In this document: positions 1 through 64,000 of the stretch, one piece after another
How the letters are laid out: every line of letters begins with the position of its first letter
Position numbering within the stretch: position 1 is the stretch's first letter
Virus record (IMG/VR): IMGVR_UViG_3300033076_001247
Location: 1 to 64,000 of that record
Length of the DNA stretch: 64,000 bases
Strand: one strand, 5' to 3'
Origin: a virus
Taxonomy: Duplodnaviria; Caudoviricetes
Translations under genes and position numbers: made by a program
Notes under the pieces: generated by a model
Database searches by the model: none
What the model saw: the letters and a program-made list of their open reading frames with translations, nothing else
What the model was told of the DNA's origin: nothing

Positions 1-852
1 GGGGACGTTCTGCTGGCGGAAGCGAGCGACCGCCGCGCGGATCTGGGTCATCGAGAACACGGCGTCGACGCTGTCGACTGTGCTGTTGATGCCCTGGCCG
101 CCGTTGGTGGCAGCGCGGATGACGATGCTGCGGTCCGACGCGAGCACGGCGGCGCGGTCGGAGACGTTGCCGGAGAGCGGCGTGCCGAGCACGAGCGAGC
201 CCGGCCCGATCTCGTCACCAGCGACGCCGGGGACGTAGCCGACGACGGTGTTCGCGACGAGCGAGCCGCCGATGTTGATGACGATGGCGAGCGGGTTGCC
301 CGTCGTCACCGGAGCGAAGCGCACCGGCGAGCCGCTGGGCAGGCCGGGGTTGCGCGCCGTGGTGAAGCCGTTGAGGCGCTTCACGGCGATGGTCGAGGCG
401 CCCGAGGACGCGCCGCCGTCGCACACCGTCTGGCCGTCGAGGGCCGCGTTGTACATGCGGTCGCGGGCGAGGCGGTTGATGGTCTTCGCCGCCGCGAGGC
501 CGAGCTGCTGGGCGTTGCGAACGAACAGATCAGCGATGGCGTTCACGCTGGTCGGGATGTTCGTGTCGATGGACCCGCTGTAGCTGTTGAGCTGCGCGAT
601 CCACTGCTCGTTCGAGTACGTCGACGGGGTCGGGTCGACGTTCGCCTGCTGCGGCTTCAGCGAGATGTCGAGCAGGCCGGCGCCCGTGAAGTACATGCTG
701 TCGCCGAGGTTCGCGGTCCACGCCTTCTGCTCGGCGTCGCCACGGAACAGCATGCGGGGGAAGAGAGAGTCGTGGAAGGCGCGCTCGAGCAAGCCCTCCT
801 GCACGAGAGCGCGGACCTGGCCGCTCTGGGCAATGACGGAAAAGTCAGCCAT
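1..852 (-). CDS. Major capsid protein (HK97 fold), runs off the left edge
   Basis: Not in the ORF track; translated by hand from ATG 852: MADFSVIAQSGQVRALVQEGLLERAFHDSLF...QIRAAVARFRQQNVP, open to base 1. Lies directly downstream of the scaffold gene with SD AGGTG. Confidence 0.85.
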   Translation of the reverse strand, partial: MADFSVIAQSGQVRALVQEGLLERAFHDSLFPRMLFRGDAEQKAWTANLGDSMYFTGAGLLDISLKPQQANVDPTPSTYSNEQWIAQLNSYSGSIDTNIPTSVNAIADLFVRNAQQLGLAAAKTINRLARDRMYNAALDGQTVCDGGASSGASTIAVKRLNGFTTARNPGLPSGSPVRFAPVTTGNPLAIVINIGGSLVANTVVGYVPGVAGDEIGPGSLVLGTPLSGNVSDRAAVLASDRSIVIRAATNGGQGINSTVDSVDAVFSMTQIRAAVARFRQQNVP

Positions 853-935
853 GTGTCACCTAAAGTCTGTGCGGAAGTGAGAAGGTCTCGGCGTTTCCGC
901 GTTCCACCGAGACAGGGTTGCTTCCGCCAGCCCTA

Positions 936-1799
936 TTACTGGCGGGAATACTGCACGCCGAGCTGCGCGAGACGCGCCTTGATCTGCTCGGCTGACGCCT
1001 TGCGAGCGTCGAACTGGTCGGCCTGCGCCGTCGTCGCGGCGGCCTGCCCAGGGGCAAGCGGACGCGCCTGCACGCCCTCGCCGCCGGTACCCGTCGTCGC
1101 GGCCACGCGCGCCTCGCCGAAAAGGAACGGCTTGTTCGTGCGGAGGCTCTTGAGGAACTCCTCGGTGGAATAGCTCGCGAGCTCGGGATCGGTCTGGAGC
1201 TTCGCGTTGATGTCGCGGCGCATGAGGTCGAGCGCGTAGTCGACATCCTCGCGCACGCCGGCCCGAAGGAGGACTTCCTTCATTTCGGCCGTCGCCTGGA
1301 ACTCCTCGAGCTCCTGCCGATACCGACGGGCCTCGCGGCTCGCCTTCTCGGCTTCCTTGCGAGCGCGCTCCATGTCCTTCGCGATGCGGAGCGCCTCGGC
1401 CGAGACATTGCCGTTGCTCGACTGCTTCGCCGGCTGCGCCTGCGTCGCCTGCGTCGCCCTGGGGGTGGCGCGGTTCTCCTGCTGTGCCGGTGCGCTCGGG
1501 TTGGCGCGCGCCGTTTCGAGCGCCTGGAACATCGCGTCGACCGAGTCAAAGCCGAAGGCTTTCGCCTTGGCCTGCATCTCGGTAAGCGCTGCCCTCTTGC
1601 CCTTCTCGGCCGCATCCGCCTTCAGCTTCGCGAAGGCGCTCGTGGGAAGAGAGATGGTCTTGCCCTGCTGCTGCTCGGGAGCGCCCATCGGCGCGGCGAC
1701 GGTGTCGCCGGAGACGAGGTTGCCCGGAGCGATGGGCTGTGCGGTCGCCACGGTGGCGTCGCCGGCCTGTACAGGGGGCGTGCTGGTGTTTTCCGACAT
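936..1799 (-). CDS. Capsid scaffolding protein
   Basis: 287 aa, Ala/Gln-rich and coiled-coil-like, with an NKPFLF motif near the C-terminus; immediately upstream of the capsid gene. Confidence 0.75.
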   Translation of the reverse strand: MSENTSTPPVQAGDATVATAQPIAPGNLVSGDTVAAPMGAPEQQQGKTISLPTSAFAKLKADAAEKGKRAALTEMQAKAKAFGFDSVDAMFQALETARANPSAPAQQENRATPRATQATQAQPAKQSSNGNVSAEALRIAKDMERARKEAEKASREARRYRQELEEFQATAEMKEVLLRAGVREDVDYALDLMRRDINAKLQTDPELASYSTEEFLKSLRTNKPFLFGEARVAATTGTGGEGVQARPLAPGQAAATTAQADQFDARKASAEQIKARLAQLGVQYSRQ

Positions 1800-1879
1800 G
1801 GTGCCTTGTCCGCGTAGTTACCGCCCGCGTATGGCGTGGCGGCACGCTGTCGAGATGGTTGTGTCTCCCGGTGGAAAGT

Positions 1880-1916
1880 GGGGCTCGGCGAGCGGGAGAC
1901 GAACCCGCCGAGCCCC
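1880..1916 (-). terminator. Stem-loop (terminator or mRNA stabiliser) upstream of the scaffold gene
   Basis: GGGGCTCGGCG...CGCCGAGCCCC 11-bp stem followed by ACTTT on the minus strand. Confidence 0.45.
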
Positions 1917-1954
1917 TATCGAACGACGAGGGGGGCGCCGTCCGAATGCTGCGA

Positions 1955-2347
1955 CTAGAAGCCGAACGCCTCGTCCTTCGGGGCGGCGGCGGCGGCGGCG
2001 TAGGTCACCACGCACTCGGTGACGGCCGAGGCGAACTCGAGCGAGAGGCCGTCGTCGGCCAGCAGGCAGACACCGATCTCGGTACCGACGTCGACGGCGA
2101 TGCCGCCGGAGTCGACCACGAGGTACGCGCCAAGCGAGCCGCCGGCGGTGACGCGCACGCACACGCCAGCCGGAGCGAAGGCGGCCTTCGACAGCGCGAC
2201 GGTGGTGGAGCTGGCCTGCGTGATGGTCTCGACCTGCTTGTACAGCATGCTGCCGAGGTCGACCTTGCGGAGAGCGTCGGCGATGAAGCCGGGGTTTGCC
2301 TGGCTCAGGCCAAGCTCGAGGGTCTGGGGAACGGTCGTCGTGGACAT
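1955..2347 (-). CDS. Putative head decoration/virion protein
   Basis: 130 aa, beta-rich composition, in the head cluster. Confidence 0.5.
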   Translation of the reverse strand: MSTTTVPQTLELGLSQANPGFIADALRKVDLGSMLYKQVETITQASSTTVALSKAAFAPAGVCVRVTAGGSLGAYLVVDSGGIAVDVGTEIGVCLLADDGLSLEFASAVTECVVTYAAAAAAPKDEAFGF

Positions 2348-2357
2348 TGCGGCGGTC

Positions 2358-2753
2358 CTATCTCTGCGCGCCGAGCGTGAATCGCACGGAGGCGGAAGTG
2401 GTTGCTGACAAGTTGGTAATCGACAGCGTGCCCGTCAGCAGGTTCGCGTCGAGGATGAGCACAAGGGTCGTGCCGCGAGCGTCAAGGACGCCCGAACACT
2501 CGACTCGCACTGCGCCCGTCGACTGAACAACGAGCACGCCACCGCCGACGTCAGTGCCGAGAAGCGTCTCGACATCGAGTGTTGCGATGGCATTCGGGGC
2601 GAGCGAGCGCGACAGCGGACCGGACACCGCCGACAACTGCACGACCTCCGTCAGCTCGACCGCCGCCTCGACGCCGCCCGCAAGGGGAAGCGTCGGCGCG
2701 AGCGCGTAGCCGCCGGAGAGTTCGAACGTCGTCGGAAGAATCAAGTCCGCCAT
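2358..2753 (-). CDS. Hypothetical virion protein
   Basis: 131 aa, beta-rich, co-oriented in the head cluster. Confidence 0.5.
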   Translation of the reverse strand: MADLILPTTFELSGGYALAPTLPLAGGVEAAVELTEVVQLSAVSGPLSRSLAPNAIATLDVETLLGTDVGGGVLVVQSTGAVRVECSGVLDARGTTLVLILDANLLTGTLSITNLSATTSASVRFTLGAQR

Positions 2754-2758
2754 GTGCG

Positions 2759-2932
2759 CTATCCCTTGAACGGCTTCGGCTGGACCTGCTTCGGCATGGC
2801 CGCGAGAGCGGTCATGTCCTCGAGGCCGGCGGCGGCGGGGACGTTCGAGACGAACGAGCCCTGTGCCTTCTTGATCGCGTCCATCGGATCGGCGGGCTGC
2901 GCCATCGGGACGAACTCGGAGTTCTTGACCAT
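2759..2932 (-). CDS. 57-aa microprotein ending QPKPFKG
   Basis: MVKNSEF...QVQPKPFKG; similar to the upstream neighbour. Confidence 0.6.
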   Translation of the reverse strand: MVKNSEFVPMAQPADPMDAIKKAQGSFVSNVPAAAGLEDMTALAAMPKQVQPKPFKG

Positions 2933-2942
2933 GTGGATTCTC

Positions 2943-3101
2943 CTAGCCCTTGAAGGGCTTCGGCTGCCCAACGAGGGGCGAGGTGGACGGGGCGACGGTG
3001 ACGTTCCCCTGGTAGTGGCCCGTCTGCTGCGCGACGACGCAGACCGGGTCTTTCTCAGCGCCCGACTGCACGGCCGCCGCGATCTCGGTGTTCTTGTTCA
3101 T
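2943..3101 (-). CDS. 52-aa microprotein ending QPKPFKG
   Basis: MNKNTEI...GQPKPFKG; similar to the downstream neighbour. Confidence 0.6.
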   Translation of the reverse strand: MNKNTEIAAAVQSGAEKDPVCVVAQQTGHYQGNVTVAPSTSPLVGQPKPFKG

Positions 3102-3109
3102 GCGGAACC

Positions 3110-3322
3110 TCAGAACGGCTTGCGCGAAGCGGCCGTCGGAGCGTTGACGGGCGACAGGCCCGCCGACTTGTCGTCGTACTTCTGGCCCGCGCCCATCGCG
3201 CGGTCGGGGATGCCGGCCTGCGCGTCGTAGTCCCACGACGAGAAGCCAGCCGCCTCGGTGCCCTTCTTCTCGGCCTCCTTGCGCGGTGAGCGCAGGTTGC
3301 CTGCCTTCGACTGGAACATCAC
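3110..3322 (-). CDS. 70-aa microprotein ending RKPF
   Basis: Good SD (GGAGG); start overlaps the upstream stop. Confidence 0.6.
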   Translation of the reverse strand: MMFQSKAGNLRSPRKEAEKKGTEAAGFSSWDYDAQAGIPDRAMGAGQKYDDKSAGLSPVNAPTAASRKPF

Positions 3323-3546
3323 TTACCTCCTCGAACGTCGCGGTACGAGCGGACGTCGCGCGTGGTGGCACCCTCGAGCCAACGAGCGCCGACCGGGTTG
3401 CCCTTCGCCTTCTGCTGTGCGGCCGTCGTGTTGACGCGCGACAGCGCGGGCAGGTTGACGTCGGCGCTCACGAGCCCCTGCGGCTCGCGGCCCATCAGCA
3501 TCTCGCGATACGCCTCGGCCAACGACTTCGGATCATTCTCGGCCAT
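3319..3546 (-). CDS. Hypothetical protein (MAENDPKS...)
   Basis: SD GGAGG, tight gene packing. Confidence 0.6.
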   Translation of the reverse strand: MAENDPKSLAEAYREMLMGREPQGLVSADVNLPALSRVNTTAAQQKAKGNPVGARWLEGATTRDVRSYRDVRGGK

Positions 3547-3565
3547 GGGGCCTCCCGACGAGGAG

Positions 3566-4015
3566 CTAGTCCTCGTCCTCCTCGAACTCTTCCGCCTCTT
3601 CTGCGGCCTCGCCCTCTTCGGCGTGCTCGTAGAGGTCTTCGAGCGGACCACCCGAGAGCCAGTAGAGCGCGAGCGCCACGGCGTACGGGTGTTCGAGCTC
3701 CTTGCCCTTGCCTTCGGGGTCGACCACGGCGACGAAGCGCTTCCAGAGACCGACGTCCTTGACGCCGCTCGGAGCCTCGTCTTCCTCGGGGTCGAAGCCG
3801 GCGAGGTGCTCGGCCATTTCCTCGTGACCGGTGGCGTCCTCGTCGTGGGCGACCGCGACGGCCTTCGCCATCAAGTCAGCCGCCTTCTTCTTGAGGTCGG
3901 CCTCCTTCTGGCTGGCCGGAGCCTTCGCCACACCCGGCTCACCGAGCATGCCGCCCTTGCCGCTGCCCTCGCCCGCGCCGTGGCCGGCAAATGCCTTGAG
4001 CTTCGCTGCGTCCAT
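3566..4015 (-). CDS. Acidic hypothetical protein
   Basis: MDAAKLKAF...EEFEEDED; codon usage fits the genome. Confidence 0.6.
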   Translation of the reverse strand: MDAAKLKAFAGHGAGEGSGKGGMLGEPGVAKAPASQKEADLKKKAADLMAKAVAVAHDEDATGHEEMAEHLAGFDPEEDEAPSGVKDVGLWKRFVAVVDPEGKGKELEHPYAVALALYWLSGGPLEDLYEHAEEGEAAEEAEEFEEDED

Positions 4016-4072
4016 CGTCAATACCTCGCGCCGATGAAGGCGCACAAAGCGGTCCCTATTGCGGGACAGCGA

Positions 4073-5251
4073 TTACCTGCTTCGTCGTCGTTGAGATGCT
4101 GCGTCAGCGCGTCGCCGCTCTCTCTCTTGAGCAAACCCTGCCCGCGCCTCCTCGACCTCTTTGTTCGTCGCGCGAGCCTGCTCTTCGATGTCCACACCCC
4201 GCGCGTCCTCGAGCGCCGTCTCGGCATGCTTGCCAGACATCAGCGCGAGCGCCTTCTTAACGTCCATGCGTTCGCCGTTGACGACCATGTAGGCAGGGAC
4301 CGGCCAGTCGACCTTCCATCCAACGACGCGGCTTCGGTCGTTCGGCCGGTTCGGCGGGTGCGCGTACCGCTTGCCCCAGAGCTTTGCGTTGACGCGGTTG
4401 TCTCGCGGCATTTCGAAGCCGCCGGTCCCGCCGACCAGGAATGTCGAGCGGGCCTCCATCGTCGCGCCGGTCGGCGTGAAGCAGACCTGTCCGTGCAGGG
4501 CGAGCGAGTCGTTCGCGACGCGACCGTCGAGCGGAGCGCCCGTCGTGTCATCGACGTACTCGACCCATCGGCGGAACAAGCCAGGCACGATGTCAGACGC
4601 CTCGTCGAGCGCGGAGGCATGCGCCGTGTTCCACGCCCACGATGTCTCGGTCCTAACGATGCGCTCGGCGCGGTAGCGCGACTGGTCGACCATGTCGAAC
4701 AGGCCAGCGACGGTTTCGGAGTACGACTTCTGCGTGGCGAAGGCTTGACCGAGGTACCGTTCGGCCTGCGTGATGCTGTCGACGCCGTAGGTTCGCACCG
4801 AGACGTCGTGCTGCCGTAGGAGCGAGGCGCGGTCCTTGTCGACGACGCCCGCCATGCGAGCGGCCTGCGTCAGCGGGAGCGGCGTCGTCACGCCCTCAAA
4901 CTCGAGCTCCGCAAGTGCAAGCGTCTTGACCATCGAGCGAATGCTCTCGACCTGCGCCTCGCGGGATGCCTCGCCAAGTACGCGCGTCATGCGCGGCTGG
5001 AGTTCGAGCAGCATCGCCCGATACTGCGCGAGGATGGCCCGCTGCTGAACGGCGGTAAACGTCTCGTCGTCGGGTGCGAGACGCGAGACCTTGCGCTGCA
5101 TCTCTGCCGCCGCCGACTCGATGAGCTTTTGCATCGGAAGAACGCCACGCTCACGCGTGAGTCGTTCGAGCGTTCGGCCGGTAGCTTGGAACGCGGCCTC
5201 GACGCGCTCCTGCGCTCGAGCCAGCTCGTCTGGTGTCGCAGGCTTACCCAC
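4073..5251 (-). CDS. Head morphogenesis protein (SPP1 gp7/Mu gpF family)
   Basis: RAERIVRTE motif and a C-terminal HPPNRPNDRS motif, downstream of the portal gene. Confidence 0.85.
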   Translation of the reverse strand: MGKPATPDELARAQERVEAAFQATGRTLERLTRERGVLPMQKLIESAAAEMQRKVSRLAPDDETFTAVQQRAILAQYRAMLLELQPRMTRVLGEASREAQVESIRSMVKTLALAELEFEGVTTPLPLTQAARMAGVVDKDRASLLRQHDVSVRTYGVDSITQAERYLGQAFATQKSYSETVAGLFDMVDQSRYRAERIVRTETSWAWNTAHASALDEASDIVPGLFRRWVEYVDDTTGAPLDGRVANDSLALHGQVCFTPTGATMEARSTFLVGGTGGFEMPRDNRVNAKLWGKRYAHPPNRPNDRSRVVGWKVDWPVPAYMVVNGERMDVKKALALMSGKHAETALEDARGVDIEEQARATNKEVEEARAGFAQERERRRADAASQRRRSR

Positions 5252-5609
5252 TCAGAGTCTCGTCGGAGCGATGTATGGCGTCGTGGCAACGGGCACAGAC
5301 AACCGTGATGGTCTTCGGGTCAAGGCCGACCGACATGCGGGCGAGGCGCAAGGACGGCGGGTGCTTGAGGTCACCCTTGTGGTGTAGCTCAAGGTTCTCG
5401 CGCAGGCCGCACTTCTTGCAGCGGTACTCGTCGCGCCGGAAGACTCCGAGCGCCGTCGACGACGGGAGCCCACCCTTGCCTTCCTTCGCGAGCGTGGCGC
5501 CGGCCGCAGCCGCCTCGGCGCGCAGTCGCTCGAGCGCGCGGCCCTCGCCGCCATCGGCGGGCGCAGGCTTGGGCAGGGTCGCGGCGAACCGCTTCAGCGC
5601 GTCGCTCAC
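5244..5609 (-). CDS. HNH endonuclease-like protein
   Basis: CxxC...LELHH...VVCARCHDAIH. Confidence 0.75.
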   Translation of the reverse strand: MSDALKRFAATLPKPAPADGGEGRALERLRAEAAAAGATLAKEGKGGLPSSTALGVFRRDEYRCKKCGLRENLELHHKGDLKHPPSLRLARMSVGLDPKTITVVCARCHDAIHRSDETLSG

Positions 5610-5803
5610 TTGGCCTTCCCAGCGCGTCGCGCCTTGACGAGCGGGTCGAGCCGCCGCCGGTCCTTCTTCACGGTCTCTGGCAGTTTTGCGAGCTTTGCCT
5701 TCGGCGTGGCCGCGACGAACTCCTTGGCCGTGCCCTTCGGGATGTCGCCGCGCTTCTCAGCAGCGAAGAGGTAACGCATCTGGCGCAGGCTCTTGATCGG
5801 CAC
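5606..5803 (-). CDS. Small basic phage protein
   Basis: MPIKSLRQMRYLFAA N-terminus, a type common in phage head clusters. Confidence 0.6.
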   Translation of the reverse strand: MPIKSLRQMRYLFAAEKRGDIPKGTAKEFVAATPKAKLAKLPETVKKDRRRLDPLVKARRAGKAK

Positions 5804-5805
5804 GG

Positions 5806-6117
5806 CTACTTGCCCTTCTTCTTGAGGCGCTCCATCACCGACTTCGCCCAGGTGATGCCAGCGCGTCCGCCCCAGAGCTTGAGGGCCACCTCGCGCGCGC
5901 TCGGTCCCTCGGCATGCTCTGCCTCCGGCTGGTCGAGGTGACGCGCGAAGGCGGCCATGCGGCCGACGGTCTCACGGGAGACGTTCTTGCCTCCGGCTAG
6001 GTCGCGAGCTCGGGCGACGCCGACAGCGGTGCCACCGCGTCCCCACTTGCGGCGCAACTCAAGGCCGTGGGCGGCGGCCCTGCGAGCGGATTCCGGCGGC
6101 TTGAACGAGTCGGCCAT
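5806..6117 (-). CDS. Conserved phage head-cluster protein
   Basis: GGTAVGVARARDL...RM..F.RH...LWGG.AG..WA pattern, which I recognise from environmental phage proteins. Confidence 0.65.
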   Translation of the reverse strand: MADSFKPPESARRAAAHGLELRRKWGRGGTAVGVARARDLAGGKNVSRETVGRMAAFARHLDQPEAEHAEGPSAREVALKLWGGRAGITWAKSVMERLKKKGK

Positions 6118-6124
6118 GCGGACC

Positions 6125-6343
6125 TCAGTGAACCAGTGCGGATTCCTGTTTCGGCGCGTCTTCCTCGCCGAGCAGGACGAGCGCCTGTCCGTCGAGCAGG
6201 GAGTGGTGACAGACGGCGCAGAGCAGCGTTGGCACGCACGGACAGAGGCTCTCGTCGCCGCCCGACCAGCGCTGCTCCTCCTCCGCCAGCGAGTGCGCGT
6301 AGAGCGTGGCGACCTGCCGGCACGTCGTGCAGCGCCGGTCCAC
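6125..6343 (-). CDS. Small Cys-rich (Zn-ribbon) protein
   Basis: GTG start; CTTC and CAVC pairs. Confidence 0.5.
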   Translation of the reverse strand: MDRRCTTCRQVATLYAHSLAEEEQRWSGGDESLCPCVPTLLCAVCHHSLLDGQALVLLGEEDAPKQESALVH

Positions 6344-6345
6344 GG

Positions 6346-6744
6346 CTAGGCCAGCACGAGGCCGGTCGCGCCGACCTGAATCGGGATGTTTTTCGGCCCC
6401 CTGTCCAGCTCGACGATGACGTGGTCGGGCAGCTTGGCCGCTGCGACCTCGGCGTCCTTCTGGCATGCCTTGCAGGCGTAGGCGTCACCGATGCGAACGA
6501 TGGGTCCGAACTTCGTCGGGACGGTCGGGAGCTTGCCGTCGCACGCGGCGGCGATCATCGCCATGATCCCCGGCTCGACCATGCTCGTGAAGTCGTCGGC
6601 CTTCATAAAGGTCTTGATGCGGATGACCGGAGCGCCGCCGCAGGTCGTGCAGGGCTTGCTTCCCCACGCGAACCGGCGGTGCATGTCGAGCGGGCTTTCC
6701 TTGCCGTCCGCGAATCGCTTCATGTGCCGATGAAAGTTGCTCAT
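6346..6744 (-). CDS. Zn-finger hypothetical protein
   Basis: CTTC...CKAC pairs; coupled gene spacing. Confidence 0.6.
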   Translation of the reverse strand: MSNFHRHMKRFADGKESPLDMHRRFAWGSKPCTTCGGAPVIRIKTFMKADDFTSMVEPGIMAMIAAACDGKLPTVPTKFGPIVRIGDAYACKACQKDAEVAAAKLPDHVIVELDRGPKNIPIQVGATGLVLA

Positions 6745-6753
6745 GCCGTCTCC

Positions 6754-7197
6754 CTACGCCCCAAACTGACGGGCGATGTCGAACCATGAATGCCCGTCCA
6801 CGCCGCCGCCGAACCGAAGCGCCCGGTCGTCGATGTAGACGTCTGCGACGGGTTTCCCCTGCCCGCCGTCGTCCACCGCGTCGACGAGCCCCTTGAGCGT
6901 CGTCGCGCAGAACTGCACCATCTGCTGATACCGGGCCTCGTGGAGCGGCTGCTCCGCCTCCCATGCCTTCCGGTCGAGCTTCACGATGCCGGCCCGCACA
7001 AGCGGGTCGAGCTCCGGGTCGATGCGAAGGGCAAGGTTTGCCCGCGCCGACGAGACCAGTACAACGTGGCCCGCCGCCTTCATCGCCTCGAGCGCCTTGC
7101 GGGCGCCGCCCATCAGCCGGAGCGGCGTCGTGACGTCCGAGAACTTCCGCCCCCACTCGTCTACGAGGGTGCTGTCGAAGTCGACTGCGATGATCAC
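6754..7197 (-). CDS. HAD-superfamily phosphatase
   Basis: Motif I IAVDFDSTL and motif IV KPVADVYIDDRA. Confidence 0.85.
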   Translation of the reverse strand: MIIAVDFDSTLVDEWGRKFSDVTTPLRLMGGARKALEAMKAAGHVVLVSSARANLALRIDPELDPLVRAGIVKLDRKAWEAEQPLHEARYQQMVQFCATTLKGLVDAVDDGGQGKPVADVYIDDRALRFGGGVDGHSWFDIARQFGA

Positions 7198-9131
7198 TTG
7201 GCTTCCGCCGCCGCCTTCTCGGCAAGCGCGGCCTCGATGTCGTCCTTGTCCCCGAGGAGCGCCTGTGCCTTTGCTTCGCTGATGCCGGGGAATGCGGTCG
7301 TCATAAGTCGGACGCCGGAGTCGTAGCCGATCTTGCCCGCGACCACGTTCTCGATCATCGACGACAGCGCCTCGATCTGGATACCTGTCATCGACTCGCC
7401 ACCGACCGGCGCCTCCGCACCGTCAGAGGACATGGACCCGTCTGCCTCGGGCGCGAACGGCGAACCGGCGCCGGGACCGTCAACGGTCTCGCCGGCAGGC
7501 AGGCCGGCCTCGATACCGCCAACGAGCGCCATCTGCTTGGCTTCCTCGTTGCGGATACGGTCGGACATCGCCTTCGCGTCGGCAACATGGAAGAACGGCG
7601 CGACGTAGGAGACGGCGGCCTCCTGGTCGACGAGCTTTCCAGCGAGTGCGGCTGCGGCTGTCTTCACCGCAACGTCAGCGTCCGTAATCGTCGGCTCAAA
7701 GTACGCCGGCCAGACGAGTTCGATGACCTCGCCCTCGCCAACCTCGCGCGCGCGCTTTCCGACGATCTTGCCCTCTGCGCTGCGGTCGATGTGCGGCGGG
7801 ATCATCACAATGCCGCGAACGACGCGGCCATCCTCGCCGACGCGCCCCTGCTCGACGTGGCGGATGGCGCGCAGCATCTTGCGGAGCAGCGGCTTGATTC
7901 CCGTCTCGCCCCACTGTTCGCGCAGGACATCGGTACGGGCGATCATCGCCGCGTAGCTGCGCTCGACCTCGGTGGCCGTTCGCTCTTTGCCGTCGCCATC
8001 CTCGAGTACACAGTGGCACGCCTCAAGGACGCGCTTGCGGTACAGGTCGGCGAGCTCCGTCGCGGCCTTCGCGCCGATGCCTTGCAGTTCAAGGTACTGA
8101 GCCTTGCCGCTCGACGGGAGCTGAATCGGGGCGCGGGAGCCTTTCGCGAGGTCGGGCGGGAGCGCGGCGTCGGTGCTGATGACGAGCGTCGGGTCGGCGT
8201 TCGCGATGGTCCCGATTTGCGCCTGGGCGAGAAGCTGGTCGATGGCGTGCAACATCTCGAGGACGCCGTGGTAGTCGCTGTCGCCGTCGGCGTCGTCCTG
8301 CGACGGGGTGTTCTGCACCCAGACGACCGGAACCTCGTTCAAGCCGTGGACGACCTCGTTCTCGACGGACCAGACCGGCGCCTCGTCGGTGACCGGGATG
8401 GAGCGGTAGACGATGTCGCGCTCGGCGTCGATGACTCGGCGATACCAGTACGGCACCTCTCGCCAGACGCCGGTCTCGCCGTCGTAGATCTCGCGCGGGT
8501 ACTGGTAGAGCACCTCGAGCCGCTTGAGCTCGTTGCCGGTGCGGGAGACGAAGGTCGGCGTCGCCCAGCGCGGGTCGAATATCTCGAGGTGTGGCTTGCC
8601 GGCGAGGATGGAGAAGCCGACGGCGACCGAGCCCATCGCGCCGCCAAAGCCGCGCGCCTGCATCCAGACCGGCCAGAAGCGGGACGCCTCGAGGAGCGCG
8701 CCGACGTAGTCATCCGTCGCGTCGTCGTCCTCAACCTTGACGCGCGGATGGCGCTTCTCGGAGAAAAGGAGGCTCGTGAAGCGGTCGACGATGACGCGGG
8801 CGAGCGGGTACGGCGCGGTCGGCTTGCGGAACCGAAGCGGCAGCATCGCGCCGAGGTCGTAGAAGCCCGGCGGGATGTACGCACCCGAGTTGATTGCCTC
8901 GCGGTCGATGCGGCTGATCTTCTGGCTGCCATCCCACTCCGACGAACAGGTCTCGTACTGCTGCGCCTTGTAGATGCTCCAGAGGTGATTGAGCTCGGTC
9001 TGACGCGGGCTCATGCCGAGGCGCTTGATACGCCCCATGATGTCGGGCTGGTCGGGGATCGCGCCCCCGCCCATCGTCGCGCCGAAGACGGTCTGCGTCG
9101 CCGTCCAGTCAACCAGTGTGCCGCTCGACAT
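7194..9131 (-). CDS. Portal protein (SPP1 gp6-like)
   Basis: 645 aa between terminase and gpF-like genes; IVDRFTSLLF, HGLNEVPVVWVQN and acidic tail. Confidence 0.85.
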   Translation of the reverse strand: MSSGTLVDWTATQTVFGATMGGGAIPDQPDIMGRIKRLGMSPRQTELNHLWSIYKAQQYETCSSEWDGSQKISRIDREAINSGAYIPPGFYDLGAMLPLRFRKPTAPYPLARVIVDRFTSLLFSEKRHPRVKVEDDDATDDYVGALLEASRFWPVWMQARGFGGAMGSVAVGFSILAGKPHLEIFDPRWATPTFVSRTGNELKRLEVLYQYPREIYDGETGVWREVPYWYRRVIDAERDIVYRSIPVTDEAPVWSVENEVVHGLNEVPVVWVQNTPSQDDADGDSDYHGVLEMLHAIDQLLAQAQIGTIANADPTLVISTDAALPPDLAKGSRAPIQLPSSGKAQYLELQGIGAKAATELADLYRKRVLEACHCVLEDGDGKERTATEVERSYAAMIARTDVLREQWGETGIKPLLRKMLRAIRHVEQGRVGEDGRVVRGIVMIPPHIDRSAEGKIVGKRAREVGEGEVIELVWPAYFEPTITDADVAVKTAAAALAGKLVDQEAAVSYVAPFFHVADAKAMSDRIRNEEAKQMALVGGIEAGLPAGETVDGPGAGSPFAPEADGSMSSDGAEAPVGGESMTGIQIEALSSMIENVVAGKIGYDSGVRLMTTAFPGISEAKAQALLGDKDDIEAALAEKAAAEAK

Positions 9132-9152
9132 TCACACGCTCCGCGTCGGTCC

Positions 9153-9326
9153 CTAGTCCACGACGAGTTCGACGCCGTATCGCTGCGCTCTGCTGACAAG
9201 TCGTCGGATTATTCGTGCCGCCTCGTCGCGCTCGTGCTGGTCGCCAAACTCGCCCCAAAAACGGGCGACGACGACGGCCTGCTGCCAGCGGGCGAGGCGA
9301 CGGCGGCCCCATGCTTTCGCGCTCAT
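9153..9326 (-). CDS. Hypothetical protein
   Basis: ATGA-coupled small ORF. Confidence 0.45.
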   Translation of the reverse strand: MSAKAWGRRRLARWQQAVVVARFWGEFGDQHERDEAARIIRRLVSRAQRYGVELVVD

Positions 9327-9529
9327 TCGGTCACCCACCATGTTGTCGAGTTGAGGGTCGGCGTTGTCGACGGCTTCCAGCCGCCGCAGCCCGAGCAGAA
9401 GACGACGGGCTGGCAGTCGCACGGACCGTCGTTCGTCTGGTGCTTGCCGTCGTAGCCCTCGCGGTGAATGACGACGGCCGTCGCCTCGGCGCAGGTCGCT
9501 CCGTCGCAGGCGTCGAGGTCGACGCTCAC
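9323..9529 (-). CDS. Small Cys-rich hypothetical protein
   Basis: GTGA-coupled; CDC and CSGC motifs. Confidence 0.45.
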   Translation of the reverse strand: MSVDLDACDGATCAEATAVVIHREGYDGKHQTNDGPCDCQPVVFCSGCGGWKPSTTPTLNSTTWWVTE

Positions 9530-9711
9530 GACGCCAACCAGACGCGGACGCCGAGCAGTGCGTAGCGCGGGTTGCGCCCCTTGGTCTCGTCGGCCTGCAT
9601 GATGCGCTCGACGGTCGCCCGCCACGAGCGGCGACCCGTGTGTATGCCGGGGTGGCAGATGCGGCGGCGGCGCTTCGTCCTGCGGCGAAGGAGCCAGATG
9701 CGGGCGCTCAT
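9526..9711 (-). CDS. Small basic hypothetical protein
   Basis: ATGA-coupled ORF. Confidence 0.4.
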   Translation of the reverse strand: MSARIWLLRRRTKRRRRICHPGIHTGRRSWRATVERIMQADETKGRNPRYALLGVRVWLAS

Positions 9712-9932
9712 TCGCGGTTCCGCTCGGCGTAGCCCGCCGCCTCTTCCTTGAGCCGTGCCAGACCGTCCTCAGTGTCCTCGTCGTCGTTTACGAACGACAG
9801 GTCGCAGCGGAGCTCGAGGCGGCCGTTCACCGCGTAGATCTCGAGGAGGCCGTCGTGGCCGGAGTCGAGCGCCCAGACGGGCAGGGCTTCGTCGGCGTGG
9901 ATTCGCTTGGGCTTCGTCTTGTTCTTTGTCAT
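9708..9932 (-). CDS. Hypothetical protein
   Basis: MTKNKTKPK...; ATGA overlap with the terL stop; SD GGAGG-like sequence not clear. Confidence 0.5.
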   Translation of the reverse strand: MTKNKTKPKRIHADEALPVWALDSGHDGLLEIYAVNGRLELRCDLSFVNDDEDTEDGLARLKEEAAGYAERNRE

Positions 9933-12109
9933 CGGCGTCGGAGGTCGAGGTTGAGGACTTGGGCGACGGGCGTCGCGACTTGCGGAAACAGTTGGTCGTA
10001 GGCGGCTGCGAGGGCGTCGACCTGGTCGTCGTGCAGGTCGCCGACGCCAGTGAAGGCGAGCACCTCCTCGACGAACGCGTTGCTCCATGCGGCGTTCATC
10101 GGCACGCTGATGCGCGAGGCGTTCCACGCGGCGGCCGCATTCTGAGACCTGAGAAACTTGTCTGAGCGCGCCGGCATGGTCTCGATGGTGACGCCCATCG
10201 ACTGCATGAGCTGTGCGACGCCGGCCTCCGTGCCGCCCGTGTACCAGCGCATCGGGGCGGCGTAGCGGGCCTTGAGCGAGGCGAGTTGCTGCGCCATCTG
10301 CGGCGCCTCGAGCTGCGCCCGGACGACGTCGAGGACGTAGCAGTGGCCTTGCCCATCGGCGGCGAGGACGACGGCCACCGAGTAGTCCGCCCGGCTCTTG
10401 GCCGTGTACGCAAGGTCGACGCCGATGGCGACGCGCCAGACATGCGACCGGACGACGGTCGTCTGCGGGTCGTAGAGGCGGACGTCTCGGAAGACGGCGC
10501 CGCCTCGAGGGCGCGGCTCGCCCATATAGAGGGAGGCCCAGCTGTACTCGCCGAGCGCCTCGCGCTGCTCCTTGAGCCAAGCGGGCGAGTACCGCTCGGG
10601 CCAGAGCGGGGCGCCCTCGGGCGAGACGGCCTGCAGGTTGACCCGCTCCCACCCGTGCTGCTTGACGAGGCGGCCGGCGAGGTCATCCTCGTGCCAGCGG
10701 GTGTGGACGACGATGACGGAGGCGGCCGGGTTGAGGCGGGTCTTGGCGACGTCGGTAAAGAACTGCCACACCCGCTCGCGCTTGAGCGCGGACTCAGCCT
10801 CGACGCGGTCCTTGTAGGGGTCGTCGATGACGAAGATGCCGTCGACGCTCTTGCCTGTGAGCTGGCCCGAGACGCCTTCGGCGATGAGCCCGCCGCCTCG
10901 AGCGGTGCGCCACCGACGGAGCGCCGCCTGGTCGCTCATCTCGACGCCGGCCGAGTCGGTGATGGACCGGATGCGCCGGCTTTGGTCGGTCGCGAAGTTA
11001 CCGGCGTAAGTGACGTAGGCGTGCGTTCGCGTCGGGTCTTGAGCGAGGTGCCACGCAAGCGCGTGCATGATCGTCTCGCTCTTGCCGTGCTGCGGCGGGG
11101 CGGAGACGACGGCTCGGACCGGCTCGTGGCGGGCGCGCTCGAGGAGGGCGACAAGGGGCGCGAGGTGGCGCGGGGCGATAAGGGATCCGCCGCTGACGCG
11201 CTCGATGAACGAGTTCAACGGCTCGGCGGCGGTCCGCATGTCGGCGCTCAGGATGGGCGCGACGAGCATCCGGCGCTGCCATGCCGACTCGTCCATGTCC
11301 TTCTTGCGCCGCTCGACGCGCTCGAGGTTCCACTTCTCGGGCCACGTCGGGGCGCCTGCAGCGTCGACGACCGGCGAGCGGACGATCTGCACGTCGGGCT
11401 GCGAGGCGAGTCGGGACACGGCGTCGTCCGGGTGCAGCGGCGTCCCGAGGGCGACGACGGCCCCATAGGGCGAGACCGACGCAAACAGGACCGCCTCGAA
11501 CCAGTCGCGAATGAGCTGGCGGGCGCCCGGCGTGCGGACGTGCTCGTCGGCGAGGGCGTCGTCGATGACGAGCAGGTCGATGGGGGCGCGGGAGACGAGG
11601 CCGAGGCCGGTCCCGACCGCCTGGACGGACGGGTCGCGGTGGACCCTGCCGGCGACCGCGAGGCTGCGGGCCTTCGGTTCCCCGTCGAGGCGCAGGTCGG
11701 GGAAGACGTGGCGCAGCTCGGGCGACGAGTCCAGGTAGCGGGCGACGAGCCCGAGGACCGTCCGAGCCGCCGGCAGGGTGCGCCCGACGATGACGATGCG
11801 GGCGTTCCTGTTCTTCCCGAGGGTGTGCAGGATTCGCGAGACGGACCAGAGCGACCGGCCCGACTGGTCGTGCGCCCAGAGGACGGTGCGGCGGCTGCGC
11901 TCGGCGGTGAGGTGCCACCGGATCTGCTCGCCCGAGAGCTTGACCTTCTCGCCGGTGGCCGTGTCGCGCAACACCATCTCCGCAAACGACAGCGGATCGG
12001 CGGCGGCGAGCGCGTAGTGCGCCTGCCTCGCCCGCTGCCCGGCGCGGCGGAGTTCCACCATCGCAAGGCGCTCGGCCGTCTCGCGGTCGTAGACCGACGG
12101 GTTGGTCAC
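9929..12109 (-). CDS. terL: Terminase large subunit with two tandem ATPase domains plus an RNase H-like nuclease
   Basis: Walker A APPQHGKS, Walker B FVIDD, HTRWHEDD, nuclease GVDLA...HDDQVDA, plus an extra N-terminal ATPase-like domain. GTG start overlaps the methylase stop. Confidence 0.9.
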   Translation of the reverse strand: MTNPSVYDRETAERLAMVELRRAGQRARQAHYALAAADPLSFAEMVLRDTATGEKVKLSGEQIRWHLTAERSRRTVLWAHDQSGRSLWSVSRILHTLGKNRNARIVIVGRTLPAARTVLGLVARYLDSSPELRHVFPDLRLDGEPKARSLAVAGRVHRDPSVQAVGTGLGLVSRAPIDLLVIDDALADEHVRTPGARQLIRDWFEAVLFASVSPYGAVVALGTPLHPDDAVSRLASQPDVQIVRSPVVDAAGAPTWPEKWNLERVERRKKDMDESAWQRRMLVAPILSADMRTAAEPLNSFIERVSGGSLIAPRHLAPLVALLERARHEPVRAVVSAPPQHGKSETIMHALAWHLAQDPTRTHAYVTYAGNFATDQSRRIRSITDSAGVEMSDQAALRRWRTARGGGLIAEGVSGQLTGKSVDGIFVIDDPYKDRVEAESALKRERVWQFFTDVAKTRLNPAASVIVVHTRWHEDDLAGRLVKQHGWERVNLQAVSPEGAPLWPERYSPAWLKEQREALGEYSWASLYMGEPRPRGGAVFRDVRLYDPQTTVVRSHVWRVAIGVDLAYTAKSRADYSVAVVLAADGQGHCYVLDVVRAQLEAPQMAQQLASLKARYAAPMRWYTGGTEAGVAQLMQSMGVTIETMPARSDKFLRSQNAAAAWNASRISVPMNAAWSNAFVEEVLAFTGVGDLHDDQVDALAAAYDQLFPQVATPVAQVLNLDLRRR

Positions 12110-12549
12110 GGACAGGCTCGGGCGCGGAAGGTCAGGAGCATCGACGGGAAGGGCGCGCCCACCTTGGCGTCGCCGAACTTGAGCCGACCGCGCAGGAACT
12201 CGACGGCGCAGTCTGGGTTGTGCAGGCAGTGGTCGTGGAACCACGCGACGTCGGTGCGGCTCGGGACGAGCATCACAACGACGGTCGACGGGGCGTCCTT
12301 GACCGACTGCGCGGCCTTCTCGACCCACCGGCCGATGCCGCGCCCGTAGGGCGGGTTGCACCAGGCGCGCTCGCCGGCCCACGACTGCGCGAGGCCGTCG
12401 GCCGCCTCGTCGTAGAAGCGGGCGCATTTGGCGTTGCCGGCGTCGGCCGCGACGTCGACGGTGAACCGCCAGACGGCATCGAGCCGGTCGAACAACGCCT
12501 GCGGCGTCGCCCACTCGACGGTCTTGGACTGCGCGATGTAGCCGCTCAC
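12106..12549 (-). CDS. Phage N6-adenine DNA methyltransferase (Dam-like)
   Basis: WATPQ...F.VDVAA...WCNPPYG...VVMLVPSRTD..WFH...FLRGRLKF. Confidence 0.9.
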   Translation of the reverse strand: MSGYIAQSKTVEWATPQALFDRLDAVWRFTVDVAADAGNAKCARFYDEAADGLAQSWAGERAWCNPPYGRGIGRWVEKAAQSVKDAPSTVVVMLVPSRTDVAWFHDHCLHNPDCAVEFLRGRLKFGDAKVGAPFPSMLLTFRARACP

Positions 12550-12839
12550 GCGCCGGTCTCAGGCTGGTAGCGGACGCCACAGAACGGGCAGTACCGGATG
12601 GGCGATACCGTGACCTTGCCGCTCGGGTGCAGGCGGCGGATCTGGTGATACGACCGGAGTTCCGGCCGCTTACCGCGCAGGGCGAGGCCCGACAGCGCCA
12701 TGTCCTCGCAGCAGTCGGCCCGCTCGGTCTCGTCGTCGGTGAGCCTGTCGCGGGCGGCGGCCTGCCGCTTGTTCTCGGCCTTGTGGGCGATTCGGCGCGC
12801 CGCGTCGTGCATCGCGCTGGCGATCTCCTCGGCGGTCAC
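12546..12839 (-). CDS. Hypothetical protein with C-terminal YCPFCG
   Basis: CC...YCPFCG; GTGA-coupled. Confidence 0.55.
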   Translation of the reverse strand: MTAEEIASAMHDAARRIAHKAENKRQAAARDRLTDDETERADCCEDMALSGLALRGKRPELRSYHQIRRLHPSGKVTVSPIRYCPFCGVRYQPETGA

Positions 12840-13093
12840 AGCTGCACCTCGGGGTTGGCCTTTGCCGCCTCGGCCTTTATGGTCTCGACGAGCCCCGCGA
12901 CGCGGTCGCGGCAGGTCTGGTCGTGGAGGGCGCCGAAGAGGTGGATGGTGCGGTTGATGTCGCGCTCCGACGGGGTGCGACGCCCCGGCGAGACGAGCGG
13001 CTGCACGGTCCCGCAGAGGCGGCACTCGACGGAGGTGACCCGCCCGCGCGGGTGCCGGCGGACGACAACCTGGACGTGGTCGGGCCTTCTCAT
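12836..13093 (-). CDS. Hypothetical protein (CxxC...H..C)
   Basis: ATGA-coupled; possible Zn site. Confidence 0.55.
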   Translation of the reverse strand: MRRPDHVQVVVRRHPRGRVTSVECRLCGTVQPLVSPGRRTPSERDINRTIHLFGALHDQTCRDRVAGLVETIKAEAAKANPEVQL

Positions 13094-14010
13094 GCCTCTG
13101 CCACCTTTGTTCGCCCTCCGAGGGCGTTCTGGGATTCGACGACGAGCCCGAGCTGCCGGGCGCGCTGGACTGCGGCCTCGGCCTCTTGGACTGCGGAGAC
13201 GGCCTCGTCGACGCTGATCTCGTGTTGGACGACGCCGATGATGGCCTGCGGGGCGCCGACGTGCAGGCGCTCGAGTTCGATGACGACCTGCGCCGCGAGC
13301 GTCGCGTCCTTCACCGTGCGGGATATCTGCCCGATGGTCGAGGCCGCCTTGTCGATGGGTATCTGGCCGGCGTCGATGGCGGCGCGGAGCTGGTCGGCGA
13401 GTTTGGCGAGGCCGGGCATCAAGCGCATCGTCCCGCCGAGGGTGCCGATGGCCGCGCCTCGAGCCAAACGGACGAGCTGCGCCTCCTGCGTGCGCGCCTC
13501 GAGCGCCTGCTGCCTGGCCTTCTCGCGCTCCGCCTCCTCGGCGGCTTCCTTCGCCGCTCGAGCTCGGGCGGCTTCCTCCCGCTCCCGGAGCGCCTGCTCG
13601 GCGATGCGCCGGCGCAGCTCGTCGGCCTCGGCCTCGGCCTTTTGAATCTCGGCGACCGTGTCGGCCTGCCGGCGGGCCTCGACGTCGGCGAGGGCGGCTT
13701 GCCGCTTGGCGGCGGCGCGCTCGTCGGCTGCCTGTTGCTTCGCTGTTCGCTTTCGCTGGCGCTCAGCGTCGACCTGCGACTCGACGGCGGCCTCGAGCGA
13801 GGCGCGGACCTCCGCCGAGTCTTCGGTCAGAACGAGTGCGATGGGTCGCGCCCACTCCCAGCGGTCGGGCCAGCCGACGTTGTAGGCGCGGCGCGCGGTG
13901 ACACGGGAGACATCGGCGGCCTTGGCCGCTCGGTGCCAGTTGGTCCCGTGCGTTCGGAACGCCTCGACGAGCCGCAGGTAGGTGTGCTTGTCGATGAAGC
14001 GTTCAGGCAT
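13090..14010 (-). CDS. Putative terminase small subunit (N-terminal HTH plus long coiled coil)
   Basis: HTH-like NWHRAAKAADVSRVTARR; first gene of the packaging operon. Confidence 0.55.
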   Translation of the reverse strand: MPERFIDKHTYLRLVEAFRTHGTNWHRAAKAADVSRVTARRAYNVGWPDRWEWARPIALVLTEDSAEVRASLEAAVESQVDAERQRKRTAKQQAADERAAAKRQAALADVEARRQADTVAEIQKAEAEADELRRRIAEQALREREEAARARAAKEAAEEAEREKARQQALEARTQEAQLVRLARGAAIGTLGGTMRLMPGLAKLADQLRAAIDAGQIPIDKAASTIGQISRTVKDATLAAQVVIELERLHVGAPQAIIGVVQHEISVDEAVSAVQEAEAAVQRARQLGLVVESQNALGGRTKVAEA

Positions 14011-14011
14011 C

Positions 14012-14132
14012 TTCCGACACCCTACTTCCGACATGTCGCAAAGAGCAAGCGAGGTGTCGCAAGTTGGCGGTCGTAATCCTGTCGAATCGCGCTAGGCCGC
14101 GCCGGTACTGAACGAAAACTCAAGATGCGACA
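14012..14132. repeat. Array of TT(G/C)CGACA half-sites including a near-perfect 16-bp palindrome
   Basis: TTCCGACA at 14012 and 14026, TGTCGCAA at 14034 and 14055, ATGCGACA at 14125. Confidence 0.6.
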
Positions 14133-14157
14133 CTTCCACCGAAGGTCGTCTCTGACG

Positions 14158-14376
14158 CTACTCCCCCACCCACCCGTTGCCCCTGGCGAACTGGAGCGCC
14201 CTCGCCACGGTCGGGAAGTAGAGCGCATGGCTCTCGACGCCCTCTCCGATGTGCCAGCCCTTGAGCCTGGTCGAGCCGCACCAGACGTGGCCGTCGACGC
14301 AGGCGAGGGAGGCGCCGCCGTTCGGGTAGCAGACGACGGTGACGGCGGCGGAAGGGTCGGGGCGTTCGTAGGTCAT
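14158..14376 (-). CDS. Hypothetical protein
   Basis: 72-aa ORF with plausible composition. Confidence 0.5.
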   Translation of the reverse strand: MTYERPDPSAAVTVVCYPNGGASLACVDGHVWCGSTRLKGWHIGEGVESHALYFPTVARALQFARGNGWVGE

Positions 14377-14560
14377 GGGACCGGATTCCCTAGCGCCGAG
14401 GCGGGAGTCGGGATAGGTGACGCGGACCAGCTCGAGAGAGCGGACCCGCCCATGACGGGCGAGGATATGGGCGCAAGCCTGTGGCCGACGGTCCGATGGC
14501 TCACGCGGTGGTGTTTTGTGTTGCCGGGGGCGGTGCCGTGCAGGTTACGGGCCGCCCTCG

Positions 14561-14776
14561 TTACGTTTCTCCGCCGACGAGCTCCCACAGGTCGTCTTTG
14601 CGGGTGCCGAGGCGTCGCCAGACGGAGACCTCGTCGCTGAACCATCTGCGGACGGCGAGCTCGTCATCGGTCTCACGGACGACGGAGTGCGCCATGCCGA
14701 TGACCTGGTCGCGGCGGGCGCGGGCTCGGCCGGCGGTACCGAGGCCGGAGGACAGGTCGTACAGGGTGGCGCTCAT
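14561..14776 (-). CDS. Hypothetical protein
   Basis: 71-aa ORF with SD GAGG. Confidence 0.45.
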   Translation of the reverse strand: MSATLYDLSSGLGTAGRARARRDQVIGMAHSVVRETDDELAVRRWFSDEVSVWRRLGTRKDDLWELVGGET

Positions 14777-14896
14777 GGACGGGTGCCTCGCGAACGGAAA
14801 CGGGGTCAGCAGCGATTCGGGAGGGGTCGGCGCTGTCTGCGGACATTGAACACACCAGACGCGAAGCGCGGGCCGTTCCTGCCGGTCGTGATTATG

Positions 14897-15169
14897 TCAA
14901 GTGCGTCGGCGGGCGGCGCGGGACTGATCGGCGAGGTCGGCGAGGACGGCGTCTCGGACCCGGTCGCCTCGCGGCGTGACGCGGTACGTCAAGCCGTCGC
15001 GGTGGAGTGTGCCGATATTGCACAGCGCCTCGAGGACGGCGCGGGCGCGGATGCGCGGCTCTCGGACGGACTCCTCATCGAGGAACCAGGTCACGTCGGC
15101 CTCAGTCGTCTCCGAGTCGAACCGGATGAGCACCGTACGCATGAGCGGGGAGAGCGGGGGGAGCATCAC
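14897..15169 (-). CDS. Small winged-helix-like protein
   Basis: LEALCNIGTL...YRVTPRG wing-like motif; GTGA-coupled. Confidence 0.5.
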   Translation of the reverse strand: MMLPPLSPLMRTVLIRFDSETTEADVTWFLDEESVREPRIRARAVLEALCNIGTLHRDGLTYRVTPRGDRVRDAVLADLADQSRAARRRT

Positions 15170-15663
15170 TTGGTAAGTATTACCGCACGGCCGGTGTCGG
15201 ACTGAAGCAGATTCCAGAGCGGCAGCACCTCGTCTCGGTTGACCCCGTGAGTCGTGAGCCAATGGCACCACTCAGCCAGCTTCTCGACGCGGCTCGTGAT
15301 GATGGTCCGCAGGCCGCGCTCGTGCCGGTTCCGCACCAGCATGACGAAGTCGTAAAGGACGCCGGGGTCGATGTACCCGTGCGCCTTGTAGAAAACGACG
15401 ACCGGCGCGTTCTGAACCCGGAGCATCTCGTCGTCCGACGGGATGCTCATGTTCGGTTCAATCATGTCGCACCAGGGCGCGCCGACCTTGTTGTCGGGCG
15501 TGAGGCTCGCCATGAGGTAGCGGGCGACAGCCGGCGCCGAGATGTCGGCCGGGTCGTCGAGCACGAGCAAGGTGCGGAGGGTGGGCGTCTCGACGAGGCG
15601 CTGAACGGCGCCCTCGGCGGCGCGGTGCAGGGGCGAGCGTGCTTTCGGGGCGATGAACTTCAT
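15166..15663 (-). CDS. Degenerate DnaC/IstB-like protein
   Basis: RHERGLRTIITS aligns with RHDNGRKTIITT of the neighbouring gene; no Walker A motif. Confidence 0.55.
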   Translation of the reverse strand: MKFIAPKARSPLHRAAEGAVQRLVETPTLRTLLVLDDPADISAPAVARYLMASLTPDNKVGAPWCDMIEPNMSIPSDDEMLRVQNAPVVVFYKAHGYIDPGVLYDFVMLVRNRHERGLRTIITSRVEKLAEWCHWLTTHGVNRDEVLPLWNLLQSDTGRAVILTK

Positions 15664-16424
15664 TCAGCGGACTCCTGCGTGTGGGTGGGTCGGATGTCGT
15701 CGCCCTTGCAGACAACGAAGCGGGTGGCGGTCGGGTCGGACAGGCGCGACATGAGGCTGTCGGTGTACCGCAGGTCCATGAACTGGTTGCGGTACTGGAC
15801 GGCCTGCTCGGGTGTGACGACCTTGGACGACCGGCGAAGGTTGGTCGTGATGATGGTCTTCCGGCCGTTGTCGTGGCGGTCGAGGATGAGGGAGAGCACC
15901 TGGTCGCTCGCCCAGTCGCCCGACTCGCGGCCGAGGTCGTCGACGACGAGCAGGTGAGCGTCGATGCAGGCGTCCCGCTTGGCGGTCCATCGGTCGCCGA
16001 CGGTGACGCGGGAGGCGTGGAGGAACTGGCAGACCTTGTGCTTTGCCATGTCCCAGAGCGACGGGTGGGCGAGGGGGTAGATGGCAGCGTAGGTCTTGCC
16101 ACGACCGGCCTTGCCGGCGAGGACGAGGGTGGCGAGCTCGGGGCGGGCGAGGAAGGCAGCGACAGCCTCGACGGCGGCTTGACTGCCCTCGTGACCGGGC
16201 AGGGCCGGGCAGAAGGCGGGGCCGGTCGCGATGGTCTCGACGAGGCGCTCGTTCTCGACACCGGCGAACCGGAGGCAGCCCCGGCGGCGGTCGGAGACGT
16301 CGATGGTGACGACGACGGGCTCGGGCCGAGCGACGGGCTCCGGCTCGGGCGGCATCTCGACGCGCTCTTCGAGTTCGGGGCCGGAGTAGTTTTCCCAGGG
16401 GGCGAGTTCGGACAGGGGCTTCAT
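15660..16424 (-). CDS. DnaC/IstB-like AAA+ helicase loader
   Basis: Walker A GKAGRGKT, Walker B LLVVDDLG, TIITTN. Confidence 0.85.
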   Translation of the reverse strand: MKPLSELAPWENYSGPELEERVEMPPEPEPVARPEPVVVTIDVSDRRRGCLRFAGVENERLVETIATGPAFCPALPGHEGSQAAVEAVAAFLARPELATLVLAGKAGRGKTYAAIYPLAHPSLWDMAKHKVCQFLHASRVTVGDRWTAKRDACIDAHLLVVDDLGRESGDWASDQVLSLILDRHDNGRKTIITTNLRRSSKVVTPEQAVQYRNQFMDLRYTDSLMSRLSDPTATRFVVCKGDDIRPTHTQESAE

Positions 16425-16448
16425 GGCGGGTTCCTTTCGGGCGGCGGC

Positions 16449-17486
16449 TTAGGCTTCGCCGGCCCAGAGGCCGTCGAGGTCGCGACCGGTGATGTGCTTG
16501 GAGGGTTGCGGGCCGGCGGACTGGACGACCTTGGCCTTGAGACCGGCGGCCTTCTGGGCGGCCTCGGGCGCGACGAGGGCTCGGATGGGGAGGTGAGCGC
16601 TGTACGGGTCGGTGTGCAGGGTCTCGAGCACCCAGACGAGCTCGTCGATGCCGCGCGCCTTGCGCTGCTGAAAAAAGAAGATCCGGTCTTCCTTCGTCAA
16701 CGCGGGCGGGAAGGGCGGCCGCTTGAGCTCGACGTAGCGGGCCACCCAGCGGTCGAGGTCGGCCGTGGCGGTCGGTTCGTCCTCGGGCTCTTCGGGGCGC
16801 TTGCGTCGACGGTCGGGCTTGCCGGTGGCCGGCAGGAGGCTTGCCTGTCCGGTGACGTCGACGACGGGTGTCGGGCGGGCGGGCGCTGCCGGCTGCATCG
16901 CCGTCGGCTGCGGGTCGGTCGTCTCTGCCAGCAGGAGGGGCGCCGGTCCGAGGTCGCCTTCCGCGCCGGCGTCAGCCGGCGAAGGTTCGGGAGAAGAGAC
17001 GAGAGGCGAGACACGAGACACGAGAGGCGAGAGACGAGAAGCGAGAGACGAGATACGAGAAGACGGATCATCGGCTTGCGTCTGCTTGCAGATGATCGCA
17101 GGTGCAAGCAGGGGCGTGCCGTTGCCGACAATGTCCTCCGCGTGCAAGAGTTGCGCGCCCTCGGGGCTCGGGTACTTGCTCTTGCCGGCGCGGACGTTCT
17201 GGTAGGTGTGCCAGTTCGAGAACCCGATAAACCTCGCGCCCTTGACCTCGTAGGCGTGCAGGATGTCGACCTCGACCAGCTTCGCGATCCAGGACAGGAC
17301 GTGCTGGTCGGTCACCTCGGGCTTGAGCGGGTAGGCTCGCCCCCGGATGACCGGCGGGCGGGCGTCGAACCGGCCGTAGTCGTCCGAGATGAGGAGGAGA
17401 CGGAAGAAGAACCGCTCCTCGTCGGCCGTGAGCTGGTCGATATTCGCGCTAACGAGAATGGCGTCCTTGATGATTCGGTTCGGCAT
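16449..17486 (-). CDS. Phage replication initiator
   Basis: N-terminal MPNRIIK...FFRLL..SDDYGRF winged-helix type, low-complexity linker with repeats, followed by a DnaC-like gene. Confidence 0.8.
   Translation of the reverse strand: MPNRIIKDAILVSANIDQLTADEERFFFRLLLISDDYGRFDARPPVIRGRAYPLKPEVTDQHVLSWIAKLVEVDILHAYEVKGARFIGFSNWHTYQNVRAGKSKYPSPEGAQLLHAEDIVGNGTPLLAPAIICKQTQADDPSSRISSLASRLSPLVSRVSPLVSSPEPSPADAGAEGDLGPAPLLLAETTDPQPTAMQPAAPARPTPVVDVTGQASLLPATGKPDRRRKRPEEPEDEPTATADLDRWVARYVELKRPPFPPALTKEDRIFFFQQRKARGIDELVWVLETLHTDPYSAHLPIRALVAPEAAQKAAGLKAKVVQSAGPQPSKHITGRDLDGLWAGEA
16999..17061. repeat. Nine tandem 7-bp RCGAGAN repeats, candidate replication-origin iterons
   Basis: ACGAGAG GCGAGAC ACGAGAC ACGAGAG GCGAGAG ACGAGAA GCGAGAG ACGAGAT ACGAGAA inside the initiator gene. 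Confidence 0.7.
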
Positions 17487-17490
17487 GGTC

Positions 17491-17958
17491 CTACCGGCCC
17501 AACTGGTGGGAGAGGAGGTCGATAACGTCTGGGGATGAAACGGCTTCCATCATCTCGACAATGTGCTCGTCCTTCAGATCGCAGGCAGGCAGCTTGCTCA
17601 GTTGGCTGCAAACGACTGTCGCCGATGACATTGGCATGTCGGCAGTGACTCCAGAGACACGAATGAGGCCGGTAATACCATCGCCCTTCATGTACCCCTG
17701 TCTGAAAAAGTCCCGCGTGATCTCGGCCAGCTCTTTGCGCGTCAACGGTTCCCCGTTGTCGTGTCGCAGGTCGAGGCGCTCGTAGACCTGTGCAAACGTC
17801 AGCCGGTACAGCCCCGGCACCGCCGGATAGGTGTGTGGACCTGTCGTGATGAACATCCACGCGAGCTTCTGATGCGAACTCATGGCTCGGAAGTACGCAT
17901 CCGCCCACGGTTCCCATCGGGACATCTGGACCAGCTTCGCCTTTTCGTATCCTGCCAT
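17491..17958 (-). CDS. Initiator-like N-terminal wHTH protein
   Basis: W.D..F..MS...KL.WM...T.P....PGLY pattern, resembling phage replication protein N-termini. Confidence 0.55.
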   Translation of the reverse strand: MAGYEKAKLVQMSRWEPWADAYFRAMSSHQKLAWMFITTGPHTYPAVPGLYRLTFAQVYERLDLRHDNGEPLTRKELAEITRDFFRQGYMKGDGITGLIRVSGVTADMPMSSATVVCSQLSKLPACDLKDEHIVEMMEAVSSPDVIDLLSHQLGR

Positions 17959-18004
17959 CCGCCCTCCTTCCTGACTTGAGGTTGACACCTCGGTTGCTTT
18001 TGTC

Positions 18005-18033
18005 TTGACCGCTACGGGCCTCTCCCGTAAAGT
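18005..18033 (+). promoter_or_regulatory. Sigma70-type promoter with a palindromic operator
   Basis: TTGACC-17 bp-TAAAGT; TACGGG-N5-CCCGTA palindrome overlaps the spacer and -10. Confidence 0.7.
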
Positions 18034-18081
18034 CCTTTGAGACGGTAGCGCAAGGGACTTTGAGAGCGCAAGGAGAATCGG

Positions 18082-18387
18082 ATGCTCGGAGACGAACACA
18101 AGGCGACGGTCGACGGCTACGCCCGCTCGGTGCTCGAGGCATGGGCGAGCGACGGTCGGCCGATGGCGGAGTTCGCCGAGAGGGCAGGGCTGACGCCGCA
18201 GGCGGTCTCCCAGATACGGCTCGGCCAGTGGGGCGTCGGCATGAAGGGGCTGCGCGGCTTCTCGCACGCGCTTGGCGTCACGCTGTCGGACTTTGAGGAG
18301 CGCGCCCTCGCCTGGCACGCAGCGGGTCGGCCGCCGCTCGGGCCGGAGGCGCTGGCGGGTGTCAGCGTGCAGGGAGGTGGGAAGTGA
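18082..18387 (+). CDS. XRE-family HTH regulator (Cro/CI-like)
   Basis: AEFAERAGLTPQAVSQIRLG...ALGVT. Confidence 0.8.
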   Translation: MLGDEHKATVDGYARSVLEAWASDGRPMAEFAERAGLTPQAVSQIRLGQWGVGMKGLRGFSHALGVTLSDFEERALAWHAAGRPPLGPEALAGVSVQGGGK

Positions 18388-19148
18388 AGGTCGGCTTCGT
18401 CGCCTGCTCGTCGAGCAAGCTGACCCGCGCCGCCCCGGCGTGGCAACTCTACACCTCGCCGTTGTTCCGGCTGTCAGTTGCATACCTGACGCAGAAGGTC
18501 GGCGTCGACCGCTGGTACGTCCTGTCCGCGAAGCACGGGCTCGTCGCGCCGGAGACGGTCATCGAGCCGTACGACGAGACGCTGACGAAGCTCGGTAAGG
18601 CCGAGCGCGCGGCGTGGGGCGAGCGTGTCGCCGAGCAGATCTACGCCGAATGGCGGAAGTGCGGCACCGACTGGCGCATGCAGGTGCTCGCCGGCAATAG
18701 CTACTGCCAGCCGCTTCGCGCGGCGTTGAGCGCCAAGGTCAATCCGTTCAAGGTCATGCGCCACCTCGGCTTCGACGAGCCGCTCGACGGGAAGGCCATC
18801 GGCGAGCGGTTGCAGTGGCTGTCGAGCGAGCTCGGGCGCGACGACAATGCCGCGCGCAAGTCGGGCGACCTCGACGAGCTGATGCGGCAAGTCCACTGGC
18901 ATTACCCGTGGGGAACGGCGCGGGGGCAGTACGCGGTCGTCGACGGGGTGCCGGTGACGGTCTCGAAGCGAGGCTTGGAGTGGGCCGTCGAGGTCAAACG
19001 ACTGACCGGCGCCCCGATGATGGCGACGGCCGCGACGGGCAAGGACGCGAAGGCTGCGGCGATTCATGCGGTTCGCGCTGGCGCGTGGCTGGTAACGGGC
19101 TATCGGACGACCTGGCACGAGCCGGCGGTCGAGGGAGGCGACGAATGA
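18384..19148 (+). CDS. DUF6884-like protein
   Basis: VACSSSK...A..LYTSPLF...WYVLSAKHGL......PYD.TL. Confidence 0.75.
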   Translation: MKVGFVACSSSKLTRAAPAWQLYTSPLFRLSVAYLTQKVGVDRWYVLSAKHGLVAPETVIEPYDETLTKLGKAERAAWGERVAEQIYAEWRKCGTDWRMQVLAGNSYCQPLRAALSAKVNPFKVMRHLGFDEPLDGKAIGERLQWLSSELGRDDNAARKSGDLDELMRQVHWHYPWGTARGQYAVVDGVPVTVSKRGLEWAVEVKRLTGAPMMATAATGKDAKAAAIHAVRAGAWLVTGYRTTWHEPAVEGGDE

Positions 19149-19333
19149 CGAGCGAGACGACGCGCATGACGGAGGCGGAGCTGTCGGCCGAGGTCGACCG
19201 GCTGCGGGCGGAGGTCGCGCGGCTCGAAGCGCGGCTGGCGAACTCCGTCCCGAAGGCGGACCTGACCCGCGAGCAGCGCATCGAGGTCGCCATCCGGCAG
19301 CGCCTCGCCGACGCGCCGGTGGTGAAGTCGTGA
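19145..19333 (+). CDS. Small coiled-coil protein
   Basis: ATGA-coupled. Confidence 0.55.
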   Translation: MTSETTRMTEAELSAEVDRLRAEVARLEARLANSVPKADLTREQRIEVAIRQRLADAPVVKS

Positions 19334-19641
19334 AACCCATCACCTGGACCTTCCCGCACGGCCACGTTCGCGACGGGCGGATATCTCGGTTCGCCGGCAC
19401 GGCGTACGACGGGCGCATCGAGATCGAGATGGTCGGCTCGGCGCCTGACGGGTGGTGCGCGCTGCTGTACCGGCGCGGGTCGCCGCTGCCGGCGGTCACG
19501 CTGTCGATGTCGGGACCGTCGGTGGTGCCGCTGCAGAACGCGATGCAGGTCGTCGTCGAGCGACTGATGCGGGCCGAAGGCGCGGACGGCGTCATCGAGG
19601 ACGCGGACAACGAGAGGCTGGCGGCTCGGGGGATGCTGTGA
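19330..19641 (+). CDS. Hypothetical protein
   Basis: GTGA-coupled at both ends. Confidence 0.55.
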   Translation: MKPITWTFPHGHVRDGRISRFAGTAYDGRIEIEMVGSAPDGWCALLYRRGSPLPAVTLSMSGPSVVPLQNAMQVVVERLMRAEGADGVIEDADNERLAARGML

Positions 19642-20309
19642 CCGAGCGTAAGCTCCGCATCGGGTCGCTGTTTGCCGGCGTCGGTGGGTTCGACCTCGGC
19701 TTTGAGCGAGCGGGTTTTGAGACGGCATGGGCCGTCGAGATTGACGAGAAGGCGCAGGCCGTCCTACGGCTGCGGTTCCCGAGGGCCGAATTGCACGACG
19801 ACGTGACGAAGATCGGAGCGCACAACCTCGGGCCGGTCGACGTGATCACCTACGGTTTTCCATGCCAGGACCTCTCGGTCGCCGGCAAGCGCGCGGGCCT
19901 CGACGGCCAGCGCAGCGGACTTTTCCATGAAGCAGTTAGAGTTATTCGCGAGCTTCGGGCGCGCGACGGCAAGCCAGATATCGCCATCGCCGAGAACGTC
20001 CCCGGACTTTTCAGCAGCAACGCTGGCCGAGACTTTGCTGTCGTCCTCCAAACGCTGGTCGACGTCGGGGCGCGTGACGTCGCGTGGCGAGTGCTGGACA
20101 GCCAGCACCACGGAGTCGCTCAACGCCGCCGTCGCGTGTTCATTGTCAGCGATTTTGGAGGCGAACGCGCCGCAGAAATACTTTCTCTCGCCGAGGGCGT
20201 GCGCGGGGATTCTGCGCCGCGCCGCAAAACGAGGAAAGGCGCTCCCGCCGCTGCTGGAGCAGGCGCTCCGAGCAGTCTGCGAATCGACGGAACAGGGGGG
20301 GGGGATTAG
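19638..20309 (+). CDS. C5-cytosine DNA methyltransferase, alpha part (motifs I-VIII)
   Basis: SLFAGVGG, GFPCQDLS, ENVPG, QRRRRVF; stop codon right after the G10 tract. Confidence 0.9.
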   Translation: MTERKLRIGSLFAGVGGFDLGFERAGFETAWAVEIDEKAQAVLRLRFPRAELHDDVTKIGAHNLGPVDVITYGFPCQDLSVAGKRAGLDGQRSGLFHEAVRVIRELRARDGKPDIAIAENVPGLFSSNAGRDFAVVLQTLVDVGARDVAWRVLDSQHHGVAQRRRRVFIVSDFGGERAAEILSLAEGVRGDSAPRRKTRKGAPAAAGAGAPSSLRIDGTGGGD

Positions 20310-21024
20310 CGGCGCCGTGAGTTGCAAGTGGGCCAAAGGGACCGGCGGGCCTGCGGGCGACGAGTATCAGAACCTCGTCGCGACCGAGACGGTCGGCACC
20401 TTGTGCAGCGACACGCACCCTGGTGCGTACTCGGGTCAGGACGCCTACACGGGGCGGCTGGTGCCGATGAAGGCGAAGGACGAGACGGTCGCCTGTTACG
20501 ACTACCTCGGATCGCATGGTGGTGGCGTCGAGGTGGGCATTAGCCCGACGTTGAAACGGAAGGACGGCGTTGCGGTGACTGTCCCGGTTGCCTTCCGTAT
20601 CTACCCCGGCCAGCCGACAGAAGGACGTGCCGCTGAGTTGCATGCATGCGAGACGGACATAGCAAACGCCGTGACCGTGACCGAGCACGCGCGCTCAACC
20701 GACAGAGGAACGAGAGTCGTTTGCGCGACGGGCGACATCACCCACACTCTCGACGGCGCTCACGGTGCAACCGAAGACGGCACAGGCAGAGGCACGCCGA
20801 TTGTGCCAACCCCGCGCATGGCGGTGCGAAGGCTGATTCCCAGAGAGTGCTCAAAACTGCAGGGATTTTCTCCTGACTGGAACGCTGAGGGCGTCGACAA
20901 GGCGGGCAAGCGCATCGTCATGGCCGACTCGTCGCGGTACAAGCAGATGGGTAACGCAGTCACCGTCAACGTCGCGCAGGCCGTCGCGGAGCGCGTAGCG
21001 ATGGTGCTGGGAAGGCAGTCGTGA
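19927..21024 (+). CDS. C5 methyltransferase beta part in the +1 frame (overlap domain, variable region, motifs IX-X)
   Basis: MKQLELF...SLSAILE...KYFLSPRACAGILRRA...RRLIPRECSKLQGF...RYKQMGNAV. Confidence 0.85.
   Translation: MKQLELFASFGRATASQISPSPRTSPDFSAATLAETLLSSSKRWSTSGRVTSRGECWTASTTESLNAAVACSLSAILEANAPQKYFLSPRACAGILRRAAKRGKALPPLLEQALRAVCESTEQGGGISGAVSCKWAKGTGGPAGDEYQNLVATETVGTLCSDTHPGAYSGQDAYTGRLVPMKAKDETVACYDYLGSHGGGVEVGISPTLKRKDGVAVTVPVAFRIYPGQPTEGRAAELHACETDIANAVTVTEHARSTDRGTRVVCATGDITHTLDGAHGATEDGTGRGTPIVPTPRMAVRRLIPRECSKLQGFSPDWNAEGVDKAGKRIVMADSSRYKQMGNAVTVNVAQAVAERVAMVLGRQS
20295..20304 (+). repeat. G10 homopolymer at the alpha/beta frame junction
   Basis: ACA GGGGGGGGGG ATTAG. 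Confidence 0.85.
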
Positions 21025-21191
21025 CCCCCGTCTTCCGCCGCCGGCCTGCTCCGGCGCTGCCGACGACCGGGCATCGGTGGGAGCTCGACGCGCGGACGGG
21101 CGGCAATCGGTGCGTGCGGTGCGGCGAGACGTGGTGGAACGGTCCCATGCGGGACTGCACGAAGGCCGAAAAGGCCGAGGGGGAGCGATGA
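21021..21191 (+). CDS. Small Zn-finger protein
   Basis: HRW...CVRCG...C; below the ORF-track length cut-off. Confidence 0.5.
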   Translation: MTPVFRRRPAPALPTTGHRWELDARTGGNRCVRCGETWWNGPMRDCTKAEKAEGER

Positions 21192-21544
21192 CGAAGCCGG
21201 TGAAGCTGTACCGAGTGATGGAGCCCGACCCGTTCGAGCCCAAGGCGTGGCTGGCGACGGTCGAGGCCGAGAAGTCCGAGCGGCAGTACCGGCTGAACCT
21301 GCCGACCGACGACTCGCACGAGTCGGTCCGCATCCGACAGGTCTTCGGGTCGAACAAGACGATGCACCACCAGACGGCCGACCTGCTCCGCATCGCCGAG
21401 ACGCCGAAGTACGCGATGGCGCTCGCGTACCAGTGGCTCGAAGACAAGGAGCGCGAGCTGACCGAGGCGCTCAAGGCCATTCCCGTCTGGCGGGCGCAGT
21501 TCGCGGAGGTCGCGGCGCAGGTCGCGAAGGAGGGCGGGCGATGA
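21188..21544 (+). CDS. Hypothetical protein
   Basis: ATGA-coupled. Confidence 0.6.
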   Translation: MTKPVKLYRVMEPDPFEPKAWLATVEAEKSERQYRLNLPTDDSHESVRIRQVFGSNKTMHHQTADLLRIAETPKYAMALAYQWLEDKERELTEALKAIPVWRAQFAEVAAQVAKEGGR

Positions 21545-21891
21545 CCCGCCTCACGCGAGCGGAGCTGGTCGACCTCGTGCGGCGGCTAGTCGAGTCGCTG
21601 GGCGACGGCGGCCTGTCGCGGACCCTGTGCATCGAGGCCGAGCGGGCGCTGAAGGCGGAGGAGGCGGACGGCGGCTTTCGCTCGCGGGGCTCGTCGCTCT
21701 ACCAGGCGAAAGAGGACCGGCTCCTGACCGTCGAGCCGGAGATCGTCGGCCCTCGTTGGCAGTGGGCGGTGAACGGGTTCATTCCGGGGCTGTCGACGAT
21801 GCAGTGGCTTGCCGAAGGCTACGCCTCGACCGAGGCCGAGGCACAACAGGCGGCGCTCACCGCCGCGAAGGATCTCGCCGATGGCGAATGA
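21541..21891 (+). CDS. Hypothetical protein
   Basis: ATGA-coupled. Confidence 0.6.
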   Translation: MTRLTRAELVDLVRRLVESLGDGGLSRTLCIEAERALKAEEADGGFRSRGSSLYQAKEDRLLTVEPEIVGPRWQWAVNGFIPGLSTMQWLAEGYASTEAEAQQAALTAAKDLADGE

Positions 21892-22255
21892 GAACCACGA
21901 CCCCTGGGCGCTGCTGCGCGAGGCGCGGGAGGACGTTGACGCGATGGGCAACGGCGACCTGTGCCGAGCCATCGACCGCGCACTTGCTATTCACGACGCC
22001 GCGCTCGCGGAGGCGCAGGACTCCGCAAAGGATGTTGTGGAGTCTGTCGAGATGCGATGGGATTGGCATGAGGTGAACAGCCCAAATCGTCTTGCGGCGC
22101 TGTTGATGGACGGAACTCGCGTTGAGTGCCACAGGGCCAACTACAACGGTGTGATGGGCTGGTCGTGGAACGCGATGATCCAGCCCGTGGGGTTCGCCCT
22201 CACACTCGAAGAGGCCAAGTCCGCCGCCATCGCGGCGGCGAGGGGGATGCGATGA
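21881..22255 (+). CDS. Hypothetical protein
   Basis: N-terminus similar to that of 26982..27503. Confidence 0.55.
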   Translation: MANENHDPWALLREAREDVDAMGNGDLCRAIDRALAIHDAALAEAQDSAKDVVESVEMRWDWHEVNSPNRLAALLMDGTRVECHRANYNGVMGWSWNAMIQPVGFALTLEEAKSAAIAAARGMR

Positions 22256-22578
22256 AACGAGACTGGATGGCAATCGAAGAAGCACGTGAGGCCGGCGAAC
22301 AGCCCGACTACGAAGAGGCCGACGTGGCACCCGAGAACACGTTTGCGTGGGTGCTGACGCAACTCATGCGAAAGCAGGGGCGTTCGCTACGCTTCCTGCG
22401 TGCCGGGTGGAATGGCAAGGGAATGCACGTCGGACTGTGGAATCCGATGGAGGACGAGCATCTCTCCGAGCCGTACCTGTTTCTGTTCACGGTCGGCGGC
22501 ACTTACGTCCCGTGGGTTCCGAGTCAGACCGATATGCTCGCGACGGATTGGATGGAGCGTGGCGAGGTGCAGCCGTGA
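22252..22578 (+). CDS. tad2: DUF2829/Tad2-family anti-Thoeris sponge-like protein
   Basis: RAGWNGKGMHV...YL......VPWVPSQTDMLATDW. Confidence 0.75.
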   Translation: MKRDWMAIEEAREAGEQPDYEEADVAPENTFAWVLTQLMRKQGRSLRFLRAGWNGKGMHVGLWNPMEDEHLSEPYLFLFTVGGTYVPWVPSQTDMLATDWMERGEVQP

Positions 22579-23435
22579 CCCGCGAACAGCTCGACGCCAT
22601 CCGCGCTCGCGTGGAGGCCTCTACGACATGCGGCCTCTCGACACAGATCGAGATCGACCGCGACGGCACGACGCGCTGGGTGAACGTCGGCCCGTACCCG
22701 TGCGCGACTCACGAGGACGCCGCACAGGTTCGCGACCTTGTGACGTTCGTTCATCAGTCCCCGACCGACCTTCGCGCCCTGCTCGCGGAGGTCGAGCGGC
22801 TGCGTGACGCACACGCGATGGCCGTGCAGGTCTCCGGCGAAATGTGCGAGAAGTGCGGATGGGCAATGAAGTTCCCCAGCGAGAAGTGCCGGTGCGAACT
22901 GCTCACGGAGGTCGAACGGCTGACCGTCGAGCGTGACTTGGCCCGGCTGAACCGCGACCTCGAAGCGAAGGCGTTCCGAGAGGAGTGCACGTTGCACGGC
23001 ACGACGCGGTCCCGCGTGCAGGACGCAATCTCCGTTCTGTGGCACCGGGGGCGCATCGAACTGCGGCTGGACGACGCGACGACGACGACCGCGCTCGCGG
23101 ACGCGCTGGTAGGGGTGTTCAACGAGGTCGAGCGGCTGACCGCCGAGGTCGAGGCCAAGACCAAGCAGAACGTCGCGCTCATCGGGCAGAACGGGCGGCT
23201 GCAACAGGAGGTCGAGCGGCTGACTGCCGACCCGCTGCCCGCTGCCGCGTGGGTTCGCGAGGTGGAGCGCGCCGCCTTCAAGCGCGGCGTGGCCGCGATG
23301 CGGGAGGCAGCGAGAATGAGCTTCGTGTCCGAGGCCGAGAAATGGCGGAGCGAAGGCGATGTAGAGATGGAAATCCGTTACTTGCGCCTTGCTGGCGACA
23401 TCCGCTCCCTCCCCGATCCCGAGGACAAGCCGTGA
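22575..23435 (+). CDS. Ead/Ea22-like modular protein
   Basis: TREQLDAIRAR...DLRALLAEVERLR with repeated EVERLT segments. Confidence 0.6.
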   Translation: MTREQLDAIRARVEASTTCGLSTQIEIDRDGTTRWVNVGPYPCATHEDAAQVRDLVTFVHQSPTDLRALLAEVERLRDAHAMAVQVSGEMCEKCGWAMKFPSEKCRCELLTEVERLTVERDLARLNRDLEAKAFREECTLHGTTRSRVQDAISVLWHRGRIELRLDDATTTTALADALVGVFNEVERLTAEVEAKTKQNVALIGQNGRLQQEVERLTADPLPAAAWVREVERAAFKRGVAAMREAARMSFVSEAEKWRSEGDVEMEIRYLRLAGDIRSLPDPEDKP

Positions 23436-23680
23436 CCGACGCCTTTGCCATCGCTCTCGCCATCATCGCTGGCCTCTCCCTGCTGCCTCTCGCATGGGAT
23501 ATCGCACGAACGGCGCTCGCTTATCTGCCACGCCGACGAGAGCCGATCATCACGGTCAAGTGCAGCTGCGGGTCTCGGTTCGTCTTCCGATTCACGCGAA
23601 CGGGCGAGGAAGCCGCTGGCAACGACTTTATGCAGCGTCACCTCGCCATCCACCGATCCATCTGCCCGGACGTTCAATGA
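23432..23680 (+). CDS. Membrane-anchored small protein with CSC..H..C
   Basis: N-terminal hydrophobic helix. Confidence 0.5.
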   Translation: MTDAFAIALAIIAGLSLLPLAWDIARTALAYLPRRREPIITVKCSCGSRFVFRFTRTGEEAAGNDFMQRHLAIHRSICPDVQ

Positions 23681-24114
23681 CCCTCCCGACCCGCTACACC
23701 ATCAACGGCGTGCCGTGGGGCGACTGCGCGTGCTGCGACATGGCGAAGTGCGTCTGGCACACCGAGCACCCGGACCGCGACCCGCCGTCGCGACCGACGA
23801 CCGCCGCGCTCGTCGAGAAGATTGAGCGGCTGTACGTTCGCACGCTCGAGGAGCGGGTGCGGGAACTGCATGAGACGTGCGTCGGGCTCGTCCAAGCGAA
23901 CAACCGTCAACAGGACCAGGCGTATCGACTGCAGGGCGCGCTCGACGCGGTGCTGCCTATCGACCCAGCAGTCTACGCGCCGGGCTCTGCTTTCATTCAA
24001 GCCTACCGAAAGGGCGCAGACGATATGCGGTGGCAGATTCTCCGGCGCGTGTCCTGGGGCTCGGACCTTGCCGACCGCATTCGCAACGAGCCGGTGCCGG
24101 AGTACGAGCCGTGA
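23677..24114 (+). CDS. Hypothetical protein
   Basis: ATGA-coupled. Confidence 0.55.
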   Translation: MTLPTRYTINGVPWGDCACCDMAKCVWHTEHPDRDPPSRPTTAALVEKIERLYVRTLEERVRELHETCVGLVQANNRQQDQAYRLQGALDAVLPIDPAVYAPGSAFIQAYRKGADDMRWQILRRVSWGSDLADRIRNEPVPEYEP

Positions 24115-24347
24115 ACCTTCTCGACGAGATGGAGCTGACGCACGCCGACTGCGCGCTGCTGCTGGAGCGGCTCGAAGGCGTCCACGGGAACAAGGGGGCA
24201 CGCCTGCGCGAGAAGCTGTCCTTCATTCGAGACCATACGGTCGACGTGCTCGACACCGAGGCGAAGGTCTGGGCGGCGTACGCCGACCGCGAACTGACTG
24301 AGGACGGGGCGCGAGCGAAGATCGCCGCGCTGAAGGACAGCCGATGA
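24111..24347 (+). CDS. Hypothetical protein
   Basis: GTGA-coupled. Confidence 0.55.
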   Translation: MNLLDEMELTHADCALLLERLEGVHGNKGARLREKLSFIRDHTVDVLDTEAKVWAAYADRELTEDGARAKIAALKDSR

Positions 24348-24556
24348 CGACTCTGCATTCCCTGCTCGCCGAGTGCGAACGCTGGCTCGGCGTCGAGCCG
24401 CTGGGCAACGACCAATGGCTCGAGGTGGCCGAGCTGCGCGAGCGGGTGCGGCGGCTGATCACGCCGCCGGCCTGCGAGAAGGAGCCGCTGGCGACGAGCG
24501 CAGCCTCGTTCCTGTCCGACGTCGCCGCGAGGCGCCACGCGGACGGCATCGAGTGA
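24344..24556 (+). CDS. Hypothetical protein
   Basis: ATGA-coupled. Confidence 0.55.
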   Translation: MTTLHSLLAECERWLGVEPLGNDQWLEVAELRERVRRLITPPACEKEPLATSAASFLSDVAARRHADGIE

Positions 24557-25044
24557 GCATCGAGCGAGAGACGCGACTCGACGGTCGCACGAAGGCGGCG
24601 CGAGAACAGGAGCGGCAGCGCGCCCCGAAGCGCGCTCGCGGGACCGGCAAGCAGACCTGGACCGTCTGCCGGAAGGTGGGCTGCGACCGCAAGCTGCGCT
24701 CGGACAACCGCTCGGGCTTTTGCCGGTCGCATCACCAGTCGGGAGGCCAATGCCGAAGGTGCCTCGGGCCGTGCCAGCGAGGGCACCCGTTCTGCCAGCG
24801 ATGCCGGGTGAAAAACGACAAAGAGAGGGCCGAGCGGGTCGCGCCCTGCACGGCAGTGGGTTGCACGGTCGTCGTTCACGGGAAGACGGGGTTGTGCCAC
24901 GAGCACTACCTGACCGGAGGTGGGATCTGCCGGTTCGCAGGCTGCTCGACGCGCATCGTCTTCGACAGCAAGACCGGCCTCTGCCGGCGGCACGGACACT
25001 ACGCTCGGACGGAGCGGCGACGAGCCGCGAGGGAGAAGCGATGA
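24553..25044 (+). CDS. Tandem C-x4-C-x10/12-C-x2-H zinc-finger protein
   Basis: Three CCCH-type repeats plus one Cys4 unit. Confidence 0.65.
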   Translation: MSIERETRLDGRTKAAREQERQRAPKRARGTGKQTWTVCRKVGCDRKLRSDNRSGFCRSHHQSGGQCRRCLGPCQRGHPFCQRCRVKNDKERAERVAPCTAVGCTVVVHGKTGLCHEHYLTGGGICRFAGCSTRIVFDSKTGLCRRHGHYARTERRRAAREKR

Positions 25045-25214
25045 CGGAGACGAGAGACGCAGAGGTCGAGCTGTCGTGGTTGCGCCACCGGCTCGGCGAG
25101 GTGCTCGAGGTAGACGCTGGGGCTGACGTGGTCGCCGAGGTGAGGCGGGTCGTGCGCGAGCGCGACGATGCCTTGTCGCGGTTGGCTGCGGCGCAGGCGA
25201 GGGGCGAGCGATGA
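25041..25214 (+). CDS. Hypothetical protein
   Basis: ATGA-coupled. Confidence 0.5.
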   Translation: MTETRDAEVELSWLRHRLGEVLEVDAGADVVAEVRRVVRERDDALSRLAAAQARGER

Positions 25215-25459
25215 AGACGTGGTGGAGCGGACTGTCAGACGAGGTGCGGCACATCCTGCTGTTGGTTCCCGTGATTGCGCTGGTGTTCGCGCTGCTCGCG
25301 TGGCTCGACTCTAGCGGCGGCAGCCTCCGCCAGTACGAGGTGACGCTCGGCGACGGGACGAAGGCAACCTGCGTCGTCGTCCAGGGCGTTCGCTCGGCCG
25401 GCGTGACCTGCATTCCGCACGTCGTCAACGGGCCCGACGCCGACGAGGACGCGCCGTGA
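25211..25459 (+). CDS. Small membrane protein
   Basis: One transmembrane helix then TCVVV...VTC. Confidence 0.6.
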   Translation: MKTWWSGLSDEVRHILLLVPVIALVFALLAWLDSSGGSLRQYEVTLGDGTKATCVVVQGVRSAGVTCIPHVVNGPDADEDAP

Positions 25460-25965
25460 GCGACACCGAGGCGAGCCTGCGCTCCCTGCTCGCTCGGGCG
25501 CATCACGCACTGCTCGAGGGCTACTGCGGCGGCGAGTGGAGCTGGTACGTCCCCGACGAGGTGACGCTCGCGGCGGCGAAGGAGCAGTCGCAGGCGCTCG
25601 AGCTGGTCGCCGAGATGCGACGGGTGCTCGGATGGGAGACGCCCGAGGGCGACGACCAAGACCTCTCCCGCCTCGTCAAGAAGACCATCGACGCGCCGCA
25701 GGTCGCGCACGCCGACCTGTACTCGATGCTCGTCGGGCAGGTCCGGTACTCGCTCGGGCGAAGCAGTTACATCGTCGGCGACGCCTGTAGCCAGGTGCGC
25801 CGGTACTGGCGACATCTGCGCGAGGGCGAGCGGGCTGTCATCGAGCGCGACGTCGCCGAGGAACTCGCCCGGTACGAGCGGATGGGTAGCACCTGCGGCG
25901 ACCCGTGCGACCAGTCAGAGTGGGAGCGCCTCGTCGCGTGGATGGCCGAAAACAAGGCCATCTGA
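25456..25965 (+). CDS. Hypothetical protein
   Basis: AVRY.LGR.SY-like motif; GTGA-coupled. Confidence 0.6.
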   Translation: MSDTEASLRSLLARAHHALLEGYCGGEWSWYVPDEVTLAAAKEQSQALELVAEMRRVLGWETPEGDDQDLSRLVKKTIDAPQVAHADLYSMLVGQVRYSLGRSSYIVGDACSQVRRYWRHLREGERAVIERDVAEELARYERMGSTCGDPCDQSEWERLVAWMAENKAI

Positions 25966-25974
25966 CACCCTGTC

Positions 25975-26052
25975 TTTTTTTCTTGCGCGGCGCATAGGGT
26001 CGTGGCAAAACGTCTCTCACCGGCGCAACGACGCGACGGAACGGAGACGAAG
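25975..26052 (+). promoter_or_regulatory. Promoter-hairpin cassette P1
   Basis: T-tract, TTGCGC-17-CAAAAC, hairpin 26020-26039, ACGGAGA SD. Confidence 0.7.
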
Positions 26053-26244
26053 ATGACCTCGACCCTGCTGACCGCGACCCGCCCCTCAACCGGCAAGACC
26101 AGCTACCACCGCGACGGCACCGTGACCTACTGGTCGGTCTACTCGCAGACGTGGCAGCGCACCTCGGCCGTCAGCGACTGCGAGTTGGCCGCGATGGGCC
26201 ACGACGAGCGCGAGCGCGTCCTGCGTCACACGGGCCGCGCCTAG
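26053..26244 (+). CDS. Early small protein
   Basis: Between P1 and a terminator. Confidence 0.65.
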   Translation: MTSTLLTATRPSTGKTSYHRDGTVTYWSVYSQTWQRTSAVSDCELAAMGHDERERVLRHTGRA

Positions 26245-26260
26245 CAGTCGCCGCCACCTC

Positions 26261-26284
26261 GGGCGCCCTTCGGGGCGCCCTTTT
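26261..26284 (+). terminator. Rho-independent terminator
   Basis: GGGCGCCC-TTCG-GGGCGCCC-TTTT. Confidence 0.85.
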
Positions 26285-26297
26285 CGTTGGAGTGCGG

Positions 26298-26489
26298 ATG
26301 CCGCCCGTCTCTCCGGTCCGCCCGGTGTCGCCCGACGCTGGCGACCGACGACCGACCGACGACCGACCGAGGCGCGAGGATCGCGCCGACTTCGCCTCGG
26401 CGCTCGCGCAGGCCGTCGCCGAGGAGAGCGAGGAATGGGTCGCCCTGCTCGACCCGCGCCCATCGGCGAGCGTCGCGGGATGCGCGTAG
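26298..26489 (+). CDS. Hypothetical protein
   Basis: SD GGAG; low complexity. Confidence 0.4.
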   Translation: MPPVSPVRPVSPDAGDRRPTDDRPRREDRADFASALAQAVAEESEEWVALLDPRPSASVAGCA

Positions 26490-26812
26490 TGGTGGCCGAG
26501 GGACCGCGAATGGGACGGCAGCGGGTCCGCACGGTCGTCGTGCGCTGCGACTGCGGCACGGAGGCTCGGATGCACCTTGGCGCGTGGCTCGCCATCGACC
26601 CGGACGGAGCGACGAGCCGATCGTGCGGCTGCGCGCTCGTCGTGCGGCACGCGCGTCTGGGCGGACGACCGCCGAGACCAGGTCTGCGCGGCGTGTACGC
26701 CTCGCGAGGCGCATGGAAGGTCGAGCTCGGCGGCAGGTACTACGGGACTTTCGCGAGCGTGGAAGAAGCACAGGCGGCGGCGCTGGCAGTTGCCGAGAAG
26801 GAGACCCGATGA
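26480..26812 (+). CDS. AP2-like DNA-binding protein with a CDCG/SCGC Zn module
   Basis: CDCG...SCGC...RGV....AWKV.....YYGTF....EA; no HNH motif. Confidence 0.65.
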   Translation: MRVVVAEGPRMGRQRVRTVVVRCDCGTEARMHLGAWLAIDPDGATSRSCGCALVVRHARLGGRPPRPGLRGVYASRGAWKVELGGRYYGTFASVEEAQAAALAVAEKETR

Positions 26813-26985
26813 GGAACAACGTGGTCGTGGCAAAAGACGGAGAGGGCTACCGCGTGCGTTGTCCTGACTGCGGACTCGCGATGTGGTTGCAGACGCCCAT
26901 CGAGGTGACCGCGTTCGTGCGGACGATGAACGCCTGGGCGAAGCCGCACGACAAGTGCGCCCGCCGGGCGAAGGAGAGCCGATGA
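26809..26985 (+). CDS. Small Zn-ribbon protein
   Basis: CPDC...H..C. Confidence 0.55.
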   Translation: MRNNVVVAKDGEGYRVRCPDCGLAMWLQTPIEVTAFVRTMNAWAKPHDKCARRAKESR

Positions 26986-27503
26986 CCCTCGACGAAGCCG
27001 TGGCGCTGCTGCGGGAGGCGCAAGCCCAAGCCGAGAGCGTGGACGGACTGAGCGTTGCGCTGAGCCGCCGCATCGACGCGGCGCTGGCCGCGCACGACGC
27101 GGAGCGGGCGGAAGCCCTGCTGTTTTCGCCCGACCGATGCTGTCCCGGCTGCGGGAGCGTGCGCCTCGCCCTCGACGAAACGACGATGCTCTCGTCCTGC
27201 CCGCCGCAACGACCGGCCGAGTGCCGCAACTGCGGGAACAGGTTTGCGATCCCAGCGACCGGCTTCCTGATTGAGAAGCCGAAGGCCGGGTCATCTGCCG
27301 ACGAGACGAAGATCCTTCGCGAGCGGGTCAATCAACTCCTGAACCGCGACCGCGACGCGATCAAGTGGCGTGATCGTTGGCGCAGCGCCAACGCCGAAGG
27401 ACTGCGGTTGCGCGAGGCGTTGACGGAGATTGCTGTCGGCGACCACGAAGGACTGACACCCGAGGAACGAGCGCAGGTCGCGCTCGACGGAGACGAAGAA
27501 TGA
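26982..27503 (+). CDS. Modular hypothetical protein with a Zn ribbon
   Basis: CPGC...CRNC. Confidence 0.55.
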   Translation: MTLDEAVALLREAQAQAESVDGLSVALSRRIDAALAAHDAERAEALLFSPDRCCPGCGSVRLALDETTMLSSCPPQRPAECRNCGNRFAIPATGFLIEKPKAGSSADETKILRERVNQLLNRDRDAIKWRDRWRSANAEGLRLREALTEIAVGDHEGLTPEERAQVALDGDEE

Positions 27504-27721
27504 TGGGTTTGATTCTGTTGGGCGTCGGGTGCTTTGCGCTCGGCGGGCTGGTTGGGTTCTTCGGTGCGGTGGCCGCGTTCGCGCACGCAATCGCGCACAA
27601 CACGAAGGGCTTTCGGGACAAGCTCAAGAAGGACGTCGCGAGGGCCGAGAGCCTCGACCGCGCCGAGCGGACGATGGAGAAGATGCTCGCCGAGCTCAAG
27701 TCCGGGAAGGGGGAGCGATGA
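27500..27721 (+). CDS. Small membrane protein
   Basis: N-terminal transmembrane helix. Confidence 0.55.
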   Translation: MMGLILLGVGCFALGGLVGFFGAVAAFAHAIAHNTKGFRDKLKKDVARAESLDRAERTMEKMLAELKSGKGER

Positions 27722-27972
27722 ACACTCTGATGGTGTTTGTCGTCTTTGCGGGAGGGATGCTGTTCGGCTATCGCCTAACGCAGCCGCCATTCAAGCGAAC
27801 GTACAGGCTGAACCAGATGTGGAAAAGGTCGATGGCATGCTGCGGCGAGGTCATCCGCGCTCCCGTTTTTGACGACGACACCGGACGAGCCATCGCGACC
27901 TTGCGTGCCTTGGCAGCCGACCATTACGACCGATGCCCACTGAAAAAGGAGACGACCGATGACGAGTGCTGA
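27718..27972 (+). CDS. Small membrane protein
   Basis: N-terminal transmembrane helix; CC...H..C. Confidence 0.5.
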   Translation: MNTLMVFVVFAGGMLFGYRLTQPPFKRTYRLNQMWKRSMACCGEVIRAPVFDDDTGRAIATLRALAADHYDRCPLKKETTDDEC

Positions 27973-28207
27973 ACTCGACGCCATCCGGGAGCGCCTTGCT
28001 GCCGCGAAGGCGTGCAAGCCGTTCACCGGCTCGGTCGACGACATGATCTTCGGGCAGCGCGCCGCACAGGACGTCGAGGCGCTGCTCGCCGAGGTTGACC
28101 GGCTGCGCGAGGCACTCGAACTCGTCGCCTCGCCTCTCTCGCCGACAGTGACCGACCTTTGGGCCGGCGTTGAGACCGCGCGCAAGGCGCTGAAGGAGGG
28201 CAAATGA
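27959..28207 (+). CDS. Ead/Ea22-like small protein
   Basis: ELDAIRER...DVEALLAEVDRLR. Confidence 0.6.
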   Translation: MTSAELDAIRERLAAAKACKPFTGSVDDMIFGQRAAQDVEALLAEVDRLREALELVASPLSPTVTDLWAGVETARKALKEGK

Positions 28208-28725
28208 GCCTCATCACCCGCGAAGAACTAGACGCCGTCCGCAATCACATCAGCAACATTCCGCCCGTTGGTGCGATGTATGCGCCCGTGCTCGTCGAGC
28301 ACTGCCGAGCGTTGCTGGACGAGGTCGACCGACTGCAACTCGAGGCGAGCCACCATCTCGCGGCACTCGGCACCGCCGAGCTTCTGAAGGCCGTCTGGGG
28401 GCGCGAGCGGGAGAGGCTGCAAGGGCTGCTGTCGGAAGCGGGCGAAAGCGCCATACGGGCCCGCGTCGAAAACAAGTCCTTTCGCGAGCGCAACCGTCAC
28501 GACGAGGCCGTCGCCTTGCTGGCCGAGCAGGAGTGGATCACTGACGGACGAGAGTGTCTCGTCTACTGCATTCACTGCCGCCACCCAGAGAGCAAGGGCC
28601 ACGACGACAACTGCCGAGCGTTCGGGCGGCGTGGCGTTGTAACCGGCTGTCGCGAGGAGAGCGCAGCACAAGCGGCGCGCTTCGAGGCGATGATGCGCGA
28701 GATCGACAAGGCGGTGACGCCATGA
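28204..28725 (+). CDS. Ead/Ea22-like protein with a C-terminal Zn motif
   Basis: TREELDAVR...ALLDEVDRL; CIHC...H..C. Confidence 0.55.
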   Translation: MSLITREELDAVRNHISNIPPVGAMYAPVLVEHCRALLDEVDRLQLEASHHLAALGTAELLKAVWGRERERLQGLLSEAGESAIRARVENKSFRERNRHDEAVALLAEQEWITDGRECLVYCIHCRHPESKGHDDNCRAFGRRGVVTGCREESAAQAARFEAMMREIDKAVTP

Positions 28726-29276
28726 AGCCCGGCACCCTCACGGTCTACTCTGGCCCCATGTTTAGCGGGAAGACCACGGCGCTCCTGTCGCACCTTCGCC
28801 GCTGGGAACTCGCCCGCCGGAAGGTGTGCGTCTACAAGCCATGCATCGACGACCGCTACGACCCCGAGTTCGTCGTCACGCACGGCAAGGACAAGACGCC
28901 GGCGCAGGTCGCCGCGACGAGTGCGGAGGTGCTTCGGCACGCGCTGTCGACGCGGCCGGAGCTCGTCGGCATCGACGAGGCGCAGTTTTTTGACGACGGC
29001 CTCGTCTTCGACGTCGAGCACCTGCGGCGGGAGGGCATCAGCGTCGTCGTTGCGGCGCTCGACCGGACCTCGACCGGCGAGCCCTTCGGGTGCGTGCCGA
29101 CGCTGCTCGCCCTGGCCGACGCCGTTCACAAGCTCTCGGCCGTCTGCGTGCGCTGCGGCGCTGACGCGACGCGCAGCTACCGCACGGCGTCTGCCGACGA
29201 CGTCGTAATGGTCGGCGGAGCGGACAAGTACGAGGCGAGGTGCGCGGCGTGCTGGACGCGCGGAGGTGCGGCATGA
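28722..29276 (+). CDS. tdk: Thymidine kinase
   Basis: GPMFSGKT, IDEAQF, AVC..CG, GG...YEARC..C. Confidence 0.95.
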   Translation: MKPGTLTVYSGPMFSGKTTALLSHLRRWELARRKVCVYKPCIDDRYDPEFVVTHGKDKTPAQVAATSAEVLRHALSTRPELVGIDEAQFFDDGLVFDVEHLRREGISVVVAALDRTSTGEPFGCVPTLLALADAVHKLSAVCVRCGADATRSYRTASADDVVMVGGADKYEARCAACWTRGGAA

Positions 29277-29602
29277 CGACCGCCGAGCCCCGAGTCCCGC
29301 ACGGCACCCGCTCGCGCTACGTCGGCCACGGCTGCCGGTGCCAACCCTGCCGTGACGCGAACGCAACCGACCGCAGAGCTCGGTTGGTGCGGCGTCCGCT
29401 CGTCGACGCTGCGCCCGTTTCTGCCCATGTCCGCGCGCTACAGGCCGCCGGCCTCTCGCGGGCGCGTATTGCTCGAGCTGCACGGGTCGGCGAGTCCACA
29501 CTCGACCGCGTCTGCCGAACGCTAGGCGCGCGGATGCTGCCGAACCTCGCCAAGCGTATCCTGCGTGTGCGACCGCCGGTCGAGGCGCGTCGTGGCGGCT
29601 AG
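29273..29602 (+). CDS. Zn-binding HTH protein
   Basis: HGT...Y..GCRC..C followed by LSRARIARAARVGESTL. Confidence 0.7.
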   Translation: MTTAEPRVPHGTRSRYVGHGCRCQPCRDANATDRRARLVRRPLVDAAPVSAHVRALQAAGLSRARIARAARVGESTLDRVCRTLGARMLPNLAKRILRVRPPVEARRGG

Positions 29603-29837
29603 GGCTCGACCAGGCTGCGTCGGCTGGTGCGACGACTGCTATGGGCGGCACACGCAGGAGCGGCGGCTCGCCATCCTGCGCCTCTGCCTGCACCTAACGA
29701 CCGAGGAGCTGCGCCTCGCCTGGGCGCACTTCTGGCCGGCGACGGAGGCGGGAAAAAAGCTGCTGCACCGCGACCGAAAGGCGCTGAAACAGGCTCAAAA
29801 CGACGCCGTGCGTTTTTCTGTTGACCGGCACATGTAG
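29592..29837 (+). CDS. Hypothetical protein (possible HTH)
   Basis: C..WC..C then a helical region; start uncertain. Confidence 0.4.
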   Translation: MAARARPGCVGWCDDCYGRHTQERRLAILRLCLHLTTEELRLAWAHFWPATEAGKKLLHRDRKALKQAQNDAVRFSVDRHM

Positions 29838-29890
29838 CCGTGGCAAGGTTGCCTACACCGACGCACTGACGCGGCGGCACGGAGACGACG
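29813..29890 (+). promoter_or_regulatory. Promoter-hairpin cassette P2
   Basis: T-tract, TTGACC-17-CAAGGT, hairpin 29858-29877, ACGGAGA SD. Confidence 0.75.
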
Positions 29891-30139
29891 ATGACCCTGA
29901 CGACCTCGACGACCTACGGCACCTCGACCATCACGGCGACGCTCAACACCGAGACCCTCCGCGTCTCGCTCGATGTTGACGGTATCTGGGCGGGCGACGG
30001 CAAGTGGAGCACCACCCGCAAGACCGGTGGCTGCATCGTCGACTGCGGCGCGCTCCTGGTCCGCGACGACGACGACGCCACCGAGGCCGCCTACCGCGCT
30101 CTCGACGCCGGCCTCCGCGCGCAACTCGCGACCCGCTAG
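29891..30139 (+). CDS. Early small protein
   Basis: First ORF after P2. Confidence 0.65.
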   Translation: MTLTTSTTYGTSTITATLNTETLRVSLDVDGIWAGDGKWSTTRKTGGCIVDCGALLVRDDDDATEAAYRALDAGLRAQLATR

Positions 30140-30169
30140 ACCACTGACACCCTGCCGCGACGGCAGGGC

Positions 30170-30472
30170 ATGGAGACGCCAATGCGAGCGAACGTCCGCT
30201 TCCGATACTGGGCCGAGACCGCCGACGAGCAGGACACTGTTGAGCTGACCGTCCGCGCCGAGGTCGACGCCGGCGTCGAGCCCGTCACCGACCGCCGCCC
30301 CGAGCACTGCCATGAGGGCGAGCCGGCGAGCGTCATCGACGTCGAGGTGCTCGACGAGAACCTGCAGCCGCTCACAATCACGCAGATCGGCGAGCGATTC
30401 GTCGGCGGCACCTACGGGAACATCATCCGAGAGGTGCTCCGCTCCCGCGTCGAGCTCCCCGACCCCCACTGA
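30170..30472 (+). CDS. Acidic hypothetical protein
   Basis: Codon usage fits the genome. Confidence 0.6.
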   Translation: METPMRANVRFRYWAETADEQDTVELTVRAEVDAGVEPVTDRRPEHCHEGEPASVIDVEVLDENLQPLTITQIGERFVGGTYGNIIREVLRSRVELPDPH

Positions 30473-30528
30473 CACACACCGCCGCGACGAGCGGCACAAC
30501 GCGGCACCTCGCCGCACAGGAGGCCACG

Positions 30529-31602
30529 ATGGCCGTCGAAACCAAGGAGCAGTTCCAGAACCGCGCGCTCGCTACCACCGCGACGAACGGCGCGACGCCG
30601 ATGCGTTACGAGGCGCCGGTCCAGGGCGTCAACACGCTCGCCTACGAGCCCACCAACCTCGACGAGGCGTTCCGCATGGCGCAGATCCTCGTCTCGAGCG
30701 GCTTGACGCCGCGCGGTGTCGACACGCCCCAGAAGGCGTTCCTCATCATGGCGCAGGGACGCGAGCTCGGCTTGAGCACGATGCAGTCGCTCGGCAACAT
30801 CTACGTCGTGGAGGGCAAGGTCTCGCTGTCCTCCGACCTGATGGCCGCGATGGTGCTCAAGAGCGCCGTCTGCGAGTACCTCCGCGTTATCGAGATGACC
30901 CCGGAGCGCGCCACCTACGCCGCGAAGCGAAAGGGCGGCGCCGAGTTCCGCTTCTCGTTCTCGTGGGAGGACGCCGTCAAGGCGGGCCTTACGAACCGGC
31001 CGAACTACAAGGCGAACCCGGCGGACATGCTGCGGCACCGCGCGTTGAGCAAGTGCGTCCGCGCCGTCTTCCCCGACGTCGTCGCCGGCCTGTACTCCCG
31101 CGACGAGGCCGAGGACATCGTTGACGTCACCCCGCGTCAGGTCATCGCCGAGGTCGTCCATGCTGCGGCCGAGACGGCGACGCAGCCCGCGCTGCCCGCC
31201 GCGACGAAGGTCCGCAAGCGCACTCCCGCGCAGCCGGTCTCCGCGCCCGTCGTCCAGGTGCAGCCGGCGCCCGAGCCCGAGCCGGTCGTCGAGGAGACCG
31301 TCGCGCAGGAGCAGATCGAGGACGCCGCGCCCGTCGCCGGTCCGCACCGCAACGACGACGGCGCCATCATCGACCCGCTTACGGGCGAGGTGCTCGACGG
31401 CTTTGAGGCCGGCGCGTTCGCCACCGTCGGCGACAGCACGACCGAGGAGGCGTTGACCGCCGCGCAGCGCACCGTCTCGGACGCGAAGCCGATGCTCTCG
31501 CCGAGCCGCTACTCCGCGCTCGCCTGGACGTACTTCTGGGCGCGGAAGACCGTGCTCGGCAAGGACGCGCCCGCCCAGTACCAGCAGCTCCGCGCAATCT
31601 GA
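30529..31602 (+). CDS. RecT-like single-strand annealing protein
   Basis: GLSTMQSLGNIYVV.GK...AGL......YP..ML..RA-like segment, FPDVVAGLY; next to an exonuclease and SSB. Confidence 0.8.
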   Translation: MAVETKEQFQNRALATTATNGATPMRYEAPVQGVNTLAYEPTNLDEAFRMAQILVSSGLTPRGVDTPQKAFLIMAQGRELGLSTMQSLGNIYVVEGKVSLSSDLMAAMVLKSAVCEYLRVIEMTPERATYAAKRKGGAEFRFSFSWEDAVKAGLTNRPNYKANPADMLRHRALSKCVRAVFPDVVAGLYSRDEAEDIVDVTPRQVIAEVVHAAAETATQPALPAATKVRKRTPAQPVSAPVVQVQPAPEPEPVVEETVAQEQIEDAAPVAGPHRNDDGAIIDPLTGEVLDGFEAGAFATVGDSTTEEALTAAQRTVSDAKPMLSPSRYSALAWTYFWARKTVLGKDAPAQYQQLRAI

Positions 31603-31667
31603 CCGCCCATCCAGTTCGTCGAGCCGAACCACGGCCGCTGGCAGGCGGCCCACCGAAAGGATGAGCT

Positions 31668-32900
31668 ATGCCGAGCAGAATCTCCGGCTCCAAATTGCCG
31701 CTCGTCTCGCACTGCCGCGCTGCGTTCGCGCCCGACGTCGTCTGGCCGCCGTCGCCTCCCGGTCGTCCCGCCATCTACGGCACCGCGTTTCATGCGGCGG
31801 TCGAGCTCTGGTACGCGAGCGGCGAGGTCGACCTCGACGGCATCGCCGCGAAGCACGGCCTCGACCTTGAGGAGGCCGCCCGCCTCGAGCGCGCCTTCGA
31901 CGGTTGGTCGACGTCCCGCGTCGCGAGCCTGTCCGACGCGACGCCCGAGTGGGGCGCCGGCTACGACACCGCCACCGGCACCGTCGTCCTTTTGCCGCGA
32001 GGCGAGGGCCGCGCCGCGTACGACGGCCTTCCGAGCACCGTGATCTGCGCGACGCTCGACCTCGTGCGCGTCGACGAGCAGAGCAAGAGCGGCGAGGTCC
32101 ACGACTGGAAGACCGGCAGGACGAAGCTCCCGAAGGCCAAGGAAAACTGGCAGCTCCTCTTCGGCGCGATGCTTCTCGCCCGCGCATACGACCTCGACAG
32201 CGTCCGCGTCTACCTGCACACGGTCGACGAGGACGGCGAGCTCCGCACGAGCGAGGGCGAGGTCGATGCCATCGAACTGGACGGCGTCGAGGCCAACGTC
32301 ACCCGCTGGCAGCGCGAGGCGACCGAGCGGCCGAAGCTCAACCCCGGCGAGCACTGCGTCGGGCTGTACTGCCCCATCCGCGCGACCTGCTCGAAGACCA
32401 ACGAGGCCACCGACGAGCTCGCGCCCGTCCCGCTGACCGAGGGCGTCGTCTACCCGCTGACCGGCGCCATCGAGTCGCCCCAGCAGGCGCTCTGGATTCT
32501 CCATCGCGTCAAGGCCGTGCAGGCGGCGGTCGACCTCGCCGAGAAGGCCGTCCGCGCCTACGTCGACGAGCGGCAGGGCATCGAGGTCGACGGCAAGTGG
32601 TACGGCCGACACCTCGACACCTGGACGGAGCCCGACCTCTCGACGCTCGACGAGACGAAGTACGCAACGCTCGCCCGACTCGACCTGCAGAACGCCGTCG
32701 AGCACAAGCTCGGGACGACGAAGCTCAAGGCCGAGATCAAGGCGCGCGGGCTCAAGGGCAAGGCGCTTGAGGCCGCCTACGAGATGGCGCTTGAGGAGCT
32801 CGGCGCCGCCGGCATGACGAAGACGAAGACGCGCGCGGTCTACACCGCCCGCAAGCAGCGCCCCGAGCCCGTTGTGGCCGGGACCGCCGAGGAAGAGTGA
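31668..32900 (+). CDS. PD-(D/E)XK (Cas4-like/RecB-family) exonuclease
   Basis: LDL...HDWKTG...QL...; PGEHC..YCP....C. Confidence 0.8.
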   Translation: MPSRISGSKLPLVSHCRAAFAPDVVWPPSPPGRPAIYGTAFHAAVELWYASGEVDLDGIAAKHGLDLEEAARLERAFDGWSTSRVASLSDATPEWGAGYDTATGTVVLLPRGEGRAAYDGLPSTVICATLDLVRVDEQSKSGEVHDWKTGRTKLPKAKENWQLLFGAMLLARAYDLDSVRVYLHTVDEDGELRTSEGEVDAIELDGVEANVTRWQREATERPKLNPGEHCVGLYCPIRATCSKTNEATDELAPVPLTEGVVYPLTGAIESPQQALWILHRVKAVQAAVDLAEKAVRAYVDERQGIEVDGKWYGRHLDTWTEPDLSTLDETKYATLARLDLQNAVEHKLGTTKLKAEIKARGLKGKALEAAYEMALEELGAAGMTKTKTRAVYTARKQRPEPVVAGTAEEE

Positions 32901-33349
32901 TGGGCATGCTCACGAAGCTCGCCGAGGAGACGGCGAAGAAGCCTCGCACCCGCAAACCGAAGGTCGTCCCGCTCGACGCGCCGGCGCCGTCGGTCGTCGA
33001 CCGCATCGCCGAGCAGCAGGCGGCGCTTTACGCCGACCACCCCGACGTCGTCAGCCAGGCAAAGGCGTTCGCCGCGCAGCGCCTCGCCGACGCGATGGCG
33101 ACCGAGGCCGAGGCCCGCGCCGCGATGGCGAAGGAGATGCTCGCGAAGGTGACCGCCGAGCGCCGGGCGATGGACGTCCGCGCCGCCCTCGACGGGCGCG
33201 ACGAGCTCCTCGCGCAGCACACGCAGCTTCTCCGGCTCGCCCGAGGCTGGCTGCTCGGCGAGCACGGAAACGACCCGAACGTCCAAAGCCGAGCGCAGTC
33301 GGTCATTACCCTCGCGAGCGAGCTGCGCCTCGCCACGCGCGAAAGCTAG
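32897..33349 (+). CDS. Coiled-coil hypothetical protein
   Basis: GTGA-coupled. Confidence 0.6.
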   Translation: MMGMLTKLAEETAKKPRTRKPKVVPLDAPAPSVVDRIAEQQAALYADHPDVVSQAKAFAAQRLADAMATEAEARAAMAKEMLAKVTAERRAMDVRAALDGRDELLAQHTQLLRLARGWLLGEHGNDPNVQSRAQSVITLASELRLATRES

Positions 33350-33355
33350 ACGAAC

Positions 33356-33769
33356 ATGGCATCCAACGGATTGAACAAGGCGAGCCTCATCGGAAACCTC
33401 ACGAAAGACCCAGAGATCCGATTCACGCAGGGCGGGCAGGCGGTGGCAAACTTTGTCGTGGCGACGAACGAGTCGTGGACCGGCAAGGACGGCAACACCA
33501 CCGAGAAGACCGAGTTCCACAATGTGTCGTGTTGGGGCGGACTCGCCAAGGCGTGCGGTGACTATCTCAAGAAGGGCTCGCGCGTTTACGCCGAAGGCCG
33601 CATCACCTACCGCAAGGTCGAGAAGCCCGACGGGCAGACCAAGTACTACACGGAGATCGTCGCCCGCGAGGTGCTGTTCCTGACCTCGCCGAAGGACCGG
33701 CAGCAGGTTTCCGAGGCTGCGACGGACGCCGGATTCGGCGCGGAGCCGGAGACCGACTTCCCCTTCTAG
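33356..33769 (+). CDS. ssb: Single-stranded DNA-binding protein
   Basis: NKASLIGNLTKDPE...YLKKGSRVYAEG; acidic tail TDFPF. Confidence 0.95.
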   Translation: MASNGLNKASLIGNLTKDPEIRFTQGGQAVANFVVATNESWTGKDGNTTEKTEFHNVSCWGGLAKACGDYLKKGSRVYAEGRITYRKVEKPDGQTKYYTEIVAREVLFLTSPKDRQQVSEAATDAGFGAEPETDFPF

Positions 33770-33783
33770 GCTCGCTCTGATAG

Positions 33784-33825
33784 CCTCTCGGTAACGGTCC
33801 CACTACGGAGGCCGTTACTGAGAGG
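33784..33825 (+). promoter_or_regulatory. RBS-sequestering hairpin upstream of the HNH-AP2 gene
   Basis: CCTCTCGGTAACGG...CCGTTACTGAGAGG; the 3' arm holds GAGAGG 5 nt before the ATG. Confidence 0.65.
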
Positions 33826-33830
33826 ACAGC

Positions 33831-34529
33831 ATGAGAGGCGTGAAGGACAAGATTGAGCCGGGGTATCGCTCCCGAATGCTAACCGTCATTCGAGAGGTCG
33901 ACGGACTTCCGAAGGGCTCGCTCCGTCAAGTTGAGATTCAGTGCGACTGCGGTCGACGGAAAGTCATGGCGTGGCGCGATGCCAAGTACGGACGAATACA
34001 GTCCTGCGGTTGCATTACGATAGGCGAACGAGGCACGGCCGAGCCAGCAGCAGTCGCAGGCGCAAGGTGGATTCCAACAACACAGGGCAAATGGACGCTC
34101 GTTGACGAAGATGTTTATCCGTCTGTCTCTCGCTTGCGTTGGTCGCTGAGTGGTGGTGAGCGTGCATATGCCTGCTCGCGAACAGGTAAGAGGTTCGTTC
34201 GTCTTCATCACTTGGTCGTCGGTGAGCCTCCGGCGCGAATGCAGGTCGATCACATCAACGGCGACAGGCTCGACAACCGACGATGCAATCTGCGATTCGC
34301 CACGAACGCACAGAACTGTCAGAACAAAAGGCCGAGAGCGGGCTTCAGATGGAAGGGCATACGCAAAAACAAGTGGGGATGGATTGCTCGCGTGCGGACC
34401 AAGGAAGGCCGGATTTACCTCGGCACGTTCAAGACAGAGGTCGACGCCGCTCGCGCCTACAACGAGGCCGCCAAGCGACTGCATGGCGAGTTCGCCTGGC
34501 TCAATCCGATTCCCGATGAGGTAGACTGA
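33831..34529 (+). CDS. HNH-AP2 homing endonuclease
   Basis: CDCG/SCGC, VDHINGDRLDNRRCNLR, AP2 motif YLGTF..EVDAARAYN; visibly more AT-rich than its flanks. Confidence 0.9.
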   Translation: MRGVKDKIEPGYRSRMLTVIREVDGLPKGSLRQVEIQCDCGRRKVMAWRDAKYGRIQSCGCITIGERGTAEPAAVAGARWIPTTQGKWTLVDEDVYPSVSRLRWSLSGGERAYACSRTGKRFVRLHHLVVGEPPARMQVDHINGDRLDNRRCNLRFATNAQNCQNKRPRAGFRWKGIRKNKWGWIARVRTKEGRIYLGTFKTEVDAARAYNEAAKRLHGEFAWLNPIPDEVD

Positions 34530-34923
34530 GCACCGGCCGCGCGTTCCGACGGCGGCCCTCGGTCCCGACATCGCCGAGGTGCCGCAAAACGCGAGACGAG
34601 AGAGCGCGACGGAGTCCACCGTCGACACACACGCTGGTCGGCAGCGCAGGAGGGGCGAGCCGACGAAGTACCTGGACCGGGTCCGTGGCTGACCCAGAGC
34701 GGGGACAACGACCTCCACCTCGCGAAGAGACAGGGAGCCGAGTCGCACCGCTACGCGACGACAAGGCTGGCCGGCAGCGGTGGAAAGGTCGGGCGGAATC
34801 CGCCGCACGACCGACGGGGCGAGCCGGCACTACCAGCAGCACCACGACGGCCTCGGGCTCACGCTCGGGGCCGTCGTCTTTCGTGCGTCGGCGTGTCCCC
34901 AGTCCCGTGATAAAGACGACGGC
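34530..34923 (+). ncRNA. Candidate structured leader or ncRNA
   Basis: About 390 nt with no convincing CDS, several hairpins and competing stems at 34844-34923. Confidence 0.35.
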
Positions 34924-35148
34924 ATGACAACGCCCGAAGGCGAGAACCTCGCAGTCGACCCCCTCGAAGTCTACGAACGAGCTGCCCGCGAAAGCCTCCG
35001 CGCCCGCGTCGTCGAGATTCTGCTCCAGCAGCAACTCGTCTACGCGCATCAGCCGACGTTCACGGGCAAGGACGAGGAGACCCGCGAGGAGGTGCTCCGA
35101 GTCCTCGTTCGCGTGCTCGATATGGTCGCCGACACGGGCCTCGAATGA
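34924..35148 (+). CDS. Hypothetical protein
   Basis: MTTPEGENL...; coupled to the next gene. Confidence 0.6.
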   Translation: MTTPEGENLAVDPLEVYERAARESLRARVVEILLQQQLVYAHQPTFTGKDEETREEVLRVLVRVLDMVADTGLE

Positions 35149-35402
35149 CCGACGCTGAGATGGACGCGCTGCACGCCCGCGCCAAAGCCGCGCCGGCCGA
35201 CCGCTGCTGCTACGCCCTCGCCGAGCTCGGCCAGCACGCCTACGGCTGCGACCGGCAGCGGCACCCGGCCCGCATCGTCGTCCCGGTGCGAGAGATCGCC
35301 TGGTTGATCGACGAGGTGCGCCTGCTCCGCGAGCAGCTCGATGCCGCCCTCGCCGACCGCGCCGCCCTGCGCGAGCGCGCGAACCGAACGGAGACCCGGT
35401 AG
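35145..35402 (+). CDS. Ead/Ea22-like small protein
   Basis: TDAEMDALHAR...IAWLIDEVRLLR. Confidence 0.55.
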   Translation: MTDAEMDALHARAKAAPADRCCYALAELGQHAYGCDRQRHPARIVVPVREIAWLIDEVRLLREQLDAALADRAALRERANRTETR

Positions 35403-36080
35403 ATGCAGAAGATCAACTTCGTCCGACTCAGCGAGATCGCCAAGTGGCCGAGGAATCCCAAGGATCACGACCTTCCATCCATCGAAGCCAGCATCCGGCG
35501 CTTCGGCTTTATCGACCCGCTGGTGCGTGACGAGAAGACCGGGCGGCTCGTCGCCGGCCACGGTCGCGCCGAGGCGCTTGAGCGGCTCAAGAAGGCGGGC
35601 AAGGACCGTCCGTCGCGGGTCGAAGTCGCGCCCGACGGCGAGTGGCTGGTGCCGGTGCTTGGCGGCGTGTCGTTTGAAAACGAGACCGACGCCGAGGCGT
35701 ACCTCATCGCGTCGAACCGCCTGGTCGAGACCGGCGGCTACGACGACACCCTGCTGCGCGCCATTCTTGCGGACCTGCGGGATGCAGACGCCCTCGGAGG
35801 TACGGGCTTCAGTGAAAAGGAGGTCGACGCTCTCCTCAAAGCCGCCGCGAAGGACGCGCCGACGCTGGCCGAGGGCTTCTCGGACGAGGCCGACGCGACG
35901 ATGGAGGCGCTCGACGGCGAGGACGACGACGTCCGCACGCTGGTACTGACCGTCGAGGCCGACGAGTACCAGGGCTTTGTCTCGCGCCTGCAAGCCGTGA
36001 TGCGGACCTGCAAAGGCGCGTCGTGGACCGATGCCGTCAAGGCGCTCCTCGACCGATGGGAAGCAGAGTCCGATGGGTAG
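35403..36080 (+). CDS. ParB/Srx N-terminal domain protein
   Basis: PRNPK.H...SIRRFGFIDPLV....LVAGHGR. Confidence 0.85.
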   Translation: MQKINFVRLSEIAKWPRNPKDHDLPSIEASIRRFGFIDPLVRDEKTGRLVAGHGRAEALERLKKAGKDRPSRVEVAPDGEWLVPVLGGVSFENETDAEAYLIASNRLVETGGYDDTLLRAILADLRDADALGGTGFSEKEVDALLKAAAKDAPTLAEGFSDEADATMEALDGEDDDVRTLVLTVEADEYQGFVSRLQAVMRTCKGASWTDAVKALLDRWEAESDG

Positions 36081-36591
36081 GAGTCTCATCTTCGCGACCG
36101 AGCTTGAGGCGCGCGCCATCGGCATGGGCCGCATCTCGGACGCCGCTATCGCTCGCACGCTCGGCGTGACGCGGCAGCGCGTCTGGGCCATCCGTCGACG
36201 GTACGGCATCCCCGCGCCCGACACTGATCTTCGTAGCCGGCGGGAGAAGCTGCTCGTTGAGCTGGCGCCGATGTCATCTGTCAGCGACGTCGCGCGCATC
36301 CTGCAACTCCCGCATACGACCGTCGTCGGCATGGGCAAGCGGCTCGGTGTCACGTTCCGCCCGTCGCTGACTCGAGGTCGACCGCCGCGCGTGCGAGAGG
36401 GCGACGTCGTCCGCGCCATCGCCGAGGCGAAGACGCACGCCGGGGCCGCGCGCCTGCTCGGCGTCCACCCGTCGACCATCTCGCAGGCCGTTCGCAAGGC
36501 AAGGCTCGTCGAGCGCGGCCTCGTTCCTCCCGCCATTCGTCGACCACAACTGGTCGTCGTTCCCTTGCCGAACGACCCCAAAACGCCGTAG
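36073..36591 (+). CDS. Multi-HTH DNA-binding protein
   Basis: Three HTH-like units (IARTLGVTRQRV; VARILQLPHTTV; AARLLGVHPSTI). Confidence 0.7.
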   Translation: MGRSLIFATELEARAIGMGRISDAAIARTLGVTRQRVWAIRRRYGIPAPDTDLRSRREKLLVELAPMSSVSDVARILQLPHTTVVGMGKRLGVTFRPSLTRGRPPRVREGDVVRAIAEAKTHAGAARLLGVHPSTISQAVRKARLVERGLVPPAIRRPQLVVVPLPNDPKTP

Positions 36592-36629
36592 GTTGCGCCA
36601 CCGTACAGATATTCACGCTCCGGGGTTCG

Positions 36630-37478
36630 ATGTCACAGCTCTCCTCCGCCCCGTTCCTGCCGACCGCCGAACAGCGGCGCCTCGTCGTCGCATGGCGGGC
36701 CGGTGACGCGCAGGCGCGAGAGCGGCTTATTGTCGGGCTGATCCCGTCTGTGAAGCTCCGCGTGCAGTACTTCGCCGGCCGCAAGCCGATGGACCCGGAA
36801 CTCCGCGAGGACTTGATCTGCGAAGGCACCGTCGGCCTCGTGCAGGGGCTCGAGAAGTACGACGTGAGCCGCCTCGACGACACCGCGCCCTGGTCATACG
36901 CCGCACACTGGGTCGACCTGCGGATCCGCGAGGCGATGGTCCGTCTTATCCCACCCGTCTCGTTCCGAAACTACATGGCCTGGTGGCGCACTGGCTCGGC
37001 GAGGCGCCTCGAGCCGGGCGAGTCGTTCGACGTCGCGAGAGACGAGAACGACGAGCTCCTTGCGCGCCGCCTGCCCTCGCATCAGCGCAGCGCCGACGAC
37101 TTGCTCGAGGACGCTGAGCGTCCCGCAGAGGCGTGGGCCGAGCTCCGAGAGGCGGTCCCGCAGGTTCCGTCCGAGGAATGGGAACTGTTTTCGCTGCGCG
37201 TCCTGCACCGTCTGACGCCCGCGCAGGTCGCCGAGCGGTACGCGCGGACGTGGCCCTACTGGCGCGAGAACGATGTCGACAGGGTCACGAAGCGCGTCCT
37301 CGGCCTGCTGCTCGTCTCGCACGGGCAGGACGCCTCGCCGGCCGCGCTGCTGGCGCGATTCAGAAAGCTGGTTCCCGAGGAAGACGCCCCCGATGCACCG
37401 CCTCCACCCGCACCGACGAGCCTTCGCACATGGTTTCTGACCCCGAGTCCCGAAGCGCCGCCGAAGAAGCGCCGCTGA
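36630..37478 (+). CDS. Phage-encoded sigma70-family factor
   Basis: GDAQARERLI...EDLICEG..GL...EKYD...SYA..W (region 2) plus a region 4-like HTH. Confidence 0.8.
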   Translation: MSQLSSAPFLPTAEQRRLVVAWRAGDAQARERLIVGLIPSVKLRVQYFAGRKPMDPELREDLICEGTVGLVQGLEKYDVSRLDDTAPWSYAAHWVDLRIREAMVRLIPPVSFRNYMAWWRTGSARRLEPGESFDVARDENDELLARRLPSHQRSADDLLEDAERPAEAWAELREAVPQVPSEEWELFSLRVLHRLTPAQVAERYARTWPYWRENDVDRVTKRVLGLLLVSHGQDASPAALLARFRKLVPEEDAPDAPPPPAPTSLRTWFLTPSPEAPPKKRR

Positions 37479-37510
37479 CGCAGCACGTTGGCGGTCTCTG
37501 CCTTGCGGTC

Positions 37511-37687
37511 ATGCTGCTCGACACCGGCTACCAACTCGGGGTGTCCGTTGGGCAGCCAAGTGACCGCGACGTGCGCTGGTACCGTCTCGCCGACGACGCG
37601 ATCCGCGCCGAGGTATGGCGCATGCTCGGCCACCGCATCGAGGTCTGGGCGCGCGGCGGAACCGTGCAGCGCGTGGAGATGCCATGA
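37511..37687 (+). CDS. Hypothetical protein
   Basis: Fills the gap before the next gene; start may be earlier. Confidence 0.4.
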   Translation: MLLDTGYQLGVSVGQPSDRDVRWYRLADDAIRAEVWRMLGHRIEVWARGGTVQRVEMP

Positions 37688-37938
37688 TCGGTTGCCGTGC
37701 CGTCGACAGACAACCTCGCATCTGTGCGTTTGACGGGTGTGACCGCGTCGTCCTAAACCGACTCGGGTTCTGCGTCTCGCATCACGGCATCGCGTGGCCT
37801 TGCTCGTTTGACGCCTCGTGCAAGTACCGATGCGCCGCACACAGTAAGACCCGGCTCTGCCAGGAGCACGCCTGGTACGCCGAGAAGATGCGTCGCGAAG
37901 CGCGAGCGCAACTGCGCGAGAACATCCTCAAGGAGTAG
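37684..37938 (+). CDS. Two-repeat CCCH zinc-finger protein
   Basis: CAFDGC...FCVSH and CSFDASC...LCQEH. Confidence 0.6.
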   Translation: MIGCRAVDRQPRICAFDGCDRVVLNRLGFCVSHHGIAWPCSFDASCKYRCAAHSKTRLCQEHAWYAEKMRREARAQLRENILKE

Positions 37939-37987
37939 GGACTCCATCGACGGGCCGCGCTTTTCTCCGCGCCCGCGTGGAGACTGC

Positions 37988-38641
37988 ATGCACCTCGCCT
38001 CACCGCTTCCCAAAGGCTGCGAGTACCTCGCCGACGTCGCCGAGAAGGCCGGCAAGGACCACGGCGTCTCGCCGTACCTGCTCCTCGGCATCTGTTACGC
38101 AGAGTCGAACTTCGGCCTCGCGCTGAAGCCGCCGGGGCCGGCTGGCTCGGGCGACTACATCGCGCGCCCCGCGACGCCCGACCGGAACACGAAGATGGCC
38201 GCCGCTCCGCTGCCCGGCGTCGAGCGCAAGGTGCTGGCCGACGGCATCAAGGCCCGTAAGCTCGCGGGGCCGGTCGACGCCTGGGTGCCGACGACCACCG
38301 GCTGGGGCTGCGGGCTGATGCAATTCGACTTCGAGGCGCACTTCGAGTTCTGCAAGAGCGGCGCGTGGAAGGAGCCGGCCGCCATCTTCGCGCAGGCGTG
38401 CAAGCTGCTCCTGAGCAACCGCAAGTACCTCGCCGGCAAGCACCCGAAGCTCGACGCCTACGCGCTCTCGCAAGCGTCCATCGCCGCGTACAACGCGGGC
38501 GCGGGCCGTGTTGCAAAGTTCCTCGCCGAGGGAAAGAGCCTCGACGAGGCGACGTTCCACCCCGGCTACGCGAAGAAGATCTGCGACAAGGCCGAGCAGC
38601 TCGCCGGCGCCGCCGGCGTCTGGGCGCAGTGGGGCGCCTGA
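37988..38641 (+). CDS. Lytic transglycosylase/g-type lysozyme (endolysin candidate)
   Basis: LLGICYAES (catalytic Glu), GLMQ, AAYNAG. Confidence 0.85.
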   Translation: MHLASPLPKGCEYLADVAEKAGKDHGVSPYLLLGICYAESNFGLALKPPGPAGSGDYIARPATPDRNTKMAAAPLPGVERKVLADGIKARKLAGPVDAWVPTTTGWGCGLMQFDFEAHFEFCKSGAWKEPAAIFAQACKLLLSNRKYLAGKHPKLDAYALSQASIAAYNAGAGRVAKFLAEGKSLDEATFHPGYAKKICDKAEQLAGAAGVWAQWGA

Positions 38642-38719
38642 CAACCCTCGTCGGTCGCACCTCGACGCCGACGGCCGGTTCCGAGAGGGGCTGGCCGTCT
38701 CTCGTTGACGCCGCGTCGA

Positions 38720-38795
38720 TTTTTTCTTGCCTCTCTCCGTGGCCTGTCGCAATCTCCGCCCACCCCGGCACTGACGCTCGGGCACGGAGATACCG
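38720..38795 (+). promoter_or_regulatory. Promoter-hairpin cassette P3
   Basis: T-tract, TTGCCT-17-CAATCT, hairpin 38764-38782, ACGGAGA SD. Confidence 0.7.
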
Positions 38796-39008
38796 ATGAA
38801 GCGCACTGACCTTCCCCCCGCCCACCTCCTCCCGCTCGTAACCACCGTTGAGCGCGTCTACAGCGAGACGCCGACCTGGCTCATCGCGGTCGGTCTCGCG
38901 GTCCTCATGGCCGCCGTCGCGGCCGTTGGCTGTAGCCAGCAGCGAGACCTCGACAAGCACCAGTGCGAGGCGACCTTCGGCGCGGGCGACGCCCGTTGCG
39001 CGCAGTAG
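38796..39008 (+). CDS. Small membrane protein or lipoprotein
   Basis: Hydrophobic stretch ending AVGC, plus a further Cys pair. Confidence 0.6.
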   Translation: MKRTDLPPAHLLPLVTTVERVYSETPTWLIAVGLAVLMAAVAAVGCSQQRDLDKHQCEATFGAGDARCAQ

Positions 39009-39024
39009 AGAGGAGGCTCCCGAC

Positions 39025-39354
39025 ATGTCAAAGACCAACCTCGGCCAAATCCTCCTCGCCGCCATTCACCTTCGCCTCGACAAGACCGCGCCCGACCTGC
39101 TCGCGTTGACGCCTCCGTGGGCCGCGCTCGGTGACCTTGAGCGCGAGGCGTGGTCCTACGCCGCCGAGCAGATCGCCGCCGGCAACGGACTCGCCGTCCG
39201 CGAGCGCGCCGCCGAGATTCTCGAGGAGTACGCCGCCCGCAGCACGCGCCACGGCTCCGACGAGTGGCTGCTTTTCGGCGAGGCGACCGAGGAGATGCGC
39301 GCCCTGCGCGTTCCCAGCGCCGACGAGCCGATTGTCGACCCGTCCGTCCACTGA
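39025..39354 (+). CDS. Hypothetical protein
   Basis: SD AGGAGG. Confidence 0.65.
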   Translation: MSKTNLGQILLAAIHLRLDKTAPDLLALTPPWAALGDLEREAWSYAAEQIAAGNGLAVRERAAEILEEYAARSTRHGSDEWLLFGEATEEMRALRVPSADEPIVDPSVH

Positions 39355-39387
39355 CCCCCAGCCGCCCGCGAGGGCATCGCGAACCCA

Positions 39388-39603
39388 ATGTCCGAGACCA
39401 CCGAGAACTCCGCCCCTGTCGCTGAGCAGCAGGTCCACCCCGAGGTCGCCCGCGTGTCCGCCATCGTCGCGCAGGCCGCGCAGGCGCTCACGCAGGTGCA
39501 GACCCTGCTCTACGAACTCCCGAAGGTCGTCGGCGGCAACATCCAACTCGCCGCCGAGATCGAGAAGCTCAAGCTCGACGGCGTCAAGGACGTGCAGTCG
39601 TGA
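39388..39603 (+). CDS. Hypothetical protein
   Basis: 71-aa ORF. Confidence 0.6.
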   Translation: MSETTENSAPVAEQQVHPEVARVSAIVAQAAQALTQVQTLLYELPKVVGGNIQLAAEIEKLKLDGVKDVQS

Positions 39604-39657
39604 GCCAGCCCGTCGAACTCCCCTGGGCGCTGCGCGACTGGTGGGCGGGCTCGCGTC

Positions 39658-39915
39658 GTGACTAATCGTCACTGCGACAAATGTCACCGCCCTGTTCACC
39701 TGGCAACGCACGCCTTCACCGGCGCCCGCGTTCCCATCGTCTGCTCGGCGAGCTACCATCCGACGGCGCCGGGCGAGTGGGCGATCTGGTCGACGCCCGA
39801 CGAGCCGCGCATCGACTACACGGCGCCGAGGCTCGTGCTCTCAACGCTGCGACTCAAGCCAGACGCGCACTCGTGGCGCGGCGACCTGCACGAATGCTAC
39901 GAGGGAAAGCGATGA
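39658..39915 (+). CDS. Hypothetical Zn-binding protein
   Basis: CDKC...H.C. Confidence 0.55.
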   Translation: MTNRHCDKCHRPVHLATHAFTGARVPIVCSASYHPTAPGEWAIWSTPDEPRIDYTAPRLVLSTLRLKPDAHSWRGDLHECYEGKR

Positions 39916-40094
39916 ACCAGTCCGCACCGTGGGATGACGCACAGGTTGTCTACGTCACCCAGCACGACGAACAGGCGGCGCCCGACGAGCAGGTCGAGCA
40001 CGACGAGGCGCTGCTCCGCGCCGTGATCCGCGCCATCAAGCGGTCGCCGAAGCTGCACGCCGAGCTCGTTATCGCCCTAGAACACAAGGTCTGA
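39912..40094 (+). CDS. Hypothetical protein
   Basis: ATGA-coupled. Confidence 0.55.
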   Translation: MNQSAPWDDAQVVYVTQHDEQAAPDEQVEHDEALLRAVIRAIKRSPKLHAELVIALEHKV

Positions 40095-40134
40095 CGGTCC
40101 CCCCGCCGTCAGAACAGAGAGTCCCATCTCTCCG

Positions 40135-40172
40135 AGCGAGCCCGCCGGCCATCCGGCGGGCTCGCTTGTTTT
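40135..40172. terminator. Terminator between convergent transcription units
   Basis: AGCGAGCCCGCCGG-CCAT-CCGGCGGGCTCGCT-TGTTTT. Confidence 0.8.
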
Positions 40173-40177
40173 CTTCG

Positions 40178-41281
40178 TCAGACGCGCACGGGCATGATGA
40201 CCGACAGCGTCTTCGCGCTCGCGACCGTCTCGCCGTGCGGCAGCACGAGAATCGGCTCTTCCTTCGCCACGAGGCGCAGGTCGACCGCCTCGCCGCCGAT
40301 GGCCTTCACCGCCTCGCGCAAGTAGCCGGGGTTCAGTCCGATGTCGCTCTCGGTGTCCTTGCCGACGACCGCCGCGTCGTGCGTGACGACGAGCTCGCCG
40401 AGGTCGGGTTCTCGAGCCGCGAGTGTGATCGACTGCCCGGCGACCGTCGCCTGGACGCGCAGCGACGTCCCGCCGATAGCCCGCGCCTGCTCAGTCGTCT
40501 CGACCAGAAGGCCGCTGTCGACCGTGACCGTCTGGCCCTCGCCGACTGCCTCGACCACGCTGCGCCAGTCGGGGTGCTGTCCGTCGATGAGGCGCATCAC
40601 GAGCGCCTGGCTGTCGTCGGCGTAGTGGATCGCGTTCGCCTCGAACGTGAATCGACCTTCGGCTCGAGCGCAAGCGCGGAGCATCTTCGTCGCGTCGCCG
40701 GCCACAATGACCTGCGCGTCCTCGCCGAGCGTCAGCCCGACCGGCCACGCCGTGCGCGTGAGCGCCAGCCGGTGCCCGTCGGTCGCCATCAACGCGAGCC
40801 GGTCGCCGTCGCGGGACAGACTCACACCACACAGGGCATACCGCGTCTCGTCATGGCCCACCGCGTGAGCGACCTTCTCAAAGGCCGTCGAGAGCCGGTC
40901 CCACTGCGGGCACAGGTCGTCTGCCTTGCAGGGCACCGAGATGGCCGCGCTGTCGGCGTCGATGAGAGGCACTGCGAACCGAGCAGCTCCGCTCTGAACC
41001 GTCAGGCGCCGGGCCAGAGACGGGCAATCAAGGCTCGTCGTGTCCCCGTGCAGCGCGCCGACCACCGCCGCGAAGTGACGCAGCGGGACGACGGCCTGCA
41101 ACGTCGAGATGCCGCCCGAGACGCCGAGCCGCCGCTCGTACCAGTCGCCGATCACGTTGACGCTCACGCGCAGCGTGTCGCCGTAGCCCTCGAGGCGGAC
41201 CTGCGTCGTCCCGTCCGTCCGTCCCACGCGCAGCCCGAGGGCGAGCGCCTCCTGCAACTCTTCCGTCCGAACCTTCGTCAT
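40178..41281 (-). CDS. dnaN: DNA polymerase III beta sliding clamp
   Basis: DETRYALCGV, ATDGHRLA, RLIDG..PD...V, N..YL.EA, VIMPVR. Confidence 0.9.
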   Translation of the reverse strand: MTKVRTEELQEALALGLRVGRTDGTTQVRLEGYGDTLRVSVNVIGDWYERRLGVSGGISTLQAVVPLRHFAAVVGALHGDTTSLDCPSLARRLTVQSGAARFAVPLIDADSAAISVPCKADDLCPQWDRLSTAFEKVAHAVGHDETRYALCGVSLSRDGDRLALMATDGHRLALTRTAWPVGLTLGEDAQVIVAGDATKMLRACARAEGRFTFEANAIHYADDSQALVMRLIDGQHPDWRSVVEAVGEGQTVTVDSGLLVETTEQARAIGGTSLRVQATVAGQSITLAAREPDLGELVVTHDAAVVGKDTESDIGLNPGYLREAVKAIGGEAVDLRLVAKEEPILVLPHGETVASAKTLSVIMPVRV

Positions 41282-42648
41282 TCGCTGTCTCCCAGGTGCT
41301 CCACGCGCACCTCGTAACCCTCGGCCTGATATGCGAGGCGTCGAGCGCGCGCGTGCGCCTCAAGCCATCGCTGGCCCCTGTCGTTGAACTCCCACACCAC
41401 GCAGGAGCTCTTCCCCTCCGCCTTTCGCAGCCCGCGCCCGACGCGCTGAATGGCCGCGATGGTCGACTGTCCGCCGGCCGCAATGACGACCGACCGAAGC
41501 GCCGGAATATCGACGCCCTCTTGAAAGATGACCGAGCAGACGAGGACGTCGATGCGCCCTTCGACAAGCTGTGCGATGGCGGCCTCTCGCTGCTCGGTCG
41601 TGTGCGCCCCGTGAACGTAGGCTGCTCGGATGCCGGCGCGGGCGAAGGCGCGCATCAAGACCTGCCCGTGCTCGACCGCCTGGACGAAGACGAGCGCGGG
41701 CTTCTCGGAGCGCCGCACGGCCTCGACGACGAGCGCGTTGCGCCGCGCCGAATGCACGACGAGCCGGTCATAGACCGTCGGCCACGTCGCGTCGTCGAGC
41801 TCGTCCTGCCAGCAGTCCGCCATGAGGATGAGCGGCTTCGCGAGCACCTCGCGCTCGACGAGCACCTCGGGCCGCATGCGGTAGATGACGGGGCCGGTCG
41901 CACCGACGACGAGCGAGGACTTCCGGTCGCCTCGAGCGAGCGGCGTTCCCGACAGGCCGATGCGATAGCGGGCGTTCGTCGCGACGCCCATCACCGTCGT
42001 GAAGGTCGACGCCGCGAGAGCGTGCGCCTCGTCAACGATGACGCCGTCGACCGCCTCGAGCAGCGCCCGCGCCTCGGCGTCGCCGTTCGCGAGGCGAGCC
42101 GCGAGCGTCTGGAAGGTCGCGACTGTGAACCGACGGGGACGCCACCCGCTCTCGCCGACCTTGCCTGCGGTCTCGCCCGTGAACCTCTTGAACGACTCGG
42201 CGGTCTGGTTGAGCAACGACAGCCGGTGAACGAGGAACAGCCAGCGGGCCGTCGGAAACGAGGCAACGATGCTCGAAGCGGTCGAGGTTTTCCCAGATGC
42301 GGTCGGGAGCCAGAGGATGCCGCGCTCGCGGGCGCAAACGGCCTCCAAAGCGGCTCGCTGGTAGTCGCGCAGCCAAGACACGTCGACGCTCTCGTCGCGC
42401 GCCGGCGAGGCCGGGCGGAGGTCGAGGACATCGAGCGTGCGGAGCTCCTTCGACGCCCGCGACTGGACGATGGGCAGGAAGCCGCTTGGGAACTCGCCGG
42501 CGGTCTCGTCCAGCAAGCACATCGGCCGCTCGACGCCGGTCGCCCCGACTGTGCGGAACGTGAGGAGTTGCCGCAACCAGTCGCGCTCGTAGTCGTCCGC
42601 TCGGACGATGCGGCACGACACGTTGCGGAACTCGACCTGCACGCGCAC
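41278..42648 (-). CDS. Superfamily 2 (DEAH-like) helicase
   Basis: LRDYQ, PTASGKT, VDEAH, LSGTP, EGVDIP, QRVGRGLR. Confidence 0.9.
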   Translation of the reverse strand: MRVQVEFRNVSCRIVRADDYERDWLRQLLTFRTVGATGVERPMCLLDETAGEFPSGFLPIVQSRASKELRTLDVLDLRPASPARDESVDVSWLRDYQRAALEAVCARERGILWLPTASGKTSTASSIVASFPTARWLFLVHRLSLLNQTAESFKRFTGETAGKVGESGWRPRRFTVATFQTLAARLANGDAEARALLEAVDGVIVDEAHALAASTFTTVMGVATNARYRIGLSGTPLARGDRKSSLVVGATGPVIYRMRPEVLVEREVLAKPLILMADCWQDELDDATWPTVYDRLVVHSARRNALVVEAVRRSEKPALVFVQAVEHGQVLMRAFARAGIRAAYVHGAHTTEQREAAIAQLVEGRIDVLVCSVIFQEGVDIPALRSVVIAAGGQSTIAAIQRVGRGLRKAEGKSSCVVWEFNDRGQRWLEAHARARRLAYQAEGYEVRVEHLGDSE

Positions 42649-42723
42649 CCCTGTCGGAAGACGCGCACGGTACGCGAAACGCTACCGCGTGACAACGGCA
42701 ACGCGCGGTGCGATGGTGACCGA

Positions 42724-43161
42724 ATGGGCGGACGAGCGGCAAGGACCAAGGGTCACGGTTTCGAGCGCGAGGTCGCGCAGTGGCTTCGCGAGAAAGTCGG
42801 CATTGAGGCGAAGCGCGGCCTGTCGCAACCTCGAGGCGGAACCGCCGAGGAGCCCGACGTTCTCACGCCCGGCGGGTGGCCGCTCTGGCTCGAGCTCAAG
42901 CGCGGGAAGAAGACCGACAGCCGCGCCGCCCTGCGCCAGGCTCGCAACGCCATCGCGAGCTCGGGCGCCGACTGCTGGCCCGTCGCCATCTGTCGCGACG
43001 ACCAGGAAGAGGCGACGGCGATGATGCCGCTCGAGCTGCTCGGCCTGCTGTTGCTTCTTTGGGACCGCCGAGCCCCGAGCGCCATCGGCTACGTTGTCGA
43101 GGCGCCCAAGGCCCGCAAGCCTCGCAAGCCGAAGCCGGTCAGTCCTGCTCCGGCGGAGTAG
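42724..43161 (+). CDS. Hjc-type Holliday junction resolvase
   Basis: RTKG..FEREVA...PD....LELKR. Confidence 0.8.
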   Translation: MGGRAARTKGHGFEREVAQWLREKVGIEAKRGLSQPRGGTAEEPDVLTPGGWPLWLELKRGKKTDSRAALRQARNAIASSGADCWPVAICRDDQEEATAMMPLELLGLLLLLWDRRAPSAIGYVVEAPKARKPRKPKPVSPAPAE

Positions 43162-43330
43162 ACGCCGCGTCGCGCTCGGCCTTCGCTTGCGCCACGCGAG
43201 CGCGGAATGACGCGCCAACGTCGGGCTGCGGCGTCTTGCGGACGAACGACGTTGCCGCCGCCCAAGCCGCAGCAAGCATCCCAACGATGCCGGTCCCGAT
43301 GAACAGCGCGAAGTCCTTGAGCGACCTCAC
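43139..43330 (-). CDS. Small membrane protein
   Basis: Single transmembrane helix; GTGA-coupled. Confidence 0.5.
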   Translation of the reverse strand: MRSLKDFALFIGTGIVGMLAAAWAAATSFVRKTPQPDVGASFRARVAQAKAERDAASTPPEQD

Positions 43331-43545
43331 GACTTCTTTCCGCCCTTCGCGAACTTGACCGCCTGCACGGCCTTGTCGCCGTTCAACGCGACGGCATTGA
43401 GGCCAGCCGCGACGGTCAGCAGCCAGGGCGCGACCGAGTCGCCCGCCGCCTGCGTGTTGCGGATGCGCTGGTTGAGCACGCTGGCCGCAAGCGACGCGAC
43501 CGGAACGACGATGCCGGCGAGGTTGATGATTCCGTCGAGGGTCAT
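43327..43545 (-). CDS. Holin-like membrane protein
   Basis: 72 aa, two hydrophobic segments, basic C-terminus. Confidence 0.5.
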   Translation of the reverse strand: MTLDGIINLAGIVVPVASLAASVLNQRIRNTQAAGDSVAPWLLTVAAGLNAVALNGDKAVQAVKFAKGGKKS

Positions 43546-44327
43546 GCCTTCCCTTTCTTGAGCGCGACCTGCGCCTTCTGGAACGCCTTAAGCGCCTTCT
43601 CAAGCTTGCCGACCCGCTTCTCGACGTCGTCGCCGCCGACCGCGAGCGAGCCCTGCTGCTCACCCTTGCCGGCGAGCTCATCGACACGGGCCAACAGGCC
43701 GGCCGCCTGCGACTCGACCGAGGCGACCTTGAGCGCGAGCTCGTCGCGGGCGATCTTGCAGTCGGCGTGCTGGCTCGCCTGCTGTTCGAGCTTTTTCTCT
43801 TCGAGCTCGGCCTGTTTTGCCTCGCGTTCGCGCTTGGCTTCCATCCAGCCGGGGCCGAACCTCCACGCGATGGCGCCGGCCATGACGATAAGGGCGAGGA
43901 GCACCGTCAGCACGCTTGCGCTGCCGTCCTTCGGGATGAGCGCCATGATGTCGGGCGGCACGTCGTGCGGCACGGCAACGGTCGCCGTTGTCACGGCCGG
44001 CACAGGGGCAAGAGCGGGCGGAGCGACCTCGGGCGGCTTGATCTCTTCCATCGGCTTCTCCTTCGGAGCAGATCGCGCTGCCCAGTGTTTGCGGTGCGCG
44101 GCCTTCCATTCGGGCGTGTCGCGGTGCTCGCACCTGTAGTCGCGCACCTCGGCGTCCATCGGATGCCCGTACTCGTCAACGAGTTGCTCTTGCGCGACCC
44201 ATCCGCGCAGCCCTTCGGGCAGCGCACACGGTGGCTCGTCGGGTCGCAGGTCCGACAAGCGCGCGTACCCCTGCTCGTCGAGCGGCCACGCGCAAGGCGC
44301 CAGGGTCGTCGTGTCAGTAAATGACAT
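43542..44327 (-). CDS. Membrane-anchored coiled-coil protein (spanin-like?)
   Basis: One transmembrane helix followed by a long coiled coil. Confidence 0.5.
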   Translation of the reverse strand: MSFTDTTTLAPCAWPLDEQGYARLSDLRPDEPPCALPEGLRGWVAQEQLVDEYGHPMDAEVRDYRCEHRDTPEWKAAHRKHWAARSAPKEKPMEEIKPPEVAPPALAPVPAVTTATVAVPHDVPPDIMALIPKDGSASVLTVLLALIVMAGAIAWRFGPGWMEAKREREAKQAELEEKKLEQQASQHADCKIARDELALKVASVESQAAGLLARVDELAGKGEQQGSLAVGGDDVEKRVGKLEKALKAFQKAQVALKKGKA

Positions 44328-44604
44328 CCTCGACCGTCACGTCGACCAGCACCGTCTCGGGCGACACCTCGCCCGCCTCGCGGCAGACCCATATCTGTTG
44401 CGTCGGCGTCCCGAAGGACATGCCCACGACGCGCGAAGAGTCGATGACGGCGGCGTTGACCACGCCATCGAGGCTCACGTTGACGATGGCGCTCGGATGC
44501 CGCGAGACGACCGAGCACGAACGACCGACGAACGGCACCTCGACCTGCGGCGACGACGGGTAAGCCTCGGTCGTGCTGATGTCGACCGTGTAAGTGCGGA
44601 TCAT
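44314..44604 (-). CDS. Small beta-rich protein
   Basis: ATGA-coupled. Confidence 0.55.
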   Translation of the reverse strand: MIRTYTVDISTTEAYPSSPQVEVPFVGRSCSVVSRHPSAIVNVSLDGVVNAAVIDSSRVVGMSFGTPTQQIWVCREAGEVSPETVLVDVTVEDVIY

Positions 44605-44819
44605 GAGTTCTTCTCCATCCGGGCCTTGACGACCTCGAGTTCGAGGCGAAGACCGGCGACCTCGCGACGGAGCTGCGCCTGGTCGTCGCGCAGTTCGTGC
44701 AGCACGTTCCCGAGCGTGTCGACCGCAAAAGACAGATGGTTGATCTCTTTGGCGACCTTCCAAAGGCCACCGAGGATGCTCAATCCAACCGGAACTGCTG
44801 CGATGATCCACTCGGGCAC
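44601..44819 (-). CDS. Transmembrane plus coiled-coil protein (XhlA/holin-like)
   Basis: N-terminal hydrophobic helix, then heptads. Confidence 0.55.
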   Translation of the reverse strand: MPEWIIAAVPVGLSILGGLWKVAKEINHLSFAVDTLGNVLHELRDDQAQLRREVAGLRLELEVVKARMEKNS

Positions 44820-44882
44820 GGTGTCGTCTCCTGCTGTCGCGTCAGCCCGCTCCCTACCGCAGCGGGCTCGACACGAGTGACG

Positions 44883-45173
44883 CTAGGCGTCCACCCAGCC
44901 GGCAAAGTCGGGCTGGGTCTTGAGCCATTCGTAGCCGGAGGCGATGGGGCTGGACGCCGCCGGCAGATCGACCGTCGGGCAGTTGTAGACGCGACCGACG
45001 ACCGGCACGGCCTGTGCCTGTCGCGCCGAGGCGTCGGCGTGAATCTCGACCTTGATGAACGAGACGGCGTTCGCCACGTTCTCGGAAGTCACCGAGAGGA
45101 CGCGGGCGTAGGCGGCGGGGAAGTCGAAGTAGACGTCGTTCTTCGCGGGAATGCAGTTTCCGATGAGTGCCAT
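44883..45173 (-). CDS. Putative fibre-associated protein or chaperone
   Basis: AYA.I/V...YEWLKT.P.F motif typical of small genes after tail fibres. Confidence 0.55.
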   Translation of the reverse strand: MALIGNCIPAKNDVYFDFPAAYARVLSVTSENVANAVSFIKVEIHADASARQAQAVPVVGRVYNCPTVDLPAASSPIASGYEWLKTQPDFAGWVDA

Positions 45174-45186
45174 GAGGTGTCTCCTG

Positions 45187-47958
45187 TTACGCGGCGAACT
45201 TGAGGACAGCGCGAGCGCCCGACCCGTTGGTGCCGAGCGAGAGCTTCGCGGAGAAGATGGACTGCACGGTGCTTTCGAGGGTGGCGCTCGCGGCAACGAA
45301 CACGTCGTTTCCCGCACCCGAGCCGGTAGCGTTGACGTTCGTTACCTTCGTCGTGCCGCCCGCCTCGCAAGTCAGCGCACCCGAGTGCAGGTTGGCGGTC
45401 GAGAAGATGACTGTTCCCGCGCCGCCGTTGTTCGTGCTGACCGCTCCGACATTGGCGCCGAGTTGGCGCTGCTGCTGAAGAACCGCCGACGCTCCGAGGG
45501 CGGTAAACGCGAGAGGCGTTCCCGAGACGGCGGGCGCAATCTGTGCGCCCGAGAGCGTGAACGTACCGGCGTCCACCTGGAATCGCGTGGTCACGGCAGC
45601 CGACGAGATACTGAGCGGCCCCGACCAAGTGTTGCTCCCGCTTACCGAGCGCAACGCGCCGTCGATCTGCGGTCCCGTGCCGAGAATCGCTGCCGTCTTG
45701 TTGCTCGTCGGCGTGATGCTGCCGGTCAACTCGAGCGCGGCCCCCGACGATACCGTCCACGTTGCGGTGGTTCCGACTGCACCGAGGCCGAGGTTGTTGT
45801 TGATGCGGAAATATCCGGCGGTCACCGAGCCAGCCGTCGCGGTCGAGACATTGCCGCCGTTGAGCGCGAGTCGCTGCTTGGCCCCCGAGGTGCCGCCGCC
45901 GACGTTCCAGGTGGACGACGCGGTCGTCGTCGCCGTGTTCGCTGGAACCGTCAGCGTACCCGTTGCCGAACCGCCCGCAAACGTGAAGGTTCGGGCGCCG
46001 TTCCACGTTGTGTTACCGGATCCCAAGCTGAGATCGCTCGAGCCAGCCCAGCGTAGGTTCGCGTTGAGCGCCTTCGTTCCTGTGTTTGACAGCGTCTTGG
46101 AGGAACCGCTCGTATTGTCGAGCGTGCCCGTCGAGGCAAAAGTAACCGTCTCAGTGCTGGAGCCAAAAGCGGCGTCGTTGTTGAGGTAAAGATTGCCGCC
46201 GTTCCAAGCGCAGGTCTTTCCTCCGGGCGTGTTCGAGCCGCTGAGGACATAGGTTGCGGTGCTGCTGGCCGGGCTGGTGCCGAACACCATGCGTCCCGAT
46301 ATCGGACCGGGGAACACGAGGGTCGTGTTTGCGGTCAGGCACAGAACATCGGACAAGTCGAGCGTCACCCCACCCGGACCCAGATTGATCGTCGTGTTCG
46401 GGAAGGAGGCCGTGAAGAAGAAATCGTTGAGCGCGTTGGTGACGACCACGCTGTACGACGAATGCGAGAGCGTGATGTCGCCGTTCTTTCCGTTGTTGAT
46501 GTAGATGCCGCCCGGCCCACTGAAGGCGACGCCGCTCATGCTGTCGTAGCCGGCAACATACGAAACGACCGGGAAGTACGTTCCGCTGGTTCCGATGATC
46601 GAGCCGGTCCACGACGCGAAGGCATTCGGTACGGTGCTGTTGAACTCAACCGAGGTGCCAGCGTTCGCGAGATTCGTGAGGCGAAGACCGCCCGAGCCGG
46701 AAATGGTTCCACGGAAACTGACCCACGCCGAGGACTGTGCGGCAGTCGTTCCGGTCGTGACTTCGACATCGCCGCCGACATCGCTGAACGTCAAGTCGCC
46801 AGCGAACGCAAGGTACGTCGTCGCCGAGGTCGAGGCGTTTCGGATCGCCGTGTTTGCCGGATCGCCATCGAACGTGATGTTTCGACGGACGGTGCGCGTC
46901 GTGCCTGTCGTCGGCAACGAGTAGATCAGTCCCGACGGCAGCACGCGAACGGCATTCGATGGGTCACCAAACGGCGCTGTCTCATTCGTGCTGGTCGTTC
47001 CGGCGCCGGCATCGGTCGCACCGACGTTGTAGCCGACGTTCAGCGAGGCGAGGGTGCTAATGTTTCGCGACCCGATGATGATACCGGGCGAGCCGCCAGA
47101 GCCTGCCGCGACGAAACTGTTGGCCGTGTTCGTCAATCCGGTCGTCACGCCAGTGACATTGATCTCAATCGTGTTCGCGCCGCCGGTCACGGTTCCCGTG
47201 AAGGTGCCAGAGGCTGTAGCGTTGTTCAGTGAGACGGACGACTGCGTGCCGTAGAACTCAAGCGACTTGCTCGCAAACGCTCCGAGCAGGATGGCCGTAT
47301 ACCGCTTGTATGGTGACGCTGATACGCTGTAGGTGCCGACGCCAGTGGCGCGATAGACGGTCTGATTGAGGACAATCGTGCCTGCGTCAAGATAGCTGTC
47401 GGTCCCAACGTCGATGGTGTTCAGCGCACTCCCGAGCGCGCCGGCTGCACCAGGAACGGACGCCATGCCGTTCTGCAGCTTGAAGGTTTTCCCAGAGCCG
47501 CCGAACGTATTCGCCTGCGAACTAGCGAACTGGCCGACGCCATCGAGCGTGAGGCTGTACGCGCCCTGCAGCACGTTGCTAGTGCTTGAGACGGTCAGCA
47601 CCTTTCCGCTGGTGCCAAAACTCCAAGTCTGATCGGCACCCAGCGCAAGCGCGGCCGAGCTGGTCAGCGTTCCGCCAGTGCTGCCGGTGAACTTGATTCC
47701 GACTCCGCCATAGCTCGCTGTCGGGTTGATCGTGATGATCTGGCTTGCCGACGCGGTAATCACCTGCGTTCCGGTCGGAGCGACGATCTCGATCTGGCCG
47801 ATGGTCGAAGTGACAGCCGTTACGCCACGCGCCGCCGTCAGCGCACTCGTGAACTGAGCAGCGTCGGCGGCCGAGCTCGGATATCCGGTGCTCGGCGACC
47901 ACGCGGCAGTGTTTGTCCAGAGAAGGCCGGTGGTGTCTGTGCGTGCGTAGGTCGTCAT
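45187..47958 (-). CDS. Autotransporter-passenger-like beta-helix protein (receptor-binding candidate)
   Basis: Gly/Thr/Ser-rich repeats such as LSGSNT, GALRSVSGSNTWSGP and NLHSGALTCEAG. Confidence 0.75.
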   Translation of the reverse strand: MTTYARTDTTGLLWTNTAAWSPSTGYPSSAADAAQFTSALTAARGVTAVTSTIGQIEIVAPTGTQVITASASQIITINPTASYGGVGIKFTGSTGGTLTSSAALALGADQTWSFGTSGKVLTVSSTSNVLQGAYSLTLDGVGQFASSQANTFGGSGKTFKLQNGMASVPGAAGALGSALNTIDVGTDSYLDAGTIVLNQTVYRATGVGTYSVSASPYKRYTAILLGAFASKSLEFYGTQSSVSLNNATASGTFTGTVTGGANTIEINVTGVTTGLTNTANSFVAAGSGGSPGIIIGSRNISTLASLNVGYNVGATDAGAGTTSTNETAPFGDPSNAVRVLPSGLIYSLPTTGTTRTVRRNITFDGDPANTAIRNASTSATTYLAFAGDLTFSDVGGDVEVTTGTTAAQSSAWVSFRGTISGSGGLRLTNLANAGTSVEFNSTVPNAFASWTGSIIGTSGTYFPVVSYVAGYDSMSGVAFSGPGGIYINNGKNGDITLSHSSYSVVVTNALNDFFFTASFPNTTINLGPGGVTLDLSDVLCLTANTTLVFPGPISGRMVFGTSPASSTATYVLSGSNTPGGKTCAWNGGNLYLNNDAAFGSSTETVTFASTGTLDNTSGSSKTLSNTGTKALNANLRWAGSSDLSLGSGNTTWNGARTFTFAGGSATGTLTVPANTATTTASSTWNVGGGTSGAKQRLALNGGNVSTATAGSVTAGYFRINNNLGLGAVGTTATWTVSSGAALELTGSITPTSNKTAAILGTGPQIDGALRSVSGSNTWSGPLSISSAAVTTRFQVDAGTFTLSGAQIAPAVSGTPLAFTALGASAVLQQQRQLGANVGAVSTNNGGAGTVIFSTANLHSGALTCEAGGTTKVTNVNATGSGAGNDVFVAASATLESTVQSIFSAKLSLGTNGSGARAVLKFAA

Positions 47959-47970
47959 CGTGCTCTCCTG

Positions 47971-48285
47971 CTAGACCAGCGTGACGGTGATTCGCTTCGC
48001 GCTCGGGTCGTCGGTGAGCGCCGTCGCCGTGAACCCCGTGCCAGTCGTAACGACGGCAACGAGCGCGTCGAGGCACGCCTGTCCGCTCGCGTAACCGGAG
48101 CCGCTGCCTGCATAGTCGAAGGTGTCGTACGCAATGAGACTGTACGTCCCCGCCGCCCAGCCCGCTGACGGGTCGAGAGTGAACTGCGCGAGACCGGGAA
48201 ACACGAGCGTTCCCTGCACGGTCTTCTGCTGCGTCGTGATGACGTTGACCGTTCCGACGATGCGCTGGACGCGAACGACCGGCAT
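47971..48285 (-). CDS. Small protein resembling the C-terminal cap of passenger domains
   Basis: GTL..PG...FTL...GWAAGTYSLIAY. Confidence 0.5.
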   Translation of the reverse strand: MPVVRVQRIVGTVNVITTQQKTVQGTLVFPGLAQFTLDPSAGWAAGTYSLIAYDTFDYAGSGSGYASGQACLDALVAVVTTGTGFTATALTDDPSAKRITVTLV

Positions 48286-50996
48286 TACGCCACCACCCCG
48301 CCGAGCGTGAAGAACGGGTTCTCGAAGGTGTTACCGGAGTCTGCCGTCGTGAGAGTGAAGACGACCGCCTGTCCCGAGGTGATGGTCGTGTCGGCGAAAG
48401 CGCCAACCGTGATTAGGCTACCGGTCGTCCAGGTGATCGTGCCGCTCGCGATATTCGAGCCCGCCACACTGATGGTCGCAACCGCATTCGACCCGGTCGG
48501 GAACGCCGTGCAAGCGGCCTGCACCAGCGTGCGCTTGAGCGTCCACGAGCGGTTCGCGACGAACCGCATGAGCACGGTCGAGACCGGCGGCTTGCCAACG
48601 TACTCGCACGCGACGTCATACGGAGCGCCCTTCGCGTTCGACGCAGCCGTGTCGGCGTAGGCCGTCGTGGCGAGTGCCGTCGAGTTGTTGTTCGCGCTCT
48701 GCGTCACGCCCGTCGTGCCCGTCGGGAGCGATGGGGTGCCGGTGAACGCGGGCGAGGCGAGCGGAGCCGCGCCCGTTACATCCGCAACGGGGATGGCCGC
48801 AGCAGCCGTCATGGCTGACGTTCCGTTGCCCTTGACGTAGCCGGTCAGCGTCGTCGCGCCCGTGCCACCGTTTCCGACAGCAAGCGTGCCGGTGATGTGC
48901 GTCGTCAGCCCGATCTTGCCGTATGACGGCGCAGCGCCCACGCCTCCCGAAACGAGAGCATTGCCCGTGCCGACATCCGCCAACCGAGATAGCGTGAACG
49001 TATCGCTCGCGTACAGCAGGTCGCCCGTGGTGTAGGCCGTGATGCCGGTTCCTCCCTGCTGGGGAACAAAGTAGCCAGAGGTGATCTTGCCCGCATCCAG
49101 ACTCGGGATGTCAGCCGCCACGAGCGCACGGAACGAAGGGTTGCCCGCGCTACCGTTCGGAGCCGCGAACACCCTGTTGGCCGACTGCGAACCGAAGTCC
49201 GAGCCAACAACCGTCGCGCCGCCCGCGAGCACGCCCGATGTCGAGCGCACGAGACCATCAGACAGGCCCGACAGCGTCAGCCCTGCGAACGTCGGAGACG
49301 CGCCGCTGTTGATGGACTGCGGCAGCGAAAGCGTGACCGCTCCGACGGACGCCGACACATCAACCTGATTGCTCGTGCCCGTAAGGGCCGTCACGGCAAT
49401 CGTCGCCAACGAGGTCGCGGCAGGAGCTCCGCCTGTACCCAGCAGCACATCGCCAGCCGCCAGCGAGACGGCGGCAACAGTGCTCGTGCCGTTTCCCAGA
49501 AGAACGGCGTGCTGCGTCAACGAGGCCGCACCCGTTCCGCCGTTCGTGACGCCGAGGACGCTTGACCCAACATCCGTTCCTGCCGCGAGGTCAATCGTCT
49601 GTCCCGACGACACGATCACGTCGTTGAGCACCTTGACGAAGCCGCTGCCCGTCACGCTCGGCACCGTCGTGTGAACGTGCGAGGCATACGAGTCGCCAAA
49701 GTCGAACGTGACGTCTTTGCTGTTCGAGGCCGTGAACGCCTCAAGCTTGAGGTAGATGCGCTTCCCAGTGAACGAAAGCGGCCCGATGTTGAACGTCGCC
49801 TGGTACTGCGTCGCGACGCTCGGGTCGTAGATGGCCGTGGCGAGCGTTTGGGCAAGTTGCGCGCCCGACTCCGGGTTCGTGCTGCTATCGTAGGAGTAGA
49901 GCGTCAGACGGAACGTCATCGCGTTAGCGGCAGCCGTGCTCGTCGCGTAGACGTTGAAGTCCCAGATACCTGCCGGCATCGTGCCGATGTTCGGGTCGCT
50001 CGAGTCCGAGACGAACCCCGCGATGCGCGTCCACGCCGAGGCCGGAACGCTTGAGTAGGTGATGGGGTGCGAGGCCACCTCGGCCGTCCGTCCGAGTTGG
50101 TAGGTGTCGGCCGGCAGGTTGCCGCCCGTCACCGTGGTGCCGGCGTTCATAAAGTAGACGACGCCGCCGCCGCCCGAGCCGCCCGAGGCAACATCGCCCG
50201 GCACCCATCCGCCAGATCCGGAGGTCGACCAGACGAGCGACTGTCCCGACGTCGGAGCAACCGACGACACCGGGCGCCCTTGAATCCCCGTCACGGTTAC
50301 CGCACCAAGAGCACTGAGAGTGGCATCGCCAAAGACAGAGACCGCATCGAGCGATCCGCCGCCCGACTGCCCCACGAGAATCTCGCCCTCAGTAATGCCC
50401 GACAGATCCGCGCCCGTGCCGCCGCGAGCAAGACCCAGTTGCCCGGTCGTGATGACGCCCGCATCGAGGCCCGCGATGGCAGTCGTCGTCGCCGAGGAGA
50501 CGCGCCCCTGGTCGTCCGTCGTGAACACGGCTACCGCCGACGCGCTGCCGTAGGTGTCGGCCGTTCCGACGTTCGGCATCGAGATCGTGCCGGTCGAGGT
50601 GATGGTTCCACCACTGAGACCGGCGCCCGCCGTGATGCTCGTGACGCCCGACGGTGCGGGAGTAGCAAGCTCGTAGCCGCCGCCCGATGTCGCCGTCAGC
50701 ACCTTGCCCGCGTCGCCCGAGACGGGAGCGCCGAGCCCCGTGCCGCCGTAGCCCGCGCCAAGCGTACCGCCGAGCGTGAACGTGCCGGCACCCGTGATGG
50801 TCTGGCTCGTACCGCCCGAAACGGTGAGGCCGGTCGACGCGGTACTGAGCGCGACGCTCGTCACCGTTCCGACGCCGCCACCCGGCGCCGCCTTCCATGC
50901 ACCTTCGGTCGCGTCCCAGGCGAGAACATCGCCATCGGTCGTACCGAACAGGCCAACAAACTGGCCGGCGTCGAGCAGAATCACGGGCTTGGACAT
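48285..50996 (-). CDS. Long tail fibre protein
   Basis: Repeated G.L....GGTG motifs; APLASPAFTGTP...STALATTAY fibre repeat. Confidence 0.85.
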   Translation of the reverse strand: MSKPVILLDAGQFVGLFGTTDGDVLAWDATEGAWKAAPGGGVGTVTSVALSTASTGLTVSGGTSQTITGAGTFTLGGTLGAGYGGTGLGAPVSGDAGKVLTATSGGGYELATPAPSGVTSITAGAGLSGGTITSTGTISMPNVGTADTYGSASAVAVFTTDDQGRVSSATTTAIAGLDAGVITTGQLGLARGGTGADLSGITEGEILVGQSGGGSLDAVSVFGDATLSALGAVTVTGIQGRPVSSVAPTSGQSLVWSTSGSGGWVPGDVASGGSGGGGVVYFMNAGTTVTGGNLPADTYQLGRTAEVASHPITYSSVPASAWTRIAGFVSDSSDPNIGTMPAGIWDFNVYATSTAAANAMTFRLTLYSYDSSTNPESGAQLAQTLATAIYDPSVATQYQATFNIGPLSFTGKRIYLKLEAFTASNSKDVTFDFGDSYASHVHTTVPSVTGSGFVKVLNDVIVSSGQTIDLAAGTDVGSSVLGVTNGGTGAASLTQHAVLLGNGTSTVAAVSLAAGDVLLGTGGAPAATSLATIAVTALTGTSNQVDVSASVGAVTLSLPQSINSGASPTFAGLTLSGLSDGLVRSTSGVLAGGATVVGSDFGSQSANRVFAAPNGSAGNPSFRALVAADIPSLDAGKITSGYFVPQQGGTGITAYTTGDLLYASDTFTLSRLADVGTGNALVSGGVGAAPSYGKIGLTTHITGTLAVGNGGTGATTLTGYVKGNGTSAMTAAAAIPVADVTGAAPLASPAFTGTPSLPTGTTGVTQSANNNSTALATTAYADTAASNAKGAPYDVACEYVGKPPVSTVLMRFVANRSWTLKRTLVQAACTAFPTGSNAVATISVAGSNIASGTITWTTGSLITVGAFADTTITSGQAVVFTLTTADSGNTFENPFFTLGGVVA

Positions 50997-51041
50997 GCGG
51001 TATCCCTCGCGAGTCGTGTCCTTTGCCTACCTAGCAACGCG

Positions 51042-51080
51042 AAAGGGCCGGCCGATGCCCCGAAGGACACCGACCGGCCC
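51042..51080 (-). terminator. Rho-independent terminator
   Basis: GGGCCGGTCGGTGTCC-TTCG-GGGCATCGGCCGGCCC-TTT on the minus strand. Confidence 0.75.
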
Positions 51081-51097
51081 ATGTCTTTCGACCGCGA

Positions 51098-53176
51098 CTA
51101 GAGCGCGACGGGCATGCCGATCTGGAACTTGACCGGGTACAGGCCACCCGCGCTGCCGCCGACGCACGCGCCGAGCGAGATGACGGAGCCGGTGACCGGA
51201 GCCACCTTGGACGCCTTGCCCGCCGTCGCCGACAGGAACAGCGTGTCGGTGATGCCGGGCGCCGTGCCGGTGATGCCGACCGGAATCTCGCCGAGGAAGT
51301 CGACCTTCTTCGTCGCCGCCGAGCCGCCGGCGTTCGCCTCGAGCGCGATGTAGAGCGCCTCGGAGAAGCTCGTCGAGCTGGCCGGCTTGCAGACGCCGTC
51401 GGCGTCGAGGAACAGCACATCGCCCTTCGCCACGCCGGCCGCGACCGACTTGGCGAACCCGATGCTCGAGCCGATCTGCACGCGCGGATCGAGCTGCACG
51501 TCGGCGTCGCCGCTGATGTGGAACGGCTTGCCGTCGACGAGGACGATGGAACCGTCGCCGTTGTCGTACGCGCTCTGCAGCGAGCTCGACGCCGTCGAGG
51601 CGAGGACCGACCAGTCGCCCGCAAAGGCGCTCTCGGTGGCGTTCGCCGCGTAGGCGTAGCAGAGCAGGCCGGCTGCGATGGCGCCCGAGGAGCTCACGAG
51701 CGAGCCGTTCGACACGGCGATGGCCGCGAGGTCGACCTTCACGACGATGGCGGTCTCGCCGGAGCCGGCGATGAGCTGGTTCTGAACGAACGGAACCTGC
51801 GCGCTCGGGAGCGTGCCGCCGACGCCCTTGATGGAGACCGTCGAGCCGGAGACGCCCGCGATGACGTAGAGGCCGTCGTTCTTGCCGCCGACGCTGTTCG
51901 ACACCTGGACGATGTCGCCCGCCGCGAGGGCCGAGCCACTGATCGTCATCGACGGGGCGGAGACGCTGGACACGCCCGCGACGAACGCCGTGGCCTCCTC
52001 GGCCGTGAAGCCGGTGGCCTTCTTCACGTTGACCGTGAAGCCACCCGCTGTCGCGCTCGAGCCGACGTTGCCGGCGTTGAGGTCGAGGAAGCTGTCGCTG
52101 ATGATGACGTCGATCTGACCCTTGCTGACGATGTTGCCCTGAACGGTGAGATCGCCGGAGAGCGACAGGTCCGTGCCGGCGAGAGCGCCGGTCAGCGTGC
52201 CGCCGGAGAGCGGCAGCGCGTCCTGCGCGAGAGCGAGAGCCGACGAAGCGTCGGAGGCCGCAGCATTGGCCGTCGAGACGGCCGAGGCCGCGTCGGAAGC
52301 CGCCGCGTTGGCGGTCGAGACCGCGCCGTCAGCCGTGCTGATGGCCGAGGCCGCGTCGCTGGCCGCCGAGGCAGCCGAAGCCGCCGCCGCGCTCGCGTCG
52401 CTCGCCGCGCTGCTGGCGCTACCGGCCGCAGCCGAGGCCGAGGAGGCCGCGTTCGACGCACTGGTCTCGGCGTTCGAGGCGGAGGTGGCTGCCGCGCTGG
52501 CCGACCCGGAGGCCGAGGAAGCGTCGCTCGCCGCGCTCGAGGCGCTCGCCGCAGCCGCGCTGGCGTCAGAAGCCGCCGACGAAGCGGAAGCCGCCGAGGC
52601 CGTCGCCGCACCCTGCGCGGTCGCAGCGTCCGAGGCCGCCGACGACGCGGAAGCCGCAGCCGCCGAAGCGTCCGAGGCAGCGGACGACGCAGACGACGCC
52701 GCCGAGCTCGCGCTCGACGCAGCCGCTGAGGCGTCACCCTGCGCCGCGAGGGCGCTGGCCGCAGCGGCCGAGGCGTCCGACGCCGCCGTGCTGGCCGACG
52801 AGGCGGCCGACGAAGCCGACGACGCGGCGCTCGAGGCGTCCGACGCAGCCGACGAGGCCGAGGCAGCAGCGGCCGAAGCATCGCTCGCAGCCTGCGCCGC
52901 ATCAGCCATCGCCGTGGCAGCGTCCGCTGCCGCCGCGTTCGCAGTCGAAACGGCCGCGCTCGCGTTGCTGTTCGCCGTCGCGACATCGCTCGACAGCGTC
53001 GAGAGGTCGCTCGACAGGCCGACGACGTTGGCCTGGTCGATGTTGGTGACGCCCGAGCCATCGCCGACGAGCGACCCGGCGGTGAAGCTGCCGCCGATCT
53101 CGAGGTTGTCGGACGGGCCGATCTTGGTGAGCTTGCCGTCCTGAAGGACGACGGCCTTGTTGACGAAATCGGACAT
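51098..53176 (-). CDS. Fibre protein with an Ala/Ser coiled-coil stalk
   Basis: About 230 aa of SDASAAAASASSAA-type repeats, followed by globular domains. Confidence 0.8.
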   Translation of the reverse strand: MSDFVNKAVVLQDGKLTKIGPSDNLEIGGSFTAGSLVGDGSGVTNIDQANVVGLSSDLSTLSSDVATANSNASAAVSTANAAAADAATAMADAAQAASDASAAAASASSAASDASSAASSASSAASSASTAASDASAAAASALAAQGDASAAASSASSAASSASSAASDASAAAASASSAASDAATAQGAATASAASASSAASDASAAAASASSAASDASSASGSASAAATSASNAETSASNAASSASAAAGSASSAASDASAAAASAASAASDAASAISTADGAVSTANAAASDAASAVSTANAAASDASSALALAQDALPLSGGTLTGALAGTDLSLSGDLTVQGNIVSKGQIDVIISDSFLDLNAGNVGSSATAGGFTVNVKKATGFTAEEATAFVAGVSSVSAPSMTISGSALAAGDIVQVSNSVGGKNDGLYVIAGVSGSTVSIKGVGGTLPSAQVPFVQNQLIAGSGETAIVVKVDLAAIAVSNGSLVSSSGAIAAGLLCYAYAANATESAFAGDWSVLASTASSSLQSAYDNGDGSIVLVDGKPFHISGDADVQLDPRVQIGSSIGFAKSVAAGVAKGDVLFLDADGVCKPASSTSFSEALYIALEANAGGSAATKKVDFLGEIPVGITGTAPGITDTLFLSATAGKASKVAPVTGSVISLGACVGGSAGGLYPVKFQIGMPVAL
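52230..52930 (-). repeat. Imperfect 14-residue Ala/Ser coding repeats
   Basis: The SDASAAAASASSAA unit recurs several times; boundaries approximate. Confidence 0.75.
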
Positions 53177-53221
53177 GGAGCTTCCTTTCGACGCCGGGGC
53201 GCCCGCCGGCTCGGGTGGGGG

Positions 53222-53779
53222 TTAGGAGTTGGTGACCGGCGTGCCGAGCAGCGCGTAGAGGCTCGTCGTCGTCGCGCCCTTACCGACGAGCTGCACGACC
53301 TCGCCGGGATTGACTGGCTCCGTCGTCGTCAGCCCGCCACCGACCGCGACGTAGTAGAGCGCGTCAACGACGATTCCCGTCAGTCCGTCGATGGTGCCGC
53401 TCGACTTGACGAGATTCGAGGTGCTGCCCGCGTAGAAGCCGATGCAGGGCATCTTGGCCTCGTCGCCAGCGTCAGCCGCGACAAGTCCATCGCCGGCCTG
53501 CGCGACCGGCGTACCGGCAGGGATGCCGGGATAGGTCGTCGGTCCCGGCGCAGGAACCGCACCAGCGACACCGGCTGCAGGAGGAACGCCGGGCACCCAT
53601 GCGGTGCCGTTCCAGATCAGCACATCGCCGACTGCGGGCGCCGCCGTCCCGATGGCTCGACCGCGCAGGCCGTCGACGGTCGGCGCCGGGTAGTTGCCCG
53701 ACAGGTCGCCGGCGGCCGGTCCGGTTGGAGAACCGCCACCGCCGCCACTGCCGCCGCCGAGCGGGATGAAGACTGCCAT
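53222..53779 (-). CDS. Short fibre/decoration protein
   Basis: GDLSGNYP.PTV..L.G module followed by a cement-like domain. Confidence 0.7.
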   Translation of the reverse strand: MAVFIPLGGGSGGGGGSPTGPAAGDLSGNYPAPTVDGLRGRAIGTAAPAVGDVLIWNGTAWVPGVPPAAGVAGAVPAPGPTTYPGIPAGTPVAQAGDGLVAADAGDEAKMPCIGFYAGSTSNLVKSSGTIDGLTGIVVDALYYVAVGGGLTTTEPVNPGEVVQLVGKGATTTSLYALLGTPVTNS

Positions 53780-53791
53780 GCGTGCCTCGCG

Positions 53792-54172
53792 TCAGTAACG
53801 GGGAAGGATAAGAAGCTCAACGTCGCCGTCGTTGGGGGCGGTGTACCGCTTGCCGTCCTGCTCAACGACCCACTCGCAGGCGTAGGTGCCGGGGACATCG
53901 GTATCGCCGGCGATCCAGGCGTACGAGACAATGCCCTTCGGAGCGTTCTCGATGGTCGCGAGCGCCTCAAAGACAACCTCGGGCGCCACACACCCGCAGC
54001 CCGCCGGCCACCATCGGAACGTGACGACCGCGCCCGTCAAGTCGGCCGCTCCGAACGTCGATACGACCTGCACTCGAATGACCGGCAACGTGTCGCCCGC
54101 CTTCAAAACGAAGCGCGGCGACGAGTAGCCGGTCTGAAGCGATGCCTTGATGGGCGTGGTGAGGGTAGCCAT
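53792..54172 (-). CDS. BppU N-terminal-like Ig-fold protein
   Basis: K.GDT.P......DLTGA.V.F...G.V.Y.W...DT..PGTY. Confidence 0.7.
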   Translation of the reverse strand: MATLTTPIKASLQTGYSSPRFVLKAGDTLPVIRVQVVSTFGAADLTGAVVTFRWWPAGCGCVAPEVVFEALATIENAPKGIVSYAWIAGDTDVPGTYACEWVVEQDGKRYTAPNDGDVELLILPRY

Positions 54173-54184
54173 TCCCTCCCCTAC

Positions 54185-54961
54185 TTAGGTCAGGCGCACG
54201 CTCAGGCCGAGCTCGAGGAAGGCGTTCGTCGTGCCAATCGACTTGCCGATTCGCTGCTGCACCTCGCCGACGACAGACGGCGGAACGTCGGTGAATCCGC
54301 CGCCGACAGCGACGAACAGAGGGACGTTCTCGGGCAGGCCGACGAGCCCCTCAAAGGTTCCGTCGGTGCGGACGAGGTTGCTCGCCGCGCCCGTGTAGAG
54401 ACCGACGCACGGCATGGTCGCGGGGTCGCCAGCGTCGGCGACGACGAGCACGATCTCGTCGATGATGCCGACCGGCGTTCCGACGGGGATCGCAGGGTAC
54501 GGACCGCCCGGCGCAGGAACCGTGCCTCGGAGCTGCGCGGGCGCCGCGCTGCTGGCCGTGCCGCTGTAGACGCTCGGGGTGACGTACAGGGGAGAGGTCG
54601 GCACGATGGCCTCCAGGGCGCCGCTTGAGCGCAGCAGGACGATGTCGTAGCAGTAGCCGGTCGTGCGCCACGAGCCGGTCTGGTCACCCGGCAGCGAGAA
54701 GACGGCGAGGTTCGGTCCCTGTTCGGGGACGTTGACGCCCTGCACTGCGAGCAGCGGCGAGAGGTCTCGAGGCGACCGACGAACCGTCAGCGTCAACGTC
54801 GTGTCGAACAGGTCGACCGCTGTGCCCTGCTGGTCAACGACCGTGACGAGGATGTCGTTCGACATGCCGCCGACGATGGCGAGCCCCTGCCGAGAATCGA
54901 ACGGGACGCGAAGGCTCGGTCGGCCTCCCGAGCGAACGACGCCTGTCAGTTGCGAGAGCAT
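54185..54961 (-). CDS. BppU-like domain fused to a cement-like domain
   Basis: VDL...L.LTVR...YCYDI N-terminus; C-terminus similar to 53222..53779. Confidence 0.65.
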   Translation of the reverse strand: MLSQLTGVVRSGGRPSLRVPFDSRQGLAIVGGMSNDILVTVVDQQGTAVDLFDTTLTLTVRRSPRDLSPLLAVQGVNVPEQGPNLAVFSLPGDQTGSWRTTGYCYDIVLLRSSGALEAIVPTSPLYVTPSVYSGTASSAAPAQLRGTVPAPGGPYPAIPVGTPVGIIDEIVLVVADAGDPATMPCVGLYTGAASNLVRTDGTFEGLVGLPENVPLFVAVGGGFTDVPPSVVGEVQQRIGKSIGTTNAFLELGLSVRLT

Positions 54962-54970
54962 GACGACCTC

Positions 54971-57900
54971 TTAGGCGTTGTTGGCCTGGCTGAGTTGGCA
55001 CCAGAACGTGCCGTCGAAGACGAGCTCGAGCGTGGCGTACTGCGCGAGAGCGTGCGACGGGTTGGTCAACTTGAGACCGCTGCTGCCGCCTCGCGAGAAC
55101 GTCGTCGTCCCTGCGCCCACCTGAACGAATGCGATGCGCGAGCCAGCGTTGATCCCGGTCGTTTGGATTGTCGCGTTTGCCGTCCCGAGGTTGACCGCGC
55201 CCGCGTTGTTGAGCAGCACGGTCGGACAGTAGAAGGGGATCGTCGTTCCCGCGACTGGCGTGTAGCTCTTGCCGGGCTGAACGCTGCGACCCACCTCGAC
55301 CCAGTAAGTGCCATCGAAGATGAGCGTGATCGTATCGTACTTGAACAGGTAGATATTGCCGGTTGCGAGCTTGAGGTAGCTCGTTCCGCCCGCGTCTTGC
55401 GTGAGGTCGACATAGAAGGTCGAGTCCTCGTTCGCGAGAGTGACGATGGTGCCTGCCGTGATGCCGCTCGTCTGCAGCGTCGGCGAGGCGGTCATGTCTC
55501 GGTTCGCAGCCGGATTGAGGAAGATGGTCGGACCGTTGACTGGGATCGTCGTCGCGGCGGTCGGCGCGTAGGTCGTCGGCACGCCGACGTTACGCCCGTA
55601 GACAGAGACATCCTTGCCGCTGCGACCGACGCCAACCGACTGCGCGTTCGCCGTACCAACCGATACGACGCCGGCAGACGCGAGGCCGGTCGCAGCTCCG
55701 GCGTCCACTGTCGCGCCGCCCGACGTGGCACCGGCAGCCGATGCGGCCGCGCCGCGCACGATACCGTTACCAGCCGTCGTGCCTGTTCCGCCCTGTACGA
55801 TGGCGTCACCGCCCGCAAGGCTACCCGCGCCACCAACAAGCGATGCGGCGCCGCCCGAGCCATTGGGTGCAACAGTGCCCGCGCCACCGCTAACCGTCAT
55901 CGCGCCGGCCGCGAACGCCCCGACCGTATCGCCAGCCGCGAGCGTGAGGCCAGCTCCGGCGCCTGTCGATTCCAGGTCGACGACCATCGTCACGGTCGTT
56001 CCGACGCCCGGTGACTTCACGGGGATCTGGTTCGAACCGTTGGCCGCCAGGCCGTTCGGGTTCGGGTACGTCGAGCCCGTATAGCCGAGCACACCGCCGG
56101 CCGAGCCGGTCGGCGACGCGCTGTTCGATGTCGGTGCCCAGGCAGTGCCGTTCCAGCCGAGCACCTCGCCCGATGCCGGCGCCGTAGAGGCGACCGCGCG
56201 CCCCTGCAGCTTTGCCACCGTCGGAGAGGGCAGGTTGCCCGAGAGGTCGCCCCCCGCAATATCGCCCGTCATTCCGAGCAGCGTCACCGCCGAGCCGATG
56301 CCGCTCGACGTCCCGTACAGGTACGAGAGCTGCGCCGCCGTGACGATGTTCGTGCCAACAGAGCCCGAGCCGAAGATGGCCTTGCTCGCACCGTTGGCGA
56401 CGCCGAACAGGGTGTTCCAGACGAAGGCCGCGACCTGTCCAGCTGACCCATTCGTGACGCTGATGCCGTGCGAGCAGGAGGCGTAAGACAGCGTGACCGA
56501 CGAGTTCGACAGCGTCAGCTTGACGCCCGCGTAGCTGCCCGTGACCTCGATGCCGGGACCGATGGTCTGCGCGTCGAGGAGCAGCCGGTCGGCGAACAGC
56601 GAGGCGTCGTTGGCGACCGTGATGCCCTTGCCTGTCGAGCCGCTAGACACCGCCGACCCGAAGTAGAGCTGCGTGCTGCTGATGCGGACGTCGCCGTAGA
56701 GCACCTGCACGATGTCGGGGCCGGCGGTCTGCACCGTCACGACGCAATCGTTGAGCGTGATGCGTGGGCGGATAGCGTTCGAGGCGTCGATGACGACGGC
56801 CGCAGCGGCGGTCGCGTTCGAGACCGTCAGATAGCAGTCGGTGACGACGAGCGAGAACGCGCCCGAACTCGACACGTTGAGAGCCGGCGCATTGCCGGCC
56901 GACGGCGGCTCGACAAACAGACGGTCGAGGCCGATGACGTCATTGAACTTCTGCGTGGCCGCGTCGGGCGACACCGTGACCGAGCCGAGGATCTTCGTCG
57001 CCTGCGTTTCGGGCCGCGAGCCAGACCCGTGAAAGACGATGTTCCACTTCTCGATGATTAGGCTGCCGGTATACGATCCGGGACCAATCTCGACCGAGAC
57101 CCAGTCCGTCGGATAGTCGACGAGCGCGACGTCGTGCGCCTTCTGCGGTGTTGCGAACGGGTTCTCGATGCTGCCGTCGCCCGTAACGTCGGAGCCGCTC
57201 GTTGCGACCCAATACGTCTGCGCGTACAGGTTGGCCGGCACGATCTCGGCCGGCGCCGGTCCGACCATGAGGTCGAACGTGCTCGCACCGACCGCGCACA
57301 CGGTGCCGATCTGCCGCTTGATGGTGCCGGGCGTCAGCGCGATGCCTGCCGCGTCTGAGATATAGACCGGGTCGCCGATGGACGGCGCGGAGCCGAAGGG
57401 CACGCCCTGGAAGAGTCCCGTCGTCTGCACGGTGATGACGTCGTCGGCCGCGATGCTGCCGCCAAGGACGCTACCAGCGACGACTCCGTAGACGCCCTGC
57501 ACCTCGGCCGCGACGTTTGCATGCGCCTTTGACCAGGAGGCGACGACACGCTGTCCCGGCAGGGTATCGGCGAGCGTGTAGGTGTCGCCCGCGTAGACGA
57601 CATCGCCGACGACGAGCGACTCGCCCGCGACGCCCGGCAGGACGCCCGCGTCGGTGAACCGCGTCACCCGCTCGAGGATGGCGTCGACAGGGTTCGCCCA
57701 GCCGTCGTTCGCGCTGTTCTCGACCGTCTCGCCGATGGCCGGAATCCGGTCGCCCGTCTCGAGCTCGCGCACCGCCGCAATGAGCTGTTGCGTCGACTCG
57801 GTCGGCAGGCCGTCGTCGACGACGAGGCGCAGGAGGTACGAGCCTTCCTTCGACGCGGTAAACGAGGCGTCCTGCTGCGTCGGCGTGACGAGTGCGTCAG

Positions 57901-58042
57901 TCGCGCCCGCCGGCTGCGAGACGATGGCCCACTGGTAGGTCGTCGCCGTATCGACGCTGTGCAGCGTGACCGTCGAGCCCAGCGTGACGTTGTCGTCAGA
58001 GACGCCCGCCGCGCCGCCGTTGATCTGGATGATGGCTGCCAT
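54971..58042 (-). CDS. Tailspike/fibre (PKD-like, cement-like and beta-helix domains)
   Basis: GSYLLRLVVDDG; YWVATSGSD..GDGS..NPFAT; right-handed beta-helix-like repeats. Confidence 0.8.
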   Translation of the reverse strand: MAAIIQINGGAAGVSDDNVTLGSTVTLHSVDTATTYQWAIVSQPAGATDALVTPTQQDASFTASKEGSYLLRLVVDDGLPTESTQQLIAAVRELETGDRIPAIGETVENSANDGWANPVDAILERVTRFTDAGVLPGVAGESLVVGDVVYAGDTYTLADTLPGQRVVASWSKAHANVAAEVQGVYGVVAGSVLGGSIAADDVITVQTTGLFQGVPFGSAPSIGDPVYISDAAGIALTPGTIKRQIGTVCAVGASTFDLMVGPAPAEIVPANLYAQTYWVATSGSDVTGDGSIENPFATPQKAHDVALVDYPTDWVSVEIGPGSYTGSLIIEKWNIVFHGSGSRPETQATKILGSVTVSPDAATQKFNDVIGLDRLFVEPPSAGNAPALNVSSSGAFSLVVTDCYLTVSNATAAAAVVIDASNAIRPRITLNDCVVTVQTAGPDIVQVLYGDVRISSTQLYFGSAVSSGSTGKGITVANDASLFADRLLLDAQTIGPGIEVTGSYAGVKLTLSNSSVTLSYASCSHGISVTNGSAGQVAAFVWNTLFGVANGASKAIFGSGSVGTNIVTAAQLSYLYGTSSGIGSAVTLLGMTGDIAGGDLSGNLPSPTVAKLQGRAVASTAPASGEVLGWNGTAWAPTSNSASPTGSAGGVLGYTGSTYPNPNGLAANGSNQIPVKSPGVGTTVTMVVDLESTGAGAGLTLAAGDTVGAFAAGAMTVSGGAGTVAPNGSGGAASLVGGAGSLAGGDAIVQGGTGTTAGNGIVRGAAASAAGATSGGATVDAGAATGLASAGVVSVGTANAQSVGVGRSGKDVSVYGRNVGVPTTYAPTAATTIPVNGPTIFLNPAANRDMTASPTLQTSGITAGTIVTLANEDSTFYVDLTQDAGGTSYLKLATGNIYLFKYDTITLIFDGTYWVEVGRSVQPGKSYTPVAGTTIPFYCPTVLLNNAGAVNLGTANATIQTTGINAGSRIAFVQVGAGTTTFSRGGSSGLKLTNPSHALAQYATLELVFDGTFWCQLSQANNA

Positions 58043-58052
58043 GAGTGTCTCC

Positions 58053-59216
58053 TTAGAAAGCCTGCGCGTAGAGCGAGAGACGCACCGTCATCGGGGTTGA
58101 GAAGTTCTCGACCTCGGCCGTGGTGATCTCGATTCCCAAGGTCGTTGCGTTGCCGGCAATGACGGTGAACTTCGCGACCGTCGGTCCGATGAGCGCGTCG
58201 TAAGTGCCTGCCGCCTCGAAGATGGGCAGTGCCGAGGCCCGAGTGACCGTCGCATGGCTCTTGACGGCCGCAAGAAGGTAGGGCTGAAAGTCGGCAAGGC
58301 TTGCGTTATCGAGCACCGAGACGCCGCCCGCGACAAGACGAAACACGCTCGGATTGACGGCGCCCGACGAGACGTAGACCTCAAAGTATTTGACGCTGCC
58401 CGAGTAGACGGGGCGCACAACAGCATGCACGCCGTTGTTGCCGAAGTCGAATCCCTGCACCTCGGCGGGGTCTGTTGACCCGATACGAGCGTCGAACTCG
58501 AGGTTCATCGCCCGTCCACCGTGCGGAATGAGCACAGGTCGACGGTCCTCGATGTCGGAGTTTGCGAGGTTGGCGGAGCCGGCCGGAACGTAGATGCGGG
58601 CGATCTCAAGATAGCCGCTCGGGATAACAGGAACCGTCGGAGTCCCGCCGGTGGCCGTGCCAGTGATGACGCGCACGCCGGCGCCGAGCGGCGAGTTGAC
58701 CGGCGACGTGTCGAATGCGTTTTCAGTGAACTGCGTCGGCTTTGGCTGGAATGAGAACGTGCTTGATGTCGGATTGAGCAGGCCGATGTTCTCGATGTCG
58801 GTCGGCTCGTTGGGCGACTTGACGCACACGACGTCGATGCGATTGAGGCCAGCACCGAGGTCCGTCACGAGAAGCGAGATGCCCGCCACGCTCGGGTCGT
58901 CGGGCTCGCACACGACCGGCGAGTAGGCACCCGAGTTGACGCCGTTGGCGTCATCCTGCGCGTCCTGCGCGATGAAGCCGAGCCCCTTCTGGACGACGAC
59001 CTCGCGAGAAGTCGTGCTCGCGAAGCACCGGAAGCTGTTGCCGATGAAGCCGGTCTCAAAGGTGGGGTTGCCGCCCGGCGACGCCGAGTAGACCGCGCCC
59101 GCGAGGTAGCTTTGCGTGACCGAGTCGTAGAACGCCTGCAGGTTGAGGTCCGACGACAGCGGGCGCTGAAGCGGGTTGATGACTCGGCGCTGGAAGGGCG
59201 GGGTGATCGTCGGCAT
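58053..59216 (-). CDS. Baseplate/fibre-attachment protein
   Basis: RIDVV...P.VP.GY..IA.IYV motif; follows the baseplate genes. Confidence 0.65.
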   Translation of the reverse strand: MPTITPPFQRRVINPLQRPLSSDLNLQAFYDSVTQSYLAGAVYSASPGGNPTFETGFIGNSFRCFASTTSREVVVQKGLGFIAQDAQDDANGVNSGAYSPVVCEPDDPSVAGISLLVTDLGAGLNRIDVVCVKSPNEPTDIENIGLLNPTSSTFSFQPKPTQFTENAFDTSPVNSPLGAGVRVITGTATGGTPTVPVIPSGYLEIARIYVPAGSANLANSDIEDRRPVLIPHGGRAMNLEFDARIGSTDPAEVQGFDFGNNGVHAVVRPVYSGSVKYFEVYVSSGAVNPSVFRLVAGGVSVLDNASLADFQPYLLAAVKSHATVTRASALPIFEAAGTYDALIGPTVAKFTVIAGNATTLGIEITTAEVENFSTPMTVRLSLYAQAF

Positions 59217-60214
59217 CAGTTCGTCTCCCAGAGGACGTAGGCGGCGACGCCGGCAGCCTTAATGGCCGCGAGCTGGTCCGTGAAGCTGCCGTAGGTCGAG
59301 TCCGGTATCGGACCGGCCGAATCGAACAGCGACACAACGAACGCCTGCAGGTAGTTGCGGGGAAGGTAGCGGTTGCGCGAGGGCGGGAACGGGCGCGGGT
59401 CGTCGTAGACGAACGTGGCGCCGAGTTCGTTGATGTCCGCCGTCTGTCGACCGTAGGCCGTCTGGAAGTCGACCGCCCAGAGGTCGTGGTACTCGTAGGA
59501 CTGCGTCGGCGACGTGAAGATGCGGGCAAGCATCCGCTGAATCGCGCCCGGCGTGACGGTGTCTGGTAGCGTGCGGCAACGCAACCGGAACGCCTCGTCG
59601 CTCTCGCCAGGGTACTGCGTCAACCCACGGTCGTTGCCGAGCAACTCGAGGAACGGCGAGACACCGCCGTCGGTGCTGCCGTCGGCCGAGGCAGTGATCG
59701 TTGAGTCGGCGAACGGCGGGTCCATCGTCAGCGCGCCGACCGTCCAGGTTGTCGTGATGGGAACCGTCGTCACGCCCGCAACGACTGCCGTGTTCAGCCA
59801 GTAGGCGGCAACCGACGAGACGACCGGCACCGAGACCGCGAGGTCGGTCGCGCCGAAGGTGACGTCCTCGCTCGTGAAGTAGATGCGCCCGCTCGTCGCG
59901 ACGACCGCCGAGCCCGCCTTGACGTCGAAGACGCCCGTCGAGGTCGAGGCGCGGGTCAGCATCACCGTCGCCGTCGAGAGCTCGGCGGATGGCGCGGTCA
60001 AGAAGAACAGCCCGCACCCCAGCCGCTCGGCCGCCGCGCTGACGCGCGAGAGCGCCTGCGATGCCGCGAGGATGACCTCCCAGCCGGGAGCCCCCGGAGC
60101 GCCCGTGCCGGGCGGCTCCATCGGGTCGAGGTACTCGGGCGGCAGGAACCGGCGAAGCACCTCAACGAGCCGCTCCGGCGTGTCGGCGTTGACGGGGCAG
60201 GGAATCAGCGACAT
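59216..60214 (-). CDS. Baseplate wedge protein (gpI-like)
   Basis: LELLG..RGL...GESDE.FR.R...T..AI...L; ends AAGV. Confidence 0.7.
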   Translation of the reverse strand: MSLIPCPVNADTPERLVEVLRRFLPPEYLDPMEPPGTGAPGAPGWEVILAASQALSRVSAAAERLGCGLFFLTAPSAELSTATVMLTRASTSTGVFDVKAGSAVVATSGRIYFTSEDVTFGATDLAVSVPVVSSVAAYWLNTAVVAGVTTVPITTTWTVGALTMDPPFADSTITASADGSTDGGVSPFLELLGNDRGLTQYPGESDEAFRLRCRTLPDTVTPGAIQRMLARIFTSPTQSYEYHDLWAVDFQTAYGRQTADINELGATFVYDDPRPFPPSRNRYLPRNYLQAFVVSLFDSAGPIPDSTYGSFTDQLAAIKAAGVAAYVLWETN

Positions 60215-60217
60215 GCG

Positions 60218-61357
60218 CTACCCCGCCACTACGAGCTGAAGGTTCGTGCGAATGACCTGCAGTGGCGTCGGAACGACCGTCGCCGTCGGGAGCACCACCT
60301 CGTCGCCGACGAAGTAGAGGCCCGTGACGTTTGCGAGCGCCGCCTCGAGCGCGCCTACCGTGAGCTCGGCACCCGGAGCGAGCGCGTTGACGGTCTGCAC
60401 GCACACCGAGCGGGCCTGCAGTGAGACCGCCTCGGTGTCGTACCCTGCCTTGACTCGCAACCGCAGCGTCACCGGCTGAAGGACGACCTGCGCCACGACC
60501 GTAGCGACGTAGATGCCAGCCGCTCGAGCCTGGTCGACGGCGAGCGCGACCTGCGCCGCGAGCTGCTGCGACTGCGTCTCGTAGGCCGGCGGGACGGTCC
60601 CAAGGTTCGCGAGCGTGTCCGTGTACTGGTCGGTGACTGCGAGCGAGACGTAGCCCGTCTGCTGGCCGTAGGCGTCCACGTCCTCGAAGGCTGCCGCGTA
60701 CCGCACGCCGGGAACGCCTCGAGCCGCCTGCTCGATGGCCGCGAGGGTGCCACGCTGGACCGTCGTGAAGAACCGGCGAGCCCGCTCTCGGAGCTCGGCG
60801 TCGCTCTCGGGGTCCGCCGCACCCGCCGTCGCGAGGGCGTTCGTCACCGCGAGGTCGGCCACCGCGCCGGGGACCGGCGACAGGAGCGTATTGATCTCGC
60901 CCACGCCCGCCTGCTGCGTCGTGCCGGCGAGGACCGAGCGCACCGGGACCGAGACCGGCCCGTTGCTCCCGATGGTGAAGGTCGCCGGCTGCGTCGTCTC
61001 AAACTGCGTCCCGTCAGCCGTCACGAGCTTCGTCTGTACGGGGATGGCAAAGGTCGACGTCGCGCCGCTCGCCGAGGTGAACTGAACCGTGCCGAGTGCA
61101 GCCGCCGCAGGCTTGCGGACGAGGCCATAGCGGTCGAAGACCAGCCGGTCGAGGTTCAGCCCCGTCGCCGTGTCGAGGAACGACGCCGCCGCGACGTAGG
61201 AGACCTGCTGCGCCACCTCGTCGCCGACCGCCGCGATGCTTGCCACAAGCGCGTTCGCGTCCGAGCCGGGGCGGTCGACAGCCGTCAAGCGTGGGTTCGC
61301 CAGCAACAGTTGGTTGCGGGCGATGGAGAACAGGTCGGCGTAGGTAGGACGGTCCAC
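60218..61357 (-). CDS. Baseplate J-like protein
   Basis: GLNLDRL...RKPA..A.G; GAAD.ESD.ELR.R...GT..AI. Confidence 0.9.
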   Translation of the reverse strand: MDRPTYADLFSIARNQLLLANPRLTAVDRPGSDANALVASIAAVGDEVAQQVSYVAAASFLDTATGLNLDRLVFDRYGLVRKPAAAALGTVQFTSASGATSTFAIPVQTKLVTADGTQFETTQPATFTIGSNGPVSVPVRSVLAGTTQQAGVGEINTLLSPVPGAVADLAVTNALATAGAADPESDAELRERARRFFTTVQRGTLAAIEQAARGVPGVRYAAAFEDVDAYGQQTGYVSLAVTDQYTDTLANLGTVPPAYETQSQQLAAQVALAVDQARAAGIYVATVVAQVVLQPVTLRLRVKAGYDTEAVSLQARSVCVQTVNALAPGAELTVGALEAALANVTGLYFVGDEVVLPTATVVPTPLQVIRTNLQLVVAG

Positions 61358-61367
61358 GAGTCACCTC

Positions 61368-62198
61368 TTATGCCGCCGCGACCACCCGCGTTGCGACGTT
61401 CACGCTCGTTCCGCTCCGCAGCCGCGCTTGAATCTGGACGAGCACGATGCCGTCGCTCTGGAGCGACACGCGCACGCCCGCGTCGACGACCTCGGGCTCC
61501 TTGAGCACGTTCGCCTTGATGGTGTCGCGGATGACCGGAAGCTGGCCGGGCGAGATCAGCCCCTTGACCGGCAGGTCGAGCCCGTAGTCGGGCAGCCAAG
61601 TGAAGCCGCCCTTCGGGATGGTCAGCCGCCGGACGATCAACTTGCGAACCGTCTCCTCGACGGTGCCGAGTTGATAGTCGCCGTCGCTCCCGACCTGCAG
61701 CGTGCCGGAGACCTGGTTGTCCAAGACCTGCGGTTGGATGTTCCGCAGGTCGCCGGTCGTTCCCGGCTGCGCGACGAGTTGCGGCGCCTGCGCGCACCCG
61801 TCGAACGAGATGGCGGCGTCGGGCTGCACCGCGCCGACTGGATTCCGCAGGCCGACCGTCGAGACGGTCAGCGTGTCGGTCGCCGGCCCGAGCGGGAAGA
61901 GGGTGATCAGCCGGTAGGTCGTCGCGTTGACGTACTCGACGGAAGCCACGACGCGGTCGCTCGTTCCCGTGATGACGCCCTCGGCGTTGCGGACCGGCCC
62001 GACGATTGTCCACGACGCGGGGTTGAGCGCGTCGCCGGGGTACTGCGCCCCGAGGTGCTGCGGCTCGTAGTTGAGCTCCACGAGCACGATGCGGTCGCCC
62101 GCCGCGAACGCCCGCACAAAGTCGATGACGCCGACCGAGAGCCCGCCCCATTCGGACGTGCCCCACGCCTGATAGCCGTAGCCGGAGACCGTCATCAC
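61368..62198 (-). CDS. Baseplate wedge gpW/gp25-like protein with an extra N-terminal Ig-like domain
   Basis: C-terminal RRL.I.KG...W.PDYG; N-terminal beta-sandwich-like region. Confidence 0.7.
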   Translation of the reverse strand: MMTVSGYGYQAWGTSEWGGLSVGVIDFVRAFAAGDRIVLVELNYEPQHLGAQYPGDALNPASWTIVGPVRNAEGVITGTSDRVVASVEYVNATTYRLITLFPLGPATDTLTVSTVGLRNPVGAVQPDAAISFDGCAQAPQLVAQPGTTGDLRNIQPQVLDNQVSGTLQVGSDGDYQLGTVEETVRKLIVRRLTIPKGGFTWLPDYGLDLPVKGLISPGQLPVIRDTIKANVLKEPEVVDAGVRVSLQSDGIVLVQIQARLRSGTSVNVATRVVAAA

Positions 62199-62848
62199 TT
62201 CACCTCGGAGGTCGTCGAAAGAATGGCCGACGTCGGGCCGACAAGAACCGTCGGGTCAACGGAGAGTTGCATCGTGCTGGTAACGACGCCGGCCGCCGCC
62301 GACGTGTGCGTGTGGCCGTTCAGTTGGTCGACGATGCCGCCAAGGTAGCTCTTGAGGCTCTCGCCCTTCGCAACCGCCTCGGTGCCCGTCTCGCTGCCGA
62401 GGAAGACCTTGCCCGTGTCGACCGCGAGGATGACGTTTCCGCCGCCCTGCACCGTGAGCCGCAACGACTTGTCGGCCTCGACGACGAGGACGACGTCCTC
62501 GGGCGTCGCCTCTAGCCCCGCCGGCGGAACGTCGGCCGGCGACCAGAGCCGCTGCGTGATGACGAGCCCCTGCGCCGGGTCGCCGCCGGGAGCCGAGACG
62601 AGCACCTCGTCGTCGACCTTGACCGGCGCGTAGAAGCCAAAGCCCGAGCCCGCGTAGGCCGCGCCGAGCCGCGCCGTCTCCCGCCGCTTGGAAGGCATCA
62701 GCAGCACGTCGCAGAACACGCCCGCCGCCTCGTCGATGACGACCGACTGCACGATGGCGAGCGAGCACCACGACCTCGGGTCGATGCCAGGGCGCTGCAT
62801 GGCTCGCGAGAGCGCGTTGAGGTCGAGGCCGCTGGCTGCTCGTCGCAT
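62195..62848 (-). CDS. Baseplate spike (gpV/gp45-like)
   Basis: OB-fold segment G.GFYAP..V.DEVLV; C-terminal H.H (GHTHT). Confidence 0.8.
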   Translation of the reverse strand: MRRAASGLDLNALSRAMQRPGIDPRSWCSLAIVQSVVIDEAAGVFCDVLLMPSKRRETARLGAAYAGSGFGFYAPVKVDDEVLVSAPGGDPAQGLVITQRLWSPADVPPAGLEATPEDVVLVVEADKSLRLTVQGGGNVILAVDTGKVFLGSETGTEAVAKGESLKSYLGGIVDQLNGHTHTSAAAGVVTSTMQLSVDPTVLVGPTSAILSTTSEVK

Positions 62849-62857
62849 GGTCGCCTC

Positions 62858-64000
62858 CTACCTCTCGCTCGGGACTTCGACGGCCTGTAGCGGCGTCGGC
62901 ACGTTGCCGGTCGTGTTCGTCGTCGGAAGGCTCGTCGTCACCGCGAGGCCGGTCTTTGCCCGCGTCGCCTCGACGTAGTTCTCAAAGTCGCAGGTGATCT
63001 TGACGCCCGTCGTCACGCTGTAGTCGAACTTCACATGCTTGGCGCGGAAGATGGGCGCGAGAGCGGGAACGCCGCGCTCGGCCGACTGAACGATGGCCGC
63101 CGCCATGCGGGCGGGAATGCCTCGGCTCGTCATCTCGCGGATGCGCTCGGCCGCCGTCGTCGTCGCGTCTTTCTGCAGCGGAGAGACCGCCGGAGCCTGT
63201 CCGGTCGAGAGGCGCTCGTCGACCTGTATGCGGACCGCGTCGCCCGGCCGAAGCTTGAGCAGGTCGGCTTCAATATCCGGTCGGCCGTAGGTCGCGAGGT
63301 TGCACGTCTCAAAGGCACCCGACATCTCGCCGCGCCCGATCTCCTCGTAGACCGCCTTTGCCACCTCGAGGAGCTGTGCCTCGCTCTTGATGCCCGAGAC
63401 GGGAATGCGAATGACGTCGGTGTACCCGACGAGGCCGCTCGGCGAGATCTGGCCGACCTGCGGTCGCGTCGTCTGTCCTGGCGGGAGCGCCGCCTCGTGC
63501 GTCTTGACGGTCTTTCCCGTCTTCGTCGTGCCTCGGTTGTCCGGGTTGTTCGCGTCGAGGATGGTCGGTCCCCAGACGACCTCCTTCAGCCGAGCGTTGC
63601 CGCGTTGCGTGCTGTCGGTGTCGATGGACGTCACCATGACGGCGCGCCCCTTGAGTCCGTTCGCGCCTTGGAACCTGCGGTTGATCTCAAGACTGAGGAC
63701 GTCGCGCCCGTAGATCATCCCGCGAACGGTGCCGAGCTGCGACCAGTAGGACCGAGCCCGCCGGAGAATGAGCTTGTTCCCCGAGAAGTACGGCAGCACG
63801 CCGCAGAGGAAGCAGTAGTTGGTGATGAGATCCCAAAACGAGACCTCCTCGCCCGTCTTTGGCGTGCCCTTCGATTCCGTGCCCGTCGCGCCGAGGCGCA
63901 CGCGGGTCGAGCCGTCGGACGAATACGGGCTCGGCGGGATGCCGAAGAAGCCCTCGCCGGGAACCTTCCATTCGTCGGGGAAGTACCAGAGCGACAGGGT
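62858..64000 (-). CDS. Baseplate hub (gpD/gp44-like), runs off the right edge
   Basis: The frame stays open to 64000 (TLSLWYFPDEW...); sits upstream of the spike gene. Confidence 0.65.
   Translation of the reverse strand, partial: TLSLWYFPDEWKVPGEGFFGIPPSPYSSDGSTRVRLGATGTESKGTPKTGEEVSFWDLITNYCFLCGVLPYFSGNKLILRRARSYWSQLGTVRGMIYGRDVLSLEINRRFQGANGLKGRAVMVTSIDTDSTQRGNARLKEVVWGPTILDANNPDNRGTTKTGKTVKTHEAALPPGQTTRPQVGQISPSGLVGYTDVIRIPVSGIKSEAQLLEVAKAVYEEIGRGEMSGAFETCNLATYGRPDIEADLLKLRPGDAVRIQVDERLSTGQAPAVSPLQKDATTTAAERIREMTSRGIPARMAAAIVQSAERGVPALAPIFRAKHVKFDYSVTTGVKITCDFENYVEATRAKTGLAVTTSLPTTNTTGNVPTPLQAVEVPSER

Follow-up and report, generated by a model that had tools for sequence, protein, structure and literature searches.

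A phage large terminase that joins a degenerate ATPase domain of one terminase lineage to the ATPase and nuclease of another

Why would a phage encode a large terminase (TerL) with two ATPase domains? Canonical TerL proteins of the T4 gp17 type (Terminase_6N plus Terminase_6C) combine an ASCE ATPase (Walker A GKS, Walker B, C-motif) with an RNaseH-like nuclease. Residues ~311 to 726 of the TerL described here follow that plan, and the terminase-portal gene order is canonical as well; unlike canonical TerL, however, this protein carries an extra ~290-aa TerL-type ATPase domain in the same polypeptide. The gene lies in a 64,000-nucleotide stretch of IMG/VR virus record IMGVR_UViG_3300033076_001247 (Duplodnaviria; Caudoviricetes), hereafter the window, whose relevant features are these:

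7194 to 9131, minus strand: portal protein (phrog_145, E 3e-11), whose relatives define the phage lineage.
9929 to 12109, minus strand: TerL gene, 726 aa plus stop, GTG start (phrog_38, E 4e-109; 13 full-length homologues).
9932 to 10474, minus strand: RNaseH-like nuclease domain of TerL, residues 546 to 726 (Terminase_6C; phrog_5573, E 2e-30).
10475 to 11179, minus strand: canonical ATPase domain, residues 311 to 545, of clade B (Terminase_6N; phrog_4758, E 4e-42).
11180 to 11233, minus strand: linker or junction, residues 293 to 310, of low model confidence.
11234 to 12109, minus strand: degenerate N-terminal ATPase domain, residues 1 to 292, of clade A (T7-like) origin (phrog_38, E 6e-31; AF2; Foldseek; tree).
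11555 to 11590, minus strand: Walker B region of that domain, residues 174 to 185, RAPIDLLVIDDA, with D183 and D184 kept, Pro in place of Arg176, and R174 present.
11852 to 11875, minus strand: degenerate Walker A AHDQSGRS, residues 79 to 86, with Arg85 (codon 11855 to 11857) in place of the P-loop Lys.
12106 to 12549, minus strand: DNA methyltransferase gene (phrog_111, E 3e-47), upstream of TerL with a GTGA overlap; context only.
13090 to 14034, minus strand: putative small terminase "TerS-A", with an HTH-like N-terminus, a coiled coil and a conserved C-terminal domain; role proposed from position.

Positions 9929 to 12109 (minus strand) translate as a single uninterrupted 726-aa frame in which two TerL-type ATPase domains are followed by the nuclease. 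The GTG start overlaps the methyltransferase stop as GTGA and has the same position in homologues, and the methyltransferase gene is translationally coupled to the TerL start. The PHROG TerL profile phrog_38 matches the protein at residues 23 to 292 (profile positions 266 to 527) and again at residues 316 to 712 (E 2e-77; profile positions 294 to 708), the profile's ATPase region being matched both times. The two ATPase domains of the protein share 25% identity (E 1e-10), and all of the motifs quoted in the original prediction, which had been made from the sequence alone, are present in them, far beyond chance. Pfam reports only the second ATPase and the nuclease; searched by itself, the N-terminal domain (N-domain) had no Pfam match even at an E value of 10, and it is visible only to PHROG profiles and to structure comparison. 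The same double architecture, 725 to 732 aa long, recurs in 13 protein clusters (58 to 94% identity) from JGI, ENA, NCBI, and Logan assemblies. This recurrence, together with the clean translation, bears out the earlier claim that no stop codon or frameshift separates the domains, and because the assemblies are independent, no chimeric join is needed to account for the gene. Among 50,697 deposited phage records, we found no double-ATPase TerL; two records that covered >80% of the query were set aside because both query ATPases match one ~430-aa subject gene. A literature search for tandem, duplicated, pseudo-ATPase, or chimeric terminases returned no relevant paper, which is not proof of their absence.

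The C-terminal part agrees with its earlier description as a canonical ATPase followed by a nuclease. Both domains score above their Pfam cut-offs (Terminase_6N, 23.9 bits against 22; Terminase_6C, 30.8 bits against 22.6). The second ATPase has a Walker A motif with an intact GK[ST] (APPQHGKS, residues 337 to 344, positions 11078 to 11101), followed by FVIDD (426 to 430), HTRWHEDD (469 to 476), and LWPERY (502 to 507), and its K343, D429, and D430 are invariant in nine double forms. In the nuclease, the acidic residues D565, D694, D695, and D698 are invariant across double forms; metal binding and catalysis by this domain are putative. Similarity to clade B, the TerL lineage to which this part belongs, begins at about residue 295, where residue 25 of a single clade-B TerL (P0019) aligns, and the first ~24 residues of clade-B TerL, present in the nearest single-domain relatives, are missing from double forms.

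By its model, the N-domain folds as a TerL-type ASCE ATPase, in line with the original prediction of an N-terminal ATPase unit, which was to be given up had the domain lacked that fold. Its AF2 model has a pLDDT of 93.6, and the top Foldseek matches are all TerL ATPases, namely PhiV-1, then P74-26, T4 gp17, Sf6, HK97, and D6E (top entries 8dgc_E, 7ks4, 2o0h, 4iei, and 6z6d, with E values from 5e-12 to 2e-6). The best of these, 8dgc_E (PhiV-1 TerL; E 5e-12, TMq 0.67), is an Avs3-terminase complex, which raised the idea of an anti-defense decoy for terminase-sensing Avs proteins; we found no support for it. In the model, the degenerate Walker A sits between strand 74-79 and helix 85-99; its GRS aligns with the GKS of T7 gp19, and the P-loop glycine, G84, is retained. 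Downstream lie LLVIDD (179 to 184), GTPLHPDD (222 to 229), and TWPEKW (255 to 260), and D183 and D184 are invariant in all 98 aligned sequences. An AF2 model of full-length TerL built from nine sequences was poor (pLDDT 57.7, pTM 0.40, with pLDDT <50 at residues 292 to 300), and domain packing is not readable from it.

The two ATPase domains come from different TerL lineages. In an ATPase-domain tree they fall on opposite sides of a split with support of 100*, the N-domains among single TerLs of ~500 aa (clade A) and the C-terminal domains among single TerLs of ~440 to 470 aa (clade B). The N-domain is 33 to 37% identical to the ~500-aa T7-like TerLs, compared with 25% to the second ATPase beside it, and the clade-A profile matches T7 gp19 at E 6e-24. 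A fusion of two lineages, which the divergence of the domains had first suggested, is thus clearly supported, and the tree rules out a recent tandem duplication. The stem branch of the N-domains is long (0.6 to 1.0 substitutions per site) and blurs their position within clade A, so that an N-domain left over from an older TerL and one acquired anew look alike in the tree.

The N-domain has lost residues that hardly vary among single clade-A TerLs, and selection nevertheless maintains it. Column counts were made on seven aligned double forms, out of the 13 known clusters. At P-loop position 85, 89 of 90 single TerLs of clade A have Lys and all seven double forms have Arg; position 176, Arg in 90/90 single forms, is Pro in six double forms and Ala in the other. 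Of 58 positions with ≥75% conservation across clade A, the double forms have lost 17, among them K85R, R176P, R211S, W145P, and H232S. The N-domain thus lacks the P-loop lysine of GK[ST] and retains the acidic residues of Walker B. It also lacks, at 176, the conserved Arg that precedes the Walker B strand and is a candidate trans-acting finger; from its position we take this residue to be comparable to R139 of P74-26. Another Arg (R174) stands two residues before the lost R176. The N-domain is under purifying selection, with dN/dS of 0.09 to 0.22 against 0.10 to 0.12 for the canonical ATPase. The Lys-to-Arg exchange in Walker A is no proof that ATP binding, or hydrolysis in its entirety, has gone, and both aspartates of Walker B remain. 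Given the losses of the P-loop Lys, of Arg176, and of other conserved residues, the N-domain is likely no longer a hydrolyzing motor subunit; judged from its residues, it is probably catalytically dead and may still bind nucleotide.

The company that the gene keeps was examined through the portal, with a portal tree of 36 IMG/VR loci that encode a related portal protein. The double forms make up one clade (support 98*) among these loci, and 22 others have single clade-A TerLs, so that clade A mostly supplies the usual TerL partner of portals of this type. Both halves of the double TerL co-diverge with the portal. In the sister clade (L027-29/G001), a recognized small terminase (phrog_4102, E 5e-25) stands ahead of a single clade-B TerL (59% identity), on a contig with only 1.4 kb available upstream of TerL. 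A requirement for the N-domain in portal docking is weakened by this sister lineage, which manages with a single clade-B TerL and a 51%-identical portal.

A second neighbor of the double TerL is the open reading frame at 13090 to 14034. Double TerLs have a conserved counterpart of it upstream (identities to L003, 55% and 46%). Members of its family precede every double form for which sufficient sequence is available, and in at least 12 loci a member is the immediate upstream neighbor of a clade-A TerL. The family is absent next to single clade-B TerLs; ~8 to 10 clade-A loci with upstream sequence have no member at E < 1e-3. No small terminase of the phrog_4102 type was found in the 74-kb record. 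The product matches no Pfam or PHROG small-terminase family and yields only weak leads, below 0.9, in the protein atlas; we therefore infer a small-terminase role from its position and HTH-like N-terminus. BLAST similarity within the family comes partly from low-complexity coiled coil, and E values weaken with SEG on; a family profile recovers further members at E 1e-33 to 1e-49, none of them from its building alignment. We propose this product as the partner of the N-domain, with putative TerL binding and putative pac/cos recognition.

How might these observations fit together? The explanation we prefer, and to which we give about an even chance, is that the N-domain is a vestigial ATPase that survives as an adaptor between the resident small terminase and an imported clade-B motor. 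Residues ~295 to 726 form a complete, canonical clade-B TerL, which would perform both ATP-driven translocation and DNA cutting; a clade-A TerL contributed residues 1 to 292, its ATPase domain without its nuclease. Because clade A is the usual TerL with this portal type, the N-domain would most simply be what remained of the resident TerL after recombination brought in a clade-B TerL; alternatively, it may have been re-acquired. In P22, the small-terminase binding site is the first 23 residues of TerL, and the lambda small terminase binds TerL too (PMC9611059). The ~24 residues missing from the clade-B part would correspond to this usual docking site in P22 and lambda. The N-domain would then dock or regulate the resident clade-A-type small terminase encoded at 13090 to 14034, and so let a foreign motor that lacks its N-terminal ~24 residues work with the phage's own subunit for DNA recognition. 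More broadly, and at somewhat less than an even chance, the double TerL may represent a fixed intermediate of terminase replacement, with the dead resident ATPase serving as a specificity adaptor through which the phage's small terminase, and with it recognition of the packaging site, would stay linked to the new motor.

Two competing accounts would make the double architecture only apparent. A chimeric join of terminase genes from two phages would explain why the halves belong to different TerL lineages, and the record is indeed a metagenomic viral contig. The original prediction had named a stop codon or a chimeric join as grounds for giving it up; the sequence contains no stop and no join artifact, the 13 homologous clusters share the identical junction and frame whatever their source database, and both halves track the portal in divergence, so that an assembly or sequencing artifact is effectively refuted. 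It is also very improbable that the open reading frame is mainly a carrier, in which translation from an internal start near Met291, within DMRTAAEP, would yield a TerL of ~436 aa and leave the N-domain as a separate product or dispensable relic. An in-frame ATG does occur at residue 291, at the domain boundary, and databases hold 436-aa gene calls (P0015 and P0016). However, those calls are on 1.4-kb contigs that end upstream, the ATG has no clear Shine-Dalgarno sequence, and Met291 is not conserved in double forms of 58 to 60% identity. All 13 clusters read through the junction in frame and the N-domain dN/dS is well below 1, so the N-domain is not a relic.

If the N-domain is instead translated and functional, the remaining question is what it does. 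The original prediction had named two options, a double-ring motor and a pseudo-ATPase with a regulatory or adaptor role; the residue losses under purifying selection favor the second and make an active double-ring motor unlikely. A two-tier packaging motor with both ATPases active would account for the presence of Walker B and a full TerL ATPase fold in each domain and for the conservation of the N-domain under selection. It would gain from P0125, a singleton of 782 aa with the same double architecture whose N-domain keeps all 17 of the residues lost in this family, including the Walker A Lys; P0125 is, however, a lone sequence from a single 8.4-kb contig, lacks double relatives, and may be an independent fusion or an assembly chimera. 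Against such a motor, all seven aligned double forms have Arg for the P-loop Lys and Pro or Ala for Arg176, conservative replacement of the Walker A Lys by Arg in T4 gp17 is reportedly null, and the long N-domain stem branch fits relaxed catalytic constraint; we consider the motor improbable. A less remote alternative, though still rather unlikely, casts the N-domain as a pseudo-ATPase that serves a structural purpose or holds DNA. It would bind ATP without hydrolyzing it and, by analogy with the D2 ring of NSF, sit on top of the active ring as a permanent DNA grip or a scaffold for ring assembly. The ATPase domain of P74-26 TerL alone is necessary and sufficient for tight DNA binding, in the ATP-bound state only (PMC5389665), and since that domain grips DNA only with ATP, a grip locked by a site that binds without hydrolysis is conceivable. 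The residue losses and selection fit this account equally well, as does retention of the fold, G84, and the Walker B aspartates. It would, however, leave unexplained the association of the double architecture with a clade-A-type upstream gene and the lack of an N-domain in the sister lineage with its recognized small terminase, and the interface or arginine-finger-like residues R176 and R211 that ring contacts would need are lost. Our preference accordingly stays with the adaptor.

Set beside known systems, the N-domain and its ~500-aa relatives are closest, by profile and structure, to T7-like TerL (T7 gp19 and PhiV-1; PDB 4bij and 8dgc). Common to both are HxExGK[ST] around the P-loop, GSRxDhhhhDD at Walker B, and the lid motif WP..W. 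In contrast to T7-like TerL, the N-domain has no nuclease of its own; its P-loop Lys has become Arg, the invariant Arg ahead of Walker B has become Pro, and ~15 further conserved residues are lost. Two-tier ATPases offer a functional analogy only: in the D1/D2 ring of NSF, D2 is the non-hydrolyzing tier, and NSF-type proteins likewise combine in tandem one catalytic site with one degenerate but conserved site. NSF, however, belongs to the AAA+ fold class rather than to the terminase/ASCE branch, and the present tandem arose by fusion of two diverged lineages rather than by internal duplication. Among relatives of the present TerL, inteins occur at the P-loop in both clades, and stand-alone clade-A ATPase-only genes exist (L005/L060), the latter showing that terminase domains are shuffled as modules. 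Split and intein-interrupted terminase genes reflect the same modularity, but here the extra module is in frame and retained rather than spliced out or separate.

How small terminases engage and regulate the large terminase is poorly understood structurally, and models of the interaction are speculative without a high-resolution TerS:TerL complex (PMC9611059). Were both sites active after all, this protein would be the first two-tier terminase motor. As we read it, a folded, probably inactive ATPase beside an unrelated active motor would be a natural split between partner or DNA recognition on one side and ATP-driven translocation on the other, and an example of a pseudo-enzyme domain arising within viral packaging machinery. 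It would also offer a concrete case of phages swapping packaging motors while staying compatible with their own recognition subunit and, if the adaptor explanation is true, would provide a natural modular small-terminase-binding domain that is separable from motor activity.

The gene for the terminase large subunit (TerL) is one open frame of 726 codons and combines an N-terminal ATPase domain (N-domain, residues 1 to 292) with a second ATPase and a nuclease. It lies among the following features:

7194-9131, portal gene
9131-9929, interval of ~800 nt between TerL and portal, with no ORF of coding-like GC3
9929-12109, minus strand, TerL
12106-12549, minus strand, DNA methyltransferase (phrog_111, E 3e-47)
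12546-13025, minus strand, 159-aa ORF with a zinc-ribbon-like CPFCG motif at its end
13090-14034, minus strand, 314-aa putative small terminase
15660-16448, minus strand, DnaC-like helicase loader (phrog_50)
16449-17549, minus strand, replication initiator (phrog_5810)

The methyltransferase gene, between the putative small terminase and TerL, is translationally coupled to TerL, whose GTG start shares a GTGA overlap with its stop; the start residue is that of the homologues. The 159-aa ORF has no family match and is patchily conserved in close relatives (L009, L010). The TerL-portal interval is a variable region: it spans ~1.9 kb in L023, a close relative, and in L003 it contains a gene for a 257-aa protein. 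Both replication genes share the strand of the packaging genes and precede them.

Every motif named in the original prediction is present in the translation at the position given there, and the frame is open across the domain junction in the window and in all 13 homologous clusters, in line with the uninterrupted gene proposed there. Pfam places Terminase_6N at residues 336 to 541 and Terminase_6C at 562 to 705, both above cut-off, and finds nothing in the N-terminal half. The PHROG large-terminase profile phrog_38 matches twice with the same ATPase segment, at residues 23 to 292 (E 6e-31) and 316 to 712 (E 2e-77), and the two regions share 25% identity over 132 residues (E 1e-10). The source record is a linear 74-kb IMG/VR viral contig of 56% estimated completeness. 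Searching 5.8 billion proteins yielded TerLs of 725 to 732 aa with both domains in 13 clusters (58 to 94% identity) from JGI, ENA, NCBI, and Logan assemblies, for which independent contigs were retrieved; shorter homologues (436 to 491 aa, >90% identity) sit on incomplete contigs of 1.4 to 2.2 kb. The double architecture is thus real and conserved. It occurs in 0 of 50,697 deposited phage genomes; two seeming long matches there were rejected, as both query domains align to one ~430-aa gene.

An AlphaFold2 model of residues 1 to 300, built on an alignment of 98 sequences, has a mean pLDDT of 93.6 and a pTM of 0.90. In it, the AHDQSGRS loop sits between strand 74-79 and helix 85-99, strand 177-183 ends in LLVIDD, and GTP follows strand 212-222. 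The top Foldseek matches in the PDB are exclusively large-terminase ATPases, led by PhiV-1 TerL (8dgc_E; E 5e-12, TMq 0.67) and including P74-26 TerL ATPase, T4 gp17, Sf6 gp2, HK97, and D6E, with DEAD-box helicases ranking lower; the N-terminal part therefore has a TerL-type ASCE ATPase fold, as originally proposed.

The two ATPase domains come from different TerL lineages. Outside its own family, the N-domain best matches the N-terminal ATPase domains of ~485- to 560-aa proteins (33 to 37% identity, E about 1e-40, exhaustive phmmer), far better than its own second ATPase domain. A profile of the T7-like ~500-aa TerLs related to the N-domain (clade A) matches T7 gp19 (E 6e-24) and PhiV-1 TerL (E 3e-23), and the C-terminal part is nearest to TerLs of ~440 to 470 aa (clade B). 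In a maximum likelihood tree of 72 ATPase domains, clades A and B split with support of 100 on both sides, all N-domains falling within clade A and all second domains within clade B. This split bears out the predicted fusion of two lineages; a recent tandem duplication is rejected, since the domains fall in different clades. Large terminases, inteins within them, and split forms are already known. Within the limited coverage of our literature search, we found no published TerL with a second, degenerate ATPase domain of another lineage, and within that coverage this is a new form of a known enzyme type.

Of the 58 clade-A positions with conservation of at least 75%, the N-domain has lost 17. 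The Walker A position 85 is Lys in 89 of 90 single clade-A TerLs and Arg in all seven double forms; position 176, two residues ahead of the Walker B strand, is Arg in 90 of 90 and Pro or Ala in double forms, with Arg at 174. Further substitutions affect R211, W145, H232, H62, E82, K117, and other residues; the Walker B aspartates, G84, H226, D229, and a WP..W motif are retained. In P74-26 TerL, an arginine at a similar distance before Walker B, R139, is a trans-acting finger (PMC5389665), to which we infer that R176 corresponds, by position rather than structural alignment. Between the window TerL and relatives at 91 to 96% identity, dN/dS is 0.09 to 0.22 for the N-domain, 0.10 to 0.12 for the second ATPase, and 0.16 to 0.33 for the nuclease. 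At longer distances the N-domain diverges faster (46% identity to homologue P0017 versus 72% for the second ATPase), and its stem branch is long; together with the low dN/dS, this indicates a function that was altered instead of decaying.

P0125 (782 aa, on one 8.4-kb ENA contig, ERZ1761150) is a second, unrelated double-ATPase TerL. It has the same domain order, and its N-domain retains all 17 residues lost in the window family, including the Walker A Lys, R176, R211, and H232. Both its halves group apart from that family in the 72-domain tree, and no double-form relatives of this singleton were found; either a separate fusion of recent date or a chimeric assembly may account for it. In L005 (4001-5005) and L060 (5632-6636), a stand-alone gene for a clade-A ATPase only (P0137, 334 aa) has a relative of the putative small terminase upstream, a LAGLIDADG-like ORF between the two, and no nuclease domain of either clade within 16.6 kb, and may mark a split terminase. 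Inteins (Pfam Intein_splicing, LAGLIDADG_3) occur in relatives of both clades (P0020 to P0022; many N-domain phmmer matches, e.g., P0145, P0154, P0166); in clade-A carriers the match breaks at query residue ~88, immediately behind the P-loop, where inteins typically insert.

With the portal as query, we retrieved 36 related IMG/VR loci (37 to 92% identity), and double TerLs form one clade in the portal tree (support of 98). Single clade-A TerLs occur in 20 of these loci, plus 2 with TerL elsewhere on the contig, and other TerL types in 3. The sister clade of the double forms (L027 to L029; support of 100) has a single clade-B TerL, a 464-codon frame 59% identical to residues 295 to 726, that starts after an upstream stop codon (as does P0019) and is preceded by a 150-aa protein matching small terminase family phrog_4102 (E 5e-25). 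The clade-B tree repeats this relation, so a clade-B TerL was, on these trees, already present in the common ancestor of the double forms and the sister clade. The clade-A domain would be either a remnant of a resident TerL later lost by the sister lineage or a re-acquisition; both fit the tree, where the long-branched N-domain has no firm position among clade-A TerLs. Mu-type portals adjoin two single clade-B TerLs that are more distant. L027 carries a methyltransferase gene (phrog_67) between TerL and portal. In L034 (4910-6691) and L035 (5583-7364) the portal homologue has one in-frame stop, and the TerL is of a different type (phrog_2); the gene ahead of it encodes a protein related to the small terminase of the sister lineage.

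In the putative small terminase, an HTH-like N terminus is followed by a coiled coil rich in Ala, Glu, and Arg and by a conserved domain at the C terminus; Pfam and PHROG give no small-terminase match. In L003, a homologue with 46% and 55% identity in its two end domains closely precedes the distant double TerL, and others immediately precede single clade-A TerLs in many loci, with the common pattern Y..L..AFR..PGN...AA....TA..AW..GWP. A profile from 11 homologues recovered further members in L012, L030, and L052 (E 3e-33 to 6e-49), none beside single clade-B or other TerL types, and none in several clade-A loci. No phrog_4102-type small terminase was found in the window or the 74-kb record. 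The clade-A-type gene thus pairs with clade-A TerLs and with the clade-A domain fused to clade-B TerL, and phrog_4102 with single clade-B TerL. The N-terminal ~24 residues of single clade-B TerLs have no counterpart in double forms; in P22, the region of TerL bound by the small terminase lies in its first 23 residues, and the lambda small terminase likewise binds TerL (PMC9611059).

Several roles for the N-domain can be weighed. Docking to the portal is less likely, because in the sister lineage a clade-B TerL without an N-domain serves a portal of 51% identity. A nonhydrolyzing DNA grip or ring scaffold is a rival reading, in line with DNA binding by the isolated ATPase domain of P74-26 TerL in its ATP state (PMC5389665). 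As a further rival, two active ATPase domains would make a true two-tier motor. An internal start, raised in the original prediction, would yield a separate TerL product, but it has no clear ribosome-binding site and its Met is not conserved among homologues. On balance, the evidence most favors a hybrid terminase: the imported clade-B TerL would supply ATP-driven translocation and cutting, and the vestigial clade-A domain, predicted to be probably without ATP hydrolysis, would be kept as a module that docks or regulates the resident clade-A-type putative small terminase.

Follow-up and report, generated by a model that had tools for sequence, protein, structure and literature searches.

What would a phage produce from a cytosine-C5 methyltransferase gene whose catalytic half and recognition half lie in different reading frames and meet at a run of ten G's? 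The gene lies on a 74-kb IMG/VR viral contig of 68% GC that was assembled from a metagenome, and the window, i.e. the whole stretch analysed here, comprises 64 kb of it. The G run occupies positions 20295–20304 (local sequence ...acggaacaGGGGGGGGGGattagc...), and the features around it are arranged as follows.

19638..20309, plus strand: alpha ORF, 223 aa; GTG start at 19638, TAG at 20307–20309; C5-methyltransferase motifs I–VIII
19927..21024, plus strand: beta ORF, 365 aa, +1 frame relative to alpha; ATG at 19927, TGA ending at 21024
19927..20306, plus strand: 380-nt overlap of the alpha and beta frames (dual-coded)
19933..19947, plus strand: QLELF, beta residues 3–7, resembling the bacterial clamp-binding pentapeptide
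20084..20320, plus strand: third-frame ORF, GTG start, 78 aa, ending GGGLAAP
20137..20283, plus strand: KYFLS block in the beta frame (CSLSAILE..KYFLSPRACAGILRRAAKRGKALPPLLEQALRAV), the selected frame
20295..20304, plus strand: G10 homopolymer, the frame toggle; GGG-GGG-GGG-G(at) in alpha, (ca)G-GGG-GGG-GGG in beta
20305..21021, plus strand: C-terminal half, short recognition-type modules followed by motifs IX and X

The alpha motifs are readable directly as LFAGVGGFD (I), FPCQD (IV), ENVPG (VI) and QRRRRVF (VIII), and alpha residues 7–171 match PF00145 (E=1.8e-49). The GTG start of alpha shares bases with the TGA of the preceding ORF (GTGA), and its TAG lies 2 nt past the G run. The ATG of beta is located 380 nt ahead of the alpha stop, and the TGA of beta shares bases with the GTG of the following ORF. 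From its N-terminus, beta is composed of MKQLELF, an out-of-frame image of alpha motifs VI–VIII, the KYFLS block, the G tract (read as GGG), the recognition modules and motifs IX–X. The PF00145 match of beta is restricted to the C-terminal motifs IX–X (residues 297–357 against profile positions 272–322, E=1.9e-9), and this C-terminal part aligns to the solved cytosine-specific methyltransferase structures 3lx6/3me5. The C-terminal half contains the recognition-type modules SCKWAKGTGGPAGDE.., VGTLCSDTHPGAYSGQDAYTGRLVP, YDYLGSHGGGVEVGISPTLKRKDG, ..TVTEHARSTDRGTRVV and CATGDITHTLDGAHGATEDGTGRGTPIVP, with motif IX (VRRLIPRE) at about 20824 and motif X (GNAVTV) at about 20950. Across the tract the peptide reads ..TEQGGGISGAVS.. 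in the beta frame and ..DGTGGGISGAVS.. in the alpha frame. The gene thus has the motifs of a C5 cytosine DNA methyltransferase, with I, IV (PCQ), VI (ENV) and VIII (QxRxR) in alpha and IX and X in beta. These coordinates and PF00145 matches agree with an earlier note on this DNA, which had described a dual-frame layout of an alpha ORF with motifs I–VIII and a +1 beta ORF that crosses the G10 run and carries motifs IX–X.

G10 is the sole homopolymer longer than 7 in the 64 kb at 68% GC; GGGGGGG matches four times in overlap, always within the tract, compared with a mean of 9.8 in dinucleotide shuffles. A homopolymer of at least eight bases placed within a reading frame, with its length setting that frame, is the hallmark of a contingency locus. 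Product sets were computed by in silico editing of the tract length. G10, the state of the window, gives an alpha of 223 aa and a beta of 365 aa; G9 gives an alpha of 461 aa and a beta of 130 aa that ends in GGGLAAP; G11 truncates both, to 227 aa and 127 aa, and G8 likewise truncates alpha and beta. Every product of the three-state arithmetic for G9, G10 and G11 given in the earlier note was reproduced. In the G8 or G11 state the third-frame ORF from GTG 20084 would continue into the C-terminal half, and by this reading of the frames the third state may not be null; the third-frame ORF itself may owe its openness to chance alone in this high-GC DNA.

Natural tract alleles were then compared among relatives of the window. 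The split G10 form is present in the window and in L008, L017, L018 and L028, i.e. in five separate assemblies that have diverged from each other elsewhere, and in all five motifs I–VIII and IX–X lie on separate ORFs. In the four relatives, which come from different projects and assemblers, the run is followed by ATTAG or ATCAG. G9, read as a single ORF of 502–565 aa, is found in L012–L016 (five sequencing runs) and in L030, so that single-chain and split alleles are both present in close relatives. In L019 (G8T) and L029 (G8A) a synonymous base breaks up the tract, and both relatives read as one ORF. In L020 an 11-nt deletion between two G runs places the C-terminal half in the beta frame, on a contig of only ~1x coverage. 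No G8 or G11 allele was seen among relatives of the window's clade. The overall switch reading of the earlier note is thus supported in part: the layout, the arithmetic, the natural occurrence of both alleles and the selection on the beta frame described below all stand, and for this clade the third state exists by calculation only.

The homologous tract also varies in cultured cluster-J mycobacteriophages, being G6 in Thibault, G8 in Omega, Dove and Hannaconda, G9 in Lucky2013, Schatzie and Dallas, and G10 in NihilNomen and JuicyJay. Dove, Dallas, NihilNomen and JuicyJay have identical flanks despite the G8/G9/G10 difference. Tract length therefore differs between otherwise near-identical genomes, both here and as G9/G10 in the clade of the window, and the variation at the homologous site in cultured phages indicates that the tract is hypermutable in real phages. 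Other lineages have a G run elsewhere in the gene, as KWAKGGG in L023, between motifs V and VI in L030, and ahead of motif VIII in Faecalibacterium phage Toutatis; a methylase gene of Burkholderia phage phiE125 may contain a poly-G tract as well. Pattern scans of IMG/VR returned the L008 contig alone, and those of JGI metagenomes returned nothing.

The window derives from a metagenome-assembled contig and the L008 contig stops 28 nt past the tract, both of which could be taken to mean that G10 reflects a sequencing or assembly error at a homopolymer, or that the gene is a dead pseudogene. The tract length in related genomes had been set in the earlier note as the test of an assembly error, and the relatives are not all G9. 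An assembly error is ruled out by four further independent and diverged assemblies, produced by different assemblers, that share this G10; a dead gene is hard to reconcile with the purifying selection seen on the beta frame and on both halves. We consider either form of this explanation very improbable.

To determine which frame is under selection, differences among six to nine relatives were tallied by alpha codon position in three segments. Ahead of the beta start, differences at alpha positions 1/2/3 amount to 133/97/505 and the alpha pN/pS is 0.19; by these counts this segment is ordinary coding sequence. From motif VIII to the tract, the differences amount to 171/65/70 and are concentrated on alpha position 1, which is position 3 of beta. 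In this segment, pN/pS is 1.15 for alpha and 0.24 for beta with the relatives pooled, 1.59 and 0.13 among the G10 genomes, and 1.47 and 0.33 among the single-chain genomes. The codon-position pattern and the pN/pS values together indicate that the segment is selected as KYFLSPRACAGILRRAAKRGKALPPLLEQAL, i.e. in the beta frame, even where alpha reads through, and the alpha reading of the KYFLS-block bases is an unselected linker that evolves neutrally. Across 15 beta-type proteins, 23 columns of the block are invariant. Purifying selection on the beta frame ahead of the tract makes it very probable that beta is translated. Among the G10 genomes, the C-terminal half has a pN/pS of 0.15.

The hidden frame is not confined to the clade of the window. 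A tblastn search with the 62-aa KYFLS block matched 137 phage records, and every match checked (P1 dmt, Streptococcus phage Javan102, Bcep22, Roseobacter phage CRP-821, Caulobacter phage DMCA, and mycobacteriophages Omega and Lucky2013) falls inside a CDS annotated as a methylase and is read at +1 relative to it. In P1 dmt (49% GC) the +1 ORF extends over 163 open codons, against 9 stops in the third frame; in Javan102 (39% GC) the figures are 135 codons and 13 stops; the ORF is likewise open in Bcep22 and further relatives. Upon synonymous reshuffling of the alpha codons, the +1 frame stays open in 1–4 of 2000 trials for P1, Javan102, L009 and CRP-821. The corresponding counts are 181/2000 for the window and 535/2000 for Bcep22, both of high GC, and in these two an open +1 frame says little by itself because reshuffled high-GC codons often keep the frame open. 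In every pair tested among the window and these phages, the +1/+1 similarity scores are 133–190 against a null of 28–49, and the +1 peptides score as high as the alpha peptides of the same DNA. Retrieval of IMG/VR loci by the C-terminal half alone gave 82, of which 78 contain the KYFLS block, and the block lies +1 of motif VIII in 66/66 IMG/VR loci.

The consensus of the block is KYFLS..GILRRA..KRGK.LP..L..AL, which is basic and helical. In the PHROGs collection it matches phrog_16143; phmmer and profile searches with the block found no solved structure in the PDB and no Pfam family. The block may be homologous to the segment after motif VIII in Dcm-type enzymes. An AlphaFold2 model of beta alone has a mean pLDDT of 38, and only the KYFLS block reaches 62–73, as helix. 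The model of a single-chain relative (P0015) is confident at residues 1–186 and 430–500 and below 50 between them, a range in which a disordered linker and poorly aligned modules look the same. A search with the KYFLS profile matched 5,081 protein clusters among 1.84 billion representatives. The best 142 proteins include 108 that are short and end directly after the block, 16 long betas with motif IX, and 3 in which the N-terminal part of alpha is joined to the beta frame. Beta has the features of a hidden +1 gene, namely a conserved KYFLS..GILRRA..KRGK.LP block after motif VIII that is selected on its own. Given the conservation of this block at +1 inside related methylase genes and the 5,081 matching clusters, comparative evidence identifies beta as a family-wide hidden overlapping gene in phage C5 methyltransferases rather than a peculiarity of the window gene. 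Across the family it usually ends as a short stand-alone protein.

The C-terminal half is arranged in several ways. The 53 distinct IMG/VR loci comprise 26 single chains and 27 with the C-terminal half as a separate ORF, in all three frames. Multi-chain enzymes are therefore common in the family, with the C-terminal half separate in about half of the loci. A true fusion of beta to the C-terminal half was found in 0/53 of these loci, an unbiased sample, which makes the fused beta a minority arrangement. The best 120 matches to the window beta include 55 single-frame enzymes and 35 long betas that have the KYFLS block and motif IX without PCQ; none of the 120 combines motifs I–VIII and the block in a single frame. 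Long betas turn up repeatedly in distant, tract-less lineages, e.g. L021 (P0074). The G10 form of the window, with beta fused to the recognition half, is by this survey a recurring minority form. Module content differs between close relatives.

A frame switch directly after motif VIII, through a slip on a T run or a programmed frameshift, that would place motifs I–VIII, the KYFLS block and the modules in one chain was also considered and rejected as the main route. None of the 55 single-frame full-length homologues has the block in frame with motifs I–VIII, no slippery site common to the window and L008 was seen at this point on reading the two sequences, and the beta start is conserved.

The main rival to an architecture switch is a plain ON/OFF contingency switch, in which G9 is ON, G10 is OFF, the fusion is non-functional and the beta frame is kept for the short hidden protein. 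The prevalence of short stand-alone beta among the best 142 KYFLS proteins and the lack of true fusions in the 53 IMG/VR loci fit this explanation, as do the selection on the beta frame in single-chain genomes and the mycobacteriophage tract lengths, which fall in all three frames. The short stand-alone beta might by itself account for all of the selection on the KYFLS block, making the G10 fusion an inert by-product. However, the clade contains six G10-type sequences and no G8 or G11, though slippage from G9 should give both equally, a sample that is small and phylogenetically non-independent. The low pN/pS of the C-terminal half among the G10 genomes also runs counter to an OFF state, and the independent 11-nt deletion in L020 again lands the C-terminal half in the beta frame. 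Long betas recur in distant tract-less lineages, and separate-chain enzymes are not only common in the family but known to work, as in M.AquI (PMC3404938). Taken together, the evidence argues against the ON/OFF explanation, which we regard as unlikely, while leaving room for an inert G10 fusion.

Starting from the observed anatomy, the natural G9 and G10 alleles, the selection on the beta frame and the family-wide conservation of beta, we favor, with a probability of roughly 0.6, a phage C5 methyltransferase with several recognition modules and a beta gene overprinted at +1, in which the length of the G run sets the products. Beta would open with a QLxLF-type motif and end in the conserved, basic and helical KYFLS block just past motif VIII, and the hypermutable G run would be placed exactly where beta normally ends. 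The G9 state would produce one chain of 461 aa, containing the catalytic half, the unselected linker, the recognition modules and motifs IX–X, plus a free beta of 130 aa. The G10 state would produce a catalytic chain of 223 aa and a beta-recognition chain of 365 aa, which would have to assemble in the manner of M.AquI for alpha and the long beta to form an active enzyme. In the G8 or G11 state both chains would be cut short unless the third-frame ORF from GTG 20084 initiates. Slipped-strand mispairing during phage DNA replication would move lineages between the tract states, presumably fast enough for a switch at the population level.

As far as is known, slippage in bacterial transcription favors A/T runs. 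This preference disagrees with another explanation, a correction at the level of expression, by which RNA polymerase, or the ribosome with a +1 slip, would slide on the G run and yield some full-length alpha, making the state of the DNA less important than it looks. The length of the run and the position of the alpha stop one codon past it are in its favor, and homopolymers in general are well-documented sites of recoding (PMC5009743). However, no stimulatory element was found, and such a correction does not explain why the beta frame is selected 130 nt ahead of the tract or why the beta start is conserved. We therefore consider it improbable.

The start of beta is conserved in the clade as M-K/R-Q-L-x-L-F with a GGA 9–11 nt upstream. 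The Shine-Dalgarno-like signal ahead of ATG 19927 is weak, consisting of this GGA, and we infer from the conserved sequence that beta initiates at this ATG. Within MKQLELF, residues 3–7 (QLELF) resemble the bacterial clamp-binding pentapeptide, whose consensus is QL(S/D)LF (PMC9690074). Of 78 distinct N-terminal regions of beta, 24 contain the pattern Q..[LM]F, mostly directly after the start codon; the counts for the two remaining frames of this DNA are 0 and 0, and residue shuffles give 1.4 on average (maximum 6). Relative to the alpha motifs, the QLxLF-type motif is found in no fewer than three places and is thus not a shadow of alpha conservation. The bases of QLELF read GTT AGA GTT ATT in the alpha frame, which is AT-rich for a genome of 68% GC. 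The same phage encodes a DnaN-like clamp at 40178–41281 on the minus strand.

These observations point, tentatively, to a possible role of beta as a sliding-clamp adaptor. QLxLF would dock on the beta clamp of the phage or the host and the KYFLS block would bind the methyltransferase or DNA, so that newly replicated phage DNA might be methylated at the fork. The G tract would then set whether the tether and the recognition half form one covalent chain (G10) or the tether is a free subunit (G9), and the same hidden gene would be at work in thousands of phages, including P1. Such an arrangement would be analogous to the tethering of eukaryotic DNMT1 to PCNA.

Two-chain C5 methylases are known, and the citation of M.AquI and M.EcoHK31I as precedents in the earlier note is a fair one. 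In M.AquI, motifs I–VIII reside on one polypeptide and IX–X on a second, and both are required for activity (PMC3404938). The G10 allele of the window similarly splits motifs I–VIII and IX–X over two ORFs. It differs in that the second chain begins 380 nt inside the first gene in another frame and holds all the recognition modules together with the conserved extra KYFLS block, and in that a homopolymer can rejoin the halves as one chain. M.EcoHK31I depends for its activity on a beta chain that the alpha gene encodes in an alternative frame (PMC2836561). The window beta also starts in an alternative frame inside alpha, a likeness of layout. EcoHK31I beta lies wholly inside alpha and supplies motif IX only, whereas the long beta of the window runs 715 nt past the alpha stop and supplies the modules with IX and X; the short beta of the G9 state, in contrast to a nested beta of the EcoHK31I kind, has no methyltransferase motif.

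Bacterial phase-variable methyltransferases contain repeat tracts within their ORFs that slip and shift the frame (PMC10123105, PMC11475388), and the window tract is likewise within an ORF, with its length shifting the frame. The bacterial examples, found in host-adapted species, are for the most part adenine methylases of Type III or Type I and are switched ON and OFF. The window gene encodes a phage C5 enzyme, and two of its three frames appear to give usable products that differ in chain architecture. The Dmt protein of P1 is a homologous enzyme with the same hidden +1 ORF and KYFLS block inside the annotated gene; it differs in being a single chain fused to a Dam domain, in lacking a long G tract at the homologous site, and in having a +1 ORF that terminates as a short protein. 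Multispecific C5 methyltransferases of Bacillus phages (SPR and phi3T type) contain short tandem recognition modules between motifs VIII and IX. The window modules are similarly arranged in tandem between VIII and IX and vary in content between close relatives, a resemblance in layout, and we know of no frame switch or overlapping gene described for the SPR/phi3T-type enzymes. Our literature search found no description of a poly-G switch in a phage C5 methylase or of the hidden +1 gene. What was known before comprises C5 methylases of two chains and the phase variation of methylases by repeats (PMC3404938, PMC2836561, PMC10123105).

Phage methyltransferases shield phage DNA from host restriction, and a heritable but unstable switch of enzyme architecture would let a phage population hedge across hosts. 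If the two-chain form is active, frameshifted phage methylase genes should not be dismissed as pseudogenes. If QLxLF binds the clamp, the family would, as far as we are aware, provide a prokaryotic example of DNA methylation that is coupled to replication by a tether on the clamp. A protein-coding gene is hidden at +1 of a very widespread phage methylase family that includes the model phage P1, and standard annotation misses this gene or labels it a broken methylase.

Changes in the G tract were found among close relatives of the window. Compared with the otherwise identical single-chain relative L019 (1849-1867), in which the tract is interrupted, contig L020 (1461-1468) has a deletion of 11 nt, with loss of TATTAGCGGGG, flanked by one run of eight G's and another of four. 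The deletion moves the C-terminal half, which carries the recognition modules and motifs IX-X, into the beta frame; coverage of the L020 contig is only about 1x. The G9 single-chain relative L030 contains a second G9 tract (1240-1248) between motifs V and VI, and a GGG-coding site lies at the matching position of the G10 relative L018. In the state set by this second tract, the beta start MKQLELF.. is fused to the alpha frame at ..GGGPRFAVWENVPG, and motifs I-IV are thereby cut off. The IMG/VR contig L008, the closest relative, ends at 3697, 28 nt past its G10 tract, and this end may be an assembly break arising from tract-length heterogeneity. In another G10 relative, L028 (1-1238), the alpha gene is interrupted by an intein (Hint_2) whose insertion point directly precedes the catalytic cysteine in motif IV (..IVHN|CQDLS..).

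G tracts also occur at other sites in the family. Faecalibacterium phage FP_Toutatis (L003) has a G9 tract (1446-1454) 5' of motif VIII, through which the N-terminal part of alpha, with motifs IV and VI, runs straight into the beta frame; the annotated first CDS consequently lacks motif VIII and has the KYFLS block, the conserved beta-frame segment, at its end. In a more distant clade, L023 carries a G8 tract elsewhere (1877-1884), at KWAKGGG.., where relatives read RGGWPAG, RGGGPAG or GGGPAG; one of these, P0024, is a single chain.

The homologous tract of cultured cluster J mycobacteriophages (L001, L002, L006 and L031-L036) differs among isolates, being G6, G8, G9 or G10. Annotation splits their methylase into two or three genes or marks it 'coding region not determined', and in some of these genomes the gene also contains an intron or HNH endonuclease insertions. 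Three loci (L090, L094 and L117) have three ORFs in three frames: the alpha chain stops after motif VIII, the short beta stands alone, and the C-terminal half is an ORF of its own. In these loci the N-terminus of beta (..TLFAEDSPAKTS) corresponds to alpha motif IV (DIVCGGFPCQD) read in the +1 frame.

Elsewhere in the window, the following genes were identified:

18384-19148, DUF6884 protein gene, upstream of the methylase
40178-41281, minus strand, DnaN-like sliding clamp gene (Pfam DNA_pol3_beta_2, 5.6e-15; beta_3, 5.6e-9)

The clamp gene bears on the QLELF motif that opens beta. Both ends of the methylase gene have start/stop overlaps, GTGA and ATGA (19638-19641, 21021-21024 and 21190), and the methylase of the window is part of a tightly coupled operon.

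Follow-up and report, generated by a model that had tools for sequence, protein, structure and literature searches.

Can a phage cytosine methyltransferase be tied to the replication machinery by a short peptide that is written in an overlapping reading frame of its own gene? This question is raised by a viral locus in which the second frame of a C5-cytosine methyltransferase gene opens with MKQLELF. In eukaryotes DNMT1 is tethered to PCNA, and the beta-clamp-binding motif of bacteria is reportedly QL[S/D]LF, a consensus said to go back to Dalrymple in 2001. A recent review gives the canonical clamp-binding motifs as Q-phi-x-[L/M]-[F/L] or Q-phi-x-[L/M]-x-[F/L], with a free middle position and with QLxLF as the form of highest affinity (PMC11139829).

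The locus lies in a 68% GC viral contig, of which we analyzed 64,000 nucleotides (hereafter the window; positions 1 to 64,000 of IMGVR_UViG_3300033076_001247, a 74-kb IMG/VR record). Here, we describe the organization and conservation of the overlapping frame, trace its N-terminal peptide through relatives in phages and plasmids, and weigh clamp docking of this peptide against other explanations.

A C5-cytosine methyltransferase gene read in two frames

Positions 19638-21024 hold a single C5-cytosine methyltransferase gene that is read in two frames. The alpha ORF (19638-20309, + strand) extends from a GTG start, which overlaps the stop of the upstream gene (GTGA), to a TAG stop at 20307-20309, and matches positions 2-160 of Pfam PF00145, which span motifs I-VIII (E 1.8e-49). 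The beta ORF (19927-21024, + strand, 365 aa) lies in the +1 frame, overlaps alpha by 383 nt and begins MKQLELFASF; its C-terminus matches PF00145 positions 272-322, which span motifs IX-X (E 1.9e-9), and the Pfam match together with a structural model places these motifs at 20815-20997 (+). Motifs I-VIII and IX-X of a C5 methyltransferase are therefore both present, on two chains encoded in different frames. The start codon of beta, ATG 19927, is the first ATG, GTG or TTG past a stop in the +1 frame and the sole ATG among the first 130 codons of the beta frame, and the claim of the sequence-only reading that an ORF starting MKQLELF opens here inside a C5-methyltransferase gene is confirmed. 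Two genes 5' of the methyltransferase, at 18384-19148 (+), lies a gene for a DUF6884 protein (Pfam E 1e-37).

Beta is composed of five segments, all on the + strand. The N-terminal peptide, MKQLELFASFGR, opens with the motif codons M-K-Q-L-E-L-F (19927-19947, with QLELF at 19933-19947). It is followed by a low-complexity, Ser/Thr/Pro-rich linker (residues 8-71, 19948-20139), in which S, T, P, G, A and Q make up 67% of residues 8-46; by a core that we term ORF-X (20143-20286), which reads SLSAILE..KYFLSPRACAGILRRAAKRGKALPPLLEQAL and is encoded over alpha motif VIII and tail; by a variable region; and by motifs IX-X. An AlphaFold model of beta was poor overall (mean pLDDT 50.8), with confident prediction of three helices at residues 73-119, within the ORF-X core, and of the motif IX-X region. 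Residues 1-71 had no secondary structure and a pLDDT below 50, although the alignment was shallow and low confidence of this kind is not proof of disorder. A fold search with the beta model returned only unrelated helical proteins (best Z 3.7), a profile of the ORF-X core had no match among PDB sequences up to E=10, and the ORF-X part has no model in NCBIfam or Pfam. Presumably the core is kin of the segment that follows motif VIII in single-chain enzymes.

Conservation of the overlapping frame in phages and plasmids

The ORF-X core has the consensus SLSxILE..KY[FW]LSPKACAGILRRAxKRGKxLP and matches 3823 cluster representatives at E<=1e-3, as well as PHROG 16143. At a minimum of 103 loci, with GC contents of 38-70%, the core stands in the +1 frame of a gene for a motif VIII-bearing methyltransferase. 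Carriers among annotated and cultured phages include mycobacteriophage Omega (gp127), P1 and P7 (dmt), Caulobacter phage BL94, Roseobacter phage CRP-821, Sinorhizobium phage NV1.1.1, Pseudanabaena phage Pan4, and Vibrio and Providencia phages, and hundreds of P1-like plasmids also carry it. In annotated relatives, and in loci where a G tract discussed below has nine residues (G9), the second frame is fully nested and 135-192 codons long. The nested ORF of the G9 loci is about 140 aa (143 aa) and reads MKQLELF...TEQGGGLAEP followed by a stop in L016, and MRQLELF... in L014. Omega gp127 (L023:1375-1848) and P1 dmt (NC_005856; L024:2249-2737) are each annotated as a single gene and each contain a nested +1-frame ORF of about 160 aa; that of Omega starts MTFDQLDLF (N-terminal peptide MTFDQLDLFPSA), and that of P1 starts MWSLQMQLTTNG, without a clamp-type motif. 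In the literature, our coverage of which was incomplete, we did not find the nested ORF of this methyltransferase family described.

Substitution patterns set the overlap apart from the rest of the gene. Substitutions at the three alpha codon positions were distributed as (0.16, 0.12, 0.47) upstream of the overlap and as (0.28, 0.18, 0.29) inside it, and the shift was the same in 6/6 pairs compared. This pattern is the signature of two constrained frames. The GC3 of alpha is 0.82 outside the overlap and drops to 0.62 within it. Judged by these patterns and by its wide conservation, the +1 frame is a real overlapping gene under purifying selection.

Conserved motifs of alpha leave recognizable images one frame over, both in the window (19638-20309) and in related loci: FPCQDLS appears as SPA[KR]TS, WENVPG as GKTSPE, and the alpha tail ILFE.EG.RG..PRR as FLSPKACAGILRR. 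Such strings are frequent in database methyltransferases because the conserved motifs themselves yield them.

A G tract at the alpha/beta junction

Alpha ends at a run of ten G residues (G10; 20295-20304, +), at which full-length G9 relatives read through into ISGAVSCKWAKG. In the single-chain relatives P0012 (502 aa, with 91% identity to alpha) and P0021 (446 aa), the sequence ...IDGTGGG runs on into ISGAVSCKWAKGTGGPAGDE. The tract is G10 in the window, L018 and L003, and G9 in L016/L017 (the loci of P0012); as at a contingency locus, otherwise similar copies have homopolymers of unequal length, and the frame that is read switches with it. The alpha/beta split thus depends on G10, and in the G9 single-chain relatives QLELF heads only the 143-aa nested protein.

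The G10 splits of L018 and L003 come from independent assemblies whose alpha sequences are only 82-88% identical, and a relative of 46% GC, L021, is split at the same tract. Since the same-tract split recurs in these three loci, the split state is heritable and recurrent rather than a one-off error. A second lineage breaks at another G-run, with a tract that differs between L013 and L014. In L021, a nine-G run is kept at the same alpha/beta junction (L021:1276-1284); its retention in a low-GC genome suggests that the homopolymer itself is maintained. In P0125, P0152, P0161, P0226 and similar database proteins, and in one locus (L009:2500-3300), the motif I region is fused in frame to the ORF-X frame and motifs IV-VIII are skipped, and some of these fusions return to motifs IX-X. 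Frame changes at G-runs seem to generate several chain combinations in this methyltransferase family.

Selection on the N-terminal peptide

The alpha codons beneath the motif, CAT GAA GCA GTT AGA GTT ATT, form the most AT-rich stretch of the alpha gene, and GC3 is 0.33 in the 15 codons at 19911-19955 against 0.82 in the alpha-only part and about 0.85-0.95 in the other genes of this phage. AGA, GTT and ATT are exactly the codons that give L-E-L-F one base on while holding V-R-V-I in alpha. Across 10 sequences of the window's clade, M1, Q3, L4, L6 and F7 of beta are invariant and position 5 is E, A or D. Alpha codons that flank the motif vary synonymously, and the motif codons change only where the beta peptide stays preserved: L018 has CAA CTC GCA TTA TTC (Q L A L F), which alpha pays for with V->T and V->I, L003 has TTC->TTT, silent in beta and R->C in alpha, and L013 has GAG->GAA, silent in beta and V->I in alpha. 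In L072 (GC 48%) the same register reads MKQLDLF, and the residues downstream are otherwise unrelated. QLxLF is thus conserved among orthologues while its flanks diverge. The sequence-only reading had taken the AT-rich codons as a sign of selection on the +1 frame, and these beta-synonymous, alpha-nonsynonymous changes bear it out.

The motif goes beyond chance: the window's 85 GC3-supported ORFs contain a single canonical clamp pattern, which is internal, and none at either end of a protein. That single match is QASLL at residue 214 of a replication initiator (16449-17486, -).

More distant relatives open the +1 ORF elsewhere, and across the loci the motif takes no fewer than nine registers with respect to alpha. 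Its Gln lies 14 codons before the motif IV Pro-Cys (PCQ) in Omega (MTFDQLDLF), and 9 or 8 codons before it in MQLSMF, MQMSMF, (L)EQLTLF, ..NQLSLF, QLTFW and QSTFW. In other relatives it lies 19, 18, 15, 12, 10, 8 or 5 codons before motif VI (ENV), in the peptides MKQLELF, ..SQSELF, MQLTIF, MQLGLF, MSQMELF and MSLQLAMDF, MQYDLF, M..QDSLF and MDCTQLSLF. The alpha sequences below the motif are mutually unrelated (HEAVRVIRE, YVTNGAFPRW, NAARTFCGA, DAIDDLRR, DDLRSVGFVP, DATFDVLV); by this comparison, the motif tracks the N-terminus and not the alpha frame. A stop closes the ancestral upstream position in the window (..ST*SPTVFHARTS, where * is the stop); 27 codons further on the ORF opens anew, and QLxLF is there once more. 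The check proposed with the sequence-only reading, conservation of QLxLF in the +1 frame of homologues, therefore came out in its favor, with a wider spread than had been expected, and distant relatives recreate the motif at other N-terminal positions.

We compared motif counts with those in 927 other ORFs of the same loci under the same rule. A loose Q-x-x-hydrophobic-hydrophobic peptide stands within 12 codons of an in-frame start in 62/103 loci (60%; 6.1% of control ORFs), and a canonical Q-phi-x-[L/M]-[F/L] or hexamer form in about 30/103 (about 29%; 1.8% of controls), counts that overstate the number of independent events because the loci share ancestry. Repeated selection is better gauged by the nine or more registers. 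Of 105 core-bearing database proteins, 22 show Q..[LIVM]F among residues 1-12, whereas about 0.4% would be expected for a 12-residue window taken from other parts of these proteins. Some 40% of relatives carry no motif, among them P1, Caulobacter phage BL94, and the Vibrio and Providencia phages. The abundant QLTFW and QSTFW forms are non-canonical, and ahead of motif IV the hydrophobic pair stems in part from a frame shift of codons for a hydrophobic beta-strand of alpha (NTN -> TNN).

The starts that precede the motif also carry translation signals. A Shine-Dalgarno-like 4-mer lies at -17 to -5 of 54/63 motif-proximal starts (86%), compared with 150/1198 positions in the same genes (13%; Fisher p about 2e-36), and such sites are often built from rare AGG or AGA arginine codons in alpha. 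The window copy has a weaker context: CAG CGC AGC GGA CTT TTC C (19910-19926, +) contains a weak GCGGA where relatives have GGAG/AGGAG. At 19914-19916 the window has CGC (Arg) and five relatives have CGG/AGG, a difference of one base that removes the GGAG/AGGAG site. Translation from ATG 19927 is plausible in view of the upstream sites of relatives; the window's own copy is without such a site. Register spread, Shine-Dalgarno sites and the clade-wide invariance of Q, L, L and F together argue that the N-terminal Q-phi-x-L-F peptide has been selected, that relatives truly initiate at the +1-frame start, and that MKQLELF marks a true N-terminus; on this comparative evidence we regard all three points as established.

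A candidate clamp-docking peptide

QLELF, at beta residues 3-7, matches the canonical pentamer Q-phi-x-[L/M]-[F/L] and its strongest form, QLxLF, and relatives carry the further canonical forms QLDLF, QLSLF, QLGLF, QMELF and QLAMDF. The candidate motif resembles known beta-clamp-binding motifs, especially that of Hda, in being a five-residue Q-L-x-L-F at a terminus predicted to be unstructured, in its variable middle position and in its conservation amid divergence; the Hda motif, QLSLPL, sits at a disordered N-terminus (PMC11139829). It differs in that QLELF is a candidate motif only, that its carrier is a methyltransferase subunit and that it is encoded in an alternative frame. The clamp partners listed in that 2024 review include no methyltransferase (PMC11139829).

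We propose that the N-terminal peptide would act as a short linear motif on a flexible tail and dock in the hydrophobic pocket of the beta clamp, either the host DnaN or that of the phage. Docking would bring the recognition module of the methyltransferase to freshly replicated DNA, and new phage DNA would be methylated near the fork, ahead of host restriction enzymes. In the G10 copy, the tethered module would comprise the ORF-X core, the variable region and motifs IX-X. In G9 relatives, it is the 143-aa nested protein that would bear the tag, and this protein would need to join the full-length enzyme. Clamp docking is the leading mechanism because QLELF, the forms found in relatives and the predicted-unstructured N-terminal tail all fit the traits that the review ascribes to clamp-binding motifs; for binding, and for replication-coupled methylation with it, we put the chances at about even. 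As a mechanism for the candidate motif the tether is plausible and unproven.

The phage does encode a clamp. The DnaN-like protein that the sequence-only reading had noted at 40178-41281 (- strand, 367 aa) is full-length and real: it contains PF02767 and PF02768, its residues 63-366 can be aligned with solved beta clamps, and it conserves the partner-binding pocket, with the pocket residues TDGHRLA and the C-terminal MPVR kept. The tie that had been drawn between the peptide and the phage's own clamp found no support in a comparison across genomes. Phage DnaN was found in 0/5 other motif-bearing records and in 1/5 comparison records, which gives no association between motif and phage DnaN. The comparison record with DnaN is Sinorhizobium phage NV1.1.1, whose ORF-X starts MSLQLAMDF. 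The clamp gene in the window is probably incidental, and the usual partner would be the host clamp. We also sought nested methylase and mini-clamp operons of the Skatevirus type among the ORF-X matches and found none.

Replication and recombination genes lie at 15660-17486 (-), 30529-31602 (+), 35403-36080 (+) and 41278-42648 (-), and include a replication initiator, a DnaC-like loader, RecT, a ParB-like protein and an SF2 helicase adjoining dnaN. Since no DNA polymerase was found among ten window ORFs scanned against PHROGs, the phage clamp may work with the host polymerase.

The strongest alternative accepts that the peptide is selected and assigns it a partner other than the clamp, with the peptide docking beta or ORF-X to the alpha chain or the full-length enzyme, or to another host factor. 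The motif is conserved and N-terminal, a split enzyme requires an assembly interface, and the want of co-occurrence with phage DnaN fits it as well. Many variants are moreover non-canonical: in the commonest, QLTFW, QSTFW and QLTFL, position 4 is Phe or position 5 is Trp, others (KSTFW and EKLTLF) have no Gln, and some look like motif I (LSLFAGA, LTLFAGV). A Trp at the last position weakens binding of Pol III alpha's internal motif (PMC11139829). However, the canonical high-affinity forms recur in several registers, the peptide sits on a tail modelled as unstructured, far from the folded core, and the heterodimeric C5 methyltransferase M.EcoHK31I, whose beta chain is read from a second frame inside alpha, does not need the first 42 beta residues for its activity in vitro (PMC2836561). 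The last point, from the one characterized precedent, speaks against an assembly role for the N-terminus, and that dispensability in vitro leaves room for a role in vivo. We consider a non-clamp partner rather unlikely, though it deserves more weight than the two readings that follow.

A further possibility is that the motif has no function as a peptide and is a side effect of the nucleotide needs of an internal start, AT-rich and weakly folded, combined with the constraints of alpha. The Shine-Dalgarno-like site and the ATG are clearly selected, the start region folds slightly less stably than the gene average (z about +1.3, not decisive), and hydrophobic alpha codons shifted to +1 often come out as F, L or W. 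Nucleotide needs of this kind sit poorly with L018, which swaps TTA GAG for the GC-richer CTC GCA and still encodes Q-L-x-L-F, and with the low-GC loci L072, L021 and L059, which keep the Gln and the spacing where AT-richness is uninformative. They also leave the recurrence of one peptide pattern above nine or more unrelated alpha contexts to coincidence, when control ORFs with start codons show it at just 6% (loose) and 1.8% (canonical). An explanation of this type is improbable.

Least probable of all is that beta is an artefact, arising where the G10 of a single-chain methyltransferase holds a one-base error or was recently hit by an inactivating mutation, with the MKQLELF frame unexpressed: although G9 full-length relatives (P0012, L016/L017) read straight through, the record is a metagenomic contig and GGAG is missing at the window start, the split recurs in the independent assemblies L018 and L003 and in the 46%-GC L021, and the existence of the +1 ORF does not depend on tract length because ORF and motif are conserved in G9 loci too.

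Relation to known methyltransferases and implications

In split C5 methyltransferases of the M.AquI type, the alpha chain carries motifs I-VIII and the beta chain motifs IX-X. The G10 state described here divides the motifs between its chains in exactly this way, and differs in that the overlap is 383 nt long and dual-coding rather than a few codons, and in that close relatives have single-chain forms; M.AquI-type enzymes are mentioned in PMC3404938. In gene layout the closest known system is M.EcoHK31I, where a second polypeptide is likewise encoded in an overlapping frame of a C5 methyltransferase gene. The present family differs from it in keeping motif IX in the main frame and in using the overlapping frame for a distinct three-helix segment, which, depending on the poly-G tract, ends at about 143 aa or runs into the variable region and motifs IX-X.

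The idea of a methyltransferase tied to the replication machinery is shared with DNMT1-PCNA and with replication-associated plasmid methyltransferases, which co-purify with Pol I, and for which an intermediary such as the clamp was suggested by the authors (PMC7736820). The function proposed here would be analogous to both, and the likeness is one of analogy only; the enzymes differ, as do the motifs, DNMT1 having a PIP box and the plasmid enzymes being without a defined motif. We found no bacterial or phage methyltransferase with a clamp-binding motif in the literature, which we covered incompletely.

Two consequences hold independently of the clamp question: a family annotated as single genes is both widespread and dual-coding, and its hidden +1-frame product bears a selected N-terminal tag. 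The broader proposition is that a very large phage and plasmid C5-methyltransferase family, to which P1 Dmt and Omega gp127 belong, hides a +1-frame subunit, and that in many of its members this subunit has a true beta-clamp-binding N-terminus; from the comparisons above we hold this to be possible, at somewhat less than an even chance. If true, it would be the first prokaryotic counterpart of DNMT1-PCNA coupling, and it would depend on poly-G tracts whether the enzyme half with DNA recognition and motifs IX-X is part of the module tethered to the clamp. Should the peptide bind the clamp, phage cytosine methyltransferases would form a new class of sliding-clamp client, and anti-restriction methylation would be coupled to the fork, which would account for phage DNA gaining its protection in time.
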